A stretch of 64,000 nucleotides of DNA from Chlamydiota bacterium (GTDB lineage Bacteria; Chlamydiota; Chlamydiia; Chlamydiales; JABDDJ01): contig JABDDJ010000004.1 of assembly GCA_013287645.1 (NCBI GenBank), positions 1,815 through 65,814 on the forward strand. Reading direction: 5' to 3'. Of the stretch, positions 1 through 64,000 are shown in pieces. The stretch's first letter is position 1. Each line of letters starts with the position of its first letter. The notes below the pieces were generated by a model, which did no database searches, was not told the DNA's origin, and worked only from the letters and a program-made list of their open reading frames with translations. The translations under genes and the position numbers were made by a program.

Positions 1-307
1 CGATTTCGAGCCGCAAAATGCGCAGTTCTTCGTGCAGTTTATCGAGTGTGTGGTTTTTGGTATTGATAGCGTCGACAAGGGAGTCTGCACGGTCGAAGGA
101 GTCGATCTCTTCTTGTTCTAGAACAGGGAGACGGCGTAGTATGCGTAAAGCATTACTTAGGTGCTCAAGGTCGGCAGGTAGTTCGCTTGTTTGTGTTTTG
201 GCAATGTCAATGAAGTGGATGAGGCCGAGTTCTTGTGCTTCTTTGAAGAAGGGTTCTTTTTCTTTGGTGTGGCCGATAAAAAGAAATTTTTTGACGTCTT
301 TACGCAT
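1..307 (-). CDS. atpI: V-type ATP synthase subunit I, 5' part (runs off the window edge)
   Basis: Not in the ORF track. ATG at 307 overlaps the atpD stop and reads MRKDVKKFLFIGHTKEKEPFFKEAQELGLIHFID..., open to the edge. Fits the chlamydial order E-DUF2764-A-B-D-I-K. Confidence 0.85.
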   Translation of the reverse strand, partial: MRKDVKKFLFIGHTKEKEPFFKEAQELGLIHFIDIAKTQTSELPADLEHLSNALRILRRLPVLEQEEIDSFDRADSLVDAINTKNHTLDKLHEELRILRLEI

Positions 308-923
308 AGGAGAGGCTCCTTGCGTGTTTGGCTACAATTTTTGATTTGGCAATTTTGGCTTGAGAGACAGCCGTGAGCTGTAGATCGCCTAAAAATACTT
401 TGATTTTTTTGATGTTGCGTTTTGCTCTGGGAATGAGGATTTTTTCGAAGAGGTTGACCCGGATCGAGACTTCACGCAGCTCTCGCTCCAGAGCGGCTTT
501 TTTTTCGCGACCGACTTCGACCGCAGCGCTGGCTTCGGCTAGCTTGCGTAGTCCACGGATGGAGCTGTCAGCCCAGGCGGGTGTATCAAATAGCGTGTAG
601 TTATAGGGTGCGAAGGTGATTCCATCGAAGTAGGGTACTTCGACACCGGCGATATTTTCAAAACGTTTGTTGATTTTTTCAATTTTGACCGCTTCAGGAA
701 ATTCGATGGTGCCGTGAGATGAGAAGAGTGCGGCATACTCTTCGACTTGCCGGTGCTGGACGCGGTATTGCTCTTGGAGTTTTTCTAGTTCTAGGCGTGC
801 TTCTTGGACTTGTGCTTGCAGCATGGCTTTTTTGAGCTGAAGGGTAGGCAGGTACTTGTCAAGCTGTGCTAGGCGCAGTTGCTGTACTCTTAGCTCATTT
901 TTTGTCAGTTTTATTTCTGCCAT
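300..923 (-). CDS. atpD: V-type ATP synthase subunit D
   Basis: 207 aa coiled coil with LPTLQLKKAML and RVNLFEKILIP motifs; operon position. Confidence 0.95.
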   Translation of the reverse strand: MAEIKLTKNELRVQQLRLAQLDKYLPTLQLKKAMLQAQVQEARLELEKLQEQYRVQHRQVEEYAALFSSHGTIEFPEAVKIEKINKRFENIAGVEVPYFDGITFAPYNYTLFDTPAWADSSIRGLRKLAEASAAVEVGREKKAALERELREVSIRVNLFEKILIPRAKRNIKKIKVFLGDLQLTAVSQAKIAKSKIVAKHARSLSYA

Positions 924-925
924 AA

Positions 926-2239
926 CTACCTTGTGGCGGCTGCAGTAGGCCAGTAGCGTTCTACCATAATTTGTTTAATTCCGACTTCGTTGGGCTCAAA
1001 GCATTCGGAGAGTATCTTCCAGCCTAGGTCGAGCGCTTCGTCGAGAGTGTAGTTTACTTCGAGATTCATCATTTTATCTTCAAAGAGTTTGCCATAGCGG
1101 AGAAGTTTTTCGTCCCACTTGTAAAGCTTGAATCCCATGCTTTGCCGTTCGCGTGCCTTTTTGGATTCAGCGTAGAGACGTATCATGGCATTGGCGAGGT
1201 CTCCATGGTCTTCGCGAGTGACCTTTCCGATAACAAGCTGCTTTAAACGAGATAGAGAGCCGAATGGGTCGATTTTGCCGTTATGGAGGTAAAACTGCCC
1301 TTCGGTGATATATCCTGTGTTGTCTGGAACGGGATGAGTGACGTCATCTCCAGGCATTGTTGTGACGGCGATGATGGTGATAGAGCCGCTCCCTTCGATC
1401 ATGACAGCCTTTTCGTAGCGAGAAGCCAGGTCGGAGTAAAGAGAGCCAGGGTAGCCACGATTGGAGGGTACTTGGTCCATGGTGATGCTGATCTCTTTGA
1501 TCGCATCTGCAAAGGCGGTCATATCGGTTAGTAGCACAAGGACGTTTTTGTCGTTGATGGCAAAGTGTTCAGCGCAGGCTAGGGCCATATCAGGCACGAG
1601 TAAGCACTCTACGACTGGGTCTGTGGCGCGGTGGATGAACATGACCGTTTTGTTCATGGAGCCAGACTGTTCAGCGTTGTCGATAAAGGCTTGGTAATCT
1701 GCGAAGGTGAGGCCCATTCCGGCAATGATAACCACATCGGCATCGGTCTGGTTGGCGATCCTCATGAGGAGTTCGTTGTAGGGTTCTCCTGGAACAGAAA
1801 AAATAGGAATTTTTTGAGATTTAACCAGGCAGTTGAACATATCGATCATGGGGATGTTGGTTGCAACCATTTCGCGAGGAATAATTCTGTTGATCGGATT
1901 AAAGGAGGCTCCGGCGATGTTGATCTGTTCGCCGATAATTTTGGGACCACCATCAATGGGACGGCCTGTCCCACCCATTCTTCTTCCAAGCAGTGCATCA
2001 CCATAGGTGGCTTGCATCTGACGGTTAAGAAAAGTTACTTGGTCATTAGTCGAGATGCCGCGTGTGCTTTGGAAAACTTGAAGTGTGACCTCTTCACCAT
2101 CGATCCGCAAAACGGAGGCGAAGACCTCGCGGCCATTACGTAGGGTAATGCGAGCTAGTTCACCTAAAGTCACTCCTTTGGCCATGAGAGTGATGAGGTT
2201 TCCACGCATTTTTAAGATTCTGTCATAGACTATTTTCAT
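926..2239 (-). CDS. atpB: V-type ATP synthase subunit B
   Basis: [25 protein letters not shown] and [11 protein letters not shown] motifs. Confidence 0.97.
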
Positions 2240-2254
2240 AGTGGTCTCGTAATT

Positions 2255-2340
2255 AATTCAACGCAAAGTCGCAAAGGCGCAAAGAAATTTATTTAGTAAG
2301 TAAAATTTTTCTTTGCGTCTTTGCGCCTTTGCGTTTAATT
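2255..2340. repeat. REP-like palindrome, family A (inverted arrays of CGCAAAGN)
   Basis: aattcaacgcaaagtcgcaaaggcgcaaag ... ctttgcgtctttgcgcctttgcgtttaatt between atpA and atpB. Confidence 0.9.
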
Positions 2341-2342
2341 TT

Positions 2343-4124
2343 TTATTCTAGCATTGCCGTGATGTGTTGGTACTGTTCACGGTAAGTGTCACTCTTCCAA
2401 GCGATAAAGTTCATATTTTTGATCGCATTTTGCAACTTTAGGAAGTATTCTCGCGCCTGATCGTGCGTTTCAAATTGGAATGTATGTTCAAAAATACGGT
2501 CAATGATTTTAAAGAGTTCTATCTGTCTCTGTAATGGGCAGTAGGCGTCTTCTTTATCGAAAGCGTTCTGCTGGAGGTAGCTGAAGTCGTAGAGCTCTGC
2601 TTTGAGGTAGACAATAAAGTCTGAAAGGGCGGTACCCTCCTCCCCTACAACCTCCATGCGTTTGGCGATCTCGTTTCCTTTTCGGAGGATATCTGCAGCA
2701 CGCTGGACTTTTTGACCCCATCCCTTAAAGAGATGATCGAGTTCGTGGCCTACTCTCAGAGTATAGGAAGACCAGGAGATAAGTGGGTCAATGGAGGGAT
2801 AGCGTCGAGAGTCTGAACGTTCTCTCGATAGTCCCAAGAAGGCCCCTACGACTGATAATGTGGCCTGTGTGACGGGCTCTTCAAAGTTACCTCCAGCTGG
2901 CGAGACAGCTCCACCGATGGTGATAGAACCTGTTCGGCCATCGCGTAGGGAGATCACTCCAGACCGTTCGTAGAACTCGGCGATGCGCGATGCTAAATAG
3001 GCTGGAAAGGCCTCTTCGCCAGGAATTTCTTCAAGCCGGCCCGACATTTCGCGCATAGCCTGCGCCCATCTAGAGGTAGAGTCTGCCAGTAAAAGGACGT
3101 CTAGACCCATTTGTCGATAGTATTCGGCGATGGTAATACCCATATAGACCGAAGAGTCTCGCGCTGCCACAGGCATGGAGGAGGTATTGCAAATGATGAC
3201 GGTGCGCGCCATGAGTGATTTGTTGGTGTGTGGGTCGATCAGGTGCGGAAACTCGCGCAGTACTTCAACAACTTCACCAGCACGCTCACCACAGGCAACA
3301 ACGACGACGATATCTACATCGGAGTATTTGGAGAGGTGATGCTGGAGAACTGTTTTACCCGCTCCAAAGGGTCCTGGAGTACAGAATGTTCCTCCTTTCA
3401 TGATCGGGAATTGAGTGTCGAGGATGCGAAGGCCTGTGTCCATCATCTTGATGGGCTTTGTCTTTTCGCCCTCTTGCATGCTGTTTTTGATCGGCCAGCG
3501 CTGGACCATGGTAAAGGAGTGTTCATGGCCGGCTTCGTCGGTGGCTTTGGCTACAACAGTGTCGATGGTATAGGAGCCTGGCGCGACAACCCATGTAAGT
3601 TTGTAGGTTCCGTAGAGGCTGAAGGGAATCATGATGCGATGGTGAAAACGCCCTTCTAGGGTTGTTCCAATGGTATCTCCACGTCTTAGTTCTTCATCCA
3701 CCTTTGCTGTGGGCAGATAGTCCCAACGATGAGTGCGGTCTAAGGGAGGAAGGTAGATGCCTCGTGGCAGGAAAAACCCGGCTTTTTCAGCAACCTCTTC
3801 AAGAGGGTTTTGCAGGCCGTCGAGAATGGAGCTAAGAAGTCCTGGGCCTAGTTCAGCCTCGAGAAGTTCTCCAGTGAAGTGAACAGGCGTGCCAAAACCT
3901 ACTCCACGGGTGTCTTCGAACACTTGTATCTTAGCGAAATTACCTGTGATTTCAATGACTTCCGCTTTGAGTTGGAGGCCGTCAACCTCGACCATAGCGA
4001 CTTCGCCTTGGCGGATATTGTCTTCAAATTCAACCAAAAGAAGGTTTCCGAATGCAGTGACTACCCTGCCTTTAGCATGGGAGTGTTTCTCTATATCTGA
4101 GTGTTCTTCAATGGCTTGTTTCAT
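2343..4124 (-). CDS. atpA: V-type ATP synthase subunit A
   Basis: Walker A GPFGAGKT, CGERAGE, ADSTSRWAQA and PGEEAFPAYL motifs. Confidence 0.97.
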   Translation of the reverse strand: MKQAIEEHSDIEKHSHAKGRVVTAFGNLLLVEFEDNIRQGEVAMVEVDGLQLKAEVIEITGNFAKIQVFEDTRGVGFGTPVHFTGELLEAELGPGLLSSILDGLQNPLEEVAEKAGFFLPRGIYLPPLDRTHRWDYLPTAKVDEELRRGDTIGTTLEGRFHHRIMIPFSLYGTYKLTWVVAPGSYTIDTVVAKATDEAGHEHSFTMVQRWPIKNSMQEGEKTKPIKMMDTGLRILDTQFPIMKGGTFCTPGPFGAGKTVLQHHLSKYSDVDIVVVVACGERAGEVVEVLREFPHLIDPHTNKSLMARTVIICNTSSMPVAARDSSVYMGITIAEYYRQMGLDVLLLADSTSRWAQAMREMSGRLEEIPGEEAFPAYLASRIAEFYERSGVISLRDGRTGSITIGGAVSPAGGNFEEPVTQATLSVVGAFLGLSRERSDSRRYPSIDPLISWSSYTLRVGHELDHLFKGWGQKVQRAADILRKGNEIAKRMEVVGEEGTALSDFIVYLKAELYDFSYLQQNAFDKEDAYCPLQRQIELFKIIDRIFEHTFQFETHDQAREYFLKLQNAIKNMNFIAWKSDTYREQYQHITAMLE

Positions 4125-4900
4125 AGAGGTTCCTTCACAAGTGTGTCGACAAATTCTAGGCCTTTTTGTTTATCAAGCTCAAACCATTTTTCTAGGGCAC
4201 TGAGCTGTGCCATGTAGCCGAGAATGCGATCGATGGAAAATAGGTCGACGCCTAGAATATCCTCAATCCTATAGAAATTCCAGTTTAAGAGTGCTTGCAT
4301 AAGCCCTAGAGGGTTATCTTTATGTTCTTCGTAGAGTGTTTTTAAGTCTTCAAAGCCATCTGGTGGTTCGATGGAAGAGGCATCTTTCTGAACAATGAGT
4401 TGTGCAACGATAGGGTCGTTGGGGTCTTCGAATTGAAGCTCTTTCAGAAGGTCGCGTCCGAGATCTTTAGCTCTGAGCGCAGCGAGGATGAGGCGCCAAT
4501 GGTGGTTAAATTCTAGAAATTCGTGTAAAAATCCTTTTGCATTAGCGCTTTCATGTTTGAAGTATGCAGAAAAAAGTTCGGAGAAGTTTTGAAGACGTTC
4601 TTGGGCAGAGTCATATTTGTGAAGAAAATCAAAAATATATTGAGGAACGCCATTAAAGCCATGCAGGGCTTCATCCAGCTGCTGCTGAGTCATATTTCCA
4701 TGAGATTGAAAAGGATCGCCTTTGAGCATGCAGCGGATGTTAAGCACATCGTAGAAGCGGCGTAAGATTTTGACTTTTTCCAAATCTTTTGAGGACAGGT
4801 TGACCTCGAGCAAAAACATGAGCTCATCAAAAGAGATCTCGGGCGGTGTCCCCATTTGCAAAGGGGGCAGCGCTGTAGCGACAAAGTAGTAGCGAGCCAT
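4121..4900 (-). CDS. DUF2764 family protein (chlamydial V-ATPase-associated, subunit C-like)
   Basis: MxxYYFVxxxLPPL N-terminus; sits between subunits E and A as in Chlamydiae. Confidence 0.8.
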   Translation of the reverse strand: MARYYFVATALPPLQMGTPPEISFDELMFLLEVNLSSKDLEKVKILRRFYDVLNIRCMLKGDPFQSHGNMTQQQLDEALHGFNGVPQYIFDFLHKYDSAQERLQNFSELFSAYFKHESANAKGFLHEFLEFNHHWRLILAALRAKDLGRDLLKELQFEDPNDPIVAQLIVQKDASSIEPPDGFEDLKTLYEEHKDNPLGLMQALLNWNFYRIEDILGVDLFSIDRILGYMAQLSALEKWFELDKQKGLEFVDTLVKEPL

Positions 4901-4913
4901 GGGCTATACTAAC

Positions 4914-5549
4914 CTAGTTAGCAAAAATTAACGAACGGAACTCTTTTTGGAGGAATTCGGCAAGGATGTTTTTAGCGTCGTCTAGAGTTAAAGAGACGCT
5001 CATATTTTTGTCCTTTAAGCTTACTTTAGCTCCTCCAGCAAAACTGCCTACCTCTATCGAATGTTTTTTAAGTCTATCAAGAATGCGAGAGGCAATCAGT
5101 TTGTTGACCTCTTCAGGGTTAATATTTTTTGCTGCTTCAGCACGAAGGTCAACGGCAAGACCGTCTTTATCAATGGCTTTAATCAGTGCTTCAATGATAT
5201 GTACGATCATCATGGGGTCTGACATAGGACCTTGCAGAAGCTGATAGAGCTCATCATTAAAAATTTTTGTTTCAAGCTGTTGCTTAAAGTTCTCAACAGC
5301 TTGCTTTGTAGCTTGAAGCAGAGAGGATTCGAACACATTGTGTTCTTGCTCAATTTGAGCACGGCCCTCTTCGATGAGGCGCTCTTTTTCTTTGCGCCCC
5401 TCGTTAATGAGATCTTGCTTTTGCTTTTCGCCCTCTTCACGTAGACGTTGAGCTTCTTGCTTAGCAGGTTCTAAGGTATCTTTACGGATGGCATCACAAA
5501 TTCTCTGGATGCGAGTTTTACCATCTTCAAGAGTCTTCATAAATGCCAC
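4914..5549 (-). CDS. atpE: V-type ATP synthase subunit E
   Basis: KIQxICDxxRxxTLEPAK-like N-terminal coiled coil; first gene of the operon. Start could be ATG 5540. Confidence 0.88.
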   Translation of the reverse strand: MAFMKTLEDGKTRIQRICDAIRKDTLEPAKQEAQRLREEGEKQKQDLINEGRKEKERLIEEGRAQIEQEHNVFESSLLQATKQAVENFKQQLETKIFNDELYQLLQGPMSDPMMIVHIIEALIKAIDKDGLAVDLRAEAAKNINPEEVNKLIASRILDRLKKHSIEVGSFAGGAKVSLKDKNMSVSLTLDDAKNILAEFLQKEFRSLIFAN

Positions 5550-5562
5550 CCCTTAGAAACTA

Positions 5563-6276
5563 TTAAAACCAGTAGACAAATCCAACTTTAGCACCATAAC
5601 CGCGAAGGCCATGTTTTTCTTTGCTTAAGGTGTTGTTATACCCTAAACCTGCATTGATTGACATTGTTTTTGTAATATCTTTTTCCAATGTGAGGCCGTA
5701 GGCGAAACCTTCCGATTTGCTGCGGTTATTATCGACAAAATTGCCGATTGTTGTGCGCGTATGGGCCCAGCCGTATTGAATAGTGCCGAGGATGCGCCAG
5801 CTTTCACATAGAGTATAGGAAACATCAAGTCCGACTAAAGGACTGTAAGATTTATATGTATGCCTGGAGCCCTCTTCAAGAAGAAGGCCAAATTCTGGGT
5901 GGAAAAAATCAAAGGAGGTGCGTAAGTAGGTATAGGAGATTCCGCCGAAAGGAGTAAATATCAGTTCTTTAGAGACAGGTAGGGTGTATCCAAATCCAGC
6001 GCTGGCACTACCGAAAGTACCGTTTCCGAAAGAACCCATGAGTGTTGATTTGAGTGTCCAACCCCCGCAGAAAACATAGGTGCCATCTAAGCGAGCGCCA
6101 CCCATATTGACCTTGTGTACAGTGCGTCCATTTTCGAGTACATCCATATGGATATAGATAGGAGCGGCGTCAATTTTTCCAATGGTAGGGACATCGGGAA
6201 GTTCCCAAGCGAAGGCATTACATAAGGGCAAAAGAGCAATAAAAGTACATAGCCAAGATTTAAATAAACGAGACAT
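5563..6276 (-). CDS. Outer-membrane beta-barrel protein
   Basis: Signal peptide ending AFA, alternating aromatic/Gly strands, C-terminal beta-signal KVGFVYWF. Confidence 0.75.
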   Translation of the reverse strand: MSRLFKSWLCTFIALLPLCNAFAWELPDVPTIGKIDAAPIYIHMDVLENGRTVHKVNMGGARLDGTYVFCGGWTLKSTLMGSFGNGTFGSASAGFGYTLPVSKELIFTPFGGISYTYLRTSFDFFHPEFGLLLEEGSRHTYKSYSPLVGLDVSYTLCESWRILGTIQYGWAHTRTTIGNFVDNNRSKSEGFAYGLTLEKDITKTMSINAGLGYNNTLSKEKHGLRGYGAKVGFVYWF

Positions 6277-6295
6277 TAGGACTCCTTAGTATATA

Positions 6296-7147
6296 TTAAA
6301 TAGCTTCATCAAGAGATTTTTTTGATTCAAGCAGTTGAGTGGCTTCTTGGTCATTGAGCCACTGCTGCTGATCAACAAGATATTCGTATTGAATTTCAGC
6401 GATATTAAGGTCGATAGTATCATTATAGAGTTGAGATTCTTCGTAGTGAATTCCAAGAACAGGGATCTTTAGTTTGTTGAGTTCTTTTTCTACAGAACGT
6501 AGATTATTTAGAAGATCATCGACGAAGATGACCAGGTCTGGCTGCCAATCATAGTGTTTTAAAAGAGTGGCGAGAGCTTCTCCTTTAGAGTAGTCGTGGC
6601 TGTAGAGCGTTCCTGCATAGAACATGGGAGATGAGTCAGGAATGTGGTTAAGCTCTGTGAGATGTATGTTTGGATAGTATTGCTTGATGGGAGAAAAGTC
6701 GATTCCAAAGCTTTTGAGCGTTGTATGGCGCGCTCTTGGAAAGGATTTGAACACGCCCATTCTTCCCGGAGGAGCGGCAGTATGCCCCATGACGAAGGGA
6801 GTTTTAGCTTGCAGGTCGGCGATGATAGAAGGCCATGTATATTCGACTAATTGAGTGCGGGCATTGAGTTCAACAAGGCTGACAAGGTAGAGAATGTGGT
6901 CAAATTGAAACTTTTGGACCAAGCGAAAGTAGTAGAAAGTGCGGTGGTCGTTTCCGATCGGGCGTAGGATCTTGTCTGATTTTGTGATAAGAGTGTCATC
7001 GATATCAAAGATGACAAGAGTGTTGGGTGTGATCTTGTCGAAAAAAGGCAAAACTTCGCTGGTATTTGCACAGTGGTGGATTTCTGCTCCTAAGTGACTG
7101 ATTATTATACTAAAGAAAGTACATAGGATAGTAAGCCTGCGCCTCAT
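6296..7147 (-). CDS. DUF2608-like exported HAD-superfamily protein
   Basis: FDIDDTL (HAD motif I), SKG and IFVDD motifs. Likely start ATG 7147 gives the signal peptide MRRRLTILCTFFSIIISHLGA. Confidence 0.75.
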   Translation of the reverse strand: MRRRLTILCTFFSIIISHLGAEIHHCANTSEVLPFFDKITPNTLVIFDIDDTLITKSDKILRPIGNDHRTFYYFRLVQKFQFDHILYLVSLVELNARTQLVEYTWPSIIADLQAKTPFVMGHTAAPPGRMGVFKSFPRARHTTLKSFGIDFSPIKQYYPNIHLTELNHIPDSSPMFYAGTLYSHDYSKGEALATLLKHYDWQPDLVIFVDDLLNNLRSVEKELNKLKIPVLGIHYEESQLYNDTIDLNIAEIQYEYLVDQQQWLNDQEATQLLESKKSLDEAI

Positions 7148-7257
7148 ATAGCATTCCCCTCGTTTATATTGATCTAAGATGGCATGGATAATAGCAAAAT
7201 CGGACAAAAAGAAAAAGGATTATGTTAGTCACCTTACGCAAAACTTACTTAACCTTT

Positions 7258-7278
7258 ATTAAACGCAAAGGCGCAAAG
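7258..7278. repeat. Half copy of family A REP-like element
   Basis: attaaacgcaaaggcgcaaag without the opposing arm. Confidence 0.7.
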
Positions 7279-7293
7279 GTTAAATAAGGTGTG

Positions 7294-8121
7294 TTAGGAG
7301 TTAGGCTTGGAAGTTAGGGTCTTTTTTAATTTCTCCCAAATATTTTGGATTTTTGCGAGACCTTGAATACCTAGATTATTTTTACTACAACCCCAAAGAA
7401 GTAAAGATTCCTTACCATCAATAAAGCGTTTGGTAAACTCCTCTAATGTTAGTGAGGCGTCAAATTGCTTTATCACTTGGAAGGTCATTGTTTGAAGACC
7501 CAAGATTGCAATATCAGTTGGTATATTTGGACCTTCAAGTTGAATAAGTTTTGTGTTTATTTTTTCTAAAGGTGTTGAGCAAATATTGCTGCAGAACCAG
7601 TTCTTTAATCTTTCCCAAACAGTTAAAACTCTGTCTTTTTTCTTTTCTTCACTGCGTTCAACCATTTTCTTAACATTCATGAATATGGATTGTAGGTGTG
7701 TTCCTTCATCTCTCAAAGGCCTTAATTGATCTTTTAATTCGGTTACAAGTAAGTCCTCTGATTTGGAGAAAAGATTGGCCATTGTAACTGTCGATTCAAC
7801 TATCGCTGGAATTTTTTTGGATAATAAAGAAACTTCATAATTCTTTTTAAAAGCTGAAAATGGGTGGACTATAATATTCAATTTATTAAATTCGAATGGA
7901 GAAATACTCACTTCATCTACTAATTGGTTAGAAATAGAGATGATATTGGAAAGTGAGATTTTGGAGATTTTGCCGTTGGAAGCATCAATTTCAGCTTGAG
8001 TATGCACAGTGATGTTATTGTCTTCTTTGCATATCCATGAGTGGGGTTCTGAGTCTGTAACAGGTTTAGTTCCTTCTAGGATGTTATGCCACTGTGATAT
8101 AGTTACACTTTCAATTCCCAT
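7294..8121 (-). CDS. Hypothetical protein, AT-rich, candidate secreted effector
   Basis: 275 aa ORF, visibly more AT-rich than its neighbours, own AT-rich upstream region, no recognised domain. Confidence 0.65.
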   Translation of the reverse strand: MGIESVTISQWHNILEGTKPVTDSEPHSWICKEDNNITVHTQAEIDASNGKISKISLSNIISISNQLVDEVSISPFEFNKLNIIVHPFSAFKKNYEVSLLSKKIPAIVESTVTMANLFSKSEDLLVTELKDQLRPLRDEGTHLQSIFMNVKKMVERSEEKKKDRVLTVWERLKNWFCSNICSTPLEKINTKLIQLEGPNIPTDIAILGLQTMTFQVIKQFDASLTLEEFTKRFIDGKESLLLWGCSKNNLGIQGLAKIQNIWEKLKKTLTSKPNS

Positions 8122-8190
8122 TTTATTACCTCATAATATATAAATAAAAATATTTTACAGAATTAATATATTTTATGCAACTAATGAGTT

Positions 8191-9795
8191 TTATGTAAGT
8201 CGATGGATGCCGATGAGATTGATGGCTTGCCGTTGCCAAAGGTCGAGGTTTTGGGTTTTTGCTCGACGGTAGGCATTTTCGAGCTGTTTTTGCATGGGGG
8301 TGTGGAAGCGGTCGAGGAAGGGCTGGACCCACCAGGGTTCTTTAAAGAATTCGGGTTGATTGAATGGTGGATCGAGTCCGTAGGTGTGGGAAAAGAGTAG
8401 GAGGGTGTCGCCGATAATCCAGGGTCTTTTTTCGAAGTGAATATCGTGGTTGACTTCAATGCTAATGGGAGAAGCTTTGGGAGTTAGCACTTCAAAAGAT
8501 TCGTTCTCTTTTTTGAGTAGAAGTAGGTCACCGTAACCGCAAGAGTAGTACATGAGCTGGTTTAGGCTGGGCTGTAGGACTAGACAAGAGAAGGCGAAGA
8601 GTGAATCCATGGAATCTTTAATGAGGAGTTGTTGATAGTCGAGGATGAAGCTTTTAGGGGTAGATACTTTGGAGCTTTGCAAGCCTTTGGCCATTCCGCG
8701 CATGACGGAAGTGTAAAGAATTCCTTTAACTCCTTCGGCGATCGCTTCGCCATTGATGATGACAAAGCTTCCATCAGCTAATGTAAAAAATTCGTAGAAT
8801 CCTCCTGAGAGGTTACGCACTTTGTGCGTAAGGATGCCGCATTCGACTTCTGGCCATAGGGGAGGAGGAGGAAGTAGGCTTTTGTAGGCTTCTTTTACGT
8901 TTTCGGCTATTTCGCTGAGGTAGTCTCCAGCGAGTTTTTCTTTTTGTAGGTTGCTGGAGTGTAGGTAGGAGGAGATGTCGGTGATAAAGTCGACGATGTC
9001 TTGGTAGCGGTCTTCTGGTTTGGGTTGCAGCGATTTGGCTAGGATTTTTTGGATGCCTTTTGGTAATAGGGAGAGGTGGATTTGTCCTAGGCTGAGTTTT
9101 CCTTGAATGAGTTCGAAGGATATGATTCCTAGGGAATAGATGTCAGAGGGGTAGCCGACAGATTCGGGGTTGTCGCGTTGCTCAGGACTCATGTAGATGG
9201 GTGTCCCAATTAGCCCTTGCCGCACTTTCAAGGCCTCTTCACTGGTTTCTGTGAGCAGTTGTGCGATGCCGAAGTCGATGACTTTGAGGATGCCTGCGTC
9301 GGAGACGAGGATATTTTCCGGCTTTAGGTCTCTGTGTATTACTCCGTGCGTGTGGAGATGGCAGAGGGCATAGGCGATGTCGATGATCATCTCTAGAGCG
9401 CGCCTGAGAGACATAGGTGTCTGGAGGATGTGCTGACGCAGGGATATTCCTTGAATAAATTCCATGGCAATGTAGAGACCACCTTCCCATTCACCATGTC
9501 CATAGAGTTTGACGATATTGGGATGGTCAGCCATGGCGATGATTTCGGCTTCATTGAGAAAGCGGCGGACTATATCTGGATTGGAGAGGTATTTGGGAGA
9601 GAGTACTTTAATTGTGGTTGGTTCTTTGGTCTCTGGGTGGGTGCCTAGGTAGAGGATGCTCATGCCTCCTTTTTCAAGGAGGCTTTCGATCTTGTAGGGG
9701 CCGATGTAATCAGGGATTTTGATAGGTTCTAATGGCTTTTCAGTAGGGGTAAGATTGGGTTGGGTGGTTTGTTTGTGAAAATCCTGCGGCGCCAC
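8191..9795 (-). CDS. pkn5: T3SS-associated Ser/Thr kinase (Pkn5/CT673 position) with C-terminal degenerate PP2C/SpoIIE-like domain
   Basis: GGMS loop, TIK, HRDLKPEN, DFG and GTPIYMSPEQ motifs; follows cdsQ as in Chlamydia. Confidence 0.88.
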   Translation of the reverse strand: MAPQDFHKQTTQPNLTPTEKPLEPIKIPDYIGPYKIESLLEKGGMSILYLGTHPETKEPTTIKVLSPKYLSNPDIVRRFLNEAEIIAMADHPNIVKLYGHGEWEGGLYIAMEFIQGISLRQHILQTPMSLRRALEMIIDIAYALCHLHTHGVIHRDLKPENILVSDAGILKVIDFGIAQLLTETSEEALKVRQGLIGTPIYMSPEQRDNPESVGYPSDIYSLGIISFELIQGKLSLGQIHLSLLPKGIQKILAKSLQPKPEDRYQDIVDFITDISSYLHSSNLQKEKLAGDYLSEIAENVKEAYKSLLPPPPLWPEVECGILTHKVRNLSGGFYEFFTLADGSFVIINGEAIAEGVKGILYTSVMRGMAKGLQSSKVSTPKSFILDYQQLLIKDSMDSLFAFSCLVLQPSLNQLMYYSCGYGDLLLLKKENESFEVLTPKASPISIEVNHDIHFEKRPWIIGDTLLLFSHTYGLDPPFNQPEFFKEPWWVQPFLDRFHTPMQKQLENAYRRAKTQNLDLWQRQAINLIGIHRLT

Positions 9796-9810
9796 TCTTA
9801 ACCTCTAACC

Positions 9811-9905
9811 AATTTTCATGCCCTTGCCCTTGCCCGTGCCCGTGCCCGAAAAACAGAAATTGGGCAAGGGCAGGGGTAAGGGCAGGGGCAAGGGTGGGGA
9901 AAATT
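9811..9905. repeat. REP-like palindrome, family B (inverted arrays of GCCC(T/G)T hexamers)
   Basis: tgcccttgcccttgcccgtgcccgtgcccg aaaaacagaaatt gggcaagggcaggggtaagggcaggggcaaggg. Confidence 0.85.
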
Positions 9906-9911
9906 TTGCAT

Positions 9912-11264
9912 TTAGCTAATCTCCGTAATACGAACGCCTAGAGTATCACCAAAGCGCAGTAGTTCTCCCCTTCCAATGCGCTTACCATTGACGACTAGGT
10001 CGACACCATCTTCTGGTTTGACATGTAGGTTTAGGGTATTTCCAGCCTGTAGTTCCATCATTTTGTCGAGGGTCATCTGGAAGCGACCTACTTCTACAGC
10101 GATATAAAGAGGGATGTCTTGCGGGGCGATGGATTTTTCAGGCGCTTTTTTAGAGACGTCCACTTGTTTGCCAGCTGGAGGGGATTTTTGAGTTTGCGAG
10201 GGGGGTTGTGGAGCTGTTTTAGTAGGCGTTGCAGTGGCTGTGCTGGTTTTTTCTTCGGTGGATGTCTCTTCGGTGTCAGACTCTTCGGAAAAATCGAAGT
10301 CCGAATCGTCACCGAAGTCAAAATCGGTGTCTTCTTCGGGTTCTTCGTGTTCTTCGTGCTCTTCGTCATCGAAGTTTAGATCATCGTCATCATTGTTGTT
10401 ATTTGTAGGCATGGCGCTCTCTATTTCATGGTAGGAGGGTTGTTCTGTTAGGGAGATGTTACCCTCGGTTAATTGGGCTTTATAATAGGGTAGGTGGTAA
10501 ATGCGTAGTAGTAGGGAACCGCTATTAAAGGTTTCGTCGATGGTGCAACCGTCGAGAAAGAGGAAGTCGCCAGGTTGGACGGTTTTCCATTGATAAAAAG
10601 GCATTTGGACATGGCCTGCTTCGATGCTGACAGGTAGTTCAAGTTTTTGGGCTAGAGAGGGGTTTAAAGCAGAGCTGAAGGGTATTGTATTTTTTTCTTT
10701 CCAGAACTGTTGGAATGTTTTATCGATAAAAAGACGTACGATGAAGGTGCGGAAGCTGGTTTCGACCTGGATGTCGATGCAGAGATGAGGTTCAGGAGGT
10801 AGGCTTTCGTCAGGTAGAAGGGAGGGTTGGAGCCCTTTCATCCATCCTAGGTTAACAAATTGGTCACAAAGTGTGACGGTTAGGAAATGGACAAAGGCTT
10901 TTTCATCTTCAGGGTCGAGTAGAGGGGTTTCTTGGGGATGATGTGTCAATAAAAATGTGGCTAGTGCGAGGAGGTCGCGTTTGTCAATAGCAAGGGCAAT
11001 TTTTCCCTCTATTCCAGTCAAAGAGATATTCATGATGTCATGATCAGGACTGACTCCGTCAAGTAGCTGCTCTGCAGATCGCCAGGTGGGGTCTGAGGCT
11101 TTGAAGGTGAACTGATCAATCTCAAAGAATTTTTTGATGTTTGCGGCAAATTTTTCCCATGGAAATGGGGCTGCATGCCCTATCAGGGGGATTTCGTCAA
11201 TTGACAAAAGGCTTGAAGGTAAAGTCTTTACCCAGTCATAAGGTGTTTGCGATGCTGTACTCAC
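9912..11264 (-). CDS. cdsQ: T3SS cytoplasmic ring protein SctQ
   Basis: C-terminal SpoA/FliN domain (VDLVVNGKRIGRGELLRFGDTLGVRI), acidic linker, synteny. Confidence 0.92.
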   Translation of the reverse strand: MSTASQTPYDWVKTLPSSLLSIDEIPLIGHAAPFPWEKFAANIKKFFEIDQFTFKASDPTWRSAEQLLDGVSPDHDIMNISLTGIEGKIALAIDKRDLLALATFLLTHHPQETPLLDPEDEKAFVHFLTVTLCDQFVNLGWMKGLQPSLLPDESLPPEPHLCIDIQVETSFRTFIVRLFIDKTFQQFWKEKNTIPFSSALNPSLAQKLELPVSIEAGHVQMPFYQWKTVQPGDFLFLDGCTIDETFNSGSLLLRIYHLPYYKAQLTEGNISLTEQPSYHEIESAMPTNNNNDDDDLNFDDEEHEEHEEPEEDTDFDFGDDSDFDFSEESDTEETSTEEKTSTATATPTKTAPQPPSQTQKSPPAGKQVDVSKKAPEKSIAPQDIPLYIAVEVGRFQMTLDKMMELQAGNTLNLHVKPEDGVDLVVNGKRIGRGELLRFGDTLGVRITEIS

Positions 11265-11298
11265 TCTGTAGATCTCGATTCAAAATTAATGTTAATGT

Positions 11299-12783
11299 CT
11301 ATCGTTTACGGCGCTTTTGTGATCTTTCATCCTGTGTATCATCAGAGTCTTGCTGCTGCTGCTGACCTTGGCCGCTATTATCACGGTCTCTCTGAGGTTG
11401 TTCAGCAACATACTGCGGTACCGCATCTACTGTGGATGTGATAATCTGGTGAACGACAAATCCTCGATCGTTGCGTTCCAGAGCAGTTCTCAAAGAGGCT
11501 ATGTTTTCATCTAACAGCCTTTTTCCTGGGCCGGTTAGATTGGTAAACGTGATATTCAACTCATTAGGGGCGTGTGTATAGGTTTGAATTGTCACATTTA
11601 CTCCCGCTAAAAGGGGCGGATGTTGCAGGATGATCGTTGTGTCGGTTTTCCCCTCATCAGCTAAGATGTATATCTCTTTGATAATTTGGTCAACAATTTC
11701 CTGCAGCTTTTGCGCTAAGTTGGGTCGATCAGCGGGTTGCTGCTTGACGGCTAGAGCATGATCGTCGAATTTTCCAAAGGATTGAGCGGCATCGGGAACG
11801 ACCATGGCGACGGTGCGAGCGTCGATGGGTCCTGTGTCTTTAGAAGGATGTTCTTCTTCTTTGAATTGTCTTTCAGGAGCTTTGTTGTCGACTTTTGTAG
11901 GGATTGTTGTTTTGGGAGGTGGTTGAGCTTCAGTGCCTTTGACGACAGGGGCGGTGGATTGACGGATTTCGGCTTGTTGGTGTTCGACTACGTTGTGGAA
12001 TTTGGCAGTCCCCTCTTTTGATCCTGGTAGGGCGATTGTTTTTTGAGGTTGTACAATCTTTTCTTTGATTTCAACTTTTCCTTTTACAAGGTCTTGGGTA
12101 GGAACATCGACTTCAGGTGCGGGGGCTTCAGGCTCTTCGGCTTTCTCTTCTACTTTTTCTTCATGGACTGGAGAAGTGAAAATCCCTTTTTCTGGTTTTT
12201 GCAGTTTAGGTTCTTCTTTGACCTCTTTTTGGAGAATTTTCGGAGCTAATTCTTTAACGACAGGAGCTTCAGCTTTGATGGGTTTCTCGGGTATGGGGAC
12301 GAGAGATTCTTTAACAGCGGTGGGAACACCCTCTTCTTCGTGGGATTCGAGAGGTAGAGGTGGTGAGGTCTCATCATTATCAGCAACATGTTGATCTTCT
12401 GGGACTTTCGTCTCGTGCGTTTGCTGCGAGATAAAAGCCTTTAGAGGACTTAAGCTCTTAGATTGCGGCTGTTGTTTAGGGGTTGAAACAAACGGGGTAG
12501 AGGCTTTCTTCGTGGGGGTTTTAGGTTTATTGAAGAGAGAAAATTCTTCTGTCTCCTCTTCAACCGGTTGTTTGGAAACGACTACTTCCTCGTCCTTAGT
12601 TTTTTCTTTAAAGGCTTTTCCTTGTCCTTTCGTATCCGTTTCTTGTTTTGTTTTTCTAGCATCGCGAGCTAAAGTTTTTCGAAAAGATTCATCATCTGGT
12701 AGGACCTTTTTTCCAAGTTCCTTCCTTTTTGTTTCATCCGTCGCCGGAGTAGACTTATATAAAAATCTATCTGGTACCTGCAT
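11299..12783 (-). CDS. cdsP: CT671-like T3SS needle-length ruler (SctP)
   Basis: Long Pro/Glu/Lys-rich disordered region, C-terminal FliK/T3S4-like domain, poly-Q tail; lies between cdsO and cdsQ. Confidence 0.7.
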   Translation of the reverse strand: MQVPDRFLYKSTPATDETKRKELGKKVLPDDESFRKTLARDARKTKQETDTKGQGKAFKEKTKDEEVVVSKQPVEEETEEFSLFNKPKTPTKKASTPFVSTPKQQPQSKSLSPLKAFISQQTHETKVPEDQHVADNDETSPPLPLESHEEEGVPTAVKESLVPIPEKPIKAEAPVVKELAPKILQKEVKEEPKLQKPEKGIFTSPVHEEKVEEKAEEPEAPAPEVDVPTQDLVKGKVEIKEKIVQPQKTIALPGSKEGTAKFHNVVEHQQAEIRQSTAPVVKGTEAQPPPKTTIPTKVDNKAPERQFKEEEHPSKDTGPIDARTVAMVVPDAAQSFGKFDDHALAVKQQPADRPNLAQKLQEIVDQIIKEIYILADEGKTDTTIILQHPPLLAGVNVTIQTYTHAPNELNITFTNLTGPGKRLLDENIASLRTALERNDRGFVVHQIITSTVDAVPQYVAEQPQRDRDNSGQGQQQQQDSDDTQDERSQKRRKR

Positions 12784-12801
12784 GGGATACCTCCTTAAAC
12801 A

Positions 12802-13302
12802 TTATTTGCGAAGCCGCTTGCCGGAAAAGATAATTGAACCCATTTCATCTTGCTCAGCGGCTTCTATTCTACCTAGCTCAAAGAGCATCTGTTTAGTCCA
12901 GTCGGCTTTATGATTGAGTAGTTTGTCAACTTCTTGTCTCTTTAGCCGTAATTGCTCTTTAGCTACTTCTAAATTTTTTTCAGCTTGTTCGACTTGAACT
13001 TGCTGGTCTTTAACTTTTTTCTCTTCTGCTACCATTTTTTCCTGAGTCACTTTGAGGTATACCTTCATCTGTTGTGCTTCAGTACTGTTCGTTCCTGTAT
13101 CTAATTTTTCACGCAGTTGTGCCAGCTTATCTGCATAGTGTTTTTTGGCTTTATCTCGTTGCTCTTCGGCTTGGCGCAACTTCTCTTGCTCTTTTTCCAA
13201 GGCTTGGCGTTTTTCTGCTACGACTCTCTCTGCCTCTTTGACCCGATTTTCTTTTACGGTAATGACTTGTTCAAGAGGATAAGCTAGCTTGCTGTCTACC
13301 AT
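12802..13302 (-). CDS. cdsO: T3SS stalk protein SctO
   Basis: YPLEQV start, long coiled coil, EQDEMG end; directly after cdsN. Confidence 0.88.
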   Translation of the reverse strand: MVDSKLAYPLEQVITVKENRVKEAERVVAEKRQALEKEQEKLRQAEEQRDKAKKHYADKLAQLREKLDTGTNSTEAQQMKVYLKVTQEKMVAEEKKVKDQQVQVEQAEKNLEVAKEQLRLKRQEVDKLLNHKADWTKQMLFELGRIEAAEQDEMGSIIFSGKRLRK

Positions 13303-13312
13303 GGTTCAAGCC

Positions 13313-14629
13313 TTATTTAAAAATGCTTCTAAGTAGCTGTAGTGACTCCTGGTAAGTACATTTTTCATCTATAGCTTGTTTGAGGAACTTCTGGACTTTC
13401 TCAATGTAGTCTATCGCAAAGTCGCCCATCTTATCAGCTCCTCGCTTATATTCTCCAATCTTTATTAACAATTCGTTCTTAGCATAATTTGCAAGCACTT
13501 CGCGCAATTTACCTACTAGCTGTAAATGCTCTTTCGGCACGATGGAGTTCATGACACGGCTGGCGGAGCTCATCACGTCAATGGCGGGGTAATGGAACTT
13601 CTTGGCGAGATCGCTGGAGAGGATAATATGTCCATCGAGGATGGAACGTACTTCATCTGCTACGGGCTCATTCATATCATCCCCTGCAACGAGGATAGTA
13701 TAGAAAGCGGTTATTGACCCTTTGTCGCTATTTCCTGAGCGCTCTAGCAGTTTTGGCAGTGTTGCAAAGACGGATGGTGTATATCCTGCACGGGCGGGGG
13801 GTTCGCCTGCTGCAAGTCCTACTTCGCGCAATGCACGTGCAAAACGGGTTACGGAGTCCATCATGAGGATGACGGACTTGCCTTGGTCGCGGAAGTATTC
13901 GGCAATGGCTGTGCCGACATAAGCGGCATTTAAACGCAGCTGCGAGGCCTGATCAGAGGTGGAGACTATGAGGACGGAGCGTTTGAGTCCTTCTGGGCCG
14001 AGATCTTTTTCAATAAAGTCTCGTAACTCCCTTCCACGTTCACCTATGAGACTGATCACGTTGACATCGGCGACAGCGTTTCGGGCTATCATGCCGAGTA
14101 GGGTGGACTTTCCACCGCCAGCTGCGGCGAAAATCCCCATACGCTGTCCGAGTCCAGTGGTTAGGACGCCATCGATGGCGCGGACACCGACTGATATGGG
14201 CTCGCTGATGCGTTTACGTTTTGTTGGGTCGGGTGGGTCTTGGATGACTGGATAGATTTCGTCACATTCGAGAGGTCCTTTAGTCTCGACGTCAAGGGGT
14301 TCGCCGAGGCCATTAAGGATGCGGCCGAGTAGGTTTGGGCCTACTTTTATGTGTAGGGGTAAGTGTGTGGGAATTACTTCGGAGGAGGGTCCGACACCTT
14401 TCATCTCGCCTAGTGGCGATAAGATTACCTCTTCGCGTGTGAAGCCGACGACTTCGGTGCGTAAGGGTTCTCCCTCTCTCTTGACAAGGCACACTTCACC
14501 AATTTTGACATTGGGTACGATTGCCTTGATAAGCATTCCGACAATTTCGGTGATGCGGCCATTTACGGTGGTAAGTTGGATATCATCCAAACCACCTAAT
14601 AGCCTATCAAAATGGTCATCCATTCCCAT
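13313..14629 (-). CDS. cdsN: T3SS ATPase SctN
   Basis: AAAGGGKS Walker [21 protein letters not shown] and GEPPARAGY motifs. Confidence 0.96.
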
Positions 14630-14665
14630 AAGTGCCCATCCATTCGTATAAAGTTCGCGTAGCGG

Positions 14666-15358
14666 TTAAACTTGGACGTTCAGTAACGTTTTGGTCGATT
14701 CAAGTGACTTATTGAGCAAGCTGGTAAAAAACTCTAGTTGTTGCTGGACAAATCCTACTTTAACTTGGACTAATAGTAAGTCAGCGGGTGAGAGAGTTCC
14801 TCTATTCTGAGATATCTTGTAGACTTGATTACCGATATTCTGAAGCTGTGATTCACCATTTTCCAAGAAGCCTAGGAACCGTTCTATTGGGTTTTGAAAA
14901 CTAGAACGTGCTTCGCGTACTTCTAAAGTAGTGTATTCGCCGCCTGTTTTTTCAACGGCAACTCTTAGCTTATCGTCTATATGCGATAGCTTGCTCTCCA
15001 TTAACGCTTGGTCTGCAGGACTTATTCTGAGATCAGGCGTTTGAAGTTTTTTCTTGATTTTATCGACCTCGGAAATCACGTCCTTGGTTTGGGCAACGAT
15101 CTCTTCTGGTGTTAGGCGTTTAAGCGTGTCAACGCGTCCACCGACTTCGCGTACTTGTTCCATGAGTTGAGTCTTTTTAAGCTCTTTCTCAGTAACTTCA
15201 TTGCGTTGTACGGTAGTTTTTTGGGCGTTGAGGAGCGACTCAAAGTGCTCTTTATTTGGCTGTGCACGAGCTGCATAATCCTCGGGCTTAGCTACTTCTT
15301 GCGCTTTGCGCTTACTTCTGACGCTCTCAACTTTTTCAACTTTATCATATTCTGCCAT
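14666..15358 (-). CDS. CT668-like T3SS-locus protein
   Basis: Helical protein between cdsG and cdsN, the CT668 position; C-terminal QQQLEFFTSLLNKSLES. Confidence 0.7.
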   Translation of the reverse strand: MAEYDKVEKVESVRSKRKAQEVAKPEDYAARAQPNKEHFESLLNAQKTTVQRNEVTEKELKKTQLMEQVREVGGRVDTLKRLTPEEIVAQTKDVISEVDKIKKKLQTPDLRISPADQALMESKLSHIDDKLRVAVEKTGGEYTTLEVREARSSFQNPIERFLGFLENGESQLQNIGNQVYKISQNRGTLSPADLLLVQVKVGFVQQQLEFFTSLLNKSLESTKTLLNVQV

Positions 15359-15397
15359 GACTAAATTTCCCCCTTGCTAGAAATAGAAGGAAAGGGA

Positions 15398-15901
15398 TTA
15401 TTTCTTTGCCTTCTTTTCAGCTTTGGCAGCGGCGCCGACGAGTCCACTTTCTTGGGCTTTTGAGCCATCATCAAAGCGGAAACGTGTTTTGCCGGTTTTA
15501 AGGTCTTTATCTGCCCATTCTAGCGATACTTTGGCGAGATTAATGACGGCGGGCTCAGTAGTTTTGCTGAGGACTTCGTTAATTAATTCTTCGCCTTTGT
15601 TGCGCTTAGGCTTAGTGAGCAGATAACATATGCCGAGAAAAACCTGTACAAGATGGTTATCGGGTTCTTCTTTGGCAATTCTTTCAAATATTTTTGTCGC
15701 TTCTTTAACTTCTAATTTATTTAGAGCAATGTAACCGAGTCCTATCTGTGGAGCTATGCTTTTTGGGCTGATAACTTGAGCTGCGTTGAAAATGCGGCTT
15801 GCGCTGGTTTCATCGAGTTGTTTGACAGCGATGAAGCCTGCTTCGATTAGCATCCCAAAGTCTTCTTTAAACAGTTTTTCTTTCTCGGGATCCATATGCA
15901 T
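15398..15901 (-). CDS. cdsG: T3SS needle chaperone (TPR, YscG-like)
   Basis: LIEAGFIAVKQLDE motif and TPR helices; follows cdsF. Confidence 0.85.
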   Translation of the reverse strand: MHMDPEKEKLFKEDFGMLIEAGFIAVKQLDETSASRIFNAAQVISPKSIAPQIGLGYIALNKLEVKEATKIFERIAKEEPDNHLVQVFLGICYLLTKPKRNKGEELINEVLSKTTEPAVINLAKVSLEWADKDLKTGKTRFRFDDGSKAQESGLVGAAAKAEKKAKK

Positions 15902-15933
15902 TCCTTATTGAGGTAGAAGTTTAAGTGTTTAAG

Positions 15934-16017
15934 TCAAAGGCTATGTTCTGGTAAACATCCTGTCCAGAAGCATAGCCTTTGTAACAACTTTAAGAACTCT
16001 TCGAGAAGGGTTCTTAA
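15934..16017 (-). terminator. Two stem-loops 3' of the second cdsF copy (stabiliser or terminator)
   Basis: caaaggctatgttctgg...ccagaagcatagcctttg and ttaagaactcttc..gaagggttcttaa inverted repeats. Confidence 0.6.
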
Positions 16018-16024
16018 ACGGCTA

Positions 16025-16294
16025 TTAACCTTTGACGTTACGAGCCATTGTAGTTATCGCTGAGTTGGCTGCAGCAACAACAGCAGTTGACATTTCGGAC
16101 AATTGTGATAAATGGTTCATCAACATTTGCATCTCGAACATGTCACCGATACTGATTGCGCTTCTGCGGCCTTTAATTTCTAATAGCTTTGCTTTTGCGC
16201 TTATTGTGGCGTCGTGGATAACGTGGAAAAGTACATTAACACTAAATCCAGACTGTATGTTGTCACCAGTAAAGAACTGTAAGTTCTGAGGCAT
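16025..16294 (-). CDS. cdsF: T3SS needle subunit SctF, copy 2
   Basis: ISIGDMFEMQMLMNHLSQLSEMSTAVV...MARNVKG; RBS GGAGGGG before MPQ, so start 16294 rather than 16306. Confidence 0.92.
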   Translation of the reverse strand: MPQNLQFFTGDNIQSGFSVNVLFHVIHDATISAKAKLLEIKGRRSAISIGDMFEMQMLMNHLSQLSEMSTAVVAAANSAITTMARNVKG

Positions 16295-16319
16295 TTTCCC
16301 CTCCAATGATTAACAAATA

Positions 16320-16345
16320 TAGGAGCGCTCGTAAAAGCGCTCCTA
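16320..16345 (-). terminator. Stem-loop between the two cdsF copies
   Basis: taggagcgct-cgtaaa-agcgctccta, a perfect 10-bp stem. Confidence 0.65.
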
Positions 16346-16357
16346 AATAGTCTATTA

Positions 16358-16627
16358 TTATCCTTTGACGTTACGAGCCATTGTAGTAATTGCTGAGTTA
16401 GCTGCAGCAACAACTGCAGTTGACATTTCAGACAATTGTGACAAGTGGTTCATTAACATTTGCATTTCGAACATGTCACCAATACTAATAGCACTTCTGC
16501 GGCCTTTGATTTCCAACAGCTTTGCTTTAGCACTGATCGTAGCATCATGGATAACGTGGAATAGTACGTTAACACTAAATCCAGATTGTATGTTGTTACC
16601 AGTAAAAAACTGTAAATTTTGAGGCAT
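16358..16627 (-). CDS. cdsF: T3SS needle subunit SctF, copy 1
   Basis: 89 aa, same protein as copy 2 except one N/D; RBS GGAGGG. Confidence 0.92.
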   Translation of the reverse strand: MPQNLQFFTGNNIQSGFSVNVLFHVIHDATISAKAKLLEIKGRRSAISIGDMFEMQMLMNHLSQLSEMSTAVVAAANSAITTMARNVKG

Positions 16628-16755
16628 TTTGCCCTCCTAACATTCCTTGGTTATGGTGAATGATCCGTACTGGAAATTACATTTCCTTGAGGCTTGTGTG
16701 TTAATACCTCATTCTGAATCCATTCACACTCGAAAAACTTAATACGTTCCTCTTT

Positions 16756-17039
16756 GACGAACGCTTTGCAGGGGCGCCTTCGCTTGATTTGGAAGACGCA
16801 CAACACTTCATTGAGGCTAAGCTTCAAATCAGCAAGTGCATTCAGTCGTTAAGGTTTTTCGCTCTCCTCCGGACCTATTGTCTTCAGAAGCACATGGCGC
16901 ATTCCTGAACCTTGTGTCTGCCTGACATCAGAACCTAATCAAGCACCTATACTTTTACACTCAAACTAATCGAGCTTTTGCTCTTTGTAAGCGGCGCCTT
17001 TTGGTTAAGAGAAGGCGCGCCCCTACATAGCGCTCGTAC
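16756..17039 (-). ncRNA. Candidate structured RNA / long leader between cdsE and cdsF
   Basis: No ORF; nested inverted repeats (16756-16781 with 17011-17039; 16782-16789 with 16937-16944). Two of the stem mismatches read as G-U pairs on the minus strand. Confidence 0.55.
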
Positions 17040-17052
17040 TTTTTTGCCTCAT

Positions 17053-17304
17053 TTATTTCACTGTTTTGAGGCGACCTAATACTTTTAAGACCGCGGCATA
17101 ACCATGTAGTAGGACTCCGAAGCGGTCAAATTCTTCTTTACTTTCTCCACTGCGCAAGGTGACTTTAATTAGCTGTATGCGCTGTTCAATTTTTGTTTTA
17201 ACTTCGTTCAAGTAGGTGCGATTTTTCAGCTCTTTTTCAAGTTCGTAGACAAATTCGTCGTTTTTACCCTTCTTTTTTTTCTGGTCTTCGAGTCCAAACA
17301 TCAT
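17053..17304 (-). CDS. cdsE: T3SS needle chaperone (CT665-like)
   Basis: MFGLE...FxYELEKEL...LRSG...FGVLLHGY pattern; between cdsD and cdsF. Confidence 0.85.
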   Translation of the reverse strand: MMFGLEDQKKKKGKNDEFVYELEKELKNRTYLNEVKTKIEQRIQLIKVTLRSGESKEEFDRFGVLLHGYAAVLKVLGRLKTVK

Positions 17305-17360
17305 CTACCTCATCGCGTTGTCGTTAGTATTTTTCTCAATCTACTTACTTTTCTATTTTT

Positions 17361-17389
17361 ATTTTATCAAATTCTTCGTACCTTATCAA
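17361..17389 (-). promoter_or_regulatory. sigma66/70-type promoter for cdsE-cdsF
   Basis: TTGATA-N17-TAAAAT on the minus strand, ~57 bp upstream of cdsE. Confidence 0.65.
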
Positions 17390-17424
17390 GAAAATACTAA
17401 CATTTTTAATTAATTTTTTATATT

Positions 17425-19452
17425 TTAGTAATCAATTCTGTATTTAACCCCTTCTTTTTCTAAAAAGATCACATTGGGTTTAATACTAGTAATAGTCATT
17501 CCGTCTAGCGTATCGCCTCTGGTTAGGATGCGTCCATTAATGACAACACTTAGGTTGACTCCGCCTTGGTTGGAGGCTCCAGATACTTTATAGCGGTCTG
17601 AAATATTGACTAAGGATGCTTCTGGAGGAAGTTCGCTGACAAAGCTACGGACGTTATGGACGCCTGGGATAGCTTTGGCTTCTTCGACGATATGGTTAAA
17701 TTCAGCCTCTTTTCCTGTGGGAATACCCCCTGCTAAGGTCAGTTCGCCATTATCCAGTTTGACCTGGACATCGCGGATGCCAACCTTTTGGAACATAATA
17801 TTGACAGAGTTGATCACCTCTTCTTCGATGATGATGCGTCGTTCAATATTGTCTAAATTGGGGAAGTTGGTGCTGATGTATTCGGATAAGCGGTCGGCCT
17901 GATCGCGGGTTTTTAGGTAACCTGATAGGACGAATTGTCCTGGTTTAGGAGTCTGAACGGTTACGCCGGCCCAGGATTTCTTATTAGCGAGGATAGGGTT
18001 AATTTCGCGGGTGGTATACTCGTCAACCACAATTCCCTTATCATCGATGTTTTTAATGAAGGGAAGGCCTTGGAGGTTGTAGATGAGCTGACTCTTGTCT
18101 GTGGCGGTCAGGACATGCCCGACAAGTAAGAGTCTTCCGGTGGTTTTGTTATACGAGTAGGTTACGCCTGGGAAAGGAGAGGTGGCTTCGTGTAGTACGG
18201 CATTGAAATTAACAGGTTCTTCAATAGAAACAGGTTCACTGCGGAATAGAGCTAGAGTACCTAATCCAACGACAAGGAAGAGTCCTGTGACGAGAGCGAT
18301 AAGAGCTACAGAGGCAAGTAGCGTTGTGCGTGTCATTGGCTTATGCTCTAATTCCTTCGCTACAGCCGCTGGGATAGCACTTGAACCAGAGGGAGTACCA
18401 TCACCTGGTTTTTCATCTTTAGGCTCTTCTTGCTGTAAAACTTTAACGATAGAGGGCAACATGGGAGAGATAATCGTCTGCATTTCGCCTTCTCTGTCAT
18501 AAACTACGAATGAGGTAGTTCCAACGGTGACGACGGAGTTAGGCTCAAGAACATTGCGCCCTTCGACTTTTTTGCCGTCTAAGAAGGTTCCGTTACGACT
18601 TTTTAAGTCTTCGAGGATAAGAGTGTCTTCATCTGATACGGTAATACGTGCATGTTGGCGTGAAACGCTTGTATCGTGAAAGACGATGTCACAGGTATTA
18701 GGATCTGTTCCGATAAGGTAGCTAGATGAAGCCTGCATAGAGAATTCGGCGCCAGTGTTGGGTCCTCCAACAACTTTTAGGAGCCATCTTCCTGTTTCGA
18801 GAAGGTCAAAACTAACTTCTGCAAGCATATCTTGGGACTCTTTGTGAGCGGTACTGTCGTCTTGGAAGATGCTATCCATTTCTTCATCCTCGGTCATGGA
18901 TTTTTGTGCTTCGGGTTTAGGGGTTGGCGCAATAACGGCATTTTTTTCCTCTCCATTAGCATGCTCTTCTGGCGGAATAATGTCATCTTGATCTTCACGC
19001 TTCTCAATTTCTTCTTGTAGAACCTCTTCAGCAGGCCCACTTTGGGCATGCGCTTCTTCTTGATGAGATTGTTCGGTATCTGTCATAGCTCCCTCATCCT
19101 GATGGGGTTTATGCTCTTCATTTTCAGCTTCCATGCCAAAGAGCTGTGCGGCATCTTCCGCATAAAATCGAAAGAGGCTGCCGCCGATTTTTACCATATC
19201 GCCATGCTGTAGAATTCGCGGTTGAGTGACAGGATCATTGTTGACTTCGACAGAGTTTGTAGCACTTAGATTTTCGAGTAGCAAACCTTCTGTTTTACGC
19301 GTGCATTTTGCATGAACCCGCGAGGCTTCTGGATCTTCAATGACTATCTGGCAATTGTCTGGGTCGCGGCCAATAGTCCACTCATCCCCTCCGTTAAAAG
19401 AGAGTACTGATCCTTTAAGTAGTCCTTCTTCAGCAACAAGTTTGGCAGACAT
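17425..19452 (-). CDS. cdsD: T3SS inner-membrane ring protein SctD (two FHA domains, TM, BON/RBM domains)
   Basis: FHA motifs IGRDP..SRVHA and IGTDP..VSRQHA..SRNGT, TM helix, periplasmic ring domains. Confidence 0.93.
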   Translation of the reverse strand: MSAKLVAEEGLLKGSVLSFNGGDEWTIGRDPDNCQIVIEDPEASRVHAKCTRKTEGLLLENLSATNSVEVNNDPVTQPRILQHGDMVKIGGSLFRFYAEDAAQLFGMEAENEEHKPHQDEGAMTDTEQSHQEEAHAQSGPAEEVLQEEIEKREDQDDIIPPEEHANGEEKNAVIAPTPKPEAQKSMTEDEEMDSIFQDDSTAHKESQDMLAEVSFDLLETGRWLLKVVGGPNTGAEFSMQASSSYLIGTDPNTCDIVFHDTSVSRQHARITVSDEDTLILEDLKSRNGTFLDGKKVEGRNVLEPNSVVTVGTTSFVVYDREGEMQTIISPMLPSIVKVLQQEEPKDEKPGDGTPSGSSAIPAAVAKELEHKPMTRTTLLASVALIALVTGLFLVVGLGTLALFRSEPVSIEEPVNFNAVLHEATSPFPGVTYSYNKTTGRLLLVGHVLTATDKSQLIYNLQGLPFIKNIDDKGIVVDEYTTREINPILANKKSWAGVTVQTPKPGQFVLSGYLKTRDQADRLSEYISTNFPNLDNIERRIIIEEEVINSVNIMFQKVGIRDVQVKLDNGELTLAGGIPTGKEAEFNHIVEEAKAIPGVHNVRSFVSELPPEASLVNISDRYKVSGASNQGGVNLSVVINGRILTRGDTLDGMTITSIKPNVIFLEKEGVKYRIDY

Positions 19453-19487
19453 TATAACAGCTCCGAATGGTTATCAGAAATTGTTAC

Positions 19488-19504
19488 AGCATGTTTTATG
19501 CCAA
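19488..19504 (-). promoter_or_regulatory. sigma54 (-24/-12) promoter upstream of cdsD
   Basis: Minus strand reads TTGGCATAAAACATGCT: GG-N10-GC with a TGGCA core, ~36 bp above the ATG. Confidence 0.7.
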
Positions 19505-19510
19505 CCCCCA

Positions 19511-19546
19511 GCCCGTGCCCGTGTGCGTGCCTGTGCCCGTGCCCGA
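19511..19546. repeat. Half copy of family B repeat
   Basis: gcccgtgcccgtgtgcgtgcctgtgcccgtgcccga. Confidence 0.75.
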
Positions 19547-19551
19547 AATGA

Positions 19552-19935
19552 TTATTTTTCCGCACTCACAACAGCGCGCCAGGTGTCTACTGTATCAATA
19601 AAATCTTCTAAAATCTCGTAAAATTCGCGGTATTGACTTATATGTGTGACCGTTTGAGAAAGGACTATATTCTCCTTTTCGTCAAGTGCTAAGGCCGCAC
19701 CTTTGGTACCCTGCCCTAACATTGTCGCGGATAATAGCTGGATATAGAGCTCTTCTTTATTATCTTGAATCACTGGAGAGAGAGTAGACATTAGAGTAAA
19801 ACCGCCCTTAATTGCAGTAAGAACGATCTCTAGATCTTCTTCTAAAGGGATTGCAAACACATTCGGCACGTTGGTGGCGAAACCCGATTCGATGGACCAT
19901 TCCTTAGCTAATTTATCGCAAAAGCTCTCCAGCAT
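19552..19935 (-). CDS. scc4: CesT-family class I T3SS chaperone (CT663/Scc4 position)
   Basis: 127 aa acidic CesT fold (LGQGTKGAALALD...FIDTVDTWR); immediately upstream of cdsD. Confidence 0.8.
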   Translation of the reverse strand: MLESFCDKLAKEWSIESGFATNVPNVFAIPLEEDLEIVLTAIKGGFTLMSTLSPVIQDNKEELYIQLLSATMLGQGTKGAALALDEKENIVLSQTVTHISQYREFYEILEDFIDTVDTWRAVVSAEK

Positions 19936-19949
19936 AGGTCCCCCTTAAT

Positions 19950-19979
19950 AAATGAAAGGCAAGGCCACACGGCCTTGCC
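19950..19979 (-). terminator. Rho-independent terminator after the translocator operon
   Basis: GGCAAGGCC-GTGT-GGCCTTGCC followed by TTTCATTT on the minus strand. Confidence 0.75.
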
Positions 19980-19993
19980 ATTTAAAATTTTTA

Positions 19994-21271
19994 TTATACT
20001 CCCAAAAATTGAGACATTGCTGCATTAACCTTTTGCATTGATTGCATCAGACCGTCAACAAAGCCATATTTGCTATCTCGTTCGTTCTTTAAGGTATCTT
20101 GCAGGCTTGAAGCAGCTTGCTCATATCCTTGTGAGCCATTCTTATCCAAATCGGCTTGTGCTTGCCCAATTGTTTGGATTGCTTGACCTTCAGCTCTTAA
20201 TTGATCAGCAATAGCTGTTGAAAATTGGTTCAATGCTTGAGTCAATGAAGTGATGATCTGTTCTCTTGAAGAGTTCTTTCTCCAGGTCCCTTCTACAACT
20301 CGAGCATCTTCTTGTTCTTGTGGACTTTGTGTCCATTTCGCACGATCTGCTGCAGTAACGCTGAAATCTCCCTCTGCAGCGGTAGCTCTAGCATTCTTTA
20401 TAGCATCTGGATCAGCTGTCTCTATTTCACCTTTAATTCTAGCTCTTTCAGTAGGGCTTAGTTTTGAAGCGTCTTTCATTTCCGTTTGATAAGTTTGGTC
20501 TGCTTCCATTTCTTCATCTGAAAGATTCTGGTTCTTAAATTTTGTTTTAACAGCTGCTTGTTGATCTTCGATAGCCTTAGATCCACCTTTTTCCAATATT
20601 AGGTCCTCTTCTGCCTTATCTGTAGCAGCCGTGGTCTTAGATGCAATAGTTTGAGTGTTTTTGGCCATTTGAGCTTCACTTAAAGCTGTTTCGCTTTCTG
20701 CTGCGTCAGAAGATGCCTTCATATAGCTACCTGCCTGCATTACACCACCGAACATCATCACAGCGCCTGCAGTGATTTGTAGGGCTGTAGCTGCCTCAAC
20801 TTTGGCTAAATTGGCATTTACTGCTCTTACAGTAGTATCATAGGCCTCATGAGCGTCCTTACGTGATTGAAGGTTGTCCAAATTTATTTGTTTAGTCATC
20901 ACAGTTCTCATTTCACTCATGACTTTCATCGCATCAGTGATGGCTTCCATCAGAATTGTAACGGCGTCAGTGTTTACTCCATCAAACCAGGACTGATCCT
21001 CGGGGTTGGAAGGTATGTGGCCTGGACCTCCTAAAGTAGGTACTGCAGAATTTAATGTAGAATCTGAATTGGGTGAATCACCACCGCCTTTAAGATGCTC
21101 AGAAGCTTGTATTTCATCTGCAAATACAACGTTCGATTTCTTTTCTACCTGTCCAGATCCTTTAATTTTTCCGCCTTGTTGTACACCCCCGTCTGCGACT
21201 GGAGAAGCGTTAGATTGTGGTGGAGCTGATTCTCCTTTTGGAGCGTAATTTCCTCCTCCTACACTAGACAT
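19994..21271 (-). CDS. CopD/SctB-like translocator
   Basis: Gly/Ser-rich N-terminus, class II chaperone motif PTLGGP, one hydrophobic stretch (LQITAGAVMMFGGVMQAG), coiled coils; last gene after the SycD chaperones. Confidence 0.65.
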   Translation of the reverse strand: MSSVGGGNYAPKGESAPPQSNASPVADGGVQQGGKIKGSGQVEKKSNVVFADEIQASEHLKGGGDSPNSDSTLNSAVPTLGGPGHIPSNPEDQSWFDGVNTDAVTILMEAITDAMKVMSEMRTVMTKQINLDNLQSRKDAHEAYDTTVRAVNANLAKVEAATALQITAGAVMMFGGVMQAGSYMKASSDAAESETALSEAQMAKNTQTIASKTTAATDKAEEDLILEKGGSKAIEDQQAAVKTKFKNQNLSDEEMEADQTYQTEMKDASKLSPTERARIKGEIETADPDAIKNARATAAEGDFSVTAADRAKWTQSPQEQEDARVVEGTWRKNSSREQIITSLTQALNQFSTAIADQLRAEGQAIQTIGQAQADLDKNGSQGYEQAASSLQDTLKNERDSKYGFVDGLMQSMQKVNAAMSQFLGV

Positions 21272-21289
21272 AATATTCCTCCTTCTTTA

Positions 21290-22897
21290 TCACGCTGAAA
21301 CTTCCATTGTTGTGGAAGCGCGCGTATCTTTGCTTCCGCCTTGAACTCCTTCGGCTAAACGATTCGATGTCAAGTTAAAGGCAGAGAGTTCTTCTTCTAA
21401 AGTTTGAGCATTGACTCCGTTGGCTTCGATGGTTGACTGTCCTACTTGAGCGAGTTGTCTAAACTGGCCCTCTTCGAAGGCGATCAATGCTTGCTGTAAT
21501 AAAACGGCTTTGGCTATAGCCTGGTCATCTTGTGTGACGTTGCCGGCTGCATCTTCACTGCCTGCTACAACGGTCTGTAGTGGTGGGCCAATGAATTTTT
21601 CGAGAGTGCTTAACAGGGCACTTTGTTTATCCACGTTTCCTTGAGAGCCTACAAGTACGGCTGCGAAAATCATGTTGAGGGTTGCGACTGCAGTTTGTTG
21701 AGCTTTAAGAGCCTCTACCGTTTTTGCAGTATCGGTGATCGATTGAATTAGAGTATCCACAAGTTTGGTCGATAAGACCGTATGCAAGGCAATTTGGAAA
21801 TCAAAAAAGCGGCTTGCTTCCACCTCTTTTTCTGCCTTGACAGGTGTCGATCCTAGACCATTAGTGCTGAGGTAGTTTGATAGGATACTCACAGCTAAAA
21901 GTATGGCAGTCCACACATTGTTGGCAGCATTGTTGTTTGTCGAGGTTTGTGCGATGAGTTTGCCTTGCTCATTACCTACCATAGCAGATCCATCCGTTGA
22001 TCCTTGCAGGCCTATAAAAGCCGTCCCTAAACTAAACTGTAGTGAGGGTGGGGTTCCTAGAGGATCTGAAAACGCATTTGCTACTAACGATAAGGTTGAC
22101 AGATAAGGTAAAAATAGTGTTGAAGAGCCACCTACATCACTTTGTTGCATAGCAGATGTTGTCGCATTTAGTTGTGAAGATAGAGCGGCTATCTGCACGG
22201 TATCCTGAGTAGATGCCTGACCTGTTGTTGCCTTATCCGTAATCGTTGTAAAAGGTTGCAAAAGTGCAACAAATTGGTTTAAAGCAGCGGTTAAAGCATC
22301 ATAATTAGGATTATTCGGCCCTACGGTTCCTAATAAATTATTTAAGTTATTCACCATCTCTTGTCCATTTTGGCTAGCTCCCACCATACCGATATAGGGT
22401 AGCAGTGTATAAAGGTTGTAACGGTCAGCTGCGGCAGATCCAGGGGCAATAGGTTGTGAAATAGTATCTAATGTCACTAATACTTTTGCTGCTAAACGCA
22501 GTAAGTTATCTAGGCCGGTATATAGAAAGCTTCTTTGATCAAAGGGGCGGTCATTTTCCGCCAGCAGTCGTCCTTTTGCATCGTCAGGAAGTGTCTGTAT
22601 CAGTTGCTGATAACGCTGCATCCAAGACTCATCAGGGGGTGCATCTGGTGATATATCAACACGTGTATGTGTTCTCGGAGCTGACAATGAGGGGCTATTC
22701 GATTGAGATTGAAAGTGTCCACGCTTTGTGTCATCCGTATTAATCATTAGCGCTAGAGCGATCGGGTTATTCATCGTATCACCGATGAGAAGCTGCTGAT
22801 TTGCGGTAAGAGTAGCAGAATTCTTTTGCGTATCTTCTGGGAGCGGAACTTGAGGGCCTCCTGTCCGAGAGCTTCCATCTGTTCCTAAGATTGTCAT
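21290..22897 (-). CDS. CopB/SctE-like translocator or chaperone-bound substrate
   Basis: PSLSAP chaperone motif, several hydrophobic segments, directly downstream of a SycD chaperone. Confidence 0.55.
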   Translation of the reverse strand: MTILGTDGSSRTGGPQVPLPEDTQKNSATLTANQQLLIGDTMNNPIALALMINTDDTKRGHFQSQSNSPSLSAPRTHTRVDISPDAPPDESWMQRYQQLIQTLPDDAKGRLLAENDRPFDQRSFLYTGLDNLLRLAAKVLVTLDTISQPIAPGSAAADRYNLYTLLPYIGMVGASQNGQEMVNNLNNLLGTVGPNNPNYDALTAALNQFVALLQPFTTITDKATTGQASTQDTVQIAALSSQLNATTSAMQQSDVGGSSTLFLPYLSTLSLVANAFSDPLGTPPSLQFSLGTAFIGLQGSTDGSAMVGNEQGKLIAQTSTNNNAANNVWTAILLAVSILSNYLSTNGLGSTPVKAEKEVEASRFFDFQIALHTVLSTKLVDTLIQSITDTAKTVEALKAQQTAVATLNMIFAAVLVGSQGNVDKQSALLSTLEKFIGPPLQTVVAGSEDAAGNVTQDDQAIAKAVLLQQALIAFEEGQFRQLAQVGQSTIEANGVNAQTLEEELSAFNLTSNRLAEGVQGGSKDTRASTTMEVSA

Positions 22898-22912
22898 CTT
22901 AGTTCTCCTAAG

Positions 22913-23461
22913 TTATTCCTTGCTCTCTCCCTTAGTATAGAGAGATTGATGGCCCTCCAACATAACCTGCGCTTTTTCTTTCATGTGCGCATACTCAGTT
23001 GGATCGCTATCTGCCAGAGTAATCACCTTTTCAAGCGCTTCTCTCGCTTCGTCAAACATATTGAGCTGCATGCAGCATTCATAGATGTAGAAGTAGGGCA
23101 ATGGACTGTTCGGCATAAAACCAGCTAGCGTCTCATAACCTACAATGGCTGCTCGGTAGTACTTGCGCATTTGCAAGCATGCTGCAGCGCCTAAGATGTA
23201 TTTTGTTTCGACTGGGTTCAGTAACATTAAAAATTCAAAATATTTCTGTGCTTTTTCGTATAACCCTGTCTTATATAAACGATATGCTTCACCATAACCA
23301 ACCTCTAGAATACTCGGAGGCATATCTATCGCCTGATAAGGTGCCATTCCTTCATTAATAAAGCGGTCTAAGGCTTTAATGACCTTTTCTACAGACTCAG
23401 ATTTCTGTTCTGGAGTTAATGTCTCACGAAACTTTTCATAACTTTTGTGTTCGTTTGGCAT
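22913..23461 (-). CDS. SycD/LcrH class II TPR chaperone
   Basis: YGEAYRLYKTGLYEKA...YILGAAAC...PLPYFY TPR pattern. Confidence 0.9.
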   Translation of the reverse strand: MPNEHKSYEKFRETLTPEQKSESVEKVIKALDRFINEGMAPYQAIDMPPSILEVGYGEAYRLYKTGLYEKAQKYFEFLMLLNPVETKYILGAAACLQMRKYYRAAIVGYETLAGFMPNSPLPYFYIYECCMQLNMFDEAREALEKVITLADSDPTEYAHMKEKAQVMLEGHQSLYTKGESKE

Positions 23462-23493
23462 ACACTCCTCCTCTTTTTAACTTATCTTTAGCT

Positions 23494-24036
23494 CTATCCA
23501 TTCTGTTTCTCCGCTATTTCCTTTTTCAAGCTCTGGATTGTCAAGAGCGCCCTATCTTTCAGCGTAGCAAATTGAGGCTTGTTTCCTGCTCTCTTTACAG
23601 CCATCTCTAACGAAATTAGAGCTGCCATGGGATTACCCATTTGGATGTAACAGTCAGAGGAATGAAAATGCGGCACAGGATCGTTCGGATCCAATATTCC
23701 ACATATTGCATAGGTCTCTACAGCGCTGCGATACTCCTTAAGCATATGAAAACAGGCTGCTAAGCCCATCGTGTATTTTGCTTCTGAGGCGTTCAGCATT
23801 ATCAATAAACGAAAAAGTTGACAGGCGTCGCGATACTTTCCAGTATTATACAAACGGTACGCCTGCCCATAAATCCCCTCCATCATTGCATCATTAATTC
23901 CTAGAAGGTCTTTAGGCACCTGCCCCTTTTGTAACAGCTCGTCTGCTACTCCTTTCATTTTAGCGGAAGCTTGCGCCTCCAGCTCTTCGCCGACTTCTTC
24001 TGCGGCACGTTTAACGCGTTGTGGATCACCTTTCAT
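23494..24036 (-). CDS. SycD/LcrH class II TPR chaperone
   Basis: IYGQAYRLYNTGKY...YTMGLAACFH...DPVPHFHSSDC TPR pattern. Confidence 0.92.
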   Translation of the reverse strand: MKGDPQRVKRAAEEVGEELEAQASAKMKGVADELLQKGQVPKDLLGINDAMMEGIYGQAYRLYNTGKYRDACQLFRLLIMLNASEAKYTMGLAACFHMLKEYRSAVETYAICGILDPNDPVPHFHSSDCYIQMGNPMAALISLEMAVKRAGNKPQFATLKDRALLTIQSLKKEIAEKQNG

Positions 24037-24151
24037 GGTTCCCCTCCTTCACACATTCAATAGCTTTTCAACATCAGTCCCGAGTCGTTTTTATACATAG
24101 CGGAGCCCGTAGACTCCGTTAATCATCATGCGTACGCTTAACCCATTTGCA

Positions 24152-24610
24152 TTAACGATAGATCGTCGACAAAATCGTACTTAACTCTTGCAAGATAGCT
24201 GTCGCCATGTTTGATTGCTGCGTAACAGCATCGTTTGTCTGGCTCAAGTTAGCTTGCAAAGCTTTTGCCGTATCACTCAACTGCGAACTTTCAGATTGCA
24301 ATTGTTGTGAATAAGTACTGTTAACACGGTTTTCGTCGTCACGAGAGTTGTTCTGCGCGGTGCTTGTACCACCGAAAATTGTCGATTGTGAGGTAAATAC
24401 CGGTACTTTATTCAATAAAGCCGTGTAGGCTTGTTGCCAGTTTGTCAATAATTGCAAACGTTGAGCCTGAACAACCGCAACACCTTGTAGGACCTGAATC
24501 ATACCGATTAACAGGACAAGCACTTGGTCCAAACGAAAGGTTTGTTCAAAATCTGCACTTGATACAGAACTTCCACTAGGTGGTGGAAGTGGGGGTAACA
24601 CTATACTCAT
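24152..24610 (-). CDS. DUF720 (CT847-849-like) T3SS substrate
   Basis: NSTYSQQLQ...DTAKALQANL...QQSNMATAILQELSTIL pattern; N-terminal PPLPPP. Confidence 0.7.
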   Translation of the reverse strand: MSIVLPPLPPPSGSSVSSADFEQTFRLDQVLVLLIGMIQVLQGVAVVQAQRLQLLTNWQQAYTALLNKVPVFTSQSTIFGGTSTAQNNSRDDENRVNSTYSQQLQSESSQLSDTAKALQANLSQTNDAVTQQSNMATAILQELSTILSTIYR

Positions 24611-24637
24611 AATTAAAGCCTCCTTGCAGCGCGCTAT

Positions 24638-25339
24638 TTATGAACGCGCAATATTACGGCCTATTTCCTGGATGATTTGCGTAATCGAGTTAAGCATTGC
24701 AGCGGCCGATTTATAATATTCTTCAAAGATGTACAAATAACGTTGTACCTCTTCTTTCTTGGTATCGTTTAACGTTTCACCAGAAGTAATAGCATTGGTT
24801 AAGTCAGACTGATAAGCACCCGCATTCGAGAAGGTAGGTCCCGAAGACTGGTAATTATCCAGCACCCAATTCTGGTTGCTACCAGCAGCAGAAATGTCGT
24901 TAATAACCTTTAATGAAAGGTTATAGATCGATTGAGGGTCAGCCTGAATTTGAGCAGCCTGGCTTGGAGGTAATTCAGCTAAGAGTGCTCCAATTTCTTG
25001 GGACAAAGCACTTCTATAGCTGGTGATTACCGCATAGTTAAATGACGGACTTAACGAAGGTCTGATTGGACTACCAAATACCTTACTTGCCATAGATCCA
25101 TAAGTCGCCGAGTTTGTGAAACTCGGAACAGATCTACCACTGATTTTAAGTTGGTTTTTGGCGTTTTGTAAGTTAGTTAAAGTCGTTAAGATCTGTTGAG
25201 TAGTGGTTAGAGCCTGCTCAAGCGATGCCATATGTGCGCCTAACACATCGTTAGCAGCCTTGGTGTAGATTAATTCGATAGCGGACTGCTCACTATGCCC
25301 ATTTAACTGAGCAGGATCAATTGATGGAACTGAAGACAT
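24638..25339 (-). CDS. T3SS-secreted helical protein, candidate needle tip/filament subunit
   Basis: First gene of the translocator operon; amphipathic C-terminal helix LNDTKKEEVQRYLYIFEEYYKSAAAMLNSITQIIQEIGRNI. Confidence 0.5.
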   Translation of the reverse strand: MSSVPSIDPAQLNGHSEQSAIELIYTKAANDVLGAHMASLEQALTTTQQILTTLTNLQNAKNQLKISGRSVPSFTNSATYGSMASKVFGSPIRPSLSPSFNYAVITSYRSALSQEIGALLAELPPSQAAQIQADPQSIYNLSLKVINDISAAGSNQNWVLDNYQSSGPTFSNAGAYQSDLTNAITSGETLNDTKKEEVQRYLYIFEEYYKSAAAMLNSITQIIQEIGRNIARS

Positions 25340-25434
25340 ACTTAGCCTCCCTGAGACTAGTTTATTAGACGAAATCCTTTCGTCTATCGGTACTTGCCAG
25401 ACGTTAACCTAAGACTGACATAGTTCTTTTAGTA

Positions 25435-25464
25435 GGCGTTTCCCAGGTGTAGCTGGGAAACGCC
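25435..25464 (-). promoter_or_regulatory. Strong 5'-UTR stem-loop of the translocator operon
   Basis: ggcgtttcccag-gtgtag-ctgggaaacgcc, perfect 12-bp stem with no U-tract on the coding strand. Confidence 0.65.
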
Positions 25465-25497
25465 CCATCGCATCACTAAATTATATGCTTGAGAAAT

Positions 25498-25514
25498 TGC
25501 ATTTCTCATGCCAA
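25498..25514 (-). promoter_or_regulatory. sigma54 (-24/-12) promoter of the translocator operon
   Basis: Minus strand reads TTGGCATGAGAAATGCA (GG-N10-GC); AT-rich tract upstream. Confidence 0.75.
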
Positions 25515-25643
25515 CTCATAGCGTGCGATTGGCGCTTCCGTGGTCTTTGAGTTAAAACACTCCATGCTTAAATACCTTACAATTATTATTATATTTAATT
25601 TTTTAATTTTATAGTTAATAATTAAACTATTTTTATTAAATAG

Positions 25644-26564
25644 TTAAATATTCTTAACTTTTAGGGTACAAACTACATGAGTTTCTATAGTTTGAGCGTA
25701 AGGTTGTAGCTTTTGAAGCACAAATCGCCGCCAGTTGGCAGAGACTTGATGCATATTGACATCAAATATTGCCCATCGAATAGGCAAATTTTTTTGAATG
25801 CGGATAGATTCCGTCAGGAGAGCAAGAGCGCAAGAAGTAAACCGCATCTCTGAGGAGACGTAGATAGCCGAGTAGCGAATAGTCTCCTTATTGGGACGGT
25901 GAGTGATTAACCATCCAATAACCCCACTCTTGCTACGAATCCCTAAGCTATTAGATGGCTCAATCGCGTAGCGAGTTGAGAATGGTGAGACATTAGAATG
26001 AAAAGTGAGTTCAGTTTCCTGTTTCTTAAGAGCTTCACGTTCACTATTAGTAAGCTCATTCCATCGAAACAGTTCACATCCTTGAGGAAGAGAAAATTTC
26101 TTCTGTAGCCAAGGAGGATCAAAAAGAGGACCATCAAAGATAAAACGAATAAATTCTTGATAAGGAGAAGACCAGTCTCTTTTCTGTAAAAGGTGCTCTA
26201 TAACATTCCTTAAGGGGTCTTCAAGAGTATACTTTGCCCAACAAACATGAATATTTGTTTTTTGTAAAATCCCCTTAAGCTCATCCAGAAGCTGACCTGC
26301 AATCCCCTTTCCTCTCCAAGGATCAGTCACAACAAAATAGTGCAGATCTGCACAATAAATCACCGCTTGAGTGCTAAAAACAGCACAGCCACAAAGCTCT
26401 TCACCCTCAAAAGCGCCTAACAAAAAAAGATCAGAATCTTGGATGCCTAAAGGATTACGTCCTTGTAGCACATGTGCGACAGCCTTCACATTCAAGATAG
26501 TGCTATACGATCGCCTTTCTGCAGCGCTTAATTCCTCAGGCTTCTGTAGCTTAATTGAAGGCAT
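25644..26564 (-). CDS. GNAT-family acetyltransferase (probably two GNAT folds)
   Basis: Acetyl-CoA motif VTDPWRGKGIA. Start trimmed to MPSIKL (26564) because the ORF-track extension lies in a REP element. Confidence 0.8.
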   Translation of the reverse strand: MPSIKLQKPEELSAAERRSYSTILNVKAVAHVLQGRNPLGIQDSDLFLLGAFEGEELCGCAVFSTQAVIYCADLHYFVVTDPWRGKGIAGQLLDELKGILQKTNIHVCWAKYTLEDPLRNVIEHLLQKRDWSSPYQEFIRFIFDGPLFDPPWLQKKFSLPQGCELFRWNELTNSEREALKKQETELTFHSNVSPFSTRYAIEPSNSLGIRSKSGVIGWLITHRPNKETIRYSAIYVSSEMRFTSCALALLTESIRIQKNLPIRWAIFDVNMHQVSANWRRFVLQKLQPYAQTIETHVVCTLKVKNI

Positions 26565-26579
26565 AGCATGCTTGTTAAA

Positions 26580-26694
26580 AATTAAACGCAAAGGCGCAAA
26601 GGCGCAAAGAAAGAAAAACAAGATCTGCGGGATCGCCTACAATAGCAGGATAATCAAGAAATTTTCTTTGCGCCTTTGCACCTTTGCGTTTAAT
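26580..26694. repeat. REP-like palindrome, family A
   Basis: attaaacgcaaaggcgcaaaggcgcaaag ... ctttgcgcctttgcacctttgcgtttaat. Confidence 0.9.
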
Positions 26695-26697
26695 TTT

Positions 26698-27951
26698 CTA
26701 AGCTATCTTTTTGCTCTTGCGGTTGCGATGGACAAGGGGTTCTTTCTTACCATCGACAATCTCTTTGTCGATTACAATCTCGTGGATAGAGTCGTCTGAA
26801 GGCACTTCATACATCAGATCGCGCATAAGTCCCTCGATGATCATACGTAGTGCACGAGCGCCCGTACCCGCCGCAATGGCTTTTTTAGCAATGGCTTCCA
26901 GAGCACTGTCCGTGAATTCTAACTTAACGCCTTCAATTTGGAACATAGCGTTGTATTGTTTCACAATCGCATTTTTCGGTTTTACCAAAATGTCCACCAG
27001 ATCTTGATGCGACAGTTCATTACAGTTTGCGATGCTATTAAAGCGGCCTACAAATTCAGGAATCATTCCAAATTGAATAAAGTCTTCTGTTTCGGCTCTA
27101 CTTAACAAGAGAGTTTTTTGAGTAGGATCGATTACTTCACGGTCAGAGGCGCTAAAGCCGATTGTTCCCTTACCTAGACGCTTTGCAATAATCTTATCTA
27201 GACTGACAAAAGCACCGCCGACGATAAAGAGAATATTGTCGGTATTGACTTTGATATACTCTTGGTTAGGATGCTTTCTACCACCTTTTGGAGGCACATT
27301 TGCGACTGTTCCTTCCACAATCTTTAAAAGCGCTTGTTGGACGCCTTCGCCAGATACGTCACGTGTGATGGAGACATTAGCAGTGGTGCGGTTAATTTTA
27401 TCGATTTCATCGATATAGATAATCCCCATTTCAGCTTTTGCAACATCGTAATCGGCCGCTTGCAGAAGACGTAAAATAATATTTTCAACGTCCTCTCCCA
27501 CATAACCAGCCTCAGTCAGCGTTGTTGCATCGGCAATCGCAAAGGGGACATCAAGGATATGTGCCAAGGTCTTAGCAATTAAAGTTTTCCCCGATCCCGT
27601 TGGTCCAAATAAGAGCACGTTTGACTTGCTAAACTCTACGCCTTCGGTATCTTTATTCATGTTGCGAATGCGTTTATAGTGGTTATAAACCGCTACAGAA
27701 ATTGTCCTTTTGGCTCCTTCTTGACCAATAATGTATTCGTCCAAACGCTCTTTTATCTCTTTAGGCTTCAGGACTTTAAAATCATAGTTTACAGGAGAGG
27801 TCTTCTTGTCCAAAATCCCAGAACACAACTGGACGCATTTGTCGCAAATATAGACATTCGGTCCCGAAATTAGCTTCTCCACCGCTTCTTCTGTTCTTCC
27901 ACAGAATGAGCATGCAGGAACATCTTTTTGCGCAAATGGTTTCTTAGTCAT
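26698..27951 (-). CDS. clpX: ATP-dependent Clp protease ATP-binding subunit
   Basis: C4 zinc finger CSFC...[31 protein letters not shown] loop. Confidence 0.98.
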
Positions 27952-27971
27952 AAATCTACCCAGTTAAAAAT

Positions 27972-28586
27972 TTAGGCTTTTGTTGGTTTCTCGACTACTT
28001 CGTCCAAAAGCCCATAAGTCTTTGCCTCTTCGGCACTCATGTAAAAATCTCTCTCAGAATCAGCAGCGATTTTCGCCTCAGTCTGACCTGTGTGGTTCGC
28101 CAAAATCTTAAGCATAATCCTTTTAAGATAGAGGATCTCTTTCGCTTGCAGAGCAATATCTGCTTGAGTTCCACCTACCCCACCAATCGGTTGATGGATC
28201 ATAATTCTACTATGCGGCAAAGCGTAACGCTTACCTTTTGTCCCTGCGGCTAATAGTAGCGCTCCCATAGAAGAAGCCTGACCGATGCAATAGGTGCGTA
28301 CATCGCAACCAAGCCATTGCATCGTGTCATAAATTGCCAATCCAGCTGAGACATATCCCCCTACAGAGTTAATGTAGATATGTACATCTTTTTTAGGATC
28401 TTCCATCTTCAAAAACAGCAGTTGCGCAACCACTACATTGGCTACTTGATCCGAAATATCTGTTCCAATGAAGATAATGCGGTCTTTAAGTAAGCGAGAA
28501 TAGATATCCATTGAACGCTCGCCACGTCCAGTGTCTTCAATCACGTAAGGGGTCAATGAACCATGGGGCCGCTTAAACTGTTCCAT
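27972..28586 (-). CDS. clpP: Clp protease proteolytic subunit (ClpP2 type)
   Basis: [18 protein letters not shown] (Ser), IMIHQP (His), ERD motifs. Confidence 0.97.
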
Positions 28587-28683
28587 TCTTTCCTCTGCTG
28601 GTAATTAAGCTCTATAGTGAAAAGGACTTTTTAGGTGGACTATAGCGAATTTGTCAATTTTAGGCTAGTGACCATAAATATTA

Positions 28684-28754
28684 CCCGTGCCCTTGCCCAT
28701 GCCCTTGCCCGAAAAAATAAAAATGGGCAAGGGCAAGGGCACGGGCACGGGCAA
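28684..28754. repeat. REP-like palindrome, family B
   Basis: cccgtgcccttgcccatgcccttgcccg aaaaaataaaaat gggcaagggcaagggcacgggcacgggcaa. Confidence 0.88.
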
Positions 28755-28757
28755 GGA

Positions 28758-30059
28758 TTAACCCTTCATTCTCAGCGTGTTTTCTGTCAAAAAAGCCATC
28801 GCTTTATTCTGAAGAATTTTACTATACAGCCGAGGAATGTCATTTTCATCCATCTTCTCAGGGCGGCCTTCAAGGACGACTTCTCTAATATGCTCTAGGT
28901 GCAGCTCCTGCTCGTTCACATGCAGATTATTATCATGCGCTACCTTCTGAGCGATTAAAAAGCGACGTAGGGCACGCTTCATCTCATCTTCGACAGAATT
29001 CTTAATCTCGGCAGATTTTTCCACAAAGGTCTCTTCCCAACCCTGTTCACGCTTCAAAGCGTCGATCTGTTTTTGAGCCATTTTTTTGGAGCTGCTTTCA
29101 TACATCGACTTAGGAACATCAAAATGGAGACGGTCGAGGAGAAAATTCTCCATTTGCGTCATTTTCTGCCTAAATTCCCACTCCTCTTTTTGGCGAAAAA
29201 GTCTATTTTTAATTTGAGCGCGTAGAGTCTCCTCGTTTTCGGCACCTACCTGCTTGAATAGCTCCTCATTCATGGGTGCTAACTCACCAGTACTAACTTC
29301 TAGCACTTTTAGGCGAGCTATATCATGGACATGGCCTGTATGGTCTTCTGCAGTACAATCGCCGATTTCACCTTCGGCAGAATCCCCTGCTTTTAGACCT
29401 TTAATCAAACGGTCAATCCATGGTGGTGTTTGGGATGCGCCTACTTGAAATACCCTGCCTTTAAACATCGGATAGGTTTTATTCTCGTGCAGCATTTCGG
29501 CATCGATCATCACAAAGTCGCCCTCTTGTGCTTCGCGATCATCTACAGGCTGGTAGGTAGCCTTCTCAAAACGCAGCTCATAAATTGCATCTTCGATCTC
29601 TTTATCGGTCACCTCAATCGCTTGACCTGTAGCAAAGGAGAACTCTTTTAGGTCAATTTCAGGAACATCAGGATGTGACTCAAACTCTAGATACAGTTCG
29701 GCTCCATCTTTCGAAATCTGGCGAATATCGACATTCCAAACACTTTTTTCGGTGCGGGGAAATACTTTAGCCAAGTCTAGCGCTTCCGAAAAAGTCGTTT
29801 TAGCTAATATGTTGCGCCACTCATCATTCACATGGTTGCCAAACTTCTGTTCGATAATCTGCGGTGGAGCATGCCCCTTGCGGAATCCTGGATAAGAAAA
29901 TTCTTTATTTACATTTTTCAGCGCTTTTTGATACGCAGCTTGAGTAGCTATGGGAGTTACAGTAATTTCCATAATAACTGTGCATCCAGGCTCACGACGC
30001 ATTTTTACAACAATATTATCCGATCGGAATTCTTTAGATTCTTGGGCTTGGTCCGTCAA
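28758..30059 (-). CDS. tig: Trigger factor
   Basis: PGFRKGHAP ribosome-binding motif and FKBP domain. Start is probably TTG 30059 with a GAGG RBS; the ORF-track extension runs through two tRNAs. Confidence 0.92.
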   Translation of the reverse strand: MTDQAQESKEFRSDNIVVKMRREPGCTVIMEITVTPIATQAAYQKALKNVNKEFSYPGFRKGHAPPQIIEQKFGNHVNDEWRNILAKTTFSEALDLAKVFPRTEKSVWNVDIRQISKDGAELYLEFESHPDVPEIDLKEFSFATGQAIEVTDKEIEDAIYELRFEKATYQPVDDREAQEGDFVMIDAEMLHENKTYPMFKGRVFQVGASQTPPWIDRLIKGLKAGDSAEGEIGDCTAEDHTGHVHDIARLKVLEVSTGELAPMNEELFKQVGAENEETLRAQIKNRLFRQKEEWEFRQKMTQMENFLLDRLHFDVPKSMYESSSKKMAQKQIDALKREQGWEETFVEKSAEIKNSVEDEMKRALRRFLIAQKVAHDNNLHVNEQELHLEHIREVVLEGRPEKMDENDIPRLYSKILQNKAMAFLTENTLRMKG

Positions 30060-30094
30060 GGGAATCCTCACTCTTTGGAGATGATTAATATGAA

Positions 30095-30166
30095 AGCGGG
30101 CGATGAGGCTTGAACTCACGACCCTCACGTTGGCAACGTGATGCTCTACCACTGAGCTACGCCCGC
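30095..30166 (-). tRNA. tRNA-Gly(GCC)
   Basis: GCGGGCGTAGCTCAGTGGTAGAGC...CACGT-TGCCAA-CGTG...GTTCAAG...CGCCCGCT cloverleaf. Confidence 0.97.
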
Positions 30167-30184
30167 AAGAAAAAAACTGTATTA

Positions 30185-30257
30185 AGCGGGCGATGAGTCT
30201 CGAACTCACGACATTTACCTTGGGAAGGTAACGCTCTACCAACTGAGCTACACCCGC
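30185..30257 (-). tRNA. tRNA-Gly(CCC)
   Basis: GCGGGTGTAGCTCAGTTGGTAGAGC-G-TTACC-TTCCCAA-GGTAA...GTTCGAG...CGCCCGCT. Confidence 0.96.
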
Positions 30258-30375
30258 ACTGCAGCAGTACAACTGCGCAATTTGAAAGATTACAATAGGC
30301 TTCCCTCAGATTTTTCGCAAGTACAAAAATTGAATCCCTTCTACAATAAGCTTAGAAGTACAAACTAAATAGAAA

Positions 30376-30453
30376 AATTAAACGCAAAGCCGCAAAGACG
30401 CAAAGATGATAAATTTTATTTTTTATGTTTTCTTTGCGGCTTTGCGTTTAATT
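30376..30453. repeat. REP-like palindrome, family A
   Basis: aattaaacgcaaagccgcaaagacgcaaag ... ctttgcggctttgcgtttaatt. Confidence 0.9.
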
Positions 30454-30462
30454 TTCTTTATT

Positions 30463-30678
30463 CTAAGGTACGCTATCAATACCCCCGGGATGCCATGGGC
30501 CACACTTTAGCAAACGCTTGCAGGTCAGCCACAGCCCGTAGAGAGCCCCATGCTTCGAAATAGCCTCTTTAGAGTAGTCAGAGCAGCTAGGATAAAAGCG
30601 ACAGCAGTTTCCTAGCAGCGGACTGATTGTCGCTTGGTAGAAAGCTAGCATCCAGAGCAAAATCCGCTTTACAACCAT
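30463..30678 (-). CDS. yidD: Membrane protein insertion efficiency factor
   Basis: [10 protein letters not shown]...[17 protein letters not shown]. Confidence 0.95.
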
Positions 30679-30679
30679 T

Positions 30680-31471
30680 CTACAACCATCCGAACACGTC
30701 CCTTGATAGAGTGAGCACTACTTCAATGATAATTAGCCAGATGATTGTCCACTCTAGCCTGCTCGAGTGTTGGTGATTGAGCTCATTGCCTAACATCTCG
30801 AATAGTTCGTGGACTAGACTAAGACGCTTATTTAGTACTTCAACCCGCTTTTGTAGCTCCTCGTCCGCAGCTACCTGCAGATAGAGAGGTTCCAGCTCAG
30901 GATAATCCCAAAAGAAGTCAGGCGACTCTAGCACATCTAAGCGCAGGTTGATAGAGCTGCGCACATTAAAGAGCTCACCCATCCTTTGACGTATCACACG
31001 CCGTGACAGACTGATGCGCCCATAGCGCGACAGCTCATCAGGAATCTGCCTCGTCATGTTATACGTATTCTGGATAGCAGTTTCGAAGGTCGCTAGCTTT
31101 ACGGACTGCGCCAATCCGTGCGATATGGATAGTTTAGTTAAAACTTCTGTATCAGGAAGAATAATCTGCCCATCGCGCACCTTTCCAACATCTCCGTAGC
31201 AAAATTCTGACTCGTCGATTTCAGGAGTAGCCAGACTATCCTCTTCAAAAGGTTTGACTATTAAGAGTAGTTCAGCCCCTTCCGCAGGGTCGAGACACCA
31301 TTGGACACACGCTCCGTACGAAAAGAAAAAGCAGTCAGCGCGCCCCTTTTTTCCAGGAAAATCTATATGGATCGCATCTTTATAAAACGTGGCTGGATAG
31401 CGTGAGCGTAAAAATTCAAAAAGCGGCTTCAACTTAAAAGAAGTTGCAGCACAGTAAGCGATACACTGCAT
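30680..31471 (-). CDS. RMD1/DUF155 family protein
   Basis: [19 protein letters not shown] and [11 protein letters not shown] motifs. Start trimmed to ATG 31471 because the extension overlaps tRNA-Leu. Confidence 0.88.
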
Positions 31472-31534
31472 GTTGTTCACACATATTTTGTTTTTTAATC
31501 TGGGTGGTGTATCGGGAAGAGTCTTAGAGTAGTT

Positions 31535-31618
31535 TGCGAAAGGGGGGACTTGAACCCCCACAAGGTTTCCCTCACTACCACCTCAAGGTAGCGCGTATAC
31601 CAATTCCGCCACTTTCGC
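31535..31618 (-). tRNA. tRNA-Leu(GAG)
   Basis: GCGAAAGTGGCGGAATTGGTATACGCG-CTACC-TTGAGGT-GGTAG, long variable arm, GTTCAAG. Confidence 0.96.
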
Positions 31619-31654
31619 ACAATCACGTGCGGAAATATAGCACTCTTGAGATTC

Positions 31655-32263
31655 TTATGCAAGACGTACTTCAAATAGTTGACGTATTTTGCATAAAAGT
31701 TGATCTGGCTGGCTGCAAAAAACAGCCTCTAGATCACTTCTACGCGTGCAATGCGCCAATAGGAAGCACGTATCCCATTCTTCCTTTTCGAACACCACTT
31801 CATCCGTTTTTTCGTCGATCCAAAGCCCTTCATGGCGAAGTAATTTTAGGTAGAAGCTGGTAGTTATTTTCCAGGAGACTTCACCTTGCTCCAGTCTACC
31901 CAAATAATTTTTTAACAGTGCGTAAATTAACGGAGCAGGCCTCTCCTTCAATTGCGACAGGTGAACTGCACGCAACAGCTCTATTCCTCCCTGGAGAGCA
32001 CTCAAACTCGACCGCAGACCTAAAAATCCCTCCATTAAACGACACTCCTGACAGTACCAAAGCTCGCCTCTACCCTCACGTAGAGTCATCTCCACTTCGT
32101 TTAAGGGAGTAATCACCGCATCTCCCCCTGCCGATTTAGCGTTTGAGCGCTTTACAAAGACATCCACAATTCCCCGTTCATCCGTAAAGAGTGTCGCTAT
32201 CTGCGCGTTATCCGAGTATGGAAGCGTTTTTACAAAAATTCCATGAATACTATTAAAGCTCAT
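31655..32263 (-). CDS. recO: DNA repair protein RecO
   Basis: N-terminal OB pattern GIFVKTLPYSD..IATLFT..G; C-terminal FYLKLLRHEG. Confidence 0.85.
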   Translation of the reverse strand: MSFNSIHGIFVKTLPYSDNAQIATLFTDERGIVDVFVKRSNAKSAGGDAVITPLNEVEMTLREGRGELWYCQECRLMEGFLGLRSSLSALQGGIELLRAVHLSQLKERPAPLIYALLKNYLGRLEQGEVSWKITTSFYLKLLRHEGLWIDEKTDEVVFEKEEWDTCFLLAHCTRRSDLEAVFCSQPDQLLCKIRQLFEVRLA

Positions 32264-32312
32264 TGAGAAAAATCTCCCGAATCCATTATCTTACTCGTTT
32301 AACTAATTCTCT

Positions 32313-32386
32313 GCACCGATAGCTCAATAGGATAGAGTACCCGGCTTCGAACCGGGTGGTTAGAGGTTCGAGCCCTCTTCGGTGCG
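32313..32386 (+). tRNA. tRNA-Arg(TCG)
   Basis: GCACCGATAGCTCAATAGGATAGAGTA-CCCGG-CTTCGAA-CCGGG...GTTCGAG...TCGGTGCG. Confidence 0.96.
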
Positions 32387-32480
32387 ATATTTCTTCACTC
32401 TCCTTGCCATTTATTTCTTACTCAGCAGATAATAAATGTGTGTTCCAGTATAAAAACTCTTTTAATCTTATGAGGAATCT

Positions 32481-33134
32481 ATGAGCCGCAAAGCAAAAGC
32501 TGCAGAGTTTGTAAACGAAAGTTATGACATTACTGTCACAGGGCGCCACGTGTTGATTACTGACGCCATGAAAAATTACGCCATAGAAAAAATCTCACGC
32601 ATAGACCGCCTTACCGACCGCATCTTAGAAGTCATTGTTACCATGGATATCCAGAAAATCGAACAACATGTCGATATCCTTCTTAAAGTAGACCACTTTA
32701 AAATTAGAAGCAGCGCCAGCAGCAACGACATGTATGTCTCTATTGACATGGCAGTCGATAAGTTAGAGAAGCAGCTCCTACGCTATAAAGACAAAATGCT
32801 TGACGAAAGACAGCGTGGTAGATCCCTAGGTGTAGTAGACATGAATGTCAACGTCCTAAAACCTGCTAGAGATAATGATCTCGTTGAGATTAACGAAGAT
32901 ATTGAATATGAAAACAGCCGCGAACTCGTAGAGAAATACAGCCCACACCGCATTGTCGCGCGTGAGGTACACTCTCTAAAAATGTTTAGCTACGACGAAG
33001 CCATCCTCCATATGGATCTCTCAGGAGACGCCTTCCTCATTTTTAAAACTATGGAAAATGAGCTCAAAGTCATTTATCGCCGCACCGATGGCAATTATGG
33101 AATCATAGAACCAGAAAATGTCTCAGGCCGATAA
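32481..33134 (+). CDS. hpf: Ribosome hibernation factor (long HPF/RaiA)
   Basis: ITVTGRH...DMYVSIDMAVDKLEKQL; C-terminal domain EAILHM...VIYRR.DGNYGIIEP. Confidence 0.93.
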   Translation: MSRKAKAAEFVNESYDITVTGRHVLITDAMKNYAIEKISRIDRLTDRILEVIVTMDIQKIEQHVDILLKVDHFKIRSSASSNDMYVSIDMAVDKLEKQLLRYKDKMLDERQRGRSLGVVDMNVNVLKPARDNDLVEINEDIEYENSRELVEKYSPHRIVAREVHSLKMFSYDEAILHMDLSGDAFLIFKTMENELKVIYRRTDGNYGIIEPENVSGR

Positions 33135-33549
33135 ACTTTTTTGCCTTGTAAGGCGCAGCTGGATTAAGGCAACTCCCGAGGAAAAACTGCGCCAGGCTGT
33201 CCTCCATTTTATGTTCGATAAAGGGAGTTATCCCAATGGACTTGTTGCCCTTGAGATGCTTCCCAGCAAAACATCGCCCCTAAGACGAGCAGATATCGTT
33301 AGCTACTGGAAAAATTCGACCGGAAGTATAGCGCCGCTCATCGTTGTAGAGTGTAAAGCCGAGAAACTCACTCCACAGGCCATTCTGCAGGCAGGAGGTT
33401 ATAATTACTATTTAGAAGCCCCCTTTATAGCACTCGCCTGCCCCCAAGAGAGCTTTTGGGGCTGGTTTGATCATTCAAAAAAATCCTATGCCTTCCAGCC
33501 AGGATTTCCAACATACCCACAATTACTCACACTCCTCAATCAAGCATGA
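33118..33549 (+). CDS. Stand-alone HsdR N-terminal-like PD-(D/E)xK domain protein
   Basis: TPEEKLRQ, RADIV, VVECKA and QAxxYN motifs. Confidence 0.8.
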   Translation: MSQADKLFCLVRRSWIKATPEEKLRQAVLHFMFDKGSYPNGLVALEMLPSKTSPLRRADIVSYWKNSTGSIAPLIVVECKAEKLTPQAILQAGGYNYYLEAPFIALACPQESFWGWFDHSKKSYAFQPGFPTYPQLLTLLNQA

Positions 33550-34226
33550 ACCCATTAAAAGATAAATCACACTATCCCATTACCGTAGACAGCGTCATTT
33601 TTGGTTATGCTGAAGGAAAGCTCTACGTCGCACTCATTGAACGGAAAATAGACCCCTTTAAGGGCATGTGGGCTATTCCAGGCGGATTTATGGAGGACGA
33701 TGAGACTGCAGAAGAGACAGCCCTACGCGAACTTCAGGAAGAGACCGGCTTAGAAAACATATTTCTAGAACAGTTTCATGTCTTTAGCGAGTTAGGGAGA
33801 GATCCTAGAGGACGCACTATCACAGTAGCGTTTTTTGCCTTAATCAATTCAGACAATTACCATTTAGTCGCCTCATCCGATGCAGCAGCAGCTAAGTGGT
33901 GGCCAACGTATCAGATACCCCCTCTAGCCTTTCAACAAGAGATCATTTATTCCAAAGCACTCAGCGCTCTCCGTCTTGCAATGAAAACAAGGCCCCTTGC
34001 ATTCGAATTGCTTCCAAAAGAGTTTACACTTACTCAACTACAACAACTCTATGAACAAGTGTACAATATAAAGATTGATACCAGAAATTTTCGCCGCAAG
34101 GTTGGTAAGATGGAATTTATCCGCGCTAGTGGGAAAAAGCAAGAGGGTGAAAAGCATCGCCCGGCGATGCTTTATCACTATGATCCAGCACTTTACAAAG
34201 AGTTTTCCAAAGAAAACTTCTTTTAG
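33546..34226 (+). CDS. nrtR: NrtR Nudix-related transcriptional regulator
   Basis: TVDSVIF, complete Nudix box GFMEDDETAEETALRELQEETGL, RDPRGR, C-terminal wHTH FTLTQLQQLYE..NFRRK..RPAMLY. Confidence 0.92.
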   Translation: MNPLKDKSHYPITVDSVIFGYAEGKLYVALIERKIDPFKGMWAIPGGFMEDDETAEETALRELQEETGLENIFLEQFHVFSELGRDPRGRTITVAFFALINSDNYHLVASSDAAAAKWWPTYQIPPLAFQQEIIYSKALSALRLAMKTRPLAFELLPKEFTLTQLQQLYEQVYNIKIDTRNFRRKVGKMEFIRASGKKQEGEKHRPAMLYHYDPALYKEFSKENFF

Positions 34227-34243
34227 TTGTAAAATAAAAATAC

Positions 34244-34678
34244 TTATTCATACCAATAATTTACTTCAAAAGGCCCTAAAACATCTTCTCCACGCATAAT
34301 ATAAACCAGGTAAAATTGGTTATACATGTTGATAGTAGTAGTATTATTTTCAAAATAAATAATATCACCAGGAAAAAAAACAAAGGCAACATACTGTGAA
34401 AGTTTGCTAGGATAACCCATCCAATTTGTAAACGTAAATGAACCTGATATAATAATTGTTTGCTTATCTGTAGTCTCCAAACGATACACCGCTTTCCCAT
34501 CCCCTGAACTCCAGCCAGAGTGATAACCATTTGGGCCCGTAACCATCCAACCAGGCTGAGTAACATGTCGTTCTAACTCTTTCACTTTAGAGATCTGTTT
34601 TAAGTCGTGCGCATCTGCATGCAACGAAAAACCAATGAAACATAGTGAACAAATAAAAATTTGGTATAAACAATGCAC
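34244..34678 (-). CDS. Small exported hypothetical protein
   Basis: Signal peptide ending ADA; 20 bp downstream of the phosphatase, so likely co-transcribed. Confidence 0.65.
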   Translation of the reverse strand: MHCLYQIFICSLCFIGFSLHADAHDLKQISKVKELERHVTQPGWMVTGPNGYHSGWSSGDGKAVYRLETTDKQTIIISGSFTFTNWMGYPSKLSQYVAFVFFPGDIIYFENNTTTINMYNQFYLVYIMRGEDVLGPFEVNYWYE

Positions 34679-34697
34679 TTTTTCTCCCTATTATTTT

Positions 34698-35378
34698 TTA
34701 GTTGTAAGTATCGTATACGATATCAGGTGAAGTCTCAACAAGAGTCAGATTTTCACCATCAAAAATATACTTTACATAGGCCATATTACTCATCGCAATA
34801 GATTCATGAATCGCGTCTGTGTGCATCGCAATAATCGCCTTTAAAATGCCGCTATGGCTTACAGCTACGATCGTGCCGCCGGCATGCTTTTTTGCTAGCG
34901 TAGATAACTCTTTTTCGGCATTAGCAGTGATTCTTTCAAGACTCATTAATCCCTCATAATCCCCTACTTTGCGTCTCTCTTCTTGCGACAAGGCATTCAA
35001 GCGTGAATCGATCAAGGCGTGCACGTTATCAGCATGCATACCTTCTAAGGGACCGAGGTGGTGCTCAATCAAGCCCATCCGAGGAATAGCTAATTTTTCA
35101 TGAGCAGCAGCAATGATTTGCGCAGTCAGATAGGCACGTTGTAAAGGGCTGGTGTAAATGGCCTCTACTTTCATGTCTTTAAAAAATTTAGCTTTTTCAG
35201 CAGCTTGTTGCACACCGTCGATATTTAAAGTTGTGTCGGTAGTTCCTTGCCATAATTTTTTAGCATTCCAATGGGTTTGGCCATGGCGCGTTAAATAAAC
35301 TGTAGTGGGTTCAGCTGCATAGCATACTTGAAATAACACTACGCATAGTAAGGTAAATATTAATTTATGAATTTTCAT
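34698..35378 (-). CDS. Exported histidine phosphatase (PGM/CobC-like)
   Basis: Signal peptide MKIHKLIFTLLCVVLFQVCYA; RHGQTHWN, SPLQRA and VSHSG motifs. Confidence 0.9.
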   Translation of the reverse strand: MKIHKLIFTLLCVVLFQVCYAAEPTTVYLTRHGQTHWNAKKLWQGTTDTTLNIDGVQQAAEKAKFFKDMKVEAIYTSPLQRAYLTAQIIAAAHEKLAIPRMGLIEHHLGPLEGMHADNVHALIDSRLNALSQEERRKVGDYEGLMSLERITANAEKELSTLAKKHAGGTIVAVSHSGILKAIIAMHTDAIHESIAMSNMAYVKYIFDGENLTLVETSPDIVYDTYN

Positions 35379-35399
35379 ACTTCTCCGATTTTGTGATAG

Positions 35400-35420
35400 T
35401 TATTGTTAATACGACAATAA
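35400..35420. promoter_or_regulatory. NrtR-type operator 1 (over the -10/start site of the phosphatase promoter)
   Basis: TTATTGT-taatacg-ACAATAA (GT-N7-AC core); minus-strand promoter TTGACA-N18-TATCTT at 35448-35419. Confidence 0.8.
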
Positions 35421-35467
35421 GATAGCATTTACCCGCTTTTTTTGTCAAATCCTCTCTTTTTCTTGAC

Positions 35468-35488
35468 TTATTGTCGCTTACACAATAT
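35468..35488. promoter_or_regulatory. NrtR-type operator 2 (in the spacer of the NTT promoter)
   Basis: TTATTGT-cgcttac-ACAATAT inside TTGACT-N17-TATCAT (35463-35491). Confidence 0.8.
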
Positions 35489-35497
35489 CATAAACCC

Positions 35498-36832
35498 ATG
35501 CAAGTTAACGAAAATCGTAAAAAACTCATTTCGATGCTGATCATTTTTTTTCTGCTCAGCTTCAACATGTCTCTTTTATGGAACTTAAAAGATTCTTTGA
35601 TCATCACGACTGCAGGTGCAGAAATCATTCCCTTCATCAAAGTATGGGTACTGCTGCCTGCTACACTCATTTTGACTTTTCTTTACACTTTTCTATCTAA
35701 TCGCCTCAGTCAAGAAAAAGTCTTTTATCTTCTAACCAGTTTCTTTTTGATTTTCTATGCCCTATTTATTACCCTACTCTACCCCTATCGCGATCAGCTC
35801 CATCCAGAGGATTCTGCAATCTATCTTGAAAATTTATTACCCACTGGCTTTAAAGGATTAATTTCAGTTTACCACTACTGGACGTTCACACTTTTCTATG
35901 TCATGTCAGAACTTTGGAGCACTATTCTCATCTATCTTCTCTTTTGGGGATTTGCTAACCAGATAACACAGATTAATGAAGCCAAGCGCTCTTATAGCTT
36001 GCTTAGCATAGCCTATAATATTACACCGATAGCCGCTGGAGGAATATCCCTAGCCATTGCAGAAGAGACTTGGGAGCCAACCTTTAACTTGTTGATGATT
36101 GTCATCATTGTCAGCGGACTACTCACAATGGTCACATTTCGCTGGATGCACAAAAATGTTCCCTTTACCAGAATTACGTTTGATAAAAAGATCTCACTCA
36201 CTGAAAGCTTCAAATGCATTACCAAATCAAAAGCGTTGATTTGCATTGCAGGCATAGTTTTGGGATATAATTTAGTCATTAATCTCACTGAAATCGTATG
36301 GAAAGACCAGTTAAAGAACTTATATCCACATACTTTAGATTATAATAACTATATAAGTTACCTACAGATAGCTCAAGGCGTGGTTGCTTTATTTATTTCA
36401 TTGATTCTGTCAAAACTGATCACTCAACACGGCTGGACAAAAACAGCATTAATAACACCTATACTGATGCTGCTACTATGCCTCTCTTTTTTTGGAACGC
36501 TCTTCCTTCAGTTCCCTCTAACGCTTGTTGTTATAATGGGCGCCATCCATAATTTTATGAGTAAAGCCAGTAAATATACCCTTTTTGATTGTACAAAAGA
36601 GATGGCCTTTATTCCATTTAGCCCTGAAACAAAGCATAAAGGCAAAATCGCGATTGATGGAGTAGGTTCACGTCTTGGTAAGTCAGGAGGCTCTTTTATA
36701 CATCAAAGCCTACTGATACTCTTAGCTTCAATTGGCGCCAGCGCTCCCTATGTCGCTGGAATTGTGCTTATAGTGCTTCTTATTTGGATTGCTTCTGTGT
36801 ATAGCTTAGGAAAGCTGATCAAAGTCGCTTAA
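35498..36832 (+). CDS. NTT/Npt (TLC family) nucleotide transporter
   Basis: KDSLIIT..GAEIIPFIKVWV, FYVMSELW, FWGFANQIT, EIVWK, KYTLFD.TKEMAFIP, GKIAIDGVGSRLGKSGG motifs; about 12 TM helices. Start ATG 35498. Confidence 0.93.
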   Translation: MQVNENRKKLISMLIIFFLLSFNMSLLWNLKDSLIITTAGAEIIPFIKVWVLLPATLILTFLYTFLSNRLSQEKVFYLLTSFFLIFYALFITLLYPYRDQLHPEDSAIYLENLLPTGFKGLISVYHYWTFTLFYVMSELWSTILIYLLFWGFANQITQINEAKRSYSLLSIAYNITPIAAGGISLAIAEETWEPTFNLLMIVIIVSGLLTMVTFRWMHKNVPFTRITFDKKISLTESFKCITKSKALICIAGIVLGYNLVINLTEIVWKDQLKNLYPHTLDYNNYISYLQIAQGVVALFISLILSKLITQHGWTKTALITPILMLLLCLSFFGTLFLQFPLTLVVIMGAIHNFMSKASKYTLFDCTKEMAFIPFSPETKHKGKIAIDGVGSRLGKSGGSFIHQSLLILLASIGASAPYVAGIVLIVLLIWIASVYSLGKLIKVA

Positions 36833-37933
36833 TTTTGCTTGAGAGATGTAGGTATTGTCAGGACCCGGAGTGAGAATTCCAGTATTTACTTTTTCTGCTA
36901 ATTTACCTTCATAAATTCCCTTAACACCGCTAGATCCCCAAGTAATCGGTTTAAAGGCATATTGAGAGACAAGTGCAAATGAATCATCTTCACGTTTCTC
37001 AATTGCTTTTAAAATAAAAGCACGAAAACTTAAGTAATCTACAACGTTAACATCGATATTAGATCTAAATTCGATTTTGTGTTGATCTGGCAGATAATCG
37101 AATTCAATTTTTTTACCTCCTGTATATTGTAAAGTAGTTTCAGGGGTAACTCTTTTAATTGCCAAATCCTTTGTGAATGTAATTTCGAAATGGTTCCCAT
37201 TTTTTGTAATACTTTGAATGTCTGCAGAAATGGGAGTTAATAATTTATTTAAGAATTCGGGTAAAATCTTATCTTCTTGTGGAAAATAGCCCAAGATATC
37301 GTTTAAATGTGTAGTATTAGCGCTTTCGGGAATTGTTGGTGCAGAGGATGTTTGAGGTACTTCTTCACTTAAAGCATCTTCATAGTCCGAATAATCATAA
37401 ACATCGTCAATATCTTGCTCTTCTTCTTTGGCCTTCTCTGGAACTTCTTCAGGCGGCTTAGTTTTTTCGGGCTCCACTATCAAAAAGGAATCTTCATGAA
37501 TGTCTTTTAAACGATTAATCCTATCCTCTATGGTGCTAAGCGCTTTTTCTCTTGAATGAACGAAGCCAAAACCCATTCCTCCAGTTAAACGTGATTTGTC
37601 AGCTAATTTTGATAATAGTTTTTTACCAAAGTAGAATGATGATTTATCGCCTTCAATCGCTTGTTTAGTTAGATCTTTGGATTCATTGATAGAGTCTTTT
37701 ATTTTATTTAATATCTCTTCAGCTTTTTTCAATTGAGCGGGAGACATCTCGTCCCTAGTTAATAGATCTAATCTTTGCACAAGGGCCTTTGCATAAATTT
37801 TTGTTACTGTGTTAGTTTTTTCATCTACATAAGTAAATTCTCTGGAATAGCTATTTCCAACTACCTTCATATTATTTACAATTTCAGATAGCTGATTTAA
37901 ATCACTATTATACACTGGATCGTTAATTTGCAT
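36806..37933 (-). CDS. Hypothetical protein, AT-rich, candidate secreted effector
   Basis: 375 aa with acidic/Pro linker, no recognised domain; 3' end overlaps the NTT 3' end by 27 bp. Confidence 0.65.
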   Translation of the reverse strand: MQINDPVYNSDLNQLSEIVNNMKVVGNSYSREFTYVDEKTNTVTKIYAKALVQRLDLLTRDEMSPAQLKKAEEILNKIKDSINESKDLTKQAIEGDKSSFYFGKKLLSKLADKSRLTGGMGFGFVHSREKALSTIEDRINRLKDIHEDSFLIVEPEKTKPPEEVPEKAKEEEQDIDDVYDYSDYEDALSEEVPQTSSAPTIPESANTTHLNDILGYFPQEDKILPEFLNKLLTPISADIQSITKNGNHFEITFTKDLAIKRVTPETTLQYTGGKKIEFDYLPDQHKIEFRSNIDVNVVDYLSFRAFILKAIEKREDDSFALVSQYAFKPITWGSSGVKGIYEGKLAEKVNTGILTPGPDNTYISQAKLSDFDQLS

Positions 37934-37989
37934 ATTAACACCACAATAATAACCTAATAAGGATTATACTACTTTACAATTAAAATAAA

Positions 37990-38012
37990 AATTAAACGCA
38001 AAGCGTTTAATT
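37990..38012. repeat. Collapsed family A element
   Basis: aattaaacgc-aaa-gcgtttaatt: both termini joined, interior lost. Confidence 0.7.
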
Positions 38013-38033
38013 TTTATTTTAAATTTACTTAAG

Positions 38034-38330
38034 TTAAATCCAAATAAACCCATCTTCGACTGTCAGTGGAATCTTCTTTGCCTGTTCGCCAGGCATATTT
38101 TGACATTCACCATTGCGCACGTCAAACTGCCAGCCATGCCAAGGGCAGGTAACTACGCAGCCATCCAGTTCTCCTTCACCTAGGGGGCCCTCCATGTGAG
38201 GACAGCGGTTATCTAAAGCGTAATACTCCTCACCGATATGAAAAATAGCTACTTCTCTACCATCTTCGAGAGAAACTACGATGTTCCCTCCTTCAGGAAT
38301 ATCTGCGCAACGAGCAATCTTTCTAGCCAT
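38034..38330 (-). CDS. Rieske [2Fe-2S] ferredoxin (NirD-like)
   Basis: CPH...CPWH ligand motifs; start MARKIA (38330). Confidence 0.92.
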   Translation of the reverse strand: MARKIARCADIPEGGNIVVSLEDGREVAIFHIGEEYYALDNRCPHMEGPLGEGELDGCVVTCPWHGWQFDVRNGECQNMPGEQAKKIPLTVEDGFIWI

Positions 38331-38340
38331 AATACCTTCT

Positions 38341-39918
38341 TTAGAAACCATGATCACCACCTACAACACCCTTTTGTGGACGAGAAAAATAGTATGTAGT
38401 TGTATAAGGGTTTGTACTCAAAACCGTAACCCAGCCTATTTTTCCCTGTAAAAATTCTTTTAACTCAGGATCATTTTTTGGAGATATGACGATCGATCCA
38501 TGAGGAAGTATCGTATACGTTCGTTCTAGGACATTCGTATCACTCTCTCGATAGAAATGCAGATCGATTTTTGCAGTACGTTCATATTTAATCTGGGGAC
38601 TAGAATTCATAATCCAGACTTCAGCATTTTCATTGTCGGATAAGATAGGCGCCCATTTGAACGACTGTTTTTTCCCCTCCCAGGTAGGGATATAGGGGTT
38701 TAAATTTGTACAAATATTGCAGGGAAGGTCTTGCGGACTCGAACCAATATCTACACCTAGCTTTACTCTTGACGGAAGATTTGTCCCTGGATCTGGGCGT
38801 GCAATCAATCTTGCGCCTAAGGGGAAGCTACCCTCTAATCCCAACTCCTTCACATGTGCTGCTGCATCGATGATTTCAAATTCATTTGAAGGAGAGCGTA
38901 TATGCAGAGCATCTGGGACCGTTCCAATGCATTTTCCTTCGCCATCATAGATTTCTAAATCGATGCTAAAGCTGCTAGGAGAGTAGATAGGGTAAAAATA
39001 AAATTTAGTTTGTGCACTTCCCTGAGCGCATAAGGGGAGCATTAAAGCTGCTGTGTGCCAGTCGTTTTCATTTGTATACCAATAGTCAGAGGGCGAGCAG
39101 GCACGTGTACAGTCGTAGTAGGTGTGCGTTACAACAATAGATGTAGGATTTTCCTGCCAATTACCCACTAAAAGACGCGGAAAGACCCAGCGCACATCGA
39201 AAATGATGCGCATAGTGCCCACTTGATTGTTAAGAAATTCCTTTAAAGGCAGCTTACTTGCCAAATCGATATGGTGCATGCTATAGGGCGCTAAATCTCC
39301 TAATAGAATGCTCTCTTTTAGCACATCTCCGCGCCGATTAAAGCACTCTACGTGCAACTGACTTCCAGGGCACTTTTCGGGGCCATTGATCAATGTTATA
39401 AAAGGCGAAGTCTTATCGTTGGCATAGACATTAAATCCCGCTTCAGGGACCTTTGTCTCGCTATTTGCCTCCTTATCCTCAAAATTGCTATAAACACGTT
39501 GAGCAGTATGCACAACAGTGGTAAATCCTTCGCCGTAATAGTTCACAACTAATGCAGGAAAGGGGAATACTAAATTTTGAAGAGAGAAAAATTCTAGCTC
39601 AATAGATCCCTCAAATGCAATCTGAGGATCAAAACCAGCCTGTTTAAGAAGATCACTTAATTCAACCCGATAGGCCTTGGTTTCCGTTAAATTTGACACC
39701 GATCGCCAGAGGATCTCTCCATCCTGCTTGCGCAGAGTAATCACCTGTGTCAATGCTGTGATATTACGCTTAACGAACCAGTATCCCATGTATAAAATAC
39801 GGGTAGATATACCCATTTCCTGAAAAACGGGAAATATTGCCGAAGTGCGTAATATAGGCTTTGTTGGAATTGCTACCGAGGGAACCATCGATTGCAAATG
39901 GGCATAATAGCTGCGCAT
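38341..39918 (-). CDS. Hypothetical protein (beta-rich, 525 aa)
   Basis: Long clean ORF 10 bp upstream of the Rieske gene; several His/Cys motifs (VHT, THTYYD, NICTN, DHGF); family not recognised. Confidence 0.75.
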   Translation of the reverse strand: MRSYYAHLQSMVPSVAIPTKPILRTSAIFPVFQEMGISTRILYMGYWFVKRNITALTQVITLRKQDGEILWRSVSNLTETKAYRVELSDLLKQAGFDPQIAFEGSIELEFFSLQNLVFPFPALVVNYYGEGFTTVVHTAQRVYSNFEDKEANSETKVPEAGFNVYANDKTSPFITLINGPEKCPGSQLHVECFNRRGDVLKESILLGDLAPYSMHHIDLASKLPLKEFLNNQVGTMRIIFDVRWVFPRLLVGNWQENPTSIVVTHTYYDCTRACSPSDYWYTNENDWHTAALMLPLCAQGSAQTKFYFYPIYSPSSFSIDLEIYDGEGKCIGTVPDALHIRSPSNEFEIIDAAAHVKELGLEGSFPLGARLIARPDPGTNLPSRVKLGVDIGSSPQDLPCNICTNLNPYIPTWEGKKQSFKWAPILSDNENAEVWIMNSSPQIKYERTAKIDLHFYRESDTNVLERTYTILPHGSIVISPKNDPELKEFLQGKIGWVTVLSTNPYTTTYYFSRPQKGVVGGDHGF

Positions 39919-39995
39919 TGTATCTCTCTTTTGCGTATTATATATAACTAATTATAAAATAAAGGAGAGATTCTTTCATCAAAGAGAGGAAATTC

Positions 39996-40544
39996 ATGGA
40001 ACAGAAACACGAGCCATTGCCTTTTTACGGAGAAAATCACCCTATTGAAAAGGTATTCGATCAAATTGAAGAAATCCTCAACAAAATGGAGAAAAATAAA
40101 GGCAAGCCTATTCAAGAAATGCCTATGTGGATTGTTGAAGAATTCAATCGCGTTGAAAAAGAGTTTCAACGCTTTCAAAAAGTTGTTTCACAAACCTTTG
40201 GCGCCCCCAAAACCGACGATAAAGAAGTCCGCAAATTCCTGCGTTCAATCCCAGAAGAACAAAGACCAAAAGAGTTCGACGTACTAGAACGCGCTCGCCT
40301 TCTCGTCCAGCGCATTGAAATTTTAAAACGCGAGTTTAATGAACCTGCACCTGCCCCCACTCTCCCTTCTTCTCCAAAAGCAGATAAACCAACAGATGTA
40401 AAAAAGAAATCCGATGATTCTCCTATGGAATTGCTGAAGAAAGATCAACCCGTTTTAGACGAGGATCAAGAGCTTCGCGCCACACTCGACCATCGAAAAA
40501 AATATGGAAGAATGGGCGGACGCAAACACTGGAAGCCCATGTAA
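39996..40544 (+). CDS. Hypothetical coiled-coil protein
   Basis: 182 aa, RBS AGAGG, basic C-terminal tail RKKYGRMGGRKHWKPM. Confidence 0.7.
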   Translation: MEQKHEPLPFYGENHPIEKVFDQIEEILNKMEKNKGKPIQEMPMWIVEEFNRVEKEFQRFQKVVSQTFGAPKTDDKEVRKFLRSIPEEQRPKEFDVLERARLLVQRIEILKREFNEPAPAPTLPSSPKADKPTDVKKKSDDSPMELLKKDQPVLDEDQELRATLDHRKKYGRMGGRKHWKPM

Positions 40545-40546
40545 TT

Positions 40547-40616
40547 ATTAAACGCAAAGCCGCAAAGCCGCAAAGGAGAAAAAAATCTTTGCGCCTTTGC
40601 GGCTTTGCGTTGAAAT
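40547..40616. repeat. REP-like palindrome, family A
   Basis: attaaacgcaaagccgcaaagccgcaaag ... ctttgcgcctttgcggctttgcgttgaaat. Confidence 0.9.
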
Positions 40617-40639
40617 TTATCAAAAAGGTAAATATTCAA

Positions 40640-43123
40640 ATGCCTGACACCTACAAAGACAACTACCAGATCTGGAGTACACTCCTTCCTCGATCAGCAG
40701 AGCTCTACCAAAAAACGGATGAGTCGGCTCAGCCAGTAAAATACGACTATACTCCAGCTGAGCTGGAAGAGTGGGTCAAGCATTTACCTCTTCCACACTA
40801 TAATGCCCTTGTTATCCACGGATTTGATCAGGGTTACGCCTACACCTTGCTGAAGCCTTGGCTTCAAGATAACCCCCATCGCATTATCATTTTTTTGGAA
40901 AATAACCCACACTCCTTAAAAAATTTCCTTTCATCGCCCGAAGCGCTGCCATTCCTTAAAGATAGGCAAGTTTGGCTTTACTATGGAAATACTCCTGAAG
41001 ACATGGACAGGGCAATTTACCAGTTCTCCTCAACCTATCCCCTCTATACTATCTACTTTGACGCCCTACCCAAAAGAGACCCTAAAATAGTAGAAGGGCT
41101 ACGTACCATCGGTCGTTTTATCTGGCTGCGCAATCGAGATAGCGCCTATGAGTATATCGAGGCTTCGATCGCTTTCACACATAATGTCTATTCAAATATT
41201 TATTTACTTCCCGAATCGCGCGACTTTACCCCCTTCCACAACTCCTTTAAAAACGTTCCTGCCATCATCGTCGGCGCTGGCCCGTCACTCTCTAAGAATC
41301 GTCATCTACTTCATGATTTGAAAGACAAAGCTCTCATCATCGCCGGAGGAACCGCCATCAATGCCCTTAATGCAGGTCATATACAACCTGACCTAGCTGT
41401 GGGGGTAGATCCCAATCATCAATTCTACAACAGGATTCTCTCTAATACAGCCTGGGAGGTCCCCTTCGTCTACTACTATCGGATGTACCGTAGAGCTATT
41501 TCTCTCGTCCATGGAGACAAGCTCTTTCTAAACCTCTCTCCCGGAATGGCCGTTCCAAAATGGATCCATGACGAACTTGGCATCTCATTTCCTTGTCCTA
41601 TCCAGCAAGAATTCTTTAATGTCATTAATCTCGCCACACTGCTTGCCATTGTGATGGGATGCAATCCCATCCTCTTTGTAGGGCTAGATCTCGCTTATAC
41701 AGATGACTCCTCCTATGCCTCAGGACTACAAAGCCTAGCCAGCCAAAAGACATGGAGCGCTCTACGTTCTAAACATGCTTCAGAAGAGATCCATATCCGC
41801 CACGATATTCATGGAAATCCCATCAAAACGCTCTGGAAATGGATCATTGAATCGATCTGGTACAGCAAGCTACAGACAGATCATAAAGATATCCAGTTTA
41901 TTAACTGCACTGAAGGTGGTTTGGGATTTCAAGGAATAACAAATGAAAACTTAGACACTGTCCTTCAGAGATACTGTCAAGGATCTTTAGATCTGACTCA
42001 ACGCATGAAAACCCAATTAGCGGATTCACCTTTCTGCTCTAACGCTACTCCAGAACAACTCACAGAAATCCTCAAAAAAATGGATTCCAGTTTAGAGAGA
42101 TGCGCGACAATTATCGAAGAGGCTGAAAAGACTATTGAGGAAGGCGATGCTTGGGAAAAAATCGAACTTCCCTGTCTTGAACTTCTCAAAGATGAGACTG
42201 CCTTTAAAACGATCCTTTCTGTCTATAACCAATATCTCCAAGAGCAATTCCTTCTACACTTTAACCGGGTCAGTGCCCTTAAAGATCACCTAGAGACTTA
42301 TCAATCTGAAAAAGTAGCCATGCATAAAAAGCGCTACCAGCAGATGTTAAAAGCCCTCTCAAACAACCGTGCAGCTATCAAACAATCTATTGAAACGCCA
42401 CACCTTCCACCATTGATTCCTTTAGAAAAAAGTAAAATACCACCTACAAGCTTTGAGAACAATGTCCTTAGAACCTACTATGCCAACGGTGTCCTAAAGT
42501 CTGTCATTCCTTCTCTCTATGGTCTCCCTCATGGTGAAGTCCTTCTCTACTATCATGATGGAAGTCTCAGCCGTCGTTTAACCTATACACAAGGCATCAA
42601 AGATGGCATCGAAGAGATCTGGGACCGCAGCGGACAACAATTGATCAAGGCTACCTATAAACGCGGAAAGCCGATCGGAACAGCGCGAGAATGGCATCCT
42701 AATGGAGTCCTTTCATCCGAAACGACCTATGATGACGACGGAAACCTCCTTTCAACCCAATATTGGAACCATTTAGGAATTCCTGTTCAAGAAGAGAGAG
42801 ACACCATCGACACCTTTATCAGCGATGTCCAAACACAAATGACCCTACTTAAATATTCACTCAAAAATATTGAATCGCTGCTGAAACAGCACCTACTCTA
42901 TGCACCTGATTTAGAAAGCGAATTGAAAAGCCATTTCGAGAGGCTTAATCTTCTAGAAGAAAAAACACTACCCAAACAAGCTTTCTACTCAAAAGATACC
43001 CATGAACCACTCTGGCAGACACCTCTCAACATCGAGGACATCACCTGGGATATCGGTGTGCTTAAAGATGCCGTAGCAGAGTTCATCATTAAAATCCAAC
43101 AACGCATGCAAAAGGTAAAATAG
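40640..43123 (+). CDS. Maf-family (MAF_flag10/DUF115) glycosyltransferase fused to C-terminal MORN-variant repeats
   Basis: PAIIVGAGPSL, VGVDP, NPILFVGLDLAY and INCTEGG motifs, then YYANG/YYHDG/EWHPNG repeats. Start trimmed to ATG 40640. Confidence 0.85.
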   Translation: MPDTYKDNYQIWSTLLPRSAELYQKTDESAQPVKYDYTPAELEEWVKHLPLPHYNALVIHGFDQGYAYTLLKPWLQDNPHRIIIFLENNPHSLKNFLSSPEALPFLKDRQVWLYYGNTPEDMDRAIYQFSSTYPLYTIYFDALPKRDPKIVEGLRTIGRFIWLRNRDSAYEYIEASIAFTHNVYSNIYLLPESRDFTPFHNSFKNVPAIIVGAGPSLSKNRHLLHDLKDKALIIAGGTAINALNAGHIQPDLAVGVDPNHQFYNRILSNTAWEVPFVYYYRMYRRAISLVHGDKLFLNLSPGMAVPKWIHDELGISFPCPIQQEFFNVINLATLLAIVMGCNPILFVGLDLAYTDDSSYASGLQSLASQKTWSALRSKHASEEIHIRHDIHGNPIKTLWKWIIESIWYSKLQTDHKDIQFINCTEGGLGFQGITNENLDTVLQRYCQGSLDLTQRMKTQLADSPFCSNATPEQLTEILKKMDSSLERCATIIEEAEKTIEEGDAWEKIELPCLELLKDETAFKTILSVYNQYLQEQFLLHFNRVSALKDHLETYQSEKVAMHKKRYQQMLKALSNNRAAIKQSIETPHLPPLIPLEKSKIPPTSFENNVLRTYYANGVLKSVIPSLYGLPHGEVLLYYHDGSLSRRLTYTQGIKDGIEEIWDRSGQQLIKATYKRGKPIGTAREWHPNGVLSSETTYDDDGNLLSTQYWNHLGIPVQEERDTIDTFISDVQTQMTLLKYSLKNIESLLKQHLLYAPDLESELKSHFERLNLLEEKTLPKQAFYSKDTHEPLWQTPLNIEDITWDIGVLKDAVAEFIIKIQQRMQKVK

Positions 43124-44214
43124 TGTCAAAAAATGTACTAGACTCCTTTGTTGCCAAAACTATCCAAGATCACTATCCTGACGCTGCCCATAACTACTCC
43201 ATCCAACAATTTGTTAACCAAGACGACTTCGGAAAAGGGGGATTTGGCGGCGGATCGGTCTATCAAGTCATCTCTAACGAAGGGAAACTCCTCTGCGTCG
43301 TCAAAGTAGAAGATGTCGATGAAGAAGCCAAAAAATTTATTGATCTGCTCGTCCCAGCCAGCAACCTACTACGTCAACTGCCTCTCATTGATCTGCAACT
43401 CATCCTCCCTATCTCTGCCCAAATCACCAACGTCAATGGCATTCTGCAGCGGTTTATCGCTACTCCGGCCGCTCAAGGAAAAGGGATTGTCACCGATCTG
43501 GCAGCTCTATCTCGTAACGAAATCCCTCTAGAAAGTTTCATAAAAACACTCCAAAATGTCTCTCAAGCCCTAGCCGAATTCAATACACTACTCCTAAAAG
43601 AATCGCCTACACTCACTCCAGAACTGCAAAAAATTGATGATAAAGTTGTTGAAGTCTTTCTACTCTATCTGCAAGAACATCCAGAATGGTTTTCCTTCGA
43701 CAGCAAATTTTTCAAAGAAAAATTTGCTACCCTCTACCATGCCGCCTACAAAATCCCCTTTCAAATCGGCTTCATCCATGGTGACAGCAGCATCACAAAC
43801 ATCTTCTACGATGCCGAAACCAATCTCACTAGCCTTGTCGACAGCATGACCATATTCCGCAGCATCAGCCTCAAAGGCGAACCCACCGGCAATATCGCTC
43901 AAGAATTTGCCAACACGCGCTGCTCCCTACAACTATATGGCACCTACTATGGACTTTCAAAAGAAATTTTAACCTCTATCGACAACACCTTTACCAAATC
44001 CTACCCACTCCCCATCCCCCCCGAACACAATCTGCTCTATTCTCTGCATTTCTGGATGGCCTATCTCGTCGTCGTCTACAAAGTCAAACAACAAAAACCT
44101 CTGCTAGCCAAATCTTTAGAAAACTTACTTCGCTACGTAATTAACTCACTTTACTCAAACCTTGTAGGAGAATTAAACCCAAAGGCGCAAAGCCGCAAAG
44201 AAAAAAATAAATAA
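43123..44214 (+). CDS. APH/choline-kinase-like phosphotransferase
   Basis: Gly loop GGFGGGSVY, VVK, Brenner motif HGDSSITNI, downstream LVD. Confidence 0.8.
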   Translation: MSKNVLDSFVAKTIQDHYPDAAHNYSIQQFVNQDDFGKGGFGGGSVYQVISNEGKLLCVVKVEDVDEEAKKFIDLLVPASNLLRQLPLIDLQLILPISAQITNVNGILQRFIATPAAQGKGIVTDLAALSRNEIPLESFIKTLQNVSQALAEFNTLLLKESPTLTPELQKIDDKVVEVFLLYLQEHPEWFSFDSKFFKEKFATLYHAAYKIPFQIGFIHGDSSITNIFYDAETNLTSLVDSMTIFRSISLKGEPTGNIAQEFANTRCSLQLYGTYYGLSKEILTSIDNTFTKSYPLPIPPEHNLLYSLHFWMAYLVVVYKVKQQKPLLAKSLENLLRYVINSLYSNLVGELNPKAQSRKEKNK

Positions 44215-44248
44215 ATTTCTTTGCGGCTTTGCGCCTTTGCGTTTAATT
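44171..44248. repeat. REP-like palindrome, family A (overlaps the kinase C-terminus)
   Basis: aattaaacccaaaggcgcaaagccgcaaag ... ctttgcggctttgcgcctttgcgtttaatt. Confidence 0.88.
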
Positions 44249-44321
44249 CTCGTTTAAAAGTTTTACGTAACTCGAGCAATTAATCAAATTAAAAAATGTC
44301 TCGATTTAGTAAAATGAAATC

Positions 44322-46250
44322 ATGCATGACGAAAAACGCTTTCACATCAATTCGCAACTATGGTCTTCTACTCACCCGAAAGAAGCCCTGCTCCTCCCTT
44401 ATGGTGAAGACCCCGCTATCGAATTTTGCCGCACTAAAGCCGGCGAACTCAACCTTGTACGGCACGTCGCAGGACAAAACTACTACTACCACTCCAACAC
44501 CAATGCTCTCGAAGAAGCGCATCGATGGGTCTCCAGGCTTGATCTCAAAGGCAAAGATGTCGTCTACGTCTTTGGCATAGGTCTCGGCTACTACTACCAA
44601 GCCCTAAAGCCCTGGCTCAAAAAAAACCGTAAACGGTCCATCATCTTCCTCGAAAATGACCTCAGCGTCATACGCCACCTATTTCAAACACCCGAAGCCA
44701 CAAAAATTCTCAAAGATCCTCAAGCTGCCCTCTACTACTTCAAAGACCTCCAAAACAGCGCCGAGACCTTTGACGCCATGTACTGGAACTATATTCTCAC
44801 CCAGATGGAAGTCTCCACCTTACCGCTCTACAAAAAAACTCAACCACAGCTCGCTCAAGAGATCCATCACAAAATCATCTACGACGCTGCTATCAAGAAT
44901 GCCCTAGTTGAAGAATACCTACGCTATGGAGCCGCCTTCTTCAAAAACTATTACCCCAATCTACTCTATCTAGCCGATTCCTACCTAGGAAACAGCATGT
45001 TCGGCTCTATGCGAGGAATACCTGCAATCCTCTGCGGAGCCGGTCCTTCTCTACAGAATGCCTTATCCACTCTCCCACACCTACGCGATAGAGCCGTTAT
45101 CTTCGCCGGAGGATCCGCCCTCAACGCCCTCAGCAGCTCACAGATCCTCCCCCATTTCGGTGGAGGCATCGACCCCAATCCTACACAGCTCGACCGACTC
45201 TCCACCAGCAGTGGATTTGAAGTCCCCTTCTTCTACCGCAATAGACTCCTCCATCAAGCCTTCAGAAAGATCCACGGACCCAAACTCTATGTCACCGGAT
45301 CAGGAGGCTACGACATCGCCGATTGGTTTGAAAACCGTCTTGACATCCCACAACACGAGTACATGGATGAAGGCCACAACATCGTCAACTTCTGTCTACA
45401 AATTGCCGCACGCCTAGGCTGCAACCCCATTATCTTTGTCGGAATGGATCTCGGCTTTACCGGCATGAAAACCTACGCCTCTGGCATTGAAGAGCATGTC
45501 AAAGTCACCAAAAAACAGCTCATGGGATCAGGAGATTTTGATAAAGACGCACTCCTCCGCCGCGATATCAATGGAAAGCCCCTCTACACTCTCTGGAAAT
45601 GGATTGCAGAAGCAGATTGGATCGGCGAATTCGCCGACCAAAACCCAGAAACTACCCTCATTAACTGCACAGAGGCAGGGCTAGGATTTCCAAGAGTGCC
45701 CAACATGACCCTTCAAGACGCATGCAAAAAATACCTTCAGCAGCAGCACGATATTGACAATCGCATCCATGCCGAAATCGAACAATGCGCCATGCCGCAG
45801 GTCACCGAAAAAAAAGTTGAAGATCTAGTCCATGAACTTTACGACAGCCTGAAACGCTGCATTGACCAATTTAATACCCTCATCGAAGAGACACAATTCA
45901 TCCACGACAAAATTCAAAAAGAGCAAAAAGTACCCGACATCCTCCAGACAGGCCTCGCAGCCCTTGCCGAGACCGAACTCAGCGACGAAGTCGCCTATGA
46001 ACACCTCCTTGACCTCTTTAACCATATCTACAGCCGAGTCCATAACCTCGAACTGCGCCATATCCGCATGTCACGCCTCTCCGATGTCAAACGCACCCTC
46101 TACCGCATGGAGCTCAATATCAAACGGCTCCAATTCCTCAAAGACGTCTCACGGGTTAACATAGGCGTCATCGACCTAGCCTGGCGTGCCAAAGCCCTCG
46201 GTGATATGCCTCCCATGGAGCAGCTCGCAAAAGAGGCCGGACTCACATGA
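44322..46250 (+). CDS. Maf-family (MAF_flag10/DUF115) glycosyltransferase
   Basis: YVFGIGLGY N-domain; PAILCGAGPSL, GIDP, NPIIFVGMDLGF and INCTEAG motifs. Confidence 0.88.
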   Translation: MHDEKRFHINSQLWSSTHPKEALLLPYGEDPAIEFCRTKAGELNLVRHVAGQNYYYHSNTNALEEAHRWVSRLDLKGKDVVYVFGIGLGYYYQALKPWLKKNRKRSIIFLENDLSVIRHLFQTPEATKILKDPQAALYYFKDLQNSAETFDAMYWNYILTQMEVSTLPLYKKTQPQLAQEIHHKIIYDAAIKNALVEEYLRYGAAFFKNYYPNLLYLADSYLGNSMFGSMRGIPAILCGAGPSLQNALSTLPHLRDRAVIFAGGSALNALSSSQILPHFGGGIDPNPTQLDRLSTSSGFEVPFFYRNRLLHQAFRKIHGPKLYVTGSGGYDIADWFENRLDIPQHEYMDEGHNIVNFCLQIAARLGCNPIIFVGMDLGFTGMKTYASGIEEHVKVTKKQLMGSGDFDKDALLRRDINGKPLYTLWKWIAEADWIGEFADQNPETTLINCTEAGLGFPRVPNMTLQDACKKYLQQQHDIDNRIHAEIEQCAMPQVTEKKVEDLVHELYDSLKRCIDQFNTLIEETQFIHDKIQKEQKVPDILQTGLAALAETELSDEVAYEHLLDLFNHIYSRVHNLELRHIRMSRLSDVKRTLYRMELNIKRLQFLKDVSRVNIGVIDLAWRAKALGDMPPMEQLAKEAGLT

Positions 46251-46837
46251 AAAAGCCCCTCTATACCTTTGAAAATGACAAAATAAGTATTGAAGATCCG
46301 GAGCTTAACCTCTCCTTCCACGAAACTTTCAGCCCCTTACGCATTCCTGAAGAGCGCAAACGCGGAATCACCCACGGCAAAGCCCACCTCGAAGTCTATA
46401 CCCATGAAGGCACCCCCTACGCCTTCGGTTGGCTTAAAAACCAAAAGCTCGATGGCGAATATCTCCACGTCTACCCCAGCCAAAAAACTAAAGGGCGCCA
46501 ATACTATAAAGATGGGCTCCTGCATGGACCTTCCAACTTCTATTCCCCTAAAGGAAAACTCCTCTCTGAAAGCTGGTTTATCAACGGCCAGCAAGAAGGC
46601 CGCACCAATTGGTACTATGCCAATAGCCGTCTTCATAGCCACCAGTTCTACCATAAAGGACAGTGGCACGGCATTCAGCTCTTCTATTACATCGATGGAA
46701 CCCTCAAATCTGAGCTAGCCTACAAAGAGGGTAAACTCCATGGAACTACCCGCCTCTTTTTTCCAGATGGAAAGCTCGACCGACTCCTTATCTATGATGC
46801 AGGCAAAGTCACCCATTTAGAATATGGCAAGAAGTAA
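46247..46837 (+). CDS. MORN-variant repeat protein (YwqK-like)
   Basis: Repeated Y..G.LHG...YY..G.L units; ATGA overlap with the Maf gene. Confidence 0.85.
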   Translation: MKKPLYTFENDKISIEDPELNLSFHETFSPLRIPEERKRGITHGKAHLEVYTHEGTPYAFGWLKNQKLDGEYLHVYPSQKTKGRQYYKDGLLHGPSNFYSPKGKLLSESWFINGQQEGRTNWYYANSRLHSHQFYHKGQWHGIQLFYYIDGTLKSELAYKEGKLHGTTRLFFPDGKLDRLLIYDAGKVTHLEYGKK

Positions 46838-46862
46838 ATCTATCAAAAGCCTTACTAATTCC

Positions 46863-46891
46863 TTGTAATTAAACTTAGTTCTAAGTAATAT
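46863..46891 (+). promoter_or_regulatory. sigma66-type promoter repeated before each tandem NEL gene (also 48782-48810, 50856-50884, 52894-52922)
   Basis: TTGTAA-N17-TA(A/T)NNT at the same position upstream of all four paralogs. Confidence 0.65.
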
Positions 46892-46908
46892 TTTTAAAAA
46901 AGGTTTTT

Positions 46909-48774
46909 ATGTCTAATTGTTTGGTTTTAGATACCAATTATAATTCAGCTTTATGTAATCCCAATAGAACTTATACTTATGTAGGCAAGGGATCTTTAGA
47001 GCCAAATGATCATGAATATGAAATTAATGAACCTCTGATAAAAATAAATAAATACTACTATCAAATTAACGAAAACCAATTACCTTACCTATCACGCACA
47101 GCTTTACTCATCCGAGCAATCTGCGAGATTGCCTTTAGAATCATATGGTTTCCAATAAACCTTTCACAAAGAACATTAAATACTATTGGCACTGCACTAT
47201 TTTATGATGTTTTAATGACACCCAAAAGAGAATCTTCATTATCCGCCAATAGATTTAAAAAAATTAAAGATCATACTGTGATATTTTTGCAAAAATTCTG
47301 CAAAATCTCTAAATTCTATCTTCCAAAAATCTTCAAAAAAGTATGTGCAGAAGAGCTCGCTTGGGATACACTTTCACATTTTAGGCAAGGGTTGTATGGT
47401 AAAAAAGAAATAATCTGCTTTAGCTCTGAAGACATATCTCAACTATCCGCACAGAGAATTCATGATTGTGCTCAATCTTCTTTTCAATTTAGAGAGTACA
47501 CTGATTTTTTCCTTCAGAACATGTTATCGAATACTTTTACAAAACAATCTAAAATTAGTGACTTGTATTATACCAAAAATTTACTTCTTCATAGAAATCT
47601 TACCGCAAGAAATCTAACAACTAATTTTAAATGTATAAATAGCTTTGTAAATCTTAGATATATATGGTTTCATGATACTGAATTGGATACAGCTAGTATT
47701 TCTTCCTTCTTTGAAAATATTGCTAATCTACCCTCACTTAGTTCATTGTTTATTTCTACCCCTAATCTTACTACATTACCATCTAGCTTTTACGATTTAC
47801 CTAACACCTTAGTAGTTAATTTATCAAGCGATTCACTCTTGGAAGCAACTCTAAGAGAACTCCACGTACCAGGTAGAAGAGGACCAAGAGTTACTGTTAC
47901 TGGTGAACCCTTAGATTCTCTCGAAAATTATCTTCAGAAAGTCTATGGCCCTCATGCCTATCCACAACGACTTCTTCAATTTGATGAAAAAGACGCGCTT
48001 ACACTCAGGATATGGTTAAGCAAAAGAGTTACTGCAAAAGATTATGGAGATAATCCCCAAGAATTCGATAAAAAAGTTAAAGAGGTTTTAGATTGGCTTG
48101 CTGAGGAAACTGATAAAACAAAAATCAGACAAGCCTTTGCACTCTTTACATTTGCTAATCAAAATTGTTGTGATCAATATGCTAGTATGTTTAATAAATT
48201 CTCCCTATTGAGAAAAAAAATAACTACACTAGCCGAATTGAAAGACCACATTATTATCTGTTATAGATTAGACTTAATCGATGAGATTGCTAATGCAAAG
48301 ATAGCGGCGCTGGGCACTTGTGATCCTGTCGAAGTACATCTAGGCTATGAAACACACTTAAACAAAATTTTCAATTTAGATTTGCCTATAAAGAACATGC
48401 AATTTTTGTCACGTCTAACGCCCGATGATATCAAAAAGGCAGTAACCGATATCCAAAAAAAGACAGATGGGCAAGAAAAACAGGCCTTAATCCTTTCCAA
48501 AGACTACCGTTGGAAGGCCTACATTGAAAAACAACCTAACTTTGCCCAGACCAAAAAATCGTGTGAAGAGCAAGAAAAAACCTACCGTAAAGATGTTTTA
48601 GGCGAAAAAGTTAACGATGACGATGAGGAGCTAACTGATGAAGAATATCAAGCTATACTAGCAAAACAAATAGCTCACAAAGATGAATTCAATACTAATT
48701 CAGACACCATCTGGAACCCCTACTGGATTCTAACCAAAGAAATTTTAAACTCCAATTTAGATACACCTCTTTAA
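46909..48774 (+). CDS. LRR-NEL E3 ubiquitin ligase effector, paralog 1
   Basis: Short LRR (LPSLSSLFISTPNLTTLP); NEL motifs CCD (CxD), YRLDLIDEIA and DPVEVHLGY...LDLP..NMQF. Confidence 0.85.
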   Translation: MSNCLVLDTNYNSALCNPNRTYTYVGKGSLEPNDHEYEINEPLIKINKYYYQINENQLPYLSRTALLIRAICEIAFRIIWFPINLSQRTLNTIGTALFYDVLMTPKRESSLSANRFKKIKDHTVIFLQKFCKISKFYLPKIFKKVCAEELAWDTLSHFRQGLYGKKEIICFSSEDISQLSAQRIHDCAQSSFQFREYTDFFLQNMLSNTFTKQSKISDLYYTKNLLLHRNLTARNLTTNFKCINSFVNLRYIWFHDTELDTASISSFFENIANLPSLSSLFISTPNLTTLPSSFYDLPNTLVVNLSSDSLLEATLRELHVPGRRGPRVTVTGEPLDSLENYLQKVYGPHAYPQRLLQFDEKDALTLRIWLSKRVTAKDYGDNPQEFDKKVKEVLDWLAEETDKTKIRQAFALFTFANQNCCDQYASMFNKFSLLRKKITTLAELKDHIIICYRLDLIDEIANAKIAALGTCDPVEVHLGYETHLNKIFNLDLPIKNMQFLSRLTPDDIKKAVTDIQKKTDGQEKQALILSKDYRWKAYIEKQPNFAQTKKSCEEQEKTYRKDVLGEKVNDDDEELTDEEYQAILAKQIAHKDEFNTNSDTIWNPYWILTKEILNSNLDTPL

Positions 48775-48832
48775 CAAAGTCTTGTAATTAATTTTAATTT
48801 CATGTATCGTTAATAAAAAATTATTTAAGATC

Positions 48833-50836
48833 ATGCCAAGTTTTTTAGTTTTAGATACGAATTACAATCCATTATCTAATTATTCAGATAATACATATAG
48901 CTATATCGGTAAAGGACACCTAGCTGATCTTCATCATAAAGAACCAGAACCGCATAAAATAGATAAATACTATTATCAGATTAACGAAAGCCATTTAGAT
49001 TACACTTCTCGCGCTAAGTTACTCACTCGAACTATCAGCGAAATCGCCTTCAGAATTTTATGGCTTCCTCTTAATTTAAATCTCAGAACTTTTATTGTTA
49101 TATTTAATGACCCAGTAATAATGAGAAAATACCATGAATCACTTCAAGCTTTATGCAGAATAAATTTGGAAGGTAGTCTCTCAAAAATTATCAATAGATG
49201 TGTAACAATATCAAATGAATTTTTGATGAAACAATTAGAGCTTAATATTTACATTTACAGATCTGTAGCAAAAATATTTATAAAAACTATTGAAGAAGAA
49301 TTCGCTTGGGACACGCTTTCTCATTTTCGACAAGCTTTGTATGGCAAAAAAGAGATCATTTGCTTTACCCGTGATGACGGAACTAATCTGACAACACAAA
49401 ATATTCATGATTGTGCTAAATCTTCCTTTCAACTAATAGATACAAATAACTATTACAGCGAATTTATTCTTGATTGGAAGTCAACTATTAACGCCTCTCT
49501 TATCATAATGGCTTATGGTTATTACTTTACTAAACAAAATCGAACTAGAGAACTATATTACAGTCATATAGTTAATCGTTCAAATGGATTATCAATTGAA
49601 TCTCAGAGAAATTGGGTGTGTATCGGTAGTTTTGTAAATCTTACTGCATTAATAGTGAAGCGAATTATTACTTCTAGGTATATTTTAGATCCTTATAGGT
49701 ATACTTTAGATCTCTCTCAACTGTTTATACACATTCGCGCCTTACCTTTACTTCGTGAATTAGATCTTTCGAATTGCGACATCACAACCTTACCCGCAAA
49801 CTTTTACGACTTGCCTAGCAATTTAACAGTTTATTTAGGGGGTAATCAACTCACGCAAGGAACTATTGATGAACTAAGGAGACCAGGCAGAAGAGGACCA
49901 AGAAACGTACATTTCGGAGCAACTGGATTAGAGCGCTCTTTGTTTACAATACCCGTGGATTTGGATACCCTCGAAAATTATCTTCAGGCAGTCTATAAAT
50001 CACCAACCTATCCACAACGACTTCTTCAATTTGATGAAAAAGATACAAAAACTCTTAGAATTTGGTTAAGCAAAAGAGTCAATGCAAAAGATTATAGAGA
50101 TAACCCCGCAAAATTTGATTTAAAAGTTAAAGAGAATTTGGACTGGCTTACGGAGGAAACTGATGAAACAAAAATCAGACAAGCCTTTGCACTCTTTGAA
50201 TTTGCTAATCAAGATTGTTGTGATGAATATGCGAGTATTTTTAATAAGCTCTCACTATTGAGAAAAAAAATAAATACACTAGCTGAGTTGAAAGACCATC
50301 TTATCATTTGTTATAGACTGAACTTAATCGAAAAGATTACTAAAAAAAAGATAGAGGAGCTAGGTACTTGTGATCCTGTTGAAGTGCATCTAGCTTATGA
50401 AACCCACTTAAACAAAATTTTCAAATTAGATCTGCCCATAGAGAATATGCAATTTGAAAATTATTCAAGTATAACGCCCAAGGATATCAAAAAGGCAAAA
50501 AAAGACATCCAAAAAAAGACAGATGGAGAAGAAAAACAGACCCTCATACTTTCCAAAGATGATCGTTGGAAGGCCCACATTGAAAAACAACCTAACTTTG
50601 CCCAGACCAAAAAATCGTGTGAAGAACAAGAGAAAGCCTTCCGCAGAGATGTTATAGGTGAAAAAGTTGACGATGACGATGAAGAGCTAACAGATGTAGA
50701 ATATCAAGCTATACTAGCAGAGCAAGTAGCTCACCAAGATGAATTCAATACTAATTCAGACACCATCTGGAACCCCTACTGGATTCTAACCAAAGAAATT
50801 TTAAACTCCAATTTAGATACACCGATCAATCATTAG
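48833..50836 (+). CDS. LRR-NEL E3 ubiquitin ligase effector, paralog 2
   Basis: LRELDLSNCDITTLP, VYLGGNQL, CCDE, DPVEVHLAY. Confidence 0.87.
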   Translation: MPSFLVLDTNYNPLSNYSDNTYSYIGKGHLADLHHKEPEPHKIDKYYYQINESHLDYTSRAKLLTRTISEIAFRILWLPLNLNLRTFIVIFNDPVIMRKYHESLQALCRINLEGSLSKIINRCVTISNEFLMKQLELNIYIYRSVAKIFIKTIEEEFAWDTLSHFRQALYGKKEIICFTRDDGTNLTTQNIHDCAKSSFQLIDTNNYYSEFILDWKSTINASLIIMAYGYYFTKQNRTRELYYSHIVNRSNGLSIESQRNWVCIGSFVNLTALIVKRIITSRYILDPYRYTLDLSQLFIHIRALPLLRELDLSNCDITTLPANFYDLPSNLTVYLGGNQLTQGTIDELRRPGRRGPRNVHFGATGLERSLFTIPVDLDTLENYLQAVYKSPTYPQRLLQFDEKDTKTLRIWLSKRVNAKDYRDNPAKFDLKVKENLDWLTEETDETKIRQAFALFEFANQDCCDEYASIFNKLSLLRKKINTLAELKDHLIICYRLNLIEKITKKKIEELGTCDPVEVHLAYETHLNKIFKLDLPIENMQFENYSSITPKDIKKAKKDIQKKTDGEEKQTLILSKDDRWKAHIEKQPNFAQTKKSCEEQEKAFRRDVIGEKVDDDDEELTDVEYQAILAEQVAHQDEFNTNSDTIWNPYWILTKEILNSNLDTPINH

Positions 50837-50906
50837 TCCTAAATTGAAAGACTTCTTGTAATTAATTTTAATTTCATGTAATTTTAATAAAAATAAATAT
50901 TTACTT

Positions 50907-52886
50907 ATGTCAAGTTTTTTAGTTTTAGATACAAATTACAATCCATTATCTAATTATTCAGATAATACATATAGCTATGTCGGTAAAGGACATTTATCTG
51001 ATTTTCATCAGAAAATACAAGATGAACCACATAAAATAGATAAATACTATTATCAGATTAACGAGAACCAATTAGATTACACTTCTCGCACTAAGTTACT
51101 CATTCGAACTATCAGCGAAATCGCCTTCAGAATTATATGGTTACCTTTTAATTTTTCACTTAGAACTTTTGGTACTTTAGTAGCGGATATAATAGAAAAA
51201 AAAATAATAGTTAAAAAATTCTTCGATTTATTAAAAACTCTAATAATTTTTCCAGATAGACCATCAAGAATACTTCAAAGATTGGCAACTCTACCAAAAG
51301 AATTTTTGATGAAACAATTAGACCTTATTTTATACATTTTCAAATCTCTAGCAAATGTATTTATAAAAATTATTCAAGAAGAATTCGCTTGGGACACCCT
51401 TTCTTATTTTCGACAAGCTTTGTATGGCAAAAAAGAGATTATTTGTTTTACCCGTGATGACGGAACTAATCTGACAACACAAAATATTCATGATTGCGCT
51501 CAATCTTCCTTTCAACTAATAGATACAAACAGATATTACAGAGACTATAATAATCTTGATTGGAAAATAACTATTTTCGGAACTCTTTTCTTGCCGGCTT
51601 TTGGTTATTACTATACAAAACAATCTCAAATTAGGCACTTATATTATAATATGAGTAATACTCCCGATAAATTAGAAGTTGAGTCTTTGAGTAATTGGGC
51701 ATGTATCGGTAGTTTTGTAAATATTACTAAATTAAAAGTGATGAGACTTACTAATAGATATACTTTAGATCTCTCTCAACTGTTTATACACATTCGCGGC
51801 TTACCATTACTTCGTGAATTAGATCTTTCAGATCGCCGCCACCTCACTACATTACCCCCTAACCTCTATGATTTGCCTAGCAATTTAACAGTTGATTTAA
51901 CTGGTAATCCACTTACACCAGGAACTATTAATGAGATAAGATCACACGGAAGAGGACCGAGAATAATATATTCATTAACTGGGTTAGAGCGCTCTTTGTT
52001 TACAATACCCGTGGATTTGAATACCCTCGAAAATTATCTTCAGTCAGTCTATAAATCACCAACCTATCCACAACGACTTCTTCAATTTGATGAAAAAGAT
52101 ACAAAAACTCTTAGAATTTGGTTAAGCAAAAGAGTCACTGCAAAAGATTATAGAGATAACCCCGCAAAATTTGATTTAAAAGTTAAAGAAAATTTGGATT
52201 GGCTTGCTGAGGAAACTGATGAAACAAAAATCAGACAAGCCTTTGCACTCTTTGCATTTGCTAATCAAGATTGTTGTGATCAATATGCTAGTATGTTTAA
52301 TAAATTCTCCCTACTGAGAAAAATAGTAACTACACTAGCCGAATTGAAAGACCACATTATCATCTGTTATAGATCAGACTTAATCGATGAGATTGCTAAT
52401 GCAAAGATAGTAGCGCTGGGCACTTGTGATCCTGTCGAAGTGCATCTAGCTTATGAAACCCACTTAAACAAAATTTTCAAATTAGATCTGCCCATAGAGA
52501 ATATGCAATTTGAAAATTATTCAAGTATAACACCCAAAGATATCAAAAGGGCAAAAAAAGACATCCAAAAAAAGACAGATGGAGAAGAAAAACAGGCCTT
52601 AATCCTTTCCAAAGACGATCGTTGGAGGGCCTATATTGAAAGGCAGCCTAACTTCGCCCAGACAAAAAAAAATTGTGAAGATGACAAAAAAACCTACCGT
52701 AAAGATGTTTTAGGTGAAAAAGTTGACTATGACGATGAAGAGCTAGACGATGAAGAATATGAAGCTATACTAGCAAAGCAAATAGCTCACCAAGATGAAT
52801 ACAATATTAAATCAGACACCATCTGGGACCCCTACTGGATTCTAACCAAAGAAATTTTAAACTCCAATTTAGATACCCCTCTTTAA
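50907..52886 (+). CDS. LRR-NEL E3 ubiquitin ligase effector, paralog 3
   Basis: LRELDLS, VDLTGNPL, CCDQ, DPVEVHLAY. Confidence 0.87.
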   Translation: MSSFLVLDTNYNPLSNYSDNTYSYVGKGHLSDFHQKIQDEPHKIDKYYYQINENQLDYTSRTKLLIRTISEIAFRIIWLPFNFSLRTFGTLVADIIEKKIIVKKFFDLLKTLIIFPDRPSRILQRLATLPKEFLMKQLDLILYIFKSLANVFIKIIQEEFAWDTLSYFRQALYGKKEIICFTRDDGTNLTTQNIHDCAQSSFQLIDTNRYYRDYNNLDWKITIFGTLFLPAFGYYYTKQSQIRHLYYNMSNTPDKLEVESLSNWACIGSFVNITKLKVMRLTNRYTLDLSQLFIHIRGLPLLRELDLSDRRHLTTLPPNLYDLPSNLTVDLTGNPLTPGTINEIRSHGRGPRIIYSLTGLERSLFTIPVDLNTLENYLQSVYKSPTYPQRLLQFDEKDTKTLRIWLSKRVTAKDYRDNPAKFDLKVKENLDWLAEETDETKIRQAFALFAFANQDCCDQYASMFNKFSLLRKIVTTLAELKDHIIICYRSDLIDEIANAKIVALGTCDPVEVHLAYETHLNKIFKLDLPIENMQFENYSSITPKDIKRAKKDIQKKTDGEEKQALILSKDDRWRAYIERQPNFAQTKKNCEDDKKTYRKDVLGEKVDYDDEELDDEEYEAILAKQIAHQDEYNIKSDTIWDPYWILTKEILNSNLDTPL

Positions 52887-52946
52887 CAAAGCCTTGTAAT
52901 TAATTTTAATTTCATGTATTTTTAATACAAAAAAATATTTAAGATC

Positions 52947-54911
52947 ATGTCAAGTTTTTTAGTTTTAGATACAAGTTACAATCCATTATCTAATTATTCA
53001 GATAATACATATAGCTATGTCGGTAAAGGACATTTATCTGATTTTCATCTGAATACACAAGATAAACCATATAAAATAGATAAATACTATTATCAGATTA
53101 ACGTGAACCAATTAGATTACACTTCTCGCACTAAGTTACTCATTCGAACTATCAGCGAAATCGCCTTCAGAATTATATGGTTACCTTTTAATTTTTTACT
53201 TAGAACTTTTGGTACTTTAGTAGCGGATATAATAGAAAAAAAAATAATAACTAAAAAATTCTTTGATTTGTTAAAAACCCTAGTATTTTTTCCAGATAGG
53301 CCATCAAGAATACTTCAAAGATTGGCTACTCTACCAAAAGAATTTTTGATGAAACAATTAGACCTTATTTTATACATTTTCAAATCTCTAGCAAATGTAT
53401 TTATAAAAATTATTCAAGAAGAATACGCTTGGGACACCCTTTCTCATTTTCGACAAGCTTTGTATGGCAAAAAAGAGATTATTTGCTTTACCTCCTCTGA
53501 TGGAACTAATCTGACACCACAAAATATTCATGATTGCGCTCAATCTTCCTTTCAACTATTCGAAGAAAATAACTATTACTGCGAATTTAATAATTGTAGT
53601 TGGAAAAAGACTATAGTCGGAACTATTTTATTGATGACTCTTGGTTTTTACTATACAAAACAAAGTCAAATTATGAACTTATATTATGATCTGCGAATTA
53701 ATAGTGTTTATTCTCTGAGAAATTGGGCATGTATCGGTAGTTTTGTAAATCTTACTGAATTAAAAGTGAAGAAACCCCATAGCCCAATTCCTTTAAATCT
53801 CTCTCAACTGTTTATACAGCTTCGAAGCTTAACATTACTTCGAGAATTAGATCTTTCAGATTGTCAGCTCACTACATTACACCCTAACCTCTATGATTTG
53901 CCTAGCAATTTAACAGTTGATTTAACTGGTAATCCACTTACACCAGAAACTATTAATGAGATAAGATCACACGGAAGAGGACCGAGAATAATATATTCAT
54001 TAACTGGGCTTGAGAGCTCTTTGTTTACAATACCCGCGGATTTGAATACCCTCGAAAATTATCTTCAGGCAGTCTATAAATCACCAACCTATCCACAACG
54101 ACTTCTTCAATTTGATGAAAAAGACACAAAAACTCTTAGAATTTGGTTAAGCAAAAGAGTCACTGCAAAAGACTATAGAGATAATCCCGGTAAATTTGAT
54201 GAAAAAGTTAAAGAGGTCTTAGATTGGCTTGCTGAGGAAACTGATGAAACAAAAATCAGACAAGCCTTTGCACTCTTTGCATTTGCTAATCAAGATTGTT
54301 GTGATCAATATGCTAGTATGTTTAATAAATTCTCTCTACTGAGAAAAAATATAACTACCCTAGCCGAATTGAAAGACCACATTATCATCTGTTATAGATC
54401 AGACTTAATCGATGAAATTGCTAAAGCAAAAATAGTGGAGCTAGGTACTTGTGATCCTGTCGAAGTGCATCTAGCCTATGAAACGCACTTAAACAAAATT
54501 TTCAAATTAGATCTGCCCATAGATGACATGCAATTTGAAAAATATTCATCTGTAACGAAAAAGGATATCAAAAAGGCAAAAAAAGACATCCAAGAAAAAA
54601 CATATGGAGAAGAAAAGCAGGCCTTAATCCTTTCCAAAGATGATCGTTGGAAGGCTTACATTGAAAAACAACCTAACTTTGCCCAGACCAAAAAAACGTG
54701 TAAAGAACAAGAAAAAACCTACCGTAGAGATGTTATAGGTGAAAAAGATGACGATGACGATAAAGATCTAACCGATGTGGAATATGAAGCTATACTAGAA
54801 AAGCAAATAGCTCACGAAGATGAATTCAATACTAATTCAGACACCATCTGGAATCCCTACTACGTCTTAACAGCAAAGATTTTAAACTCCAATTTAGATA
54901 CACCTCTTTAA
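52947..54911 (+). CDS. LRR-NEL E3 ubiquitin ligase effector, paralog 4
   Basis: LRELDLSDCQLTTL, VDLTGNPL, CCDQ, DPVEVHLAY. Confidence 0.87.
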   Translation: MSSFLVLDTSYNPLSNYSDNTYSYVGKGHLSDFHLNTQDKPYKIDKYYYQINVNQLDYTSRTKLLIRTISEIAFRIIWLPFNFLLRTFGTLVADIIEKKIITKKFFDLLKTLVFFPDRPSRILQRLATLPKEFLMKQLDLILYIFKSLANVFIKIIQEEYAWDTLSHFRQALYGKKEIICFTSSDGTNLTPQNIHDCAQSSFQLFEENNYYCEFNNCSWKKTIVGTILLMTLGFYYTKQSQIMNLYYDLRINSVYSLRNWACIGSFVNLTELKVKKPHSPIPLNLSQLFIQLRSLTLLRELDLSDCQLTTLHPNLYDLPSNLTVDLTGNPLTPETINEIRSHGRGPRIIYSLTGLESSLFTIPADLNTLENYLQAVYKSPTYPQRLLQFDEKDTKTLRIWLSKRVTAKDYRDNPGKFDEKVKEVLDWLAEETDETKIRQAFALFAFANQDCCDQYASMFNKFSLLRKNITTLAELKDHIIICYRSDLIDEIAKAKIVELGTCDPVEVHLAYETHLNKIFKLDLPIDDMQFEKYSSVTKKDIKKAKKDIQEKTYGEEKQALILSKDDRWKAYIEKQPNFAQTKKTCKEQEKTYRRDVIGEKDDDDDKDLTDVEYEAILEKQIAHEDEFNTNSDTIWNPYYVLTAKILNSNLDTPL

Positions 54912-54924
54912 GCCCTTTTTGAAC

Positions 54925-55054
54925 GAGCGAAGCGAGTTCCTTGGAGTGCGGTGCTCTGCACCGCCTTAGATCAATCACAATATTGAACAACCTCAATCAT
55001 TTTACTATTTTAAGGCGGTGCAGAGCACCGCACTCCAAGGAGCTCGCTGCGCTC
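54925..55054. repeat. REP/REPIN-like element, family C (44-bp inverted arms)
   Basis: gagcgaagcgagttccttggagtgcggtgctctgcaccgcctta (54925-54968) and its inverse (55011-55054) differ at 2 positions; each arm holds a gcggtgc-tct-gcaccgc hairpin. Confidence 0.9.
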
Positions 55055-55060
55055 GCTCTG

Positions 55061-55402
55061 GTGAATCGTGGAGCTATTGCAGAACAATTTGTCGCACAAG
55101 AACTCATTGCCTACGCAGATCCTTACCAAGCTTCTGACTTGTATTGGTGGTCACGAGATAAACCAAGCAGCTCTGCTAAGATCGATTTTGTCATTTCAAA
55201 AGGTCAAACATTATTTCCGATTGAAGTCAAAGCAGGAAAAATCGGTAAACTGCGTTCATTAAAAATTTTCATGGAAGAGAAAAGTTCAAACTTAGGTATT
55301 CGCATCTCTCAAAATCATCTTGAGATTGATGGTAAAGTGCTTACAGTCCCGCTATACCTCATTGAGCAATTACTTAGGCTCGTTAAATCTATATCATGGT
55401 AA
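55061..55402 (+). pseudogene. 5'-truncated AAA ATPase/DUF4143 gene (only the C-terminal domain remains)
   Basis: GAIAEQFVAQEL, LYWWSR, IDFVI and PIEVKAG motifs; ATPase part missing, family C repeat abuts the break. Confidence 0.75.
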
Positions 55403-55786
55403 AAGCTTGTGTTTATTTTTAATGATATAGGATGTGGATAGACCTTTAAAGCTCCAGAAATATTCGAATAGAGAAACACTAGCAGGAATAAGAAATGCTT
55501 TATGCCTCTTCTTTAGCCATACAAAAACAATAGATTGTGTAAGACTTCCTAAGACATGCCATGTGTACATATTCGAGAGCTTATTAAACTCATGGCTAGC
55601 TAGCCGCTCAGCATGATGAGTATTTAGTGGGTATTTAATGTCTAAAACCATATTGAAGTGCGATTCATACGTGATTTGGCAGGGAAGAGATACTCCAGGA
55701 AGAAACGCCACTAATGCACCAGGTTTTCTCGGATGGTACTCATACTCATTGGAAATAACCATCGCTCTCAGAGCTTCTAAACTCAT
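55394..55786 (-). CDS. Hypothetical protein
   Basis: 130 aa ORF with RBS AGGGGG; no recognised domain. Confidence 0.5.
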   Translation of the reverse strand: MSLEALRAMVISNEYEYHPRKPGALVAFLPGVSLPCQITYESHFNMVLDIKYPLNTHHAERLASHEFNKLSNMYTWHVLGSLTQSIVFVWLKKRHKAFLIPASVSLFEYFWSFKGLSTSYIIKNKHKLLP

Positions 55787-55831
55787 ATGACCCCCTAAAA
55801 GTTATAAATCTTTTTACACTTTAAGGGATTT

Positions 55832-56758
55832 TTAGTCGATGTATCTGAATGGTCCGAAATGAGCTTCAAAGATGCCTTTGGCAATCAAGGTCTGATTTAG
55901 TCTTTCTGGAGTGATATTAGCCATATTCTCATTAGGATGTAGTCCATAATGACTTAAATCTTCAGGTATTTTCAATTCTAATTCTTTACAAGTTTTGAGA
56001 TGTGCCAAAACAATTAATGTTACTGGAACAGCAGAACAGAAATTAGCATCATATTCGTTAATTTTATACTCATCTTCTAACAATTTATTTAACTCTACTT
56101 TTTGCTTACCTATAGGATTAAAATAATTACGAATCCGAGTAATAGGGCTATCTGGGATTACTGTATTCATTGACTTTACAGATCTAATAAACCTATTTAA
56201 ATTATTAGAAAATTTGTCTTTTGCTTCCTTATTAGTCTCGAAACCAAATAGTTTTGTAATGTTCAAATCAAATAGTTCAACACAGCGAGATGTTTTTGCA
56301 TAATCATCGTCTATAACACGTCCATTAAAACCCCATCCAACAAGATATCTGTTTTCTTTCTTTAAAACATTCATATCAACATGGCAGGAATTGTACCCGC
56401 TAAAATAATGTATTATTTTATTAAACAGAGATTCAAAGTATATAGATATTTTTTTTGCTGTAGGAGCTATTTTTTCTTGATGCCAAAAAGCTATCTGCAC
56501 GTTTGAATAATTACTAGCCTCTGACTTTAATAAAATGGTAACTTTATTTTTGAGTTGAGTTAATGGAATGTGATTGTTATTTTCATCACTAATGATATTA
56601 TATTTTTTAATTAATTTCATTACCTTCTTTTCAGAAGGAGTAATTCGGATTTCTGGTCCTAGAATTTGAGCCATTTTGGAATGATTAATATTTGGATTGG
56701 ACCAAAAATTAATTTTCTCAATCAAATTATGATCTACTGAAATATTTCCAAACTGCAT
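55832..56758 (-). CDS. Permuted papain-like (NlpC/P60, YiiX-type) protein, paralog A
   Basis: His before Cys: YNSCHVDM ... ANFCSAVP ... ITPERL. Start ATG 56758 by alignment with paralog B. Confidence 0.6.
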   Translation of the reverse strand: MQFGNISVDHNLIEKINFWSNPNINHSKMAQILGPEIRITPSEKKVMKLIKKYNIISDENNNHIPLTQLKNKVTILLKSEASNYSNVQIAFWHQEKIAPTAKKISIYFESLFNKIIHYFSGYNSCHVDMNVLKKENRYLVGWGFNGRVIDDDYAKTSRCVELFDLNITKLFGFETNKEAKDKFSNNLNRFIRSVKSMNTVIPDSPITRIRNYFNPIGKQKVELNKLLEDEYKINEYDANFCSAVPVTLIVLAHLKTCKELELKIPEDLSHYGLHPNENMANITPERLNQTLIAKGIFEAHFGPFRYID

Positions 56759-56879
56759 AGTACCCTTACTACTTATTTTATTAAACTTAATTTTAACCAA
56801 TATATATTAATGAATAATAAAGATTATTTAAGGATTTGTTATGAATAATATTCGAACTCTTCGCACTTTTTTCGATGTC

Positions 56880-57794
56880 TTACTCAACGTATCTAAAAGG
56901 ACTAAAGTGCGTTTTAAAGATCTCTTTCGCTATTAAAGTTTCCTGTAATCTCTCTGGAGTAATATTAGCTAAGACTTCGTTGGGATTCAAACCATAATGA
57001 CTTAAGTCCTTTGGCATTTCCAAACCTAATTCTTGGCATGTTTTAAGATGTGCCAAAATAATTAACTGGGTTGGCACAGATGAGCAATAATTGGCATTGC
57101 GTTTCCAATAGGGCTCGTTAATCGTTTTAAACTCGTTCTCAAAATAACTTTGAAGATTAACTTTTTCAGCACTTAAATGAGTAAAAGCATGGCAGTATTG
57201 AGTAAACCTGCCTGGAATAATTGTATAATCGGTTCTAACATATTTATGTAGTTCGTGAAAAAAAATATCTTTTGCAGCTGCGTTTACTTTTCCACCAAAT
57301 AGATTATCAACATCTAAATCATATAATTCTACCACCCGCGAGTTTTTAGCTCCTTCTCTTCCATAATAACGACCACTCCAGCCCCAGCCAATCGTTATTT
57401 GATCTTTTTGAAGAGGCGGTTTGATATTCATTTCAATATGACAAGAATTATAATTAAAGAAATAATGGATACACTGAGTGACAATATATCCAATAGCTCC
57501 GCATAAACTTAACCCTTTCTTTTCACAATGCCAAAAGGCTAGTTGTACTACAGACCTATTTCTATATTCTTCTTCTAATTTGTTAATTATCGTAATTTTA
57601 GTCTTTAATTTTTCAATTTTTTCATCTGAATTATTTGTATTTAAAATCTTATCCATTAATTTTTTATCATTAGGAGAAAACTGAATTTCTGGTCCAAATT
57701 TATTTGCCATTCGAGCGTGATTAATTTTTGAATTTGACCATAGATCAATTCTTTGTAATAAATTGACATCTACTGTAAGTGTGCCTATTTGCAT
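56880..57794 (-). CDS. Permuted papain-like (NlpC/P60, YiiX-type) protein, paralog B
   Basis: YNSCHIEM ... ANYCSSVP ... ITPERL; aligns end to end with paralog A. Confidence 0.6.
   Translation of the reverse strand: MQIGTLTVDVNLLQRIDLWSNSKINHARMANKFGPEIQFSPNDKKLMDKILNTNNSDEKIEKLKTKITIINKLEEEYRNRSVVQLAFWHCEKKGLSLCGAIGYIVTQCIHYFFNYNSCHIEMNIKPPLQKDQITIGWGWSGRYYGREGAKNSRVVELYDLDVDNLFGGKVNAAAKDIFFHELHKYVRTDYTIIPGRFTQYCHAFTHLSAEKVNLQSYFENEFKTINEPYWKRNANYCSSVPTQLIILAHLKTCQELGLEMPKDLSHYGLNPNEVLANITPERLQETLIAKEIFKTHFSPFRYVE

Positions 57795-64000: not shown

Follow-up and report, generated by a model that had tools for sequence, protein, structure and literature searches.

In the purine, TPP and SMK-box riboswitches, a three-way-junction aptamer is combined with an expression platform that sequesters the Shine-Dalgarno (SD) sequence. 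Translation feedback exists for exported filament subunits other than those of secretion needles: the translation of Bacillus flagellin is coupled to export, and the hag leader of Bacillus subtilis is regulated with CsrA and FliW. Intercistronic hairpins that are processed by RNase III are found in phage T7 early RNA and as the stems of rRNA operons. In amoebae, the behaviour of Parachlamydia is temperature-dependent. The regulation of type III secretion in environmental chlamydiae is little understood. In Protochlamydia, the transcripts of sctF are reported to be timed apart from those of sctD and sctC (PMC5451489), and the portion of that paper drawn on here gives no mechanism for the separate timing of the needle gene. 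Here, we describe a structured RNA in front of a needle-subunit gene in a stretch of 64,000 nucleotides from a Chlamydiota bacterium (contig JABDDJ010000004.1), which is referred to as the window throughout and to which all positions refer.

Between a cdsE-like open reading frame (ORF) and the first of two cdsF-like ORFs the window holds a spacer of 425 nt (16628-17052, minus strand). This spacer is a real structured RNA, an enlarged local copy of a conserved element directly upstream of cdsF. The leader has three parts, namely the P0 hairpin, a three-way junction of the helices P1, P2 and P3, and the cdsF ribosome-binding region. In the direction of transcription the features of the locus are:

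17361..17389, minus strand: promoter-like site upstream of cdsE (TTGATA, 17 nt, TAAAAT, with TG before the second hexamer), 10 of 12 consensus positions
17053..17304, minus strand: cdsE-like gene, 83 aa (Pfam PF17376, DUF5398, 108.9 bits)
16758..17036, minus strand: P0, a long imperfect hairpin that starts 16 nt past the cdsE stop codon
16735..16757, minus strand: linker from P0 to the junction module
16643..16734, minus strand: three-way-junction module, matched over its full length by the covariance model R1 (50.7 bits, E 1.3e-10; as the window is in the R1 seed, this match holds by construction)
16715-16720 with 16662-16667, minus strand: P1
16711-16714, minus strand: J1/2, GAAU
16689-16710, minus strand: P2
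16672-16686, minus strand: P3, GGAAAU-GUA-AUUUCC
16668-16671, minus strand: J3/1, AGUA
16632..16638, minus strand: Shine-Dalgarno sequence AGGAGGG of cdsF copy 1
16358..16627, minus strand: cdsF-like needle-subunit gene copy 1, 89 aa (Pfam PF17401, DUF5407, 147.4 bits), the gene behind the leader
16320..16345, minus strand: terminator-like hairpin between the cdsF copies, 11 pairs (6 G-C), then a T-rich tail
16025..16306, minus strand: cdsF copy 2, 93 aa, a tandem duplicate (repeat D1)

Judging from gene order, we take the gene at 17053..17304 to be cdsE and the cdsF-like gene to encode the needle subunit. The cdsE-like gene is flanked by sctD (TIGR02500, 229.8 bits) and the needle-like genes, and CdsG (NF052304, 174.1 bits, cut-off 170) comes after the latter; a PDB sequence search with the cdsF-like protein gave no match at E up to 10. 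Repeat D1 (16023-16311 vs 16356-16644, 88% identical) comprises the two cdsF copies, which are 99% identical as proteins, and the second copy retains its ribosome-binding region without a junction module of its own (no second R1 match). That the spacer is free of ORFs, as an earlier sequence-only reading of the locus had stated, agrees with our results: the longest sense-strand ORF has 58 aa and a TTG start, and neither this nor a 36-aa ORF has a Pfam match. On these grounds, and with the length of P2 free to vary, a coding function of the spacer was rejected. According to the sequence-only reading, cdsE and cdsF lie close together in C. trachomatis; the corresponding cdsE-cdsF spacer measures 21-33 nt in 4 of 27 relatives measured.

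Folded as minus-strand RNA, the spacer reaches -136.2 kcal/mol (z = -4.79), a stability equalled by none of 100 shuffles, compared to z = -1.73 and 8 of 100 equally stable shuffles for the plus strand. The sequence-only reading had proposed a switch between two mutually exclusive pairings, one long-range and one local. The long-range pairing exists (about 17017-17036 with 16758-16777, inverted repeats I3 and I8) and has a probability of at least 0.97 at 15 of its 19 pairs; it is the conserved base helix of P0, the distal 239 nt of which are lineage-specific and unusually long in the window. Two further observations of that reading hold, namely that G17033·U16761 and U17025·G16769 are G·U pairs on the minus strand only and that the two partner segments are imperfect direct repeats (D13, 11 nt, 91%). 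The local hairpin is real as well (7 bp, loop of 11, -9.1 kcal/mol alone) and forms when the first 80 nt are folded alone. It contests no more than 7 nt of the long helix, at the distal end, and its equilibrium probability is 0.002. Even when the hairpin is forced, at a cost of 3.8 kcal/mol, the base helix persists; the two pairings are therefore not mutually exclusive in the strong sense. In the same-genus relative G001, which shares the base and apex of P0 with the window, the local hairpin was not seen when alignment A6 was read by eye. The small overlap, the negligible equilibrium occupancy and this result in G001 speak against a switch made from the two pairings. A nested helix that had been placed at 16782-16789 and 16937-16944 is complementary (I22), but has a probability of 0.00 in the predicted ensemble.

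Among relatives the base sequence of P0 and two recurrent mismatch positions are conserved, while its interior is hypervariable and ranges from 60 to about 300 nt. The relatives L138 and L046 carry tandem duplicates of P0 hairpins; conversely, 8 of 81 distinct spacers have less than 40 nt from the cdsE stop to the junction and keep the junction without P0. Processing of P0 by RNase III, also suggested before, is possible, as the predicted helix is long, imperfect and intercistronic with a conserved base and the enzyme is encoded in the genome of the window. In the relative G072, RNA contigs run without a break across the P0-equivalent region. A pairing of the P0 3' arm with the P1 5' strand, considered from the likeness of the P0 5' arm to the linker plus P1, was dropped, as reading of the alignments revealed no covariation in the subfamily whose linker differs.

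BLASTN of the 425 nt against 60 relatives returned matches of 22-33 nt only, and homology became visible only once the spacers of relatives had been collected via the cdsF protein; a conserved word was then found upstream of cdsF at 63 cdsF loci. RNAalifold on a raw MAFFT alignment found only P3 because P2 was misaligned, and the structure was therefore set by hand and tested against slid and shuffled controls. In the plain MAFFT alignment A2 (n=44), 85.8% of the junction cells are paired vs at most 57.8% when slid, and the covariation score is 0.247 vs 0.143 shuffled; for the P0 base in the plain MAFFT alignment A5 (n=49), 90.8% are paired vs at most 48%, 18 of 19 pairs have changed on both sides and the score is 0.528 vs 0.250, with 0 of 500 shuffles as high in either case, counts that, like the Wilcoxon p-value, overstate significance since the relatives are not independent. 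The model-fitted alignment A3 of 73 distinct sequences is 90.5% paired, with changes on both sides in 16 of 22 pairs (173 cells). G·U cells outnumber A·C cells 86:32, 72:32 and 114:34 (2.3 to 3.4x), an excess indicative of RNA with the sense of cdsF. In several chlamydial families, compensatory changes have preserved both the P0 base and the junction. Conservation and covariation in relatives support the proposal of the sequence-only reading that an unrecognised cis-acting structured RNA precedes the needle gene.

The most conserved part of the leader, the junction module at 16643-16734, had not been recognised as such and had been mentioned only among several small hairpins. Little or no variation is seen in J1/2 (GAA), J2/3 (A), J3/1 (AGUA) and the P3 loop. 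The 6-bp helix of P3, capped by a GNA loop, is itself near-invariant, and both its sequence and its pairing are conserved. P2 is free in length and sequence: its 118 distinct segments span 10-45 nt, and 115 of them give a better fold than shuffled versions of the same segment. The outer helix P1a is weak, with 72.9% of cells paired on the unfitted alignment and a probability of 0.07 in unconstrained folds. At the DNA level P3 is also a perfect 6-3-6 palindrome, a word type found at six places in the genome vs two for the control pattern, and was considered as a possible operator for a regulator common to these sites; one further site of this kind lies at 25492-25506.

The element occurs in several chlamydial families and in many amoeba-associated chlamydiae. 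R1 matched 74 of 100 cdsF loci and 52 of 80 named genome loci, and 24/151 and 20/151 sampled whole genomes, with one match per matched genome except for G002 and G133, which have two each; all 12 whole-genome matches that could be compared with a cdsF position lie just upstream of cdsF. Of the families, f31 has the motif in 16 of 17 genomes and the small-genome f35 has no R1 match in 27, and it is present in f37, which includes a record labelled Waddlia sp., as well as in a record labelled isolate Parachlamydiaceae bacterium HS-T3. The module follows cdsF, as in G089 the gene upstream is cdsG and not cdsE. In the genome of the window as assembled the R1 match is single copy, and the 425 nt have one full match, all others being 15-27 nt long with E 0.27 or worse; plasmid and phage searches gave no match. 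Lack of conservation or covariation in relatives and a mobile-element remnant at unrelated loci, which the sequence-only reading had named as evidence against a regulatory RNA, were both looked for: what was found is a conserved, covarying element, and the several copies at unrelated loci that define a repeat or miniature mobile element did not appear.

In most relatives the SD sequence of cdsF is predicted to be masked. The mean pairing probability of the SD in 114 relatives is 0.85 vs 0.66 when the intervening stretch is shuffled, and it exceeds 0.8 in 77/114 sequences vs 15/114 controls (prediction at 37 °C). The pairing word lies on or beside the 3' strand of the P1 extension, and the resulting short helix has an AU-rich loop and a position at which a mismatch or G·U recurs; its cells are 80.8% paired vs at most 61.2% when slid, with covariation nearly nil (3 pairs, 4 cells). 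When the junction is forced to form, SD pairing drops by more than 0.3 in 20 of 116 sequences and rises in none; with an effect in these 20 only, a ligand-driven switch is not evident from thermodynamics. In the window the SD pairing probability is 0.49, no more than in its own shuffled control (0.51), which means that the output mechanism deduced from relatives may not work here. The element of the window is a divergent, enlarged member, with a P0 about twice the usual length and weak SD masking.

The promoter-like site at 17361..17389 is the sole sigma-70-like minus-strand match in 15300-17600, a match to the consensus only in a region with two promoter-like sites vs 3.9 expected from shuffles; judged by its sequence, it may mark where the spacer-bearing transcript begins. 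No promoter-like site was found inside the spacer. At the locus of G072, contigs from four RNA runs, all belonging to a single study, have a depth of 23-39, start at 880, 1008, 1010 and 1089 and run through the spacer and cdsF, the upstream depth being 0-2.8; these contigs show neither 5' ends nor strand. The large step in contig depth lies near the cdsE start, upstream of the P0-equivalent region. A conserved TTTAAGT word between P0 and the junction was considered as a -10 box and rejected because the spacer has no promoter-like match and the G072 contigs begin upstream of that point. An independent non-coding RNA, one of the earlier suggestions, is disfavoured, as the element always abuts the cdsF ribosome-binding site and the G072 contigs continue into cdsF.

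The leader is a new RNA family for the databases. The scan proposed earlier, with the 4227 covariance models of Rfam 15, gave no match at E up to 10 for positions 15800-17700, so that the spacer matches no catalogued family, and only four tRNAs at gathering threshold in the whole window; ten relatives' loci gave nine matches, all far below gathering, of which one overlaps the leader (RF02698, 19.9 bits vs 154). No description of a cdsF/sctF leader RNA was found in the literature searched. A hammerhead ribozyme, which the three helices and the GAAA-like J1/2 bring to mind, was rejected: AGUA and a P1 strand stand where CUGAUGA is needed, and hammerhead models gave no match at E up to 10 in the window and the relatives' loci. 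A CsrA-regulated leader was likewise rejected, as the GGA that opens P3 is engaged in base pairs and in 20 of 73 sequences reads AGA, the pairing C being replaced by U to compensate. The CsrA gene is present in G001, G072 and G038; searches of G000 (72.8% complete) and of two f31 genomes (98-99% complete) did not find it.

On balance, we consider it likely that the spacer is a conserved cis-acting leader of the needle-subunit message that sets subunit output post-transcriptionally; the leader probably controls the amount of needle protein made. It would be transcribed with cdsE, probably from the promoter-like site before that gene, and be continuous with cdsF. P0 may serve as a processing or stability hairpin and could plausibly be cut by RNase III, the junction, nearly invariant in its nucleotides, may be a sensor domain for a ligand or protein, and in most relatives the strand just 3' of the junction, with its anti-SD word for the cdsF ribosome-binding site, would be the output. 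Needle-subunit output would in this way be set after transcription, independently of sctD and cdsE.

Several more specific or competing explanations have to be weighed. The architecture, with its conserved junction, varying P2 and nearby anti-SD word, would suit a riboswitch, in which the junction would be an aptamer for a small molecule or ion and binding would stabilise P1 and its extension and alter access to the cdsF ribosome-binding site. The compactness of the junction, its invariant or near-invariant nucleotides and P3 loop, the free P2, the place of the anti-SD word along the P1 extension, the effect of the forced junction in one direction only and the mostly single copy per genome, always before the same gene, fit this model, which we nevertheless regard as doubtful: no Rfam riboswitch matches at E up to 10, the gene served suggests no ligand and a structural secretion protein is an unusual target, P3 is conserved in sequence too, as expected of a protein site, and the modelled coupling of junction and SD is weak, the predicted switch being absent in 96/116 sequences, among them the window. 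It is a tentative thought that the junction might be the aptamer of a new orphan riboswitch class confined to amoeba-associated chlamydiae, which would sense a host-derived metabolite, ion or nucleotide and gate needle-subunit translation. The conservation of P3 as a 6-bp helix with a GNA loop would instead suit a secretion-system protein, for instance a free chaperone or some other regulator, that binds the junction or P3 and couples needle translation to secretion, and the element indeed lies among the chaperone-like cdsE and cdsG and their presumed client cdsF. The needle subunit is moreover exported and polymerising, like the other filament subunits for which such feedback is known; since no candidate partner emerged, and CsrA, of such partners the best known, is unfit because of the altered first G of P3 and its missing gene in the two f31 genomes, although 16 of 17 in that family have the motif, we give this explanation a low likelihood.

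If the leader acted by processing or stability only, cleavage of P0 by RNase III or an exonuclease block would make cdsF message levels independent of cdsE and sctD, and the junction would be a structural 5' cap that senses nothing. A long imperfect duplex directly past the cdsE stop with a conserved base and mismatch positions, the tandem hairpins of L138 and L046, the RNase III gene and the depth step in G072 are consistent with this, but that step lies upstream of and not inside the P0-equivalent region, where the contigs are unbroken, the spacers without P0 still keep the junction, and stability alone hardly accounts for junction nucleotides that vary so little; we consider this explanation unlikely. 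Still less probable is an RNA thermometer, in which the weak, mismatched anti-SD helix with its AU-rich loop would melt when warmer and free cdsF translation. The SD is predicted to be paired by such a helix in most relatives, and a thermal cue would go with the temperature-dependent behaviour of Parachlamydia noted above. Type III secretion genes in Yersinia are under thermometers, according to the part of PMC8612567 drawn on here. Neither P0 nor the invariant three-way junction is needed for a thermometer, however, the sole thermometer family that scored is RF02698, far below its gathering threshold, and the SD of the window is not masked. An independent small RNA gene, a DNA operator or promoter palindrome, a mobile-element remnant or chance we regard as highly improbable: the P3 palindrome recurs as a word type at five other genome places and the P0 arms resemble terminal inverted repeats, but the excess of G·U over A·C and a P2 that covaries with free length indicate RNA and not a DNA site, the spacer is single copy with no plasmid or phage match, no promoter-like site lies in the spacer, and in G072 the RNA contigs continue from the element into cdsF.

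A conserved, covarying leader devoted to the needle gene gives the separate timing reported for that gene in Protochlamydia (PMC5451489) a testable handle. The motif is short (about 90 nt) and lends itself to reporter fusions in which its helices are disrupted and then repaired. Its sharp phyletic limits, between f31 and f35, make it a marker for the divergence of injectisome regulation within the phylum. Should the riboswitch explanation be true, completion of the injectisome would be tied to the metabolic state of the developmental cycle, and the leader would be the first metabolite-sensing RNA known to act on a structural injectisome gene.

Compared to the systems described at the outset, the chlamydial leader resembles three-way-junction riboswitches as a cis-acting 5' leader with near-invariant unpaired junction nucleotides, one variable peripheral helix and an anti-SD word beside the closing helix, usually in one copy before one gene. 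It differs from them in matching no Rfam model at E up to 10, in serving a secretion-needle gene and not a metabolic or transport gene, and in its position between two cistrons behind a long conserved hairpin. With the hag leader it has in common that it precedes the gene of a filament subunit that is exported by a type III machine and polymerises, and that it contains hairpins and an occluded ribosome-binding site, whereas its GGA is not conserved (changed in 20/73) and the two near-complete genomes of the main motif family yielded no CsrA gene. As far as the Yersinia lcrF and yopN thermometers are covered in the part of PMC8612567 used here, these too control type III genes post-transcriptionally, by a hairpin in a leader or between cistrons that covers the ribosome-binding site, but they are short hairpins with no conserved multi-helix junction, while the conserved parts of the chlamydial leader lie upstream of an SD helix that is weak or absent in the window. 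Unlike the RNase III-processed hairpins of T7 and the rRNA operons, P0 combines a base conserved in sequence with a hypervariable interior, and some lineages have the junction but no P0; like those hairpins, P0 forms a long imperfect duplex, here a predicted structure only, between two cistrons of one transcript.

On its minus strand, the window carries a block of type III secretion genes, which runs as follows:

17425-19452, minus strand: sctD (TIGR02500, 229.8 bits)
17053-17304, minus strand: cdsE-like gene of 83 aa (Pfam DUF5398)
16628-17052, minus strand: spacer of 425 nt, directly after the cdsE-like gene
16358-16627 and 16025-16306, minus strand: two tandem copies of a DUF5407 gene of about 90 aa (Pfam)
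15398-15901, minus strand: CdsG (NF052304, 174.1 bits against a cut-off of 170)
after CdsG, minus strand: gene of 230 aa
after the 230-aa gene, minus strand: ATPase SctN

From their position, we take the DUF5398 gene to be cdsE and the DUF5407 gene to be cdsF, the putative needle-subunit gene; neither is named by any tool, and a PDB sequence search with cdsF gave no match at E up to 10. The tandem duplication of cdsF (16023-16311 and 16356-16644) shows 88% DNA and 99% protein identity, and a terminator-like hairpin, a consensus match, lies between the copies at 16320-16345, 3' of copy 1. Only the first copy is preceded by the leader, and cdsF is single-copy in a genome of the same genus (G001). 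The window also holds four tRNA genes (Rfam RF00005), at 30095-30166, 30185-30257 and 31535-31618 on the minus strand and at 32313-32386 on the plus strand.

The minus strand of the spacer is predicted to fold at -136.2 kcal/mol (z = -4.79; 0/100 shuffles equally stable) into a rod about 280 nt long, while the plus-strand fold is not exceptional against its shuffles (z = -1.73). A sequence-only reading had described a structured RNA with two mutually exclusive pairings here, a switch being one of its suggestions. Its long-range pairing is recovered as the base of the rod, 17017-17036 with 16758-16777, in which 15 of 19 pairs have a probability of at least 0.97 and two are G·U on the minus strand only. 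The local partner can indeed form a 7-bp hairpin (-9.1 kcal/mol), but its equilibrium probability is 0.002. This hairpin overlaps the long helix by 7 nt only, at the distal end, and a fold forced to contain it still has the base helix and is 3.8 kcal/mol less stable; the hairpin was not seen in G001 in our reading of the alignment of the two spacers (A6). The arms of a proposed nested helix are complementary, yet its probability in the predicted ensemble is 0.00. The observation is real in outline; the mutual exclusion, and the specific switch with it, are not supported.

BLASTN of the spacer against 60 relatives returned only matches of 22-33 nt, and cdsF loci were therefore retrieved via the protein (31 of 61 genomes, 80 metagenome contigs and 80 named genome contigs). 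The cdsE-cdsF spacer ranges from 21 to 582 nt in 27 relatives (485 nt in the same-genus genome, 582 nt in a same-family genome). Long spacers have two parts in common, a hairpin right after cdsE (P0) and, about 60-85 nt ahead of the start of cdsF, a conserved module that a simple word search found in 63 loci. The module is a three-way junction with these parts:

P1: GAUUCA with UGAAUC
J1/2: GAAA
P2: hairpin, free in sequence and length
J2/3: one or two nucleotides, the last being A
P3: GGAAAU, loop GNA, AUUUCC
J3/1: AGUA

In A2, a MAFFT alignment of 44 sequences made without the structure, the junction structure of 22 pairs has 85.8% of its cells paired, against at most 57.8% with the 3' partners slid; 13 pairs changed on both sides, and the covariation score is 0.247 against 0.143 shuffled (0/500 shuffles as high). 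A covariance model built from this structure (R1) matches 74 of 100 cdsF loci and 52 of 80 named genome loci. In the model-fitted alignment (A3, 73 distinct sequences) 90.5% of cells are paired and both-side changes occur in 16 of the 22 pairs (173 cells), although A3 is biased towards the structure and the unfitted result is therefore safer. The sequence of P3 is kept, except that its outer pair changes from G-C to A-U in 20 of 73 sequences. P2 exists in 118 distinct versions of 10-45 nt, and 115 of these outdo shuffles of themselves in folding. Weaker than the other helices is an outer one (UAAG with CUUA), 72.9% paired on A2 and with a probability of 0.07 in unconstrained folds. The window, itself a seed member of R1, has its module at 16643-16734 (50.7 bits); this copy, like those of G001 (34.5 bits) and G002 (41.4 bits), is one of the more divergent (best score 90.9 bits).

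The 19-pair base helix of P0 was assessed on 49 spacers aligned by MAFFT only (A5). Here 90.8% of cells are paired against at most 48% when slid, 18 of 19 pairs show both-side changes, and the covariation score reaches 0.528 against 0.250 shuffled (0/500 as high); an unpaired state recurs at two positions. The P0 interior varies in length (about 60 to about 300 nt) and lacks conservation from one family to another, and the 5' arm contains or adjoins the cdsE stop codon in several sequences. The P0 of the window (279 nt) is among the longest and shares base and apex with that of G001, the middle having diverged by insertions and deletions. Some relatives have two or three P0-type hairpins in tandem, and in 8 of 81 distinct spacers the distance from cdsE stop to junction is below 40 nt, so that P0 is absent there. 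Locus L138 carries three near-identical P0 copies in tandem (about 1015-1500) and L046 several long near-perfect hairpins (about 2014-2382), so the hairpin unit can multiply locally.

G·U cells are commoner than A·C cells at the paired positions of P0 (A5; 86 against 32) and of the junction, both on A2 (72 against 32) and on A3 (114 against 34). Such an excess is what would be expected of an RNA on the sense strand of cdsF; neither a DNA palindrome nor an antisense RNA would produce it.

The spacer is single-copy in its genome (an assembly 72.8% complete), where other matches span only 15-27 nt at E of 0.27 or worse, and plasmid and phage collections gave no match to it. Rfam returned nothing at E up to 10 over 15800-17700 and only noise, far below threshold, on ten relatives' loci. 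The element belongs to no catalogued RNA family, and searches of full-text literature, largely outside subscription journals, yielded no description of a cdsF/sctF leader RNA. A second structured intergenic stretch lies at 25340-25643 (minus strand), flanked by ORFs 25644-26621 and 24638-25339 (z = -6.08; 0/100 shuffles as stable). It contains a perfect 12-bp G+C-rich hairpin and an 8-bp hairpin whose core is the P3 word (25492-25506; partial R1 match, E 1.2), and it matches no Rfam family at its gathering score.

Within the order R1 matched 24 of 151 genomes, all of them in families f1, f18, f31, f37, f42 and f46, and 20 of 151 in a second, phylum-wide sample, these counts being those of samples, with stricter filters in the large searches. 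By family, genomes with an R1 match are:

f31: 16 of 17
f37: 2 of 2
f46: 1 of 2
f35 (genomes of 1.0-1.2 Mb): 0 of 27
f8: 0 of 22
f5: 0 of 19
f43: 0 of 17
f29: 0 of 14

Among the 52 matched named loci, 20 are labelled Parachlamydiaceae, Parachlamydia or Protochlamydia and five Waddlia or Waddliaceae, the rest bearing broader labels; a record with the label Waddlia sp. also falls in f37 (L146, whose contig range is that of G038). The match lies directly upstream of cdsF in 12 of 12 comparable whole-genome cases. Matched genomes have one match each, except for two in G002 and G133, and G002 has two cdsF genes on different contigs with the module before each. In G089 (L206) cdsG instead of cdsE precedes the leader, and the module therefore travels with cdsF. 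The subfamily of L206, L169 and L202 has cdsG before the leader and the junction module after a gap of several hundred nt; the gene order round cdsF has thus been rearranged and the leader kept with cdsF. The alignments and these loci show an RNA fold that is conserved and covaries, that is specific to the sense strand, and that goes with cdsF.

In most relatives an anti-Shine-Dalgarno (anti-SD) word follows P1, either CUCC after CUUAU or CCUCC directly. Across 114 leaders the mean predicted pairing probability of the cdsF Shine-Dalgarno sequence (SD) is 0.85, against 0.66 with the intervening stretch shuffled, and exceeds 0.8 in 77 leaders against 15 controls; the leaders are non-independent relatives, so the significance of this masking is overstated. 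In the anti-SD helix pairing reaches 80.8%, and slid versions stay at or below 61.2%; covariation is almost nil because the SD is invariant. With the junction enforced, SD pairing fell by over 0.3 in 20 of the 116 sequences and rose in none; the folding models hint at a coupling of junction and SD confined to one subfamily rather than general. SD pairing in the window resembles its controls (0.49 against 0.51).

The sole sigma-70-like minus-strand site in 15300-17600, a consensus match, lies before cdsE (TTGATA, 17 nt, TAAAAT; 17361-17389); the same consensus search found none inside the spacer. Four RNA runs of one study cover the locus in a relative of the window organism, G072, a complete f37 genome with the best-scoring module. 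Their contigs (depth 23-39) start at 880, 1008, 1010 and 1089, though neither RNA ends nor strand can be read from them, and depth is 0-2.8 in the 250 nt upstream. Three runs (X1, X2 and X4) give contigs that cross spacer and cdsF without a break and reach the end of the stretch, and X3 gives one across both to 1618 and a second from 1697. Contaminating DNA would not be expected to give so large a depth step, so in G072 the leader very probably belongs to an abundant RNA, continuous with cdsF and far commoner than the sctD message. This picture fits a Protochlamydia study in which the sctF transcript is reported to rise later than those of sctD and sctC (PMC5451489).

The structured RNA is very likely real and conserved; with appreciably less confidence, it probably regulates cdsF after transcription. 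The most economical reading would be a cis-acting leader that sets needle-subunit output post-transcriptionally. With junction nucleotides that hardly vary around a free P2, the module looks like a pocket that could bind a protein or a small ligand; the neighbouring anti-SD word looks like an expression platform, and P0 like a processing or stability hairpin. An RNase III gene is present in the window genome. Were the leader a plain RNA thermometer, the junction would be superfluous, and a hammerhead-like core is absent from the module. Among proteins, the parallel with flagellin control points first to CsrA, but the GGA word of P3 covaries away, and a search for a CsrA gene was negative in two near-complete f31 genomes and in the 72.8%-complete genome of the window. 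CsrA-family genes are present in families f1 and f37 (G001:C10:24945-25106, G072:C1:669744-669899 and G038:C13:22996-23154).

As a proposed cis-acting leader, the element can be likened to a riboswitch or a protein-binding leader with an SD-masking platform, here sited between two cistrons; we class it as a new RNA family whose genetic setting is unusual.

Follow-up and report, generated by a model that had tools for sequence, protein, structure and literature searches.

An NrtR-family repressor apparently controlling a nucleotide carrier and an exported phosphatase in an environmental chlamydia-like bacterium

In an environmental chlamydia-like bacterium, an NTT carrier for host nucleotides and an exported phosphatase appear to be under a metabolite-sensing repressor of the NrtR family. 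The two genes diverge from a gap of 119 bases, extending from the leftward phosphatase ATG (35378) to the rightward NTT ATG (35498), which carries two NrtR-type palindromes. Control of this pair by NrtR, as put forward in the original prediction, is well supported by comparison: the layout and the boxes are found again in L109 and L172, which are further chlamydial contigs, the regulators and the carriers of the three loci form clades, and a residue of the regulator changes together with a base of the operator. The features are given below with their positions in the window, i.e. the whole stretch of 64,000 nucleotides that was analysed.

33546..34226, forward strand: nrtR, a 226-aa Nudix and winged-helix regulator
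34244..34678, reverse strand: ORF encoding 144 aa, hydrophobic at its N-terminus; follows the phosphatase gene after 19 bp
34698..35378, reverse strand: histidine phosphatase (branch 1), 226 aa, with a signal-peptide-like N-terminal segment and RHG and SHSG motifs
35400..35420, no strand: predicted operator 1, TTATTGT-TAATACG-ACAATAA, a perfect palindrome (7/7 arm positions complementary)
35419..35448, reverse strand: predicted leftward promoter, TTGACA (35448) -18- TATCTT, ending 35419 (10/12 consensus positions)
35463..35491, forward strand: predicted rightward promoter, TTGACT (35463) -17- TATCAT, ending 35491 (10/12 consensus positions)
35468..35488, no strand: predicted operator 2, TTATTGT-CGCTTAC-ACAATAT (6/7 arm positions complementary)
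35498..36832, forward strand: NTT/TLC nucleotide carrier, 444 aa, 'W-type' branch

Operators, promoters and conserved layout

Palindromes of 21 bp with a GT-N7-AC core are described for most NrtR groups (Rodionov 2008, PMC2330246), and both palindromes in the divergent gap have this form. Reading of the DNA and pattern search confirmed the pair as originally predicted, together with an nrtR gene about 1.2 kb away; nrtR ends 1.17 kb from box 1, and at its start it overlaps by 4 bases with the stop of the HSDR_N_2 ORF before it. In weight-matrix scoring, operator 1 reached 19.3 bits, the top score of the genome, and operator 2 14.6 bits. The genome scan gave five matches of at least 14 bits, two being the operators and three lying inside long ORFs. 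One of these three is near the 3' end of its ORF, ca. 60–100 bp upstream of the next ORF.

The number of sites in the window was not unusual, and the relaxed pattern was not enriched: five strand-matches with at most two mismatches were found vs 2.05 expected, and five were reached in 11 of 100 shuffles. With at most one mismatch, only the two operators matched in the whole 2.53-Mb assembly, where the reversed control pattern gave five matches per strand, so that, genome-wide, the sites are not more numerous than those of a control pattern. The pair itself is not chance-like. The two operators lie within 68 bp, and none of 41 permuted half-site palindromes gave such a pair anywhere in this genome, up to 150 bp being allowed between the sites; their exact sites numbered on average 0.05 per genome. 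The half-sites TTATTGT agree in six of seven positions with TTAGTGT, the consensus that precedes 11 of the 13 chlamydial nrtR genes.

The predicted promoters were located around both palindromes by a consensus scan, in agreement with the original placement. In the leftward promoter as predicted, operator 1 lies over the end of the -10 and the region of the start; in the rightward one, operator 2 takes up the spacer. The rightward start site would be at about 35498, on the NTT ATG, implying a leaderless mRNA. The scan found two sites vs 1.5 expected from shuffles, and the hexamers are therefore not significant on their own. In L109 and L172, the same scan gave no promoters at comparable positions.

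The order nrtR, oppositely oriented phosphatase gene, two to three NrtR boxes and rightward NTT gene was present in all three loci with this NrtR subclade that were read at the DNA level. The two other loci are as follows.

L109: nrtR 2168-2845; His_Phos_1 gene 3654-2842; boxes at 3658, 3721 and 3784; NTT 3902-5374
L172: nrtR 1413-2093; Ppx/GppA-like gene 3052-2090; boxes at 3078 and 3140; NTT 3230-4687

The scan of gaps at NTT orthologs that had been suggested as a check thus found three boxes in L109 and two in L172. Their sequences differ but the palindrome is kept, and they were the sole matches of at least 9 bits in those loci. In addition, 7 of the 23 other W-type NTT clusters have a longest contig equal in length to that of a subclade NrtR cluster; as a proxy for linkage, this gives indirect support for the link between NrtR and the carrier.

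The recognition helix of the NrtR, DTRNFRRK, is nearly identical to that of BtAraR of Bacteroides thetaiotaomicron (DKRNFRK; PDB 5bs6/5dd4). BtAraR reads GTGT through Lys179, Asn181 and Lys184, of which Lys179 hydrogen-bonds N7 and O6 of the first G (PMC4666351). In the alignment, the NrtR of this locus has Thr179 in place of Lys179 and its operators have TTGT, while the regulators of L109 and L172 retain Lys179 and their boxes have GTGT. Across the NrtR subclade, residue 179 is Lys, Thr or Ile. Judged from these alignments, residue 179 changes along with the operator base contacted by the homologous lysine in the solved complex.

Regulator, carrier and phosphatase

The regulator has the N-terminal Nudix-like and C-terminal winged-helix DNA-binding domains of the NrtR family, with Pfam matches to NUDIX (67.6 bits, residues 15–126) and NrtR_WHD (86.9 bits, residues 152–211), both above cut-off. 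Its score to NCBIfam NF050029, the equivalog of an ADPR-responsive repressor, was 125.8 bits, far below the 400-bit cut-off; it is accordingly placed as a family member and not as an equivalog of the curated protein. The best solved relative was BtAraR (5bs6, E 8e-45, aligned over residues 10–219), and SoNrtR (3gz5) matched with 1.4e-29 over residues 12–214. The NrtRs of this locus, L109 and L172 formed one clade (support 100/98). The Nudix box G-x5-E-x7-REUxEExGU is intact, as it is in 114 of 120 close homologs.

An ADP-ribose effector is plausible, because Arg88 aligns with the ADP-ribose-contacting Arg98 of SoNrtR and the Nudix box is intact, but it is not secure, because His131, a ligand contact common to BtAraR and SoNrtR, is Gln in this NrtR and across the subclade. 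In BtAraR, which senses L-arabinose, the nucleotide cleft is filled by Gly89, Leu67 and Phe36 (PMC4666351); the NrtR here has Arg88, Glu66 and Ile35 at these positions, and a nucleotide can therefore be expected to fit its cleft. Arg88, the retained Arg33 and Arg85, and the intact Nudix box favour a nucleotide-type effector as the ligand that we infer. At 13 other Chlamydiota nrtR loci, the annotated neighbours include PRPP synthetase, a phosphoribosyltransferase fusion and DUF952 proteins, and no NAD-synthesis gene.

The carrier matched the TLC profile over its full length and above curated cut-offs (Pfam PF03219, 476.6 bits; TIGR00769, 448.8 bits vs a cut-off of 387.2), and the solved chlamydial NTT 9j3n ('ADP,ATP carrier protein 1') with E 8.5e-103. 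Its identity to the genome's three canonical NTT paralogs is 46, 44 and 40%, and the tree placed it nested in the canonical chlamydial NTT radiation. The NTTs of this locus, L109 and L172 were within one clade of 15 rows (SH-aLRT 100), characterised by a Trp (Trp28 here) replacing the Arg that precedes the invariant Lys-Asp in helix 1. The Trp was present in 14 of 14 members of this W-type clade, while Arg was present in 92% of the 101 other NTTs compared. Four residues before the Trp, W-type members have Gln replacing Tyr, the carrier here having Met. Sharing the TLC family with the canonical chlamydial NTTs but differing from them in the helix-1 residue and in the NrtR boxes before its gene, the carrier is best described, on these comparisons, as a distinct W-type offshoot of them. 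It lacks some 15–20 N-terminal residues and three loop segments present in its relatives and may therefore be impaired. A very divergent second NTT type, with 157.8 bits to TLC, occurs in a genome of the same genus (G001), and its start is found in this genome.

The phosphatase belongs to branch 1 of the histidine phosphatase superfamily by its profile match (Pfam His_Phos_1 PF00300, 133.5 bits, profile positions 1–189 of 194), the catalytic RHG and the second His. All its NCBIfam matches were below cut-off, the best being alpha-ribazole phosphatase (81 bits vs a cut-off of 162.9 bits), and the best PDB match was the PhoE-type phosphatase 1ebb/1h2e. The L109 partner phosphatase, likewise with a signal-peptide-like N-terminus, is 32% identical to it and has no other match in this genome (G000). 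In L172 the partner is Ppx/GppA-like, and a signal peptide is not evident in it. Outside this locus, the whole genome of L109 (G404) contains a single further strong box, which precedes a 1255-aa ORF by 17 bp, and a weaker match with one mismatch at C5:99943 (<13 bits). In the ORF, a His_Phos_1 domain that shares 55% identity with the L109 phosphatase is fused to three domains of Ppx/GppA-like type, which share 35% identity with the partner in L172. The box and the fusion point to the phosphatase as a regulon member elsewhere too, and the phosphatase partner appears conserved as His_Phos_1, as Ppx/GppA-like protein, or as both fused in one relative.

The 144-aa ORF is probably co-transcribed with the phosphatase gene. 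It gave no Pfam or NCBIfam match, and Atlas provided weak leads (best 0.86). A counterpart was absent from the L109 and L172 loci, so that the small exported protein originally counted as part of the unit does not appear to be a conserved part of the module.

Proposed module and alternative explanations

The best explanation, which we consider somewhat better than even, is a repressor-gated import module in which NrtR acts on two operators and controls a phosphatase unit and an NTT carrier. For binding, repression, effector and cargo we infer the following. An NrtR dimer would bind the two 21-bp operators between the diverging transcription units, the leftward one comprising the exported histidine phosphatase followed by the 144-aa ORF and the rightward one the carrier. 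With operator 1 over the leftward -10 and start and operator 2 in the rightward -35/-10 spacer, both promoters would be shut by one bound regulator pair. An ADP-ribose-type nucleotide effector in the Nudix pocket would release the repressor, after which carrier and phosphatase would be made together. Our best guess for the cargo, itself a doubtful one, is NAD(P) or another ADP-linked cofactor of the host, from which the phosphatase would remove phosphate before or after uptake. Against the module stand the wide shortfall to NF050029, an arabinose sensor as the closest solved relative, the Gln at position 131, the genome site count at control level and promoter hexamers of no statistical weight.

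It is very improbable that the palindromes arose by chance or serve another regulator, the nearby nrtR being coincidental. Such an origin would agree with the genome count at control level, the unenriched relaxed pattern in the window and the position of nrtR in another transcription unit, overlapping the HSDR_N_2 ORF. It leaves unaccounted for a close pair unmatched by all 41 permuted motifs, the gene trio with NrtR-type boxes in two other loci, the half-site positions shared with chlamydial nrtR genes, and a seventh position that changes together with the residue reading it.

The same NrtR switch could also serve an ordinary cargo, the W-type NTT carrying, as its nearest paralogs do, a standard nucleotide (for instance ATP, UTP or GTP), the phosphatases trimming nucleotides and the ADP-ribose-type signal reporting the ribose-phosphate or nucleotide economy and not a need for NAD. 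This is possible, if rather doubtful. The position of the carrier among canonical NTTs and its identity to the three paralogs are consistent with it, as are the neighbours at the 13 other nrtR loci, the action of Ppx/GppA-type enzymes, going by family names, on 5'-polyphosphate ends, and the nadD kept in the genome. On the other hand, NrtR regulons mostly concern NAD, Rodionov 2008 (PMC2330246) giving a link to NAD genes for 42 of 62 nrtR genes, the genome already has three canonical carriers, and the Trp for Arg throughout the W-type clade speaks for a changed specificity.

The original prediction went further towards NAD, with a PamNTT4-like NAD+ carrier supplied by an exported phosphatase (NADP to NAD) and a small exported helper, and with induction by ADP-ribose from NAD turnover; this seems unlikely. 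The description of PamNTT4 as an NAD+/ADP antiporter reportedly goes back to Haferkamp 2004. According to papers citing that work, the antiporter of Protochlamydia amoebophila has this activity (PMC5381601, PMC1951785, PMC6171736) and is highly divergent, outside the canonical NTT clade (PMC5381601, PMC6171736). The NTT phylogeny proposed as a check placed the present carrier within that clade, PamNTT4 being compared by its literature description; this leans against orthology to PamNTT4, and the label of an NAD-type NTT is not supported. Nor is scavenging of host NAD in the sense of NAD auxotrophy, since nadD (168.9 bits) is present in the genome, as is a weak match of NAPRTase-like type. Further points against it are the small protein missing in L109 and L172, the L172 partner without an evident signal peptide, and phosphatase family matches that are all below cut-off. 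It is favoured by the support for NrtR control, by the signal-peptide-like N-termini of the phosphatases here and in L109, and by the canonical NTT Npt1 of C. trachomatis, which is cited as carrying NAD (PMC5381601, PMC6171736). As far as homology goes, the NAD reading is not supported, and the start of the very divergent second NTT type in this genome also counts against NAD as the cargo. Like PamNTT4, the carrier of the repressor-gated module belongs to the NTT family, and PamNTT4 imports a cofactor and not an energy nucleotide into an amoeba-associated chlamydia; cofactor import by the present carrier is suggested because of the NrtR link.

Relation to known systems and implications

The periplasmic NAD processing of Haemophilus resembles the proposed module in that e(P4) and NadN feed PnuC, an exported phosphatase preparing an NAD-family nucleotide for an inner-membrane carrier. 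The Haemophilus enzyme has the class C acid phosphatase fold, while the enzyme here is a histidine phosphatase, and the carrier families differ. To our knowledge, NrtR control is not known from the Haemophilus system.

Compared with the NrtR regulons described from Shewanella oneidensis and Synechocystis (PMC2330246), the module is a new variant of a known regulon type, with an NTT carrier and phosphatases as its apparent targets. Shared are the Nudix and winged-helix repressor, the 21-bp GT-N7-AC operators on promoter elements and a nucleotide effector pocket with the ADP-ribose-contacting Arg, and Shewanella nrtR-prs also has two sites in the regulator-adjacent gap. The described targets are NAD synthesis and salvage genes in contrast to the carrier and phosphatases here, and the Nudix box is degenerate in the two tested NrtRs but intact here. 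Also unlike those regulons, position 131 is Gln instead of His, and none of the three subclade loci read has a box upstream of its own nrtR gene. The literature searches, Rodionov 2008 included, found no paper linking NrtR to an NTT, in line with the original statement that no such regulation had been described.

In a bolder and rather doubtful reading, the W-type NTTs would represent a new substrate class for host ADP-linked cofactors (NAD(P)+, possibly dephospho-CoA or FAD), their expression being gated by a Nudix sensor re-tuned through the change of His131 to Gln. On that reading, no earlier transcriptional switch responding to a metabolite would have been described for the piracy of host metabolites in Chlamydiota, and the phosphatases, exported or fused, would process the host cofactor beforehand. 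The fourth half-site base and residue 179 would form a natural recognition code.

Palindromes of the phosphatase/NTT gap

The two 21-bp NrtR-type palindromes (boxes, putative operators) which the original prediction placed between a leftward phosphatase gene and a rightward NTT carrier gene were found to be real by both sequence reading and pattern search. Both lie inside the 119-base gap separating the start of the leftward 226-aa ORF from the rightward ATG at 35498.

Genes and boxes of the window locus
33546–34226, rightward: nrtR (Pfam NUDIX and NrtR_WHD)
34244–34678: 144-aa ORF without a Pfam family
35378–34698, leftward: His_Phos_1 phosphatase, 226 aa (Pfam)
35400–35420: box 1, TTATTGT-TAATACG-ACAATAA (sequence reading and pattern search)
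35468–35488: box 2, TTATTGT-CGCTTAC-ACAATAT (sequence reading and pattern search)
35498 (ATG) to 36832, rightward: NTT carrier, 444 aa (Pfam TLC, 476.6 bits)

Pfam families were assigned for four of the six window proteins submitted. In NCBIfam the carrier was identified as TIGR00769 (448.8 bits, exceeding the cut-off of 387.2 bits), NrtR scored far under its equivalog cut-off (125.8 of 400 bits), and the phosphatase reached no assignment. The end of the NTT gene is overlapped by 27 bases by a converging 375-aa ORF on the minus strand (36806–37933), which had no match in Pfam or NCBIfam. Upstream, an hpf-like ORF (32481–33134, named by reading its translation), an ORF with an HSDR_N_2 domain (33118–33549) and nrtR overlap successively at their ends by 17 and 4 bases, so that nrtR looks co-transcribed with a ribosome-hibernation-type gene. 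Just upstream of the hpf-like ORF are tRNA-Arg 32312–32387 and tRNA-Leu 31534–31619 (minus strand).

By count, the boxes are nothing beyond chance within the window: a relaxed pattern gave five strand-matches against 2.05 expected, a number reached by 11 of 100 shuffles. What stands out from chance is their pairing, as none of 41 permuted half-site palindromes yielded two sites at most 150 bp apart in the window's genome (G000). When its whole assembly (2.53 Mb, 72.8% complete) was searched with at most one mismatch, the two boxes were the only matches, and a reversed control pattern gave five per strand. A genome-wide weight matrix search found five matches of at least 14 bits, two being the window boxes and three lying inside long ORFs.

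A consensus promoter scan agreed with the predicted placement of the boxes on promoters, with box 1 over the −10 end and start of a leftward TTGACA-18-TATCTT and box 2 within the spacer of a rightward TTGACT-17-TATCAT, but the scan is not significant alone (two promoters found versus 1.5 expected). The NTT ORF begins about 7 bases past the predicted −10, and given this promoter its mRNA may be leaderless, starting at the ATG at 35498. Further in, at 35534, the ORF has another ATG in frame, which in the NTT alignment matches a Met that is almost invariant among relatives. A terminator or RNA element was also considered and rejected, because the boxes lie between two starts that diverge, and their form is that of a palindrome class bound by proteins.

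The module in other chlamydiae

The same layout was found at two other chlamydial loci. Among the 80 best NTT loci of species-representative genomes, one (L109, in genome G404) has, next to its NTT, both a His_Phos_1 gene and an NrtR 78% identical to that of the window. Among the 80 best metagenome NrtR loci one, L172, is a close relative, likewise 78% identical and with an adjoining NTT; the next best NrtR is 51% identical, and none of the other loci has an NTT. Common to the three loci is the order of a rightward nrtR, a leftward phosphatase-type gene ending, in L109 and L172, at the nrtR stop, a gap with boxes, and a rightward NTT. The scan upstream of NTT orthologs found the boxes kept in both divergent gaps: three in L109, 63 bp apart (3658, 3721 and 3784), and two in L172, 62 bp apart (3078 and 3140), the two of the window being 68 bp apart. 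Promoter scans of L109 and L172 gave nothing consistent. nrtR itself is not preceded by a box at any of the three loci. By this comparison the predicted NrtR control of the divergent phosphatase/NTT pair is well supported.

The small exported protein of the original prediction, the 144-aa ORF, was dropped as a part of the module. It has no counterpart in L109 or L172 and no family, and its Atlas leads (at most 0.86) and structural leads (TM scores below 0.45) are weak.

The partner gene differs between the loci, being a His_Phos_1 gene with a signal-peptide-like start in L109 and a gene for a Ppx/GppA-like protein in L172. Genome-wide, G404 has one other strong box, TTCGTGT-N7-ACACTAA, situated 17 bp ahead of an ORF of 1255 aa (L312:3393–7160, on G404:C4) in which His_Phos_1 is fused to three tandem Ppx/GppA-like domains; a weaker box with one mismatch, at C5:99943, scores below 13 bits. 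This fusion, with an NrtR-type box before it, links both kinds of partner and marks the phosphatase as a probable core target of the module. His_Phos_1 homologs (E ≤ 1e-15) were found in 40 of 399 other genomes of the phylum, all at most 36% identical. None of the 29 homolog loci checked has an NrtR box of at least 13 bits, and an NTT paralog (29% identity) is near the homolog in one of them.

G404 is alone in its 103-genome family in having the NTT-linked NrtR type. Of the 120 best NrtR clusters about 45, and of the 120 best NTT clusters 24 (the window carrier's own cluster included), have the signatures of the window subclade. The module seems frequent among uncultured chlamydiae; in species-representative genomes it is rare.

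A sample of 399 other Chlamydiota genomes gave full-length NrtR orthologs, of a commoner type, in 13; G001 (same genus) and G002 (same family) yielded none. In 11 of the 13 loci (L038–L068) nrtR is preceded, at a distance of up to about 140 bp, by a box near TTAGTGT-N7-ACACTAA, the two boxless loci being a locus cut at the nrtR 5' end and a 41%-identity relative. Pattern searches across ten of the 13 genomes found this box as essentially the only site. The ten neighbours annotated included DUF952 in two cases (one together with DUF2608), a PRPP synthetase, an NTPase_I-T/phosphoribosyltransferase fusion, two GFO/IDH/MocA oxidoreductases, a zinc-type dehydrogenase and a methyltransferase; the last two had sub-threshold MauE/DoxX matches only and no family, respectively. 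The NTT or phosphatase of the module adjoined nrtR in none of the 13 loci, and in one an NTT paralog, 33% identical, lies about 8 kb away. The commoner type looks like a small ADP-ribose/PRPP regulon, of which no description was found in the literature searched.

Proposed recognition of the operator and the effector

In a tree of 13 chlamydial NrtRs and two outgroups, the three NTT-linked NrtRs formed one clade (support 100/98). The recognition helix of the solved arabinose sensor BtAraR is described in the available part of PMC4666351 as reading GTGT via Lys179, Asn181 and Lys184, with the first G bonded by Lys179 at N7 and O6. In the HMMER alignment the window NrtR has D178-T179-R180-N181-F182-R183-R184 at the D-K-R-N-F-R-K of BtAraR. 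Lys179 is shared by the other 11 chlamydial NrtRs in the alignment, and their boxes, those of L109 and L172 included, read GTGT; the window NrtR has Thr179, and TTGT stands in both half-sites of both its operators. The change falls at exactly the expected contact, and in our view this co-change, a single instance, ties the window boxes to the window NrtR. Among the 120 closest database NrtRs, 71 had the helix DKRNFRKK with Asp-His at positions 130–131, and about 45, forming the window subclade, had xRNFRRK with x-Gln at these positions. Residue 179 within this subclade was Lys in 23, Thr in 11, Ile in nine, Asn in one and Ser in one.

The contacts of SoNrtR to ADP-ribose are listed in the available part of PMC4666351. 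Its Arg98 (Gly89 in BtAraR) corresponds to Arg88 of the window NrtR, invariant across the chlamydial set, and Arg41 to Arg33; Lys76 corresponds to Glu66, within an intact Nudix box. An intact box accompanies real ADP-ribose pyrophosphatase activity in one NrtR family member (Rodionov 2008, PMC2330246, available text), and by analogy the window NrtR may hydrolyse its own ligand as well. His131, a sugar contact common to BtAraR and SoNrtR, is Gln throughout the window subclade, which counts against plain ADP-ribose as the effector.

Descent and cargo of the carrier

The 118 rows of the NTT tree came from the window's genome (its four full-length paralogs), five other genomes (their paralogs), the 80 best NTT loci and 14 database proteins. 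In this tree the three NTTs linked to NrtR fell inside a 15-row clade (SH-aLRT 100), nested with support 99 in the large canonical chlamydial NTT clade, which includes one of the tandem NTT pair of G000 and a Candidatus Protochlamydia sp. carrier. The window carrier is 54 and 49% identical to those of L172 and L109, respectively, and 46, 44 and 40% identical to three G000 paralogs; the solved ADP,ATP carrier 9j3n matches it with an E-value of 8.5e-103. Directly before the invariant Lys-Asp in helix 1, 14 of 14 clade members have Trp, against Arg in 92% of the 101 other NTTs compared. Also a Gln replaces the Tyr of others in 13 of the 14, the window carrier having Met. The latter is shorter, without about 15–20 N-terminal residues and three loop stretches of its relatives.

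A very divergent NTT type, 26% identical to the window carrier in its G001 copy, could be the PamNTT4-like kind.

Copies of the very divergent NTT
G001:C9:112431–113720 (L270): NTT with 157.8 bits to TLC
G000:C22:6–182: N-terminal part at a contig end, 56% identical to the G001 copy

As a protein query the G001 copy retrieved 13 proteins with no informative name, the sole named one, its own cluster, being 'AAA family ATP:ADP antiporter'. A single-protein scan of genome contigs for the Protochlamydia amoebophila paralogs PamNTT1–5 gave no match, and P. amoebophila was absent among the 80 loci matched by the NTT alignment.

The original prediction of an NAD-type carrier was not supported by descent. 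The NAD+/ADP antiporter PamNTT4 is described, in the available parts of the papers, as lying outside the canonical NTT clade (PMC5381601) and as highly divergent (PMC6171736), whereas the window carrier is nested inside that clade; PamNTT4 is placed here by its literature description only. Chlamydia trachomatis Npt1, a canonical NTT, is cited as carrying NAD (PMC5381601, PMC6171736, available parts). In the 72.8%-complete G000 assembly, nadD was over the cut-off (168.9 bits), the NAPRTase-like match was weak and nadE gave no strong match; G001, G216 and G404 do have nadE. The weight matrix scan found no box ahead of the G000 NAD genes. The nadD match of G404 (C5:369238–369790) is below the cut-off with an in-frame TGA; the gene may be broken, or the assembly wrong at this place. 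What still points to a cargo of the NAD family, or to another ADP-linked one, is the NrtR link alone.

A term search of the available text of Rodionov 2008 (PMC2330246) gave nothing joining NrtR to an NTT. Neither was an NrtR–NTT link found in the literature searched, most subscription papers and RegPrecise being outside its reach. The phosphatase/NTT pair would be a variation on a known NrtR regulon type.

Chlamydiae have few transcription factors, and to our knowledge no NTT gene has an assigned regulator. If true, the module would provide a host-nucleotide import gene with a simple repressor/operator pair amenable to testing, and a natural case of a regulator and its operator changing together at one contact, from Lys179/G to Thr179/T. 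It would also define a new NTT branch, in which regulon membership hints at the substrate beyond what sequence-likeness predicts.
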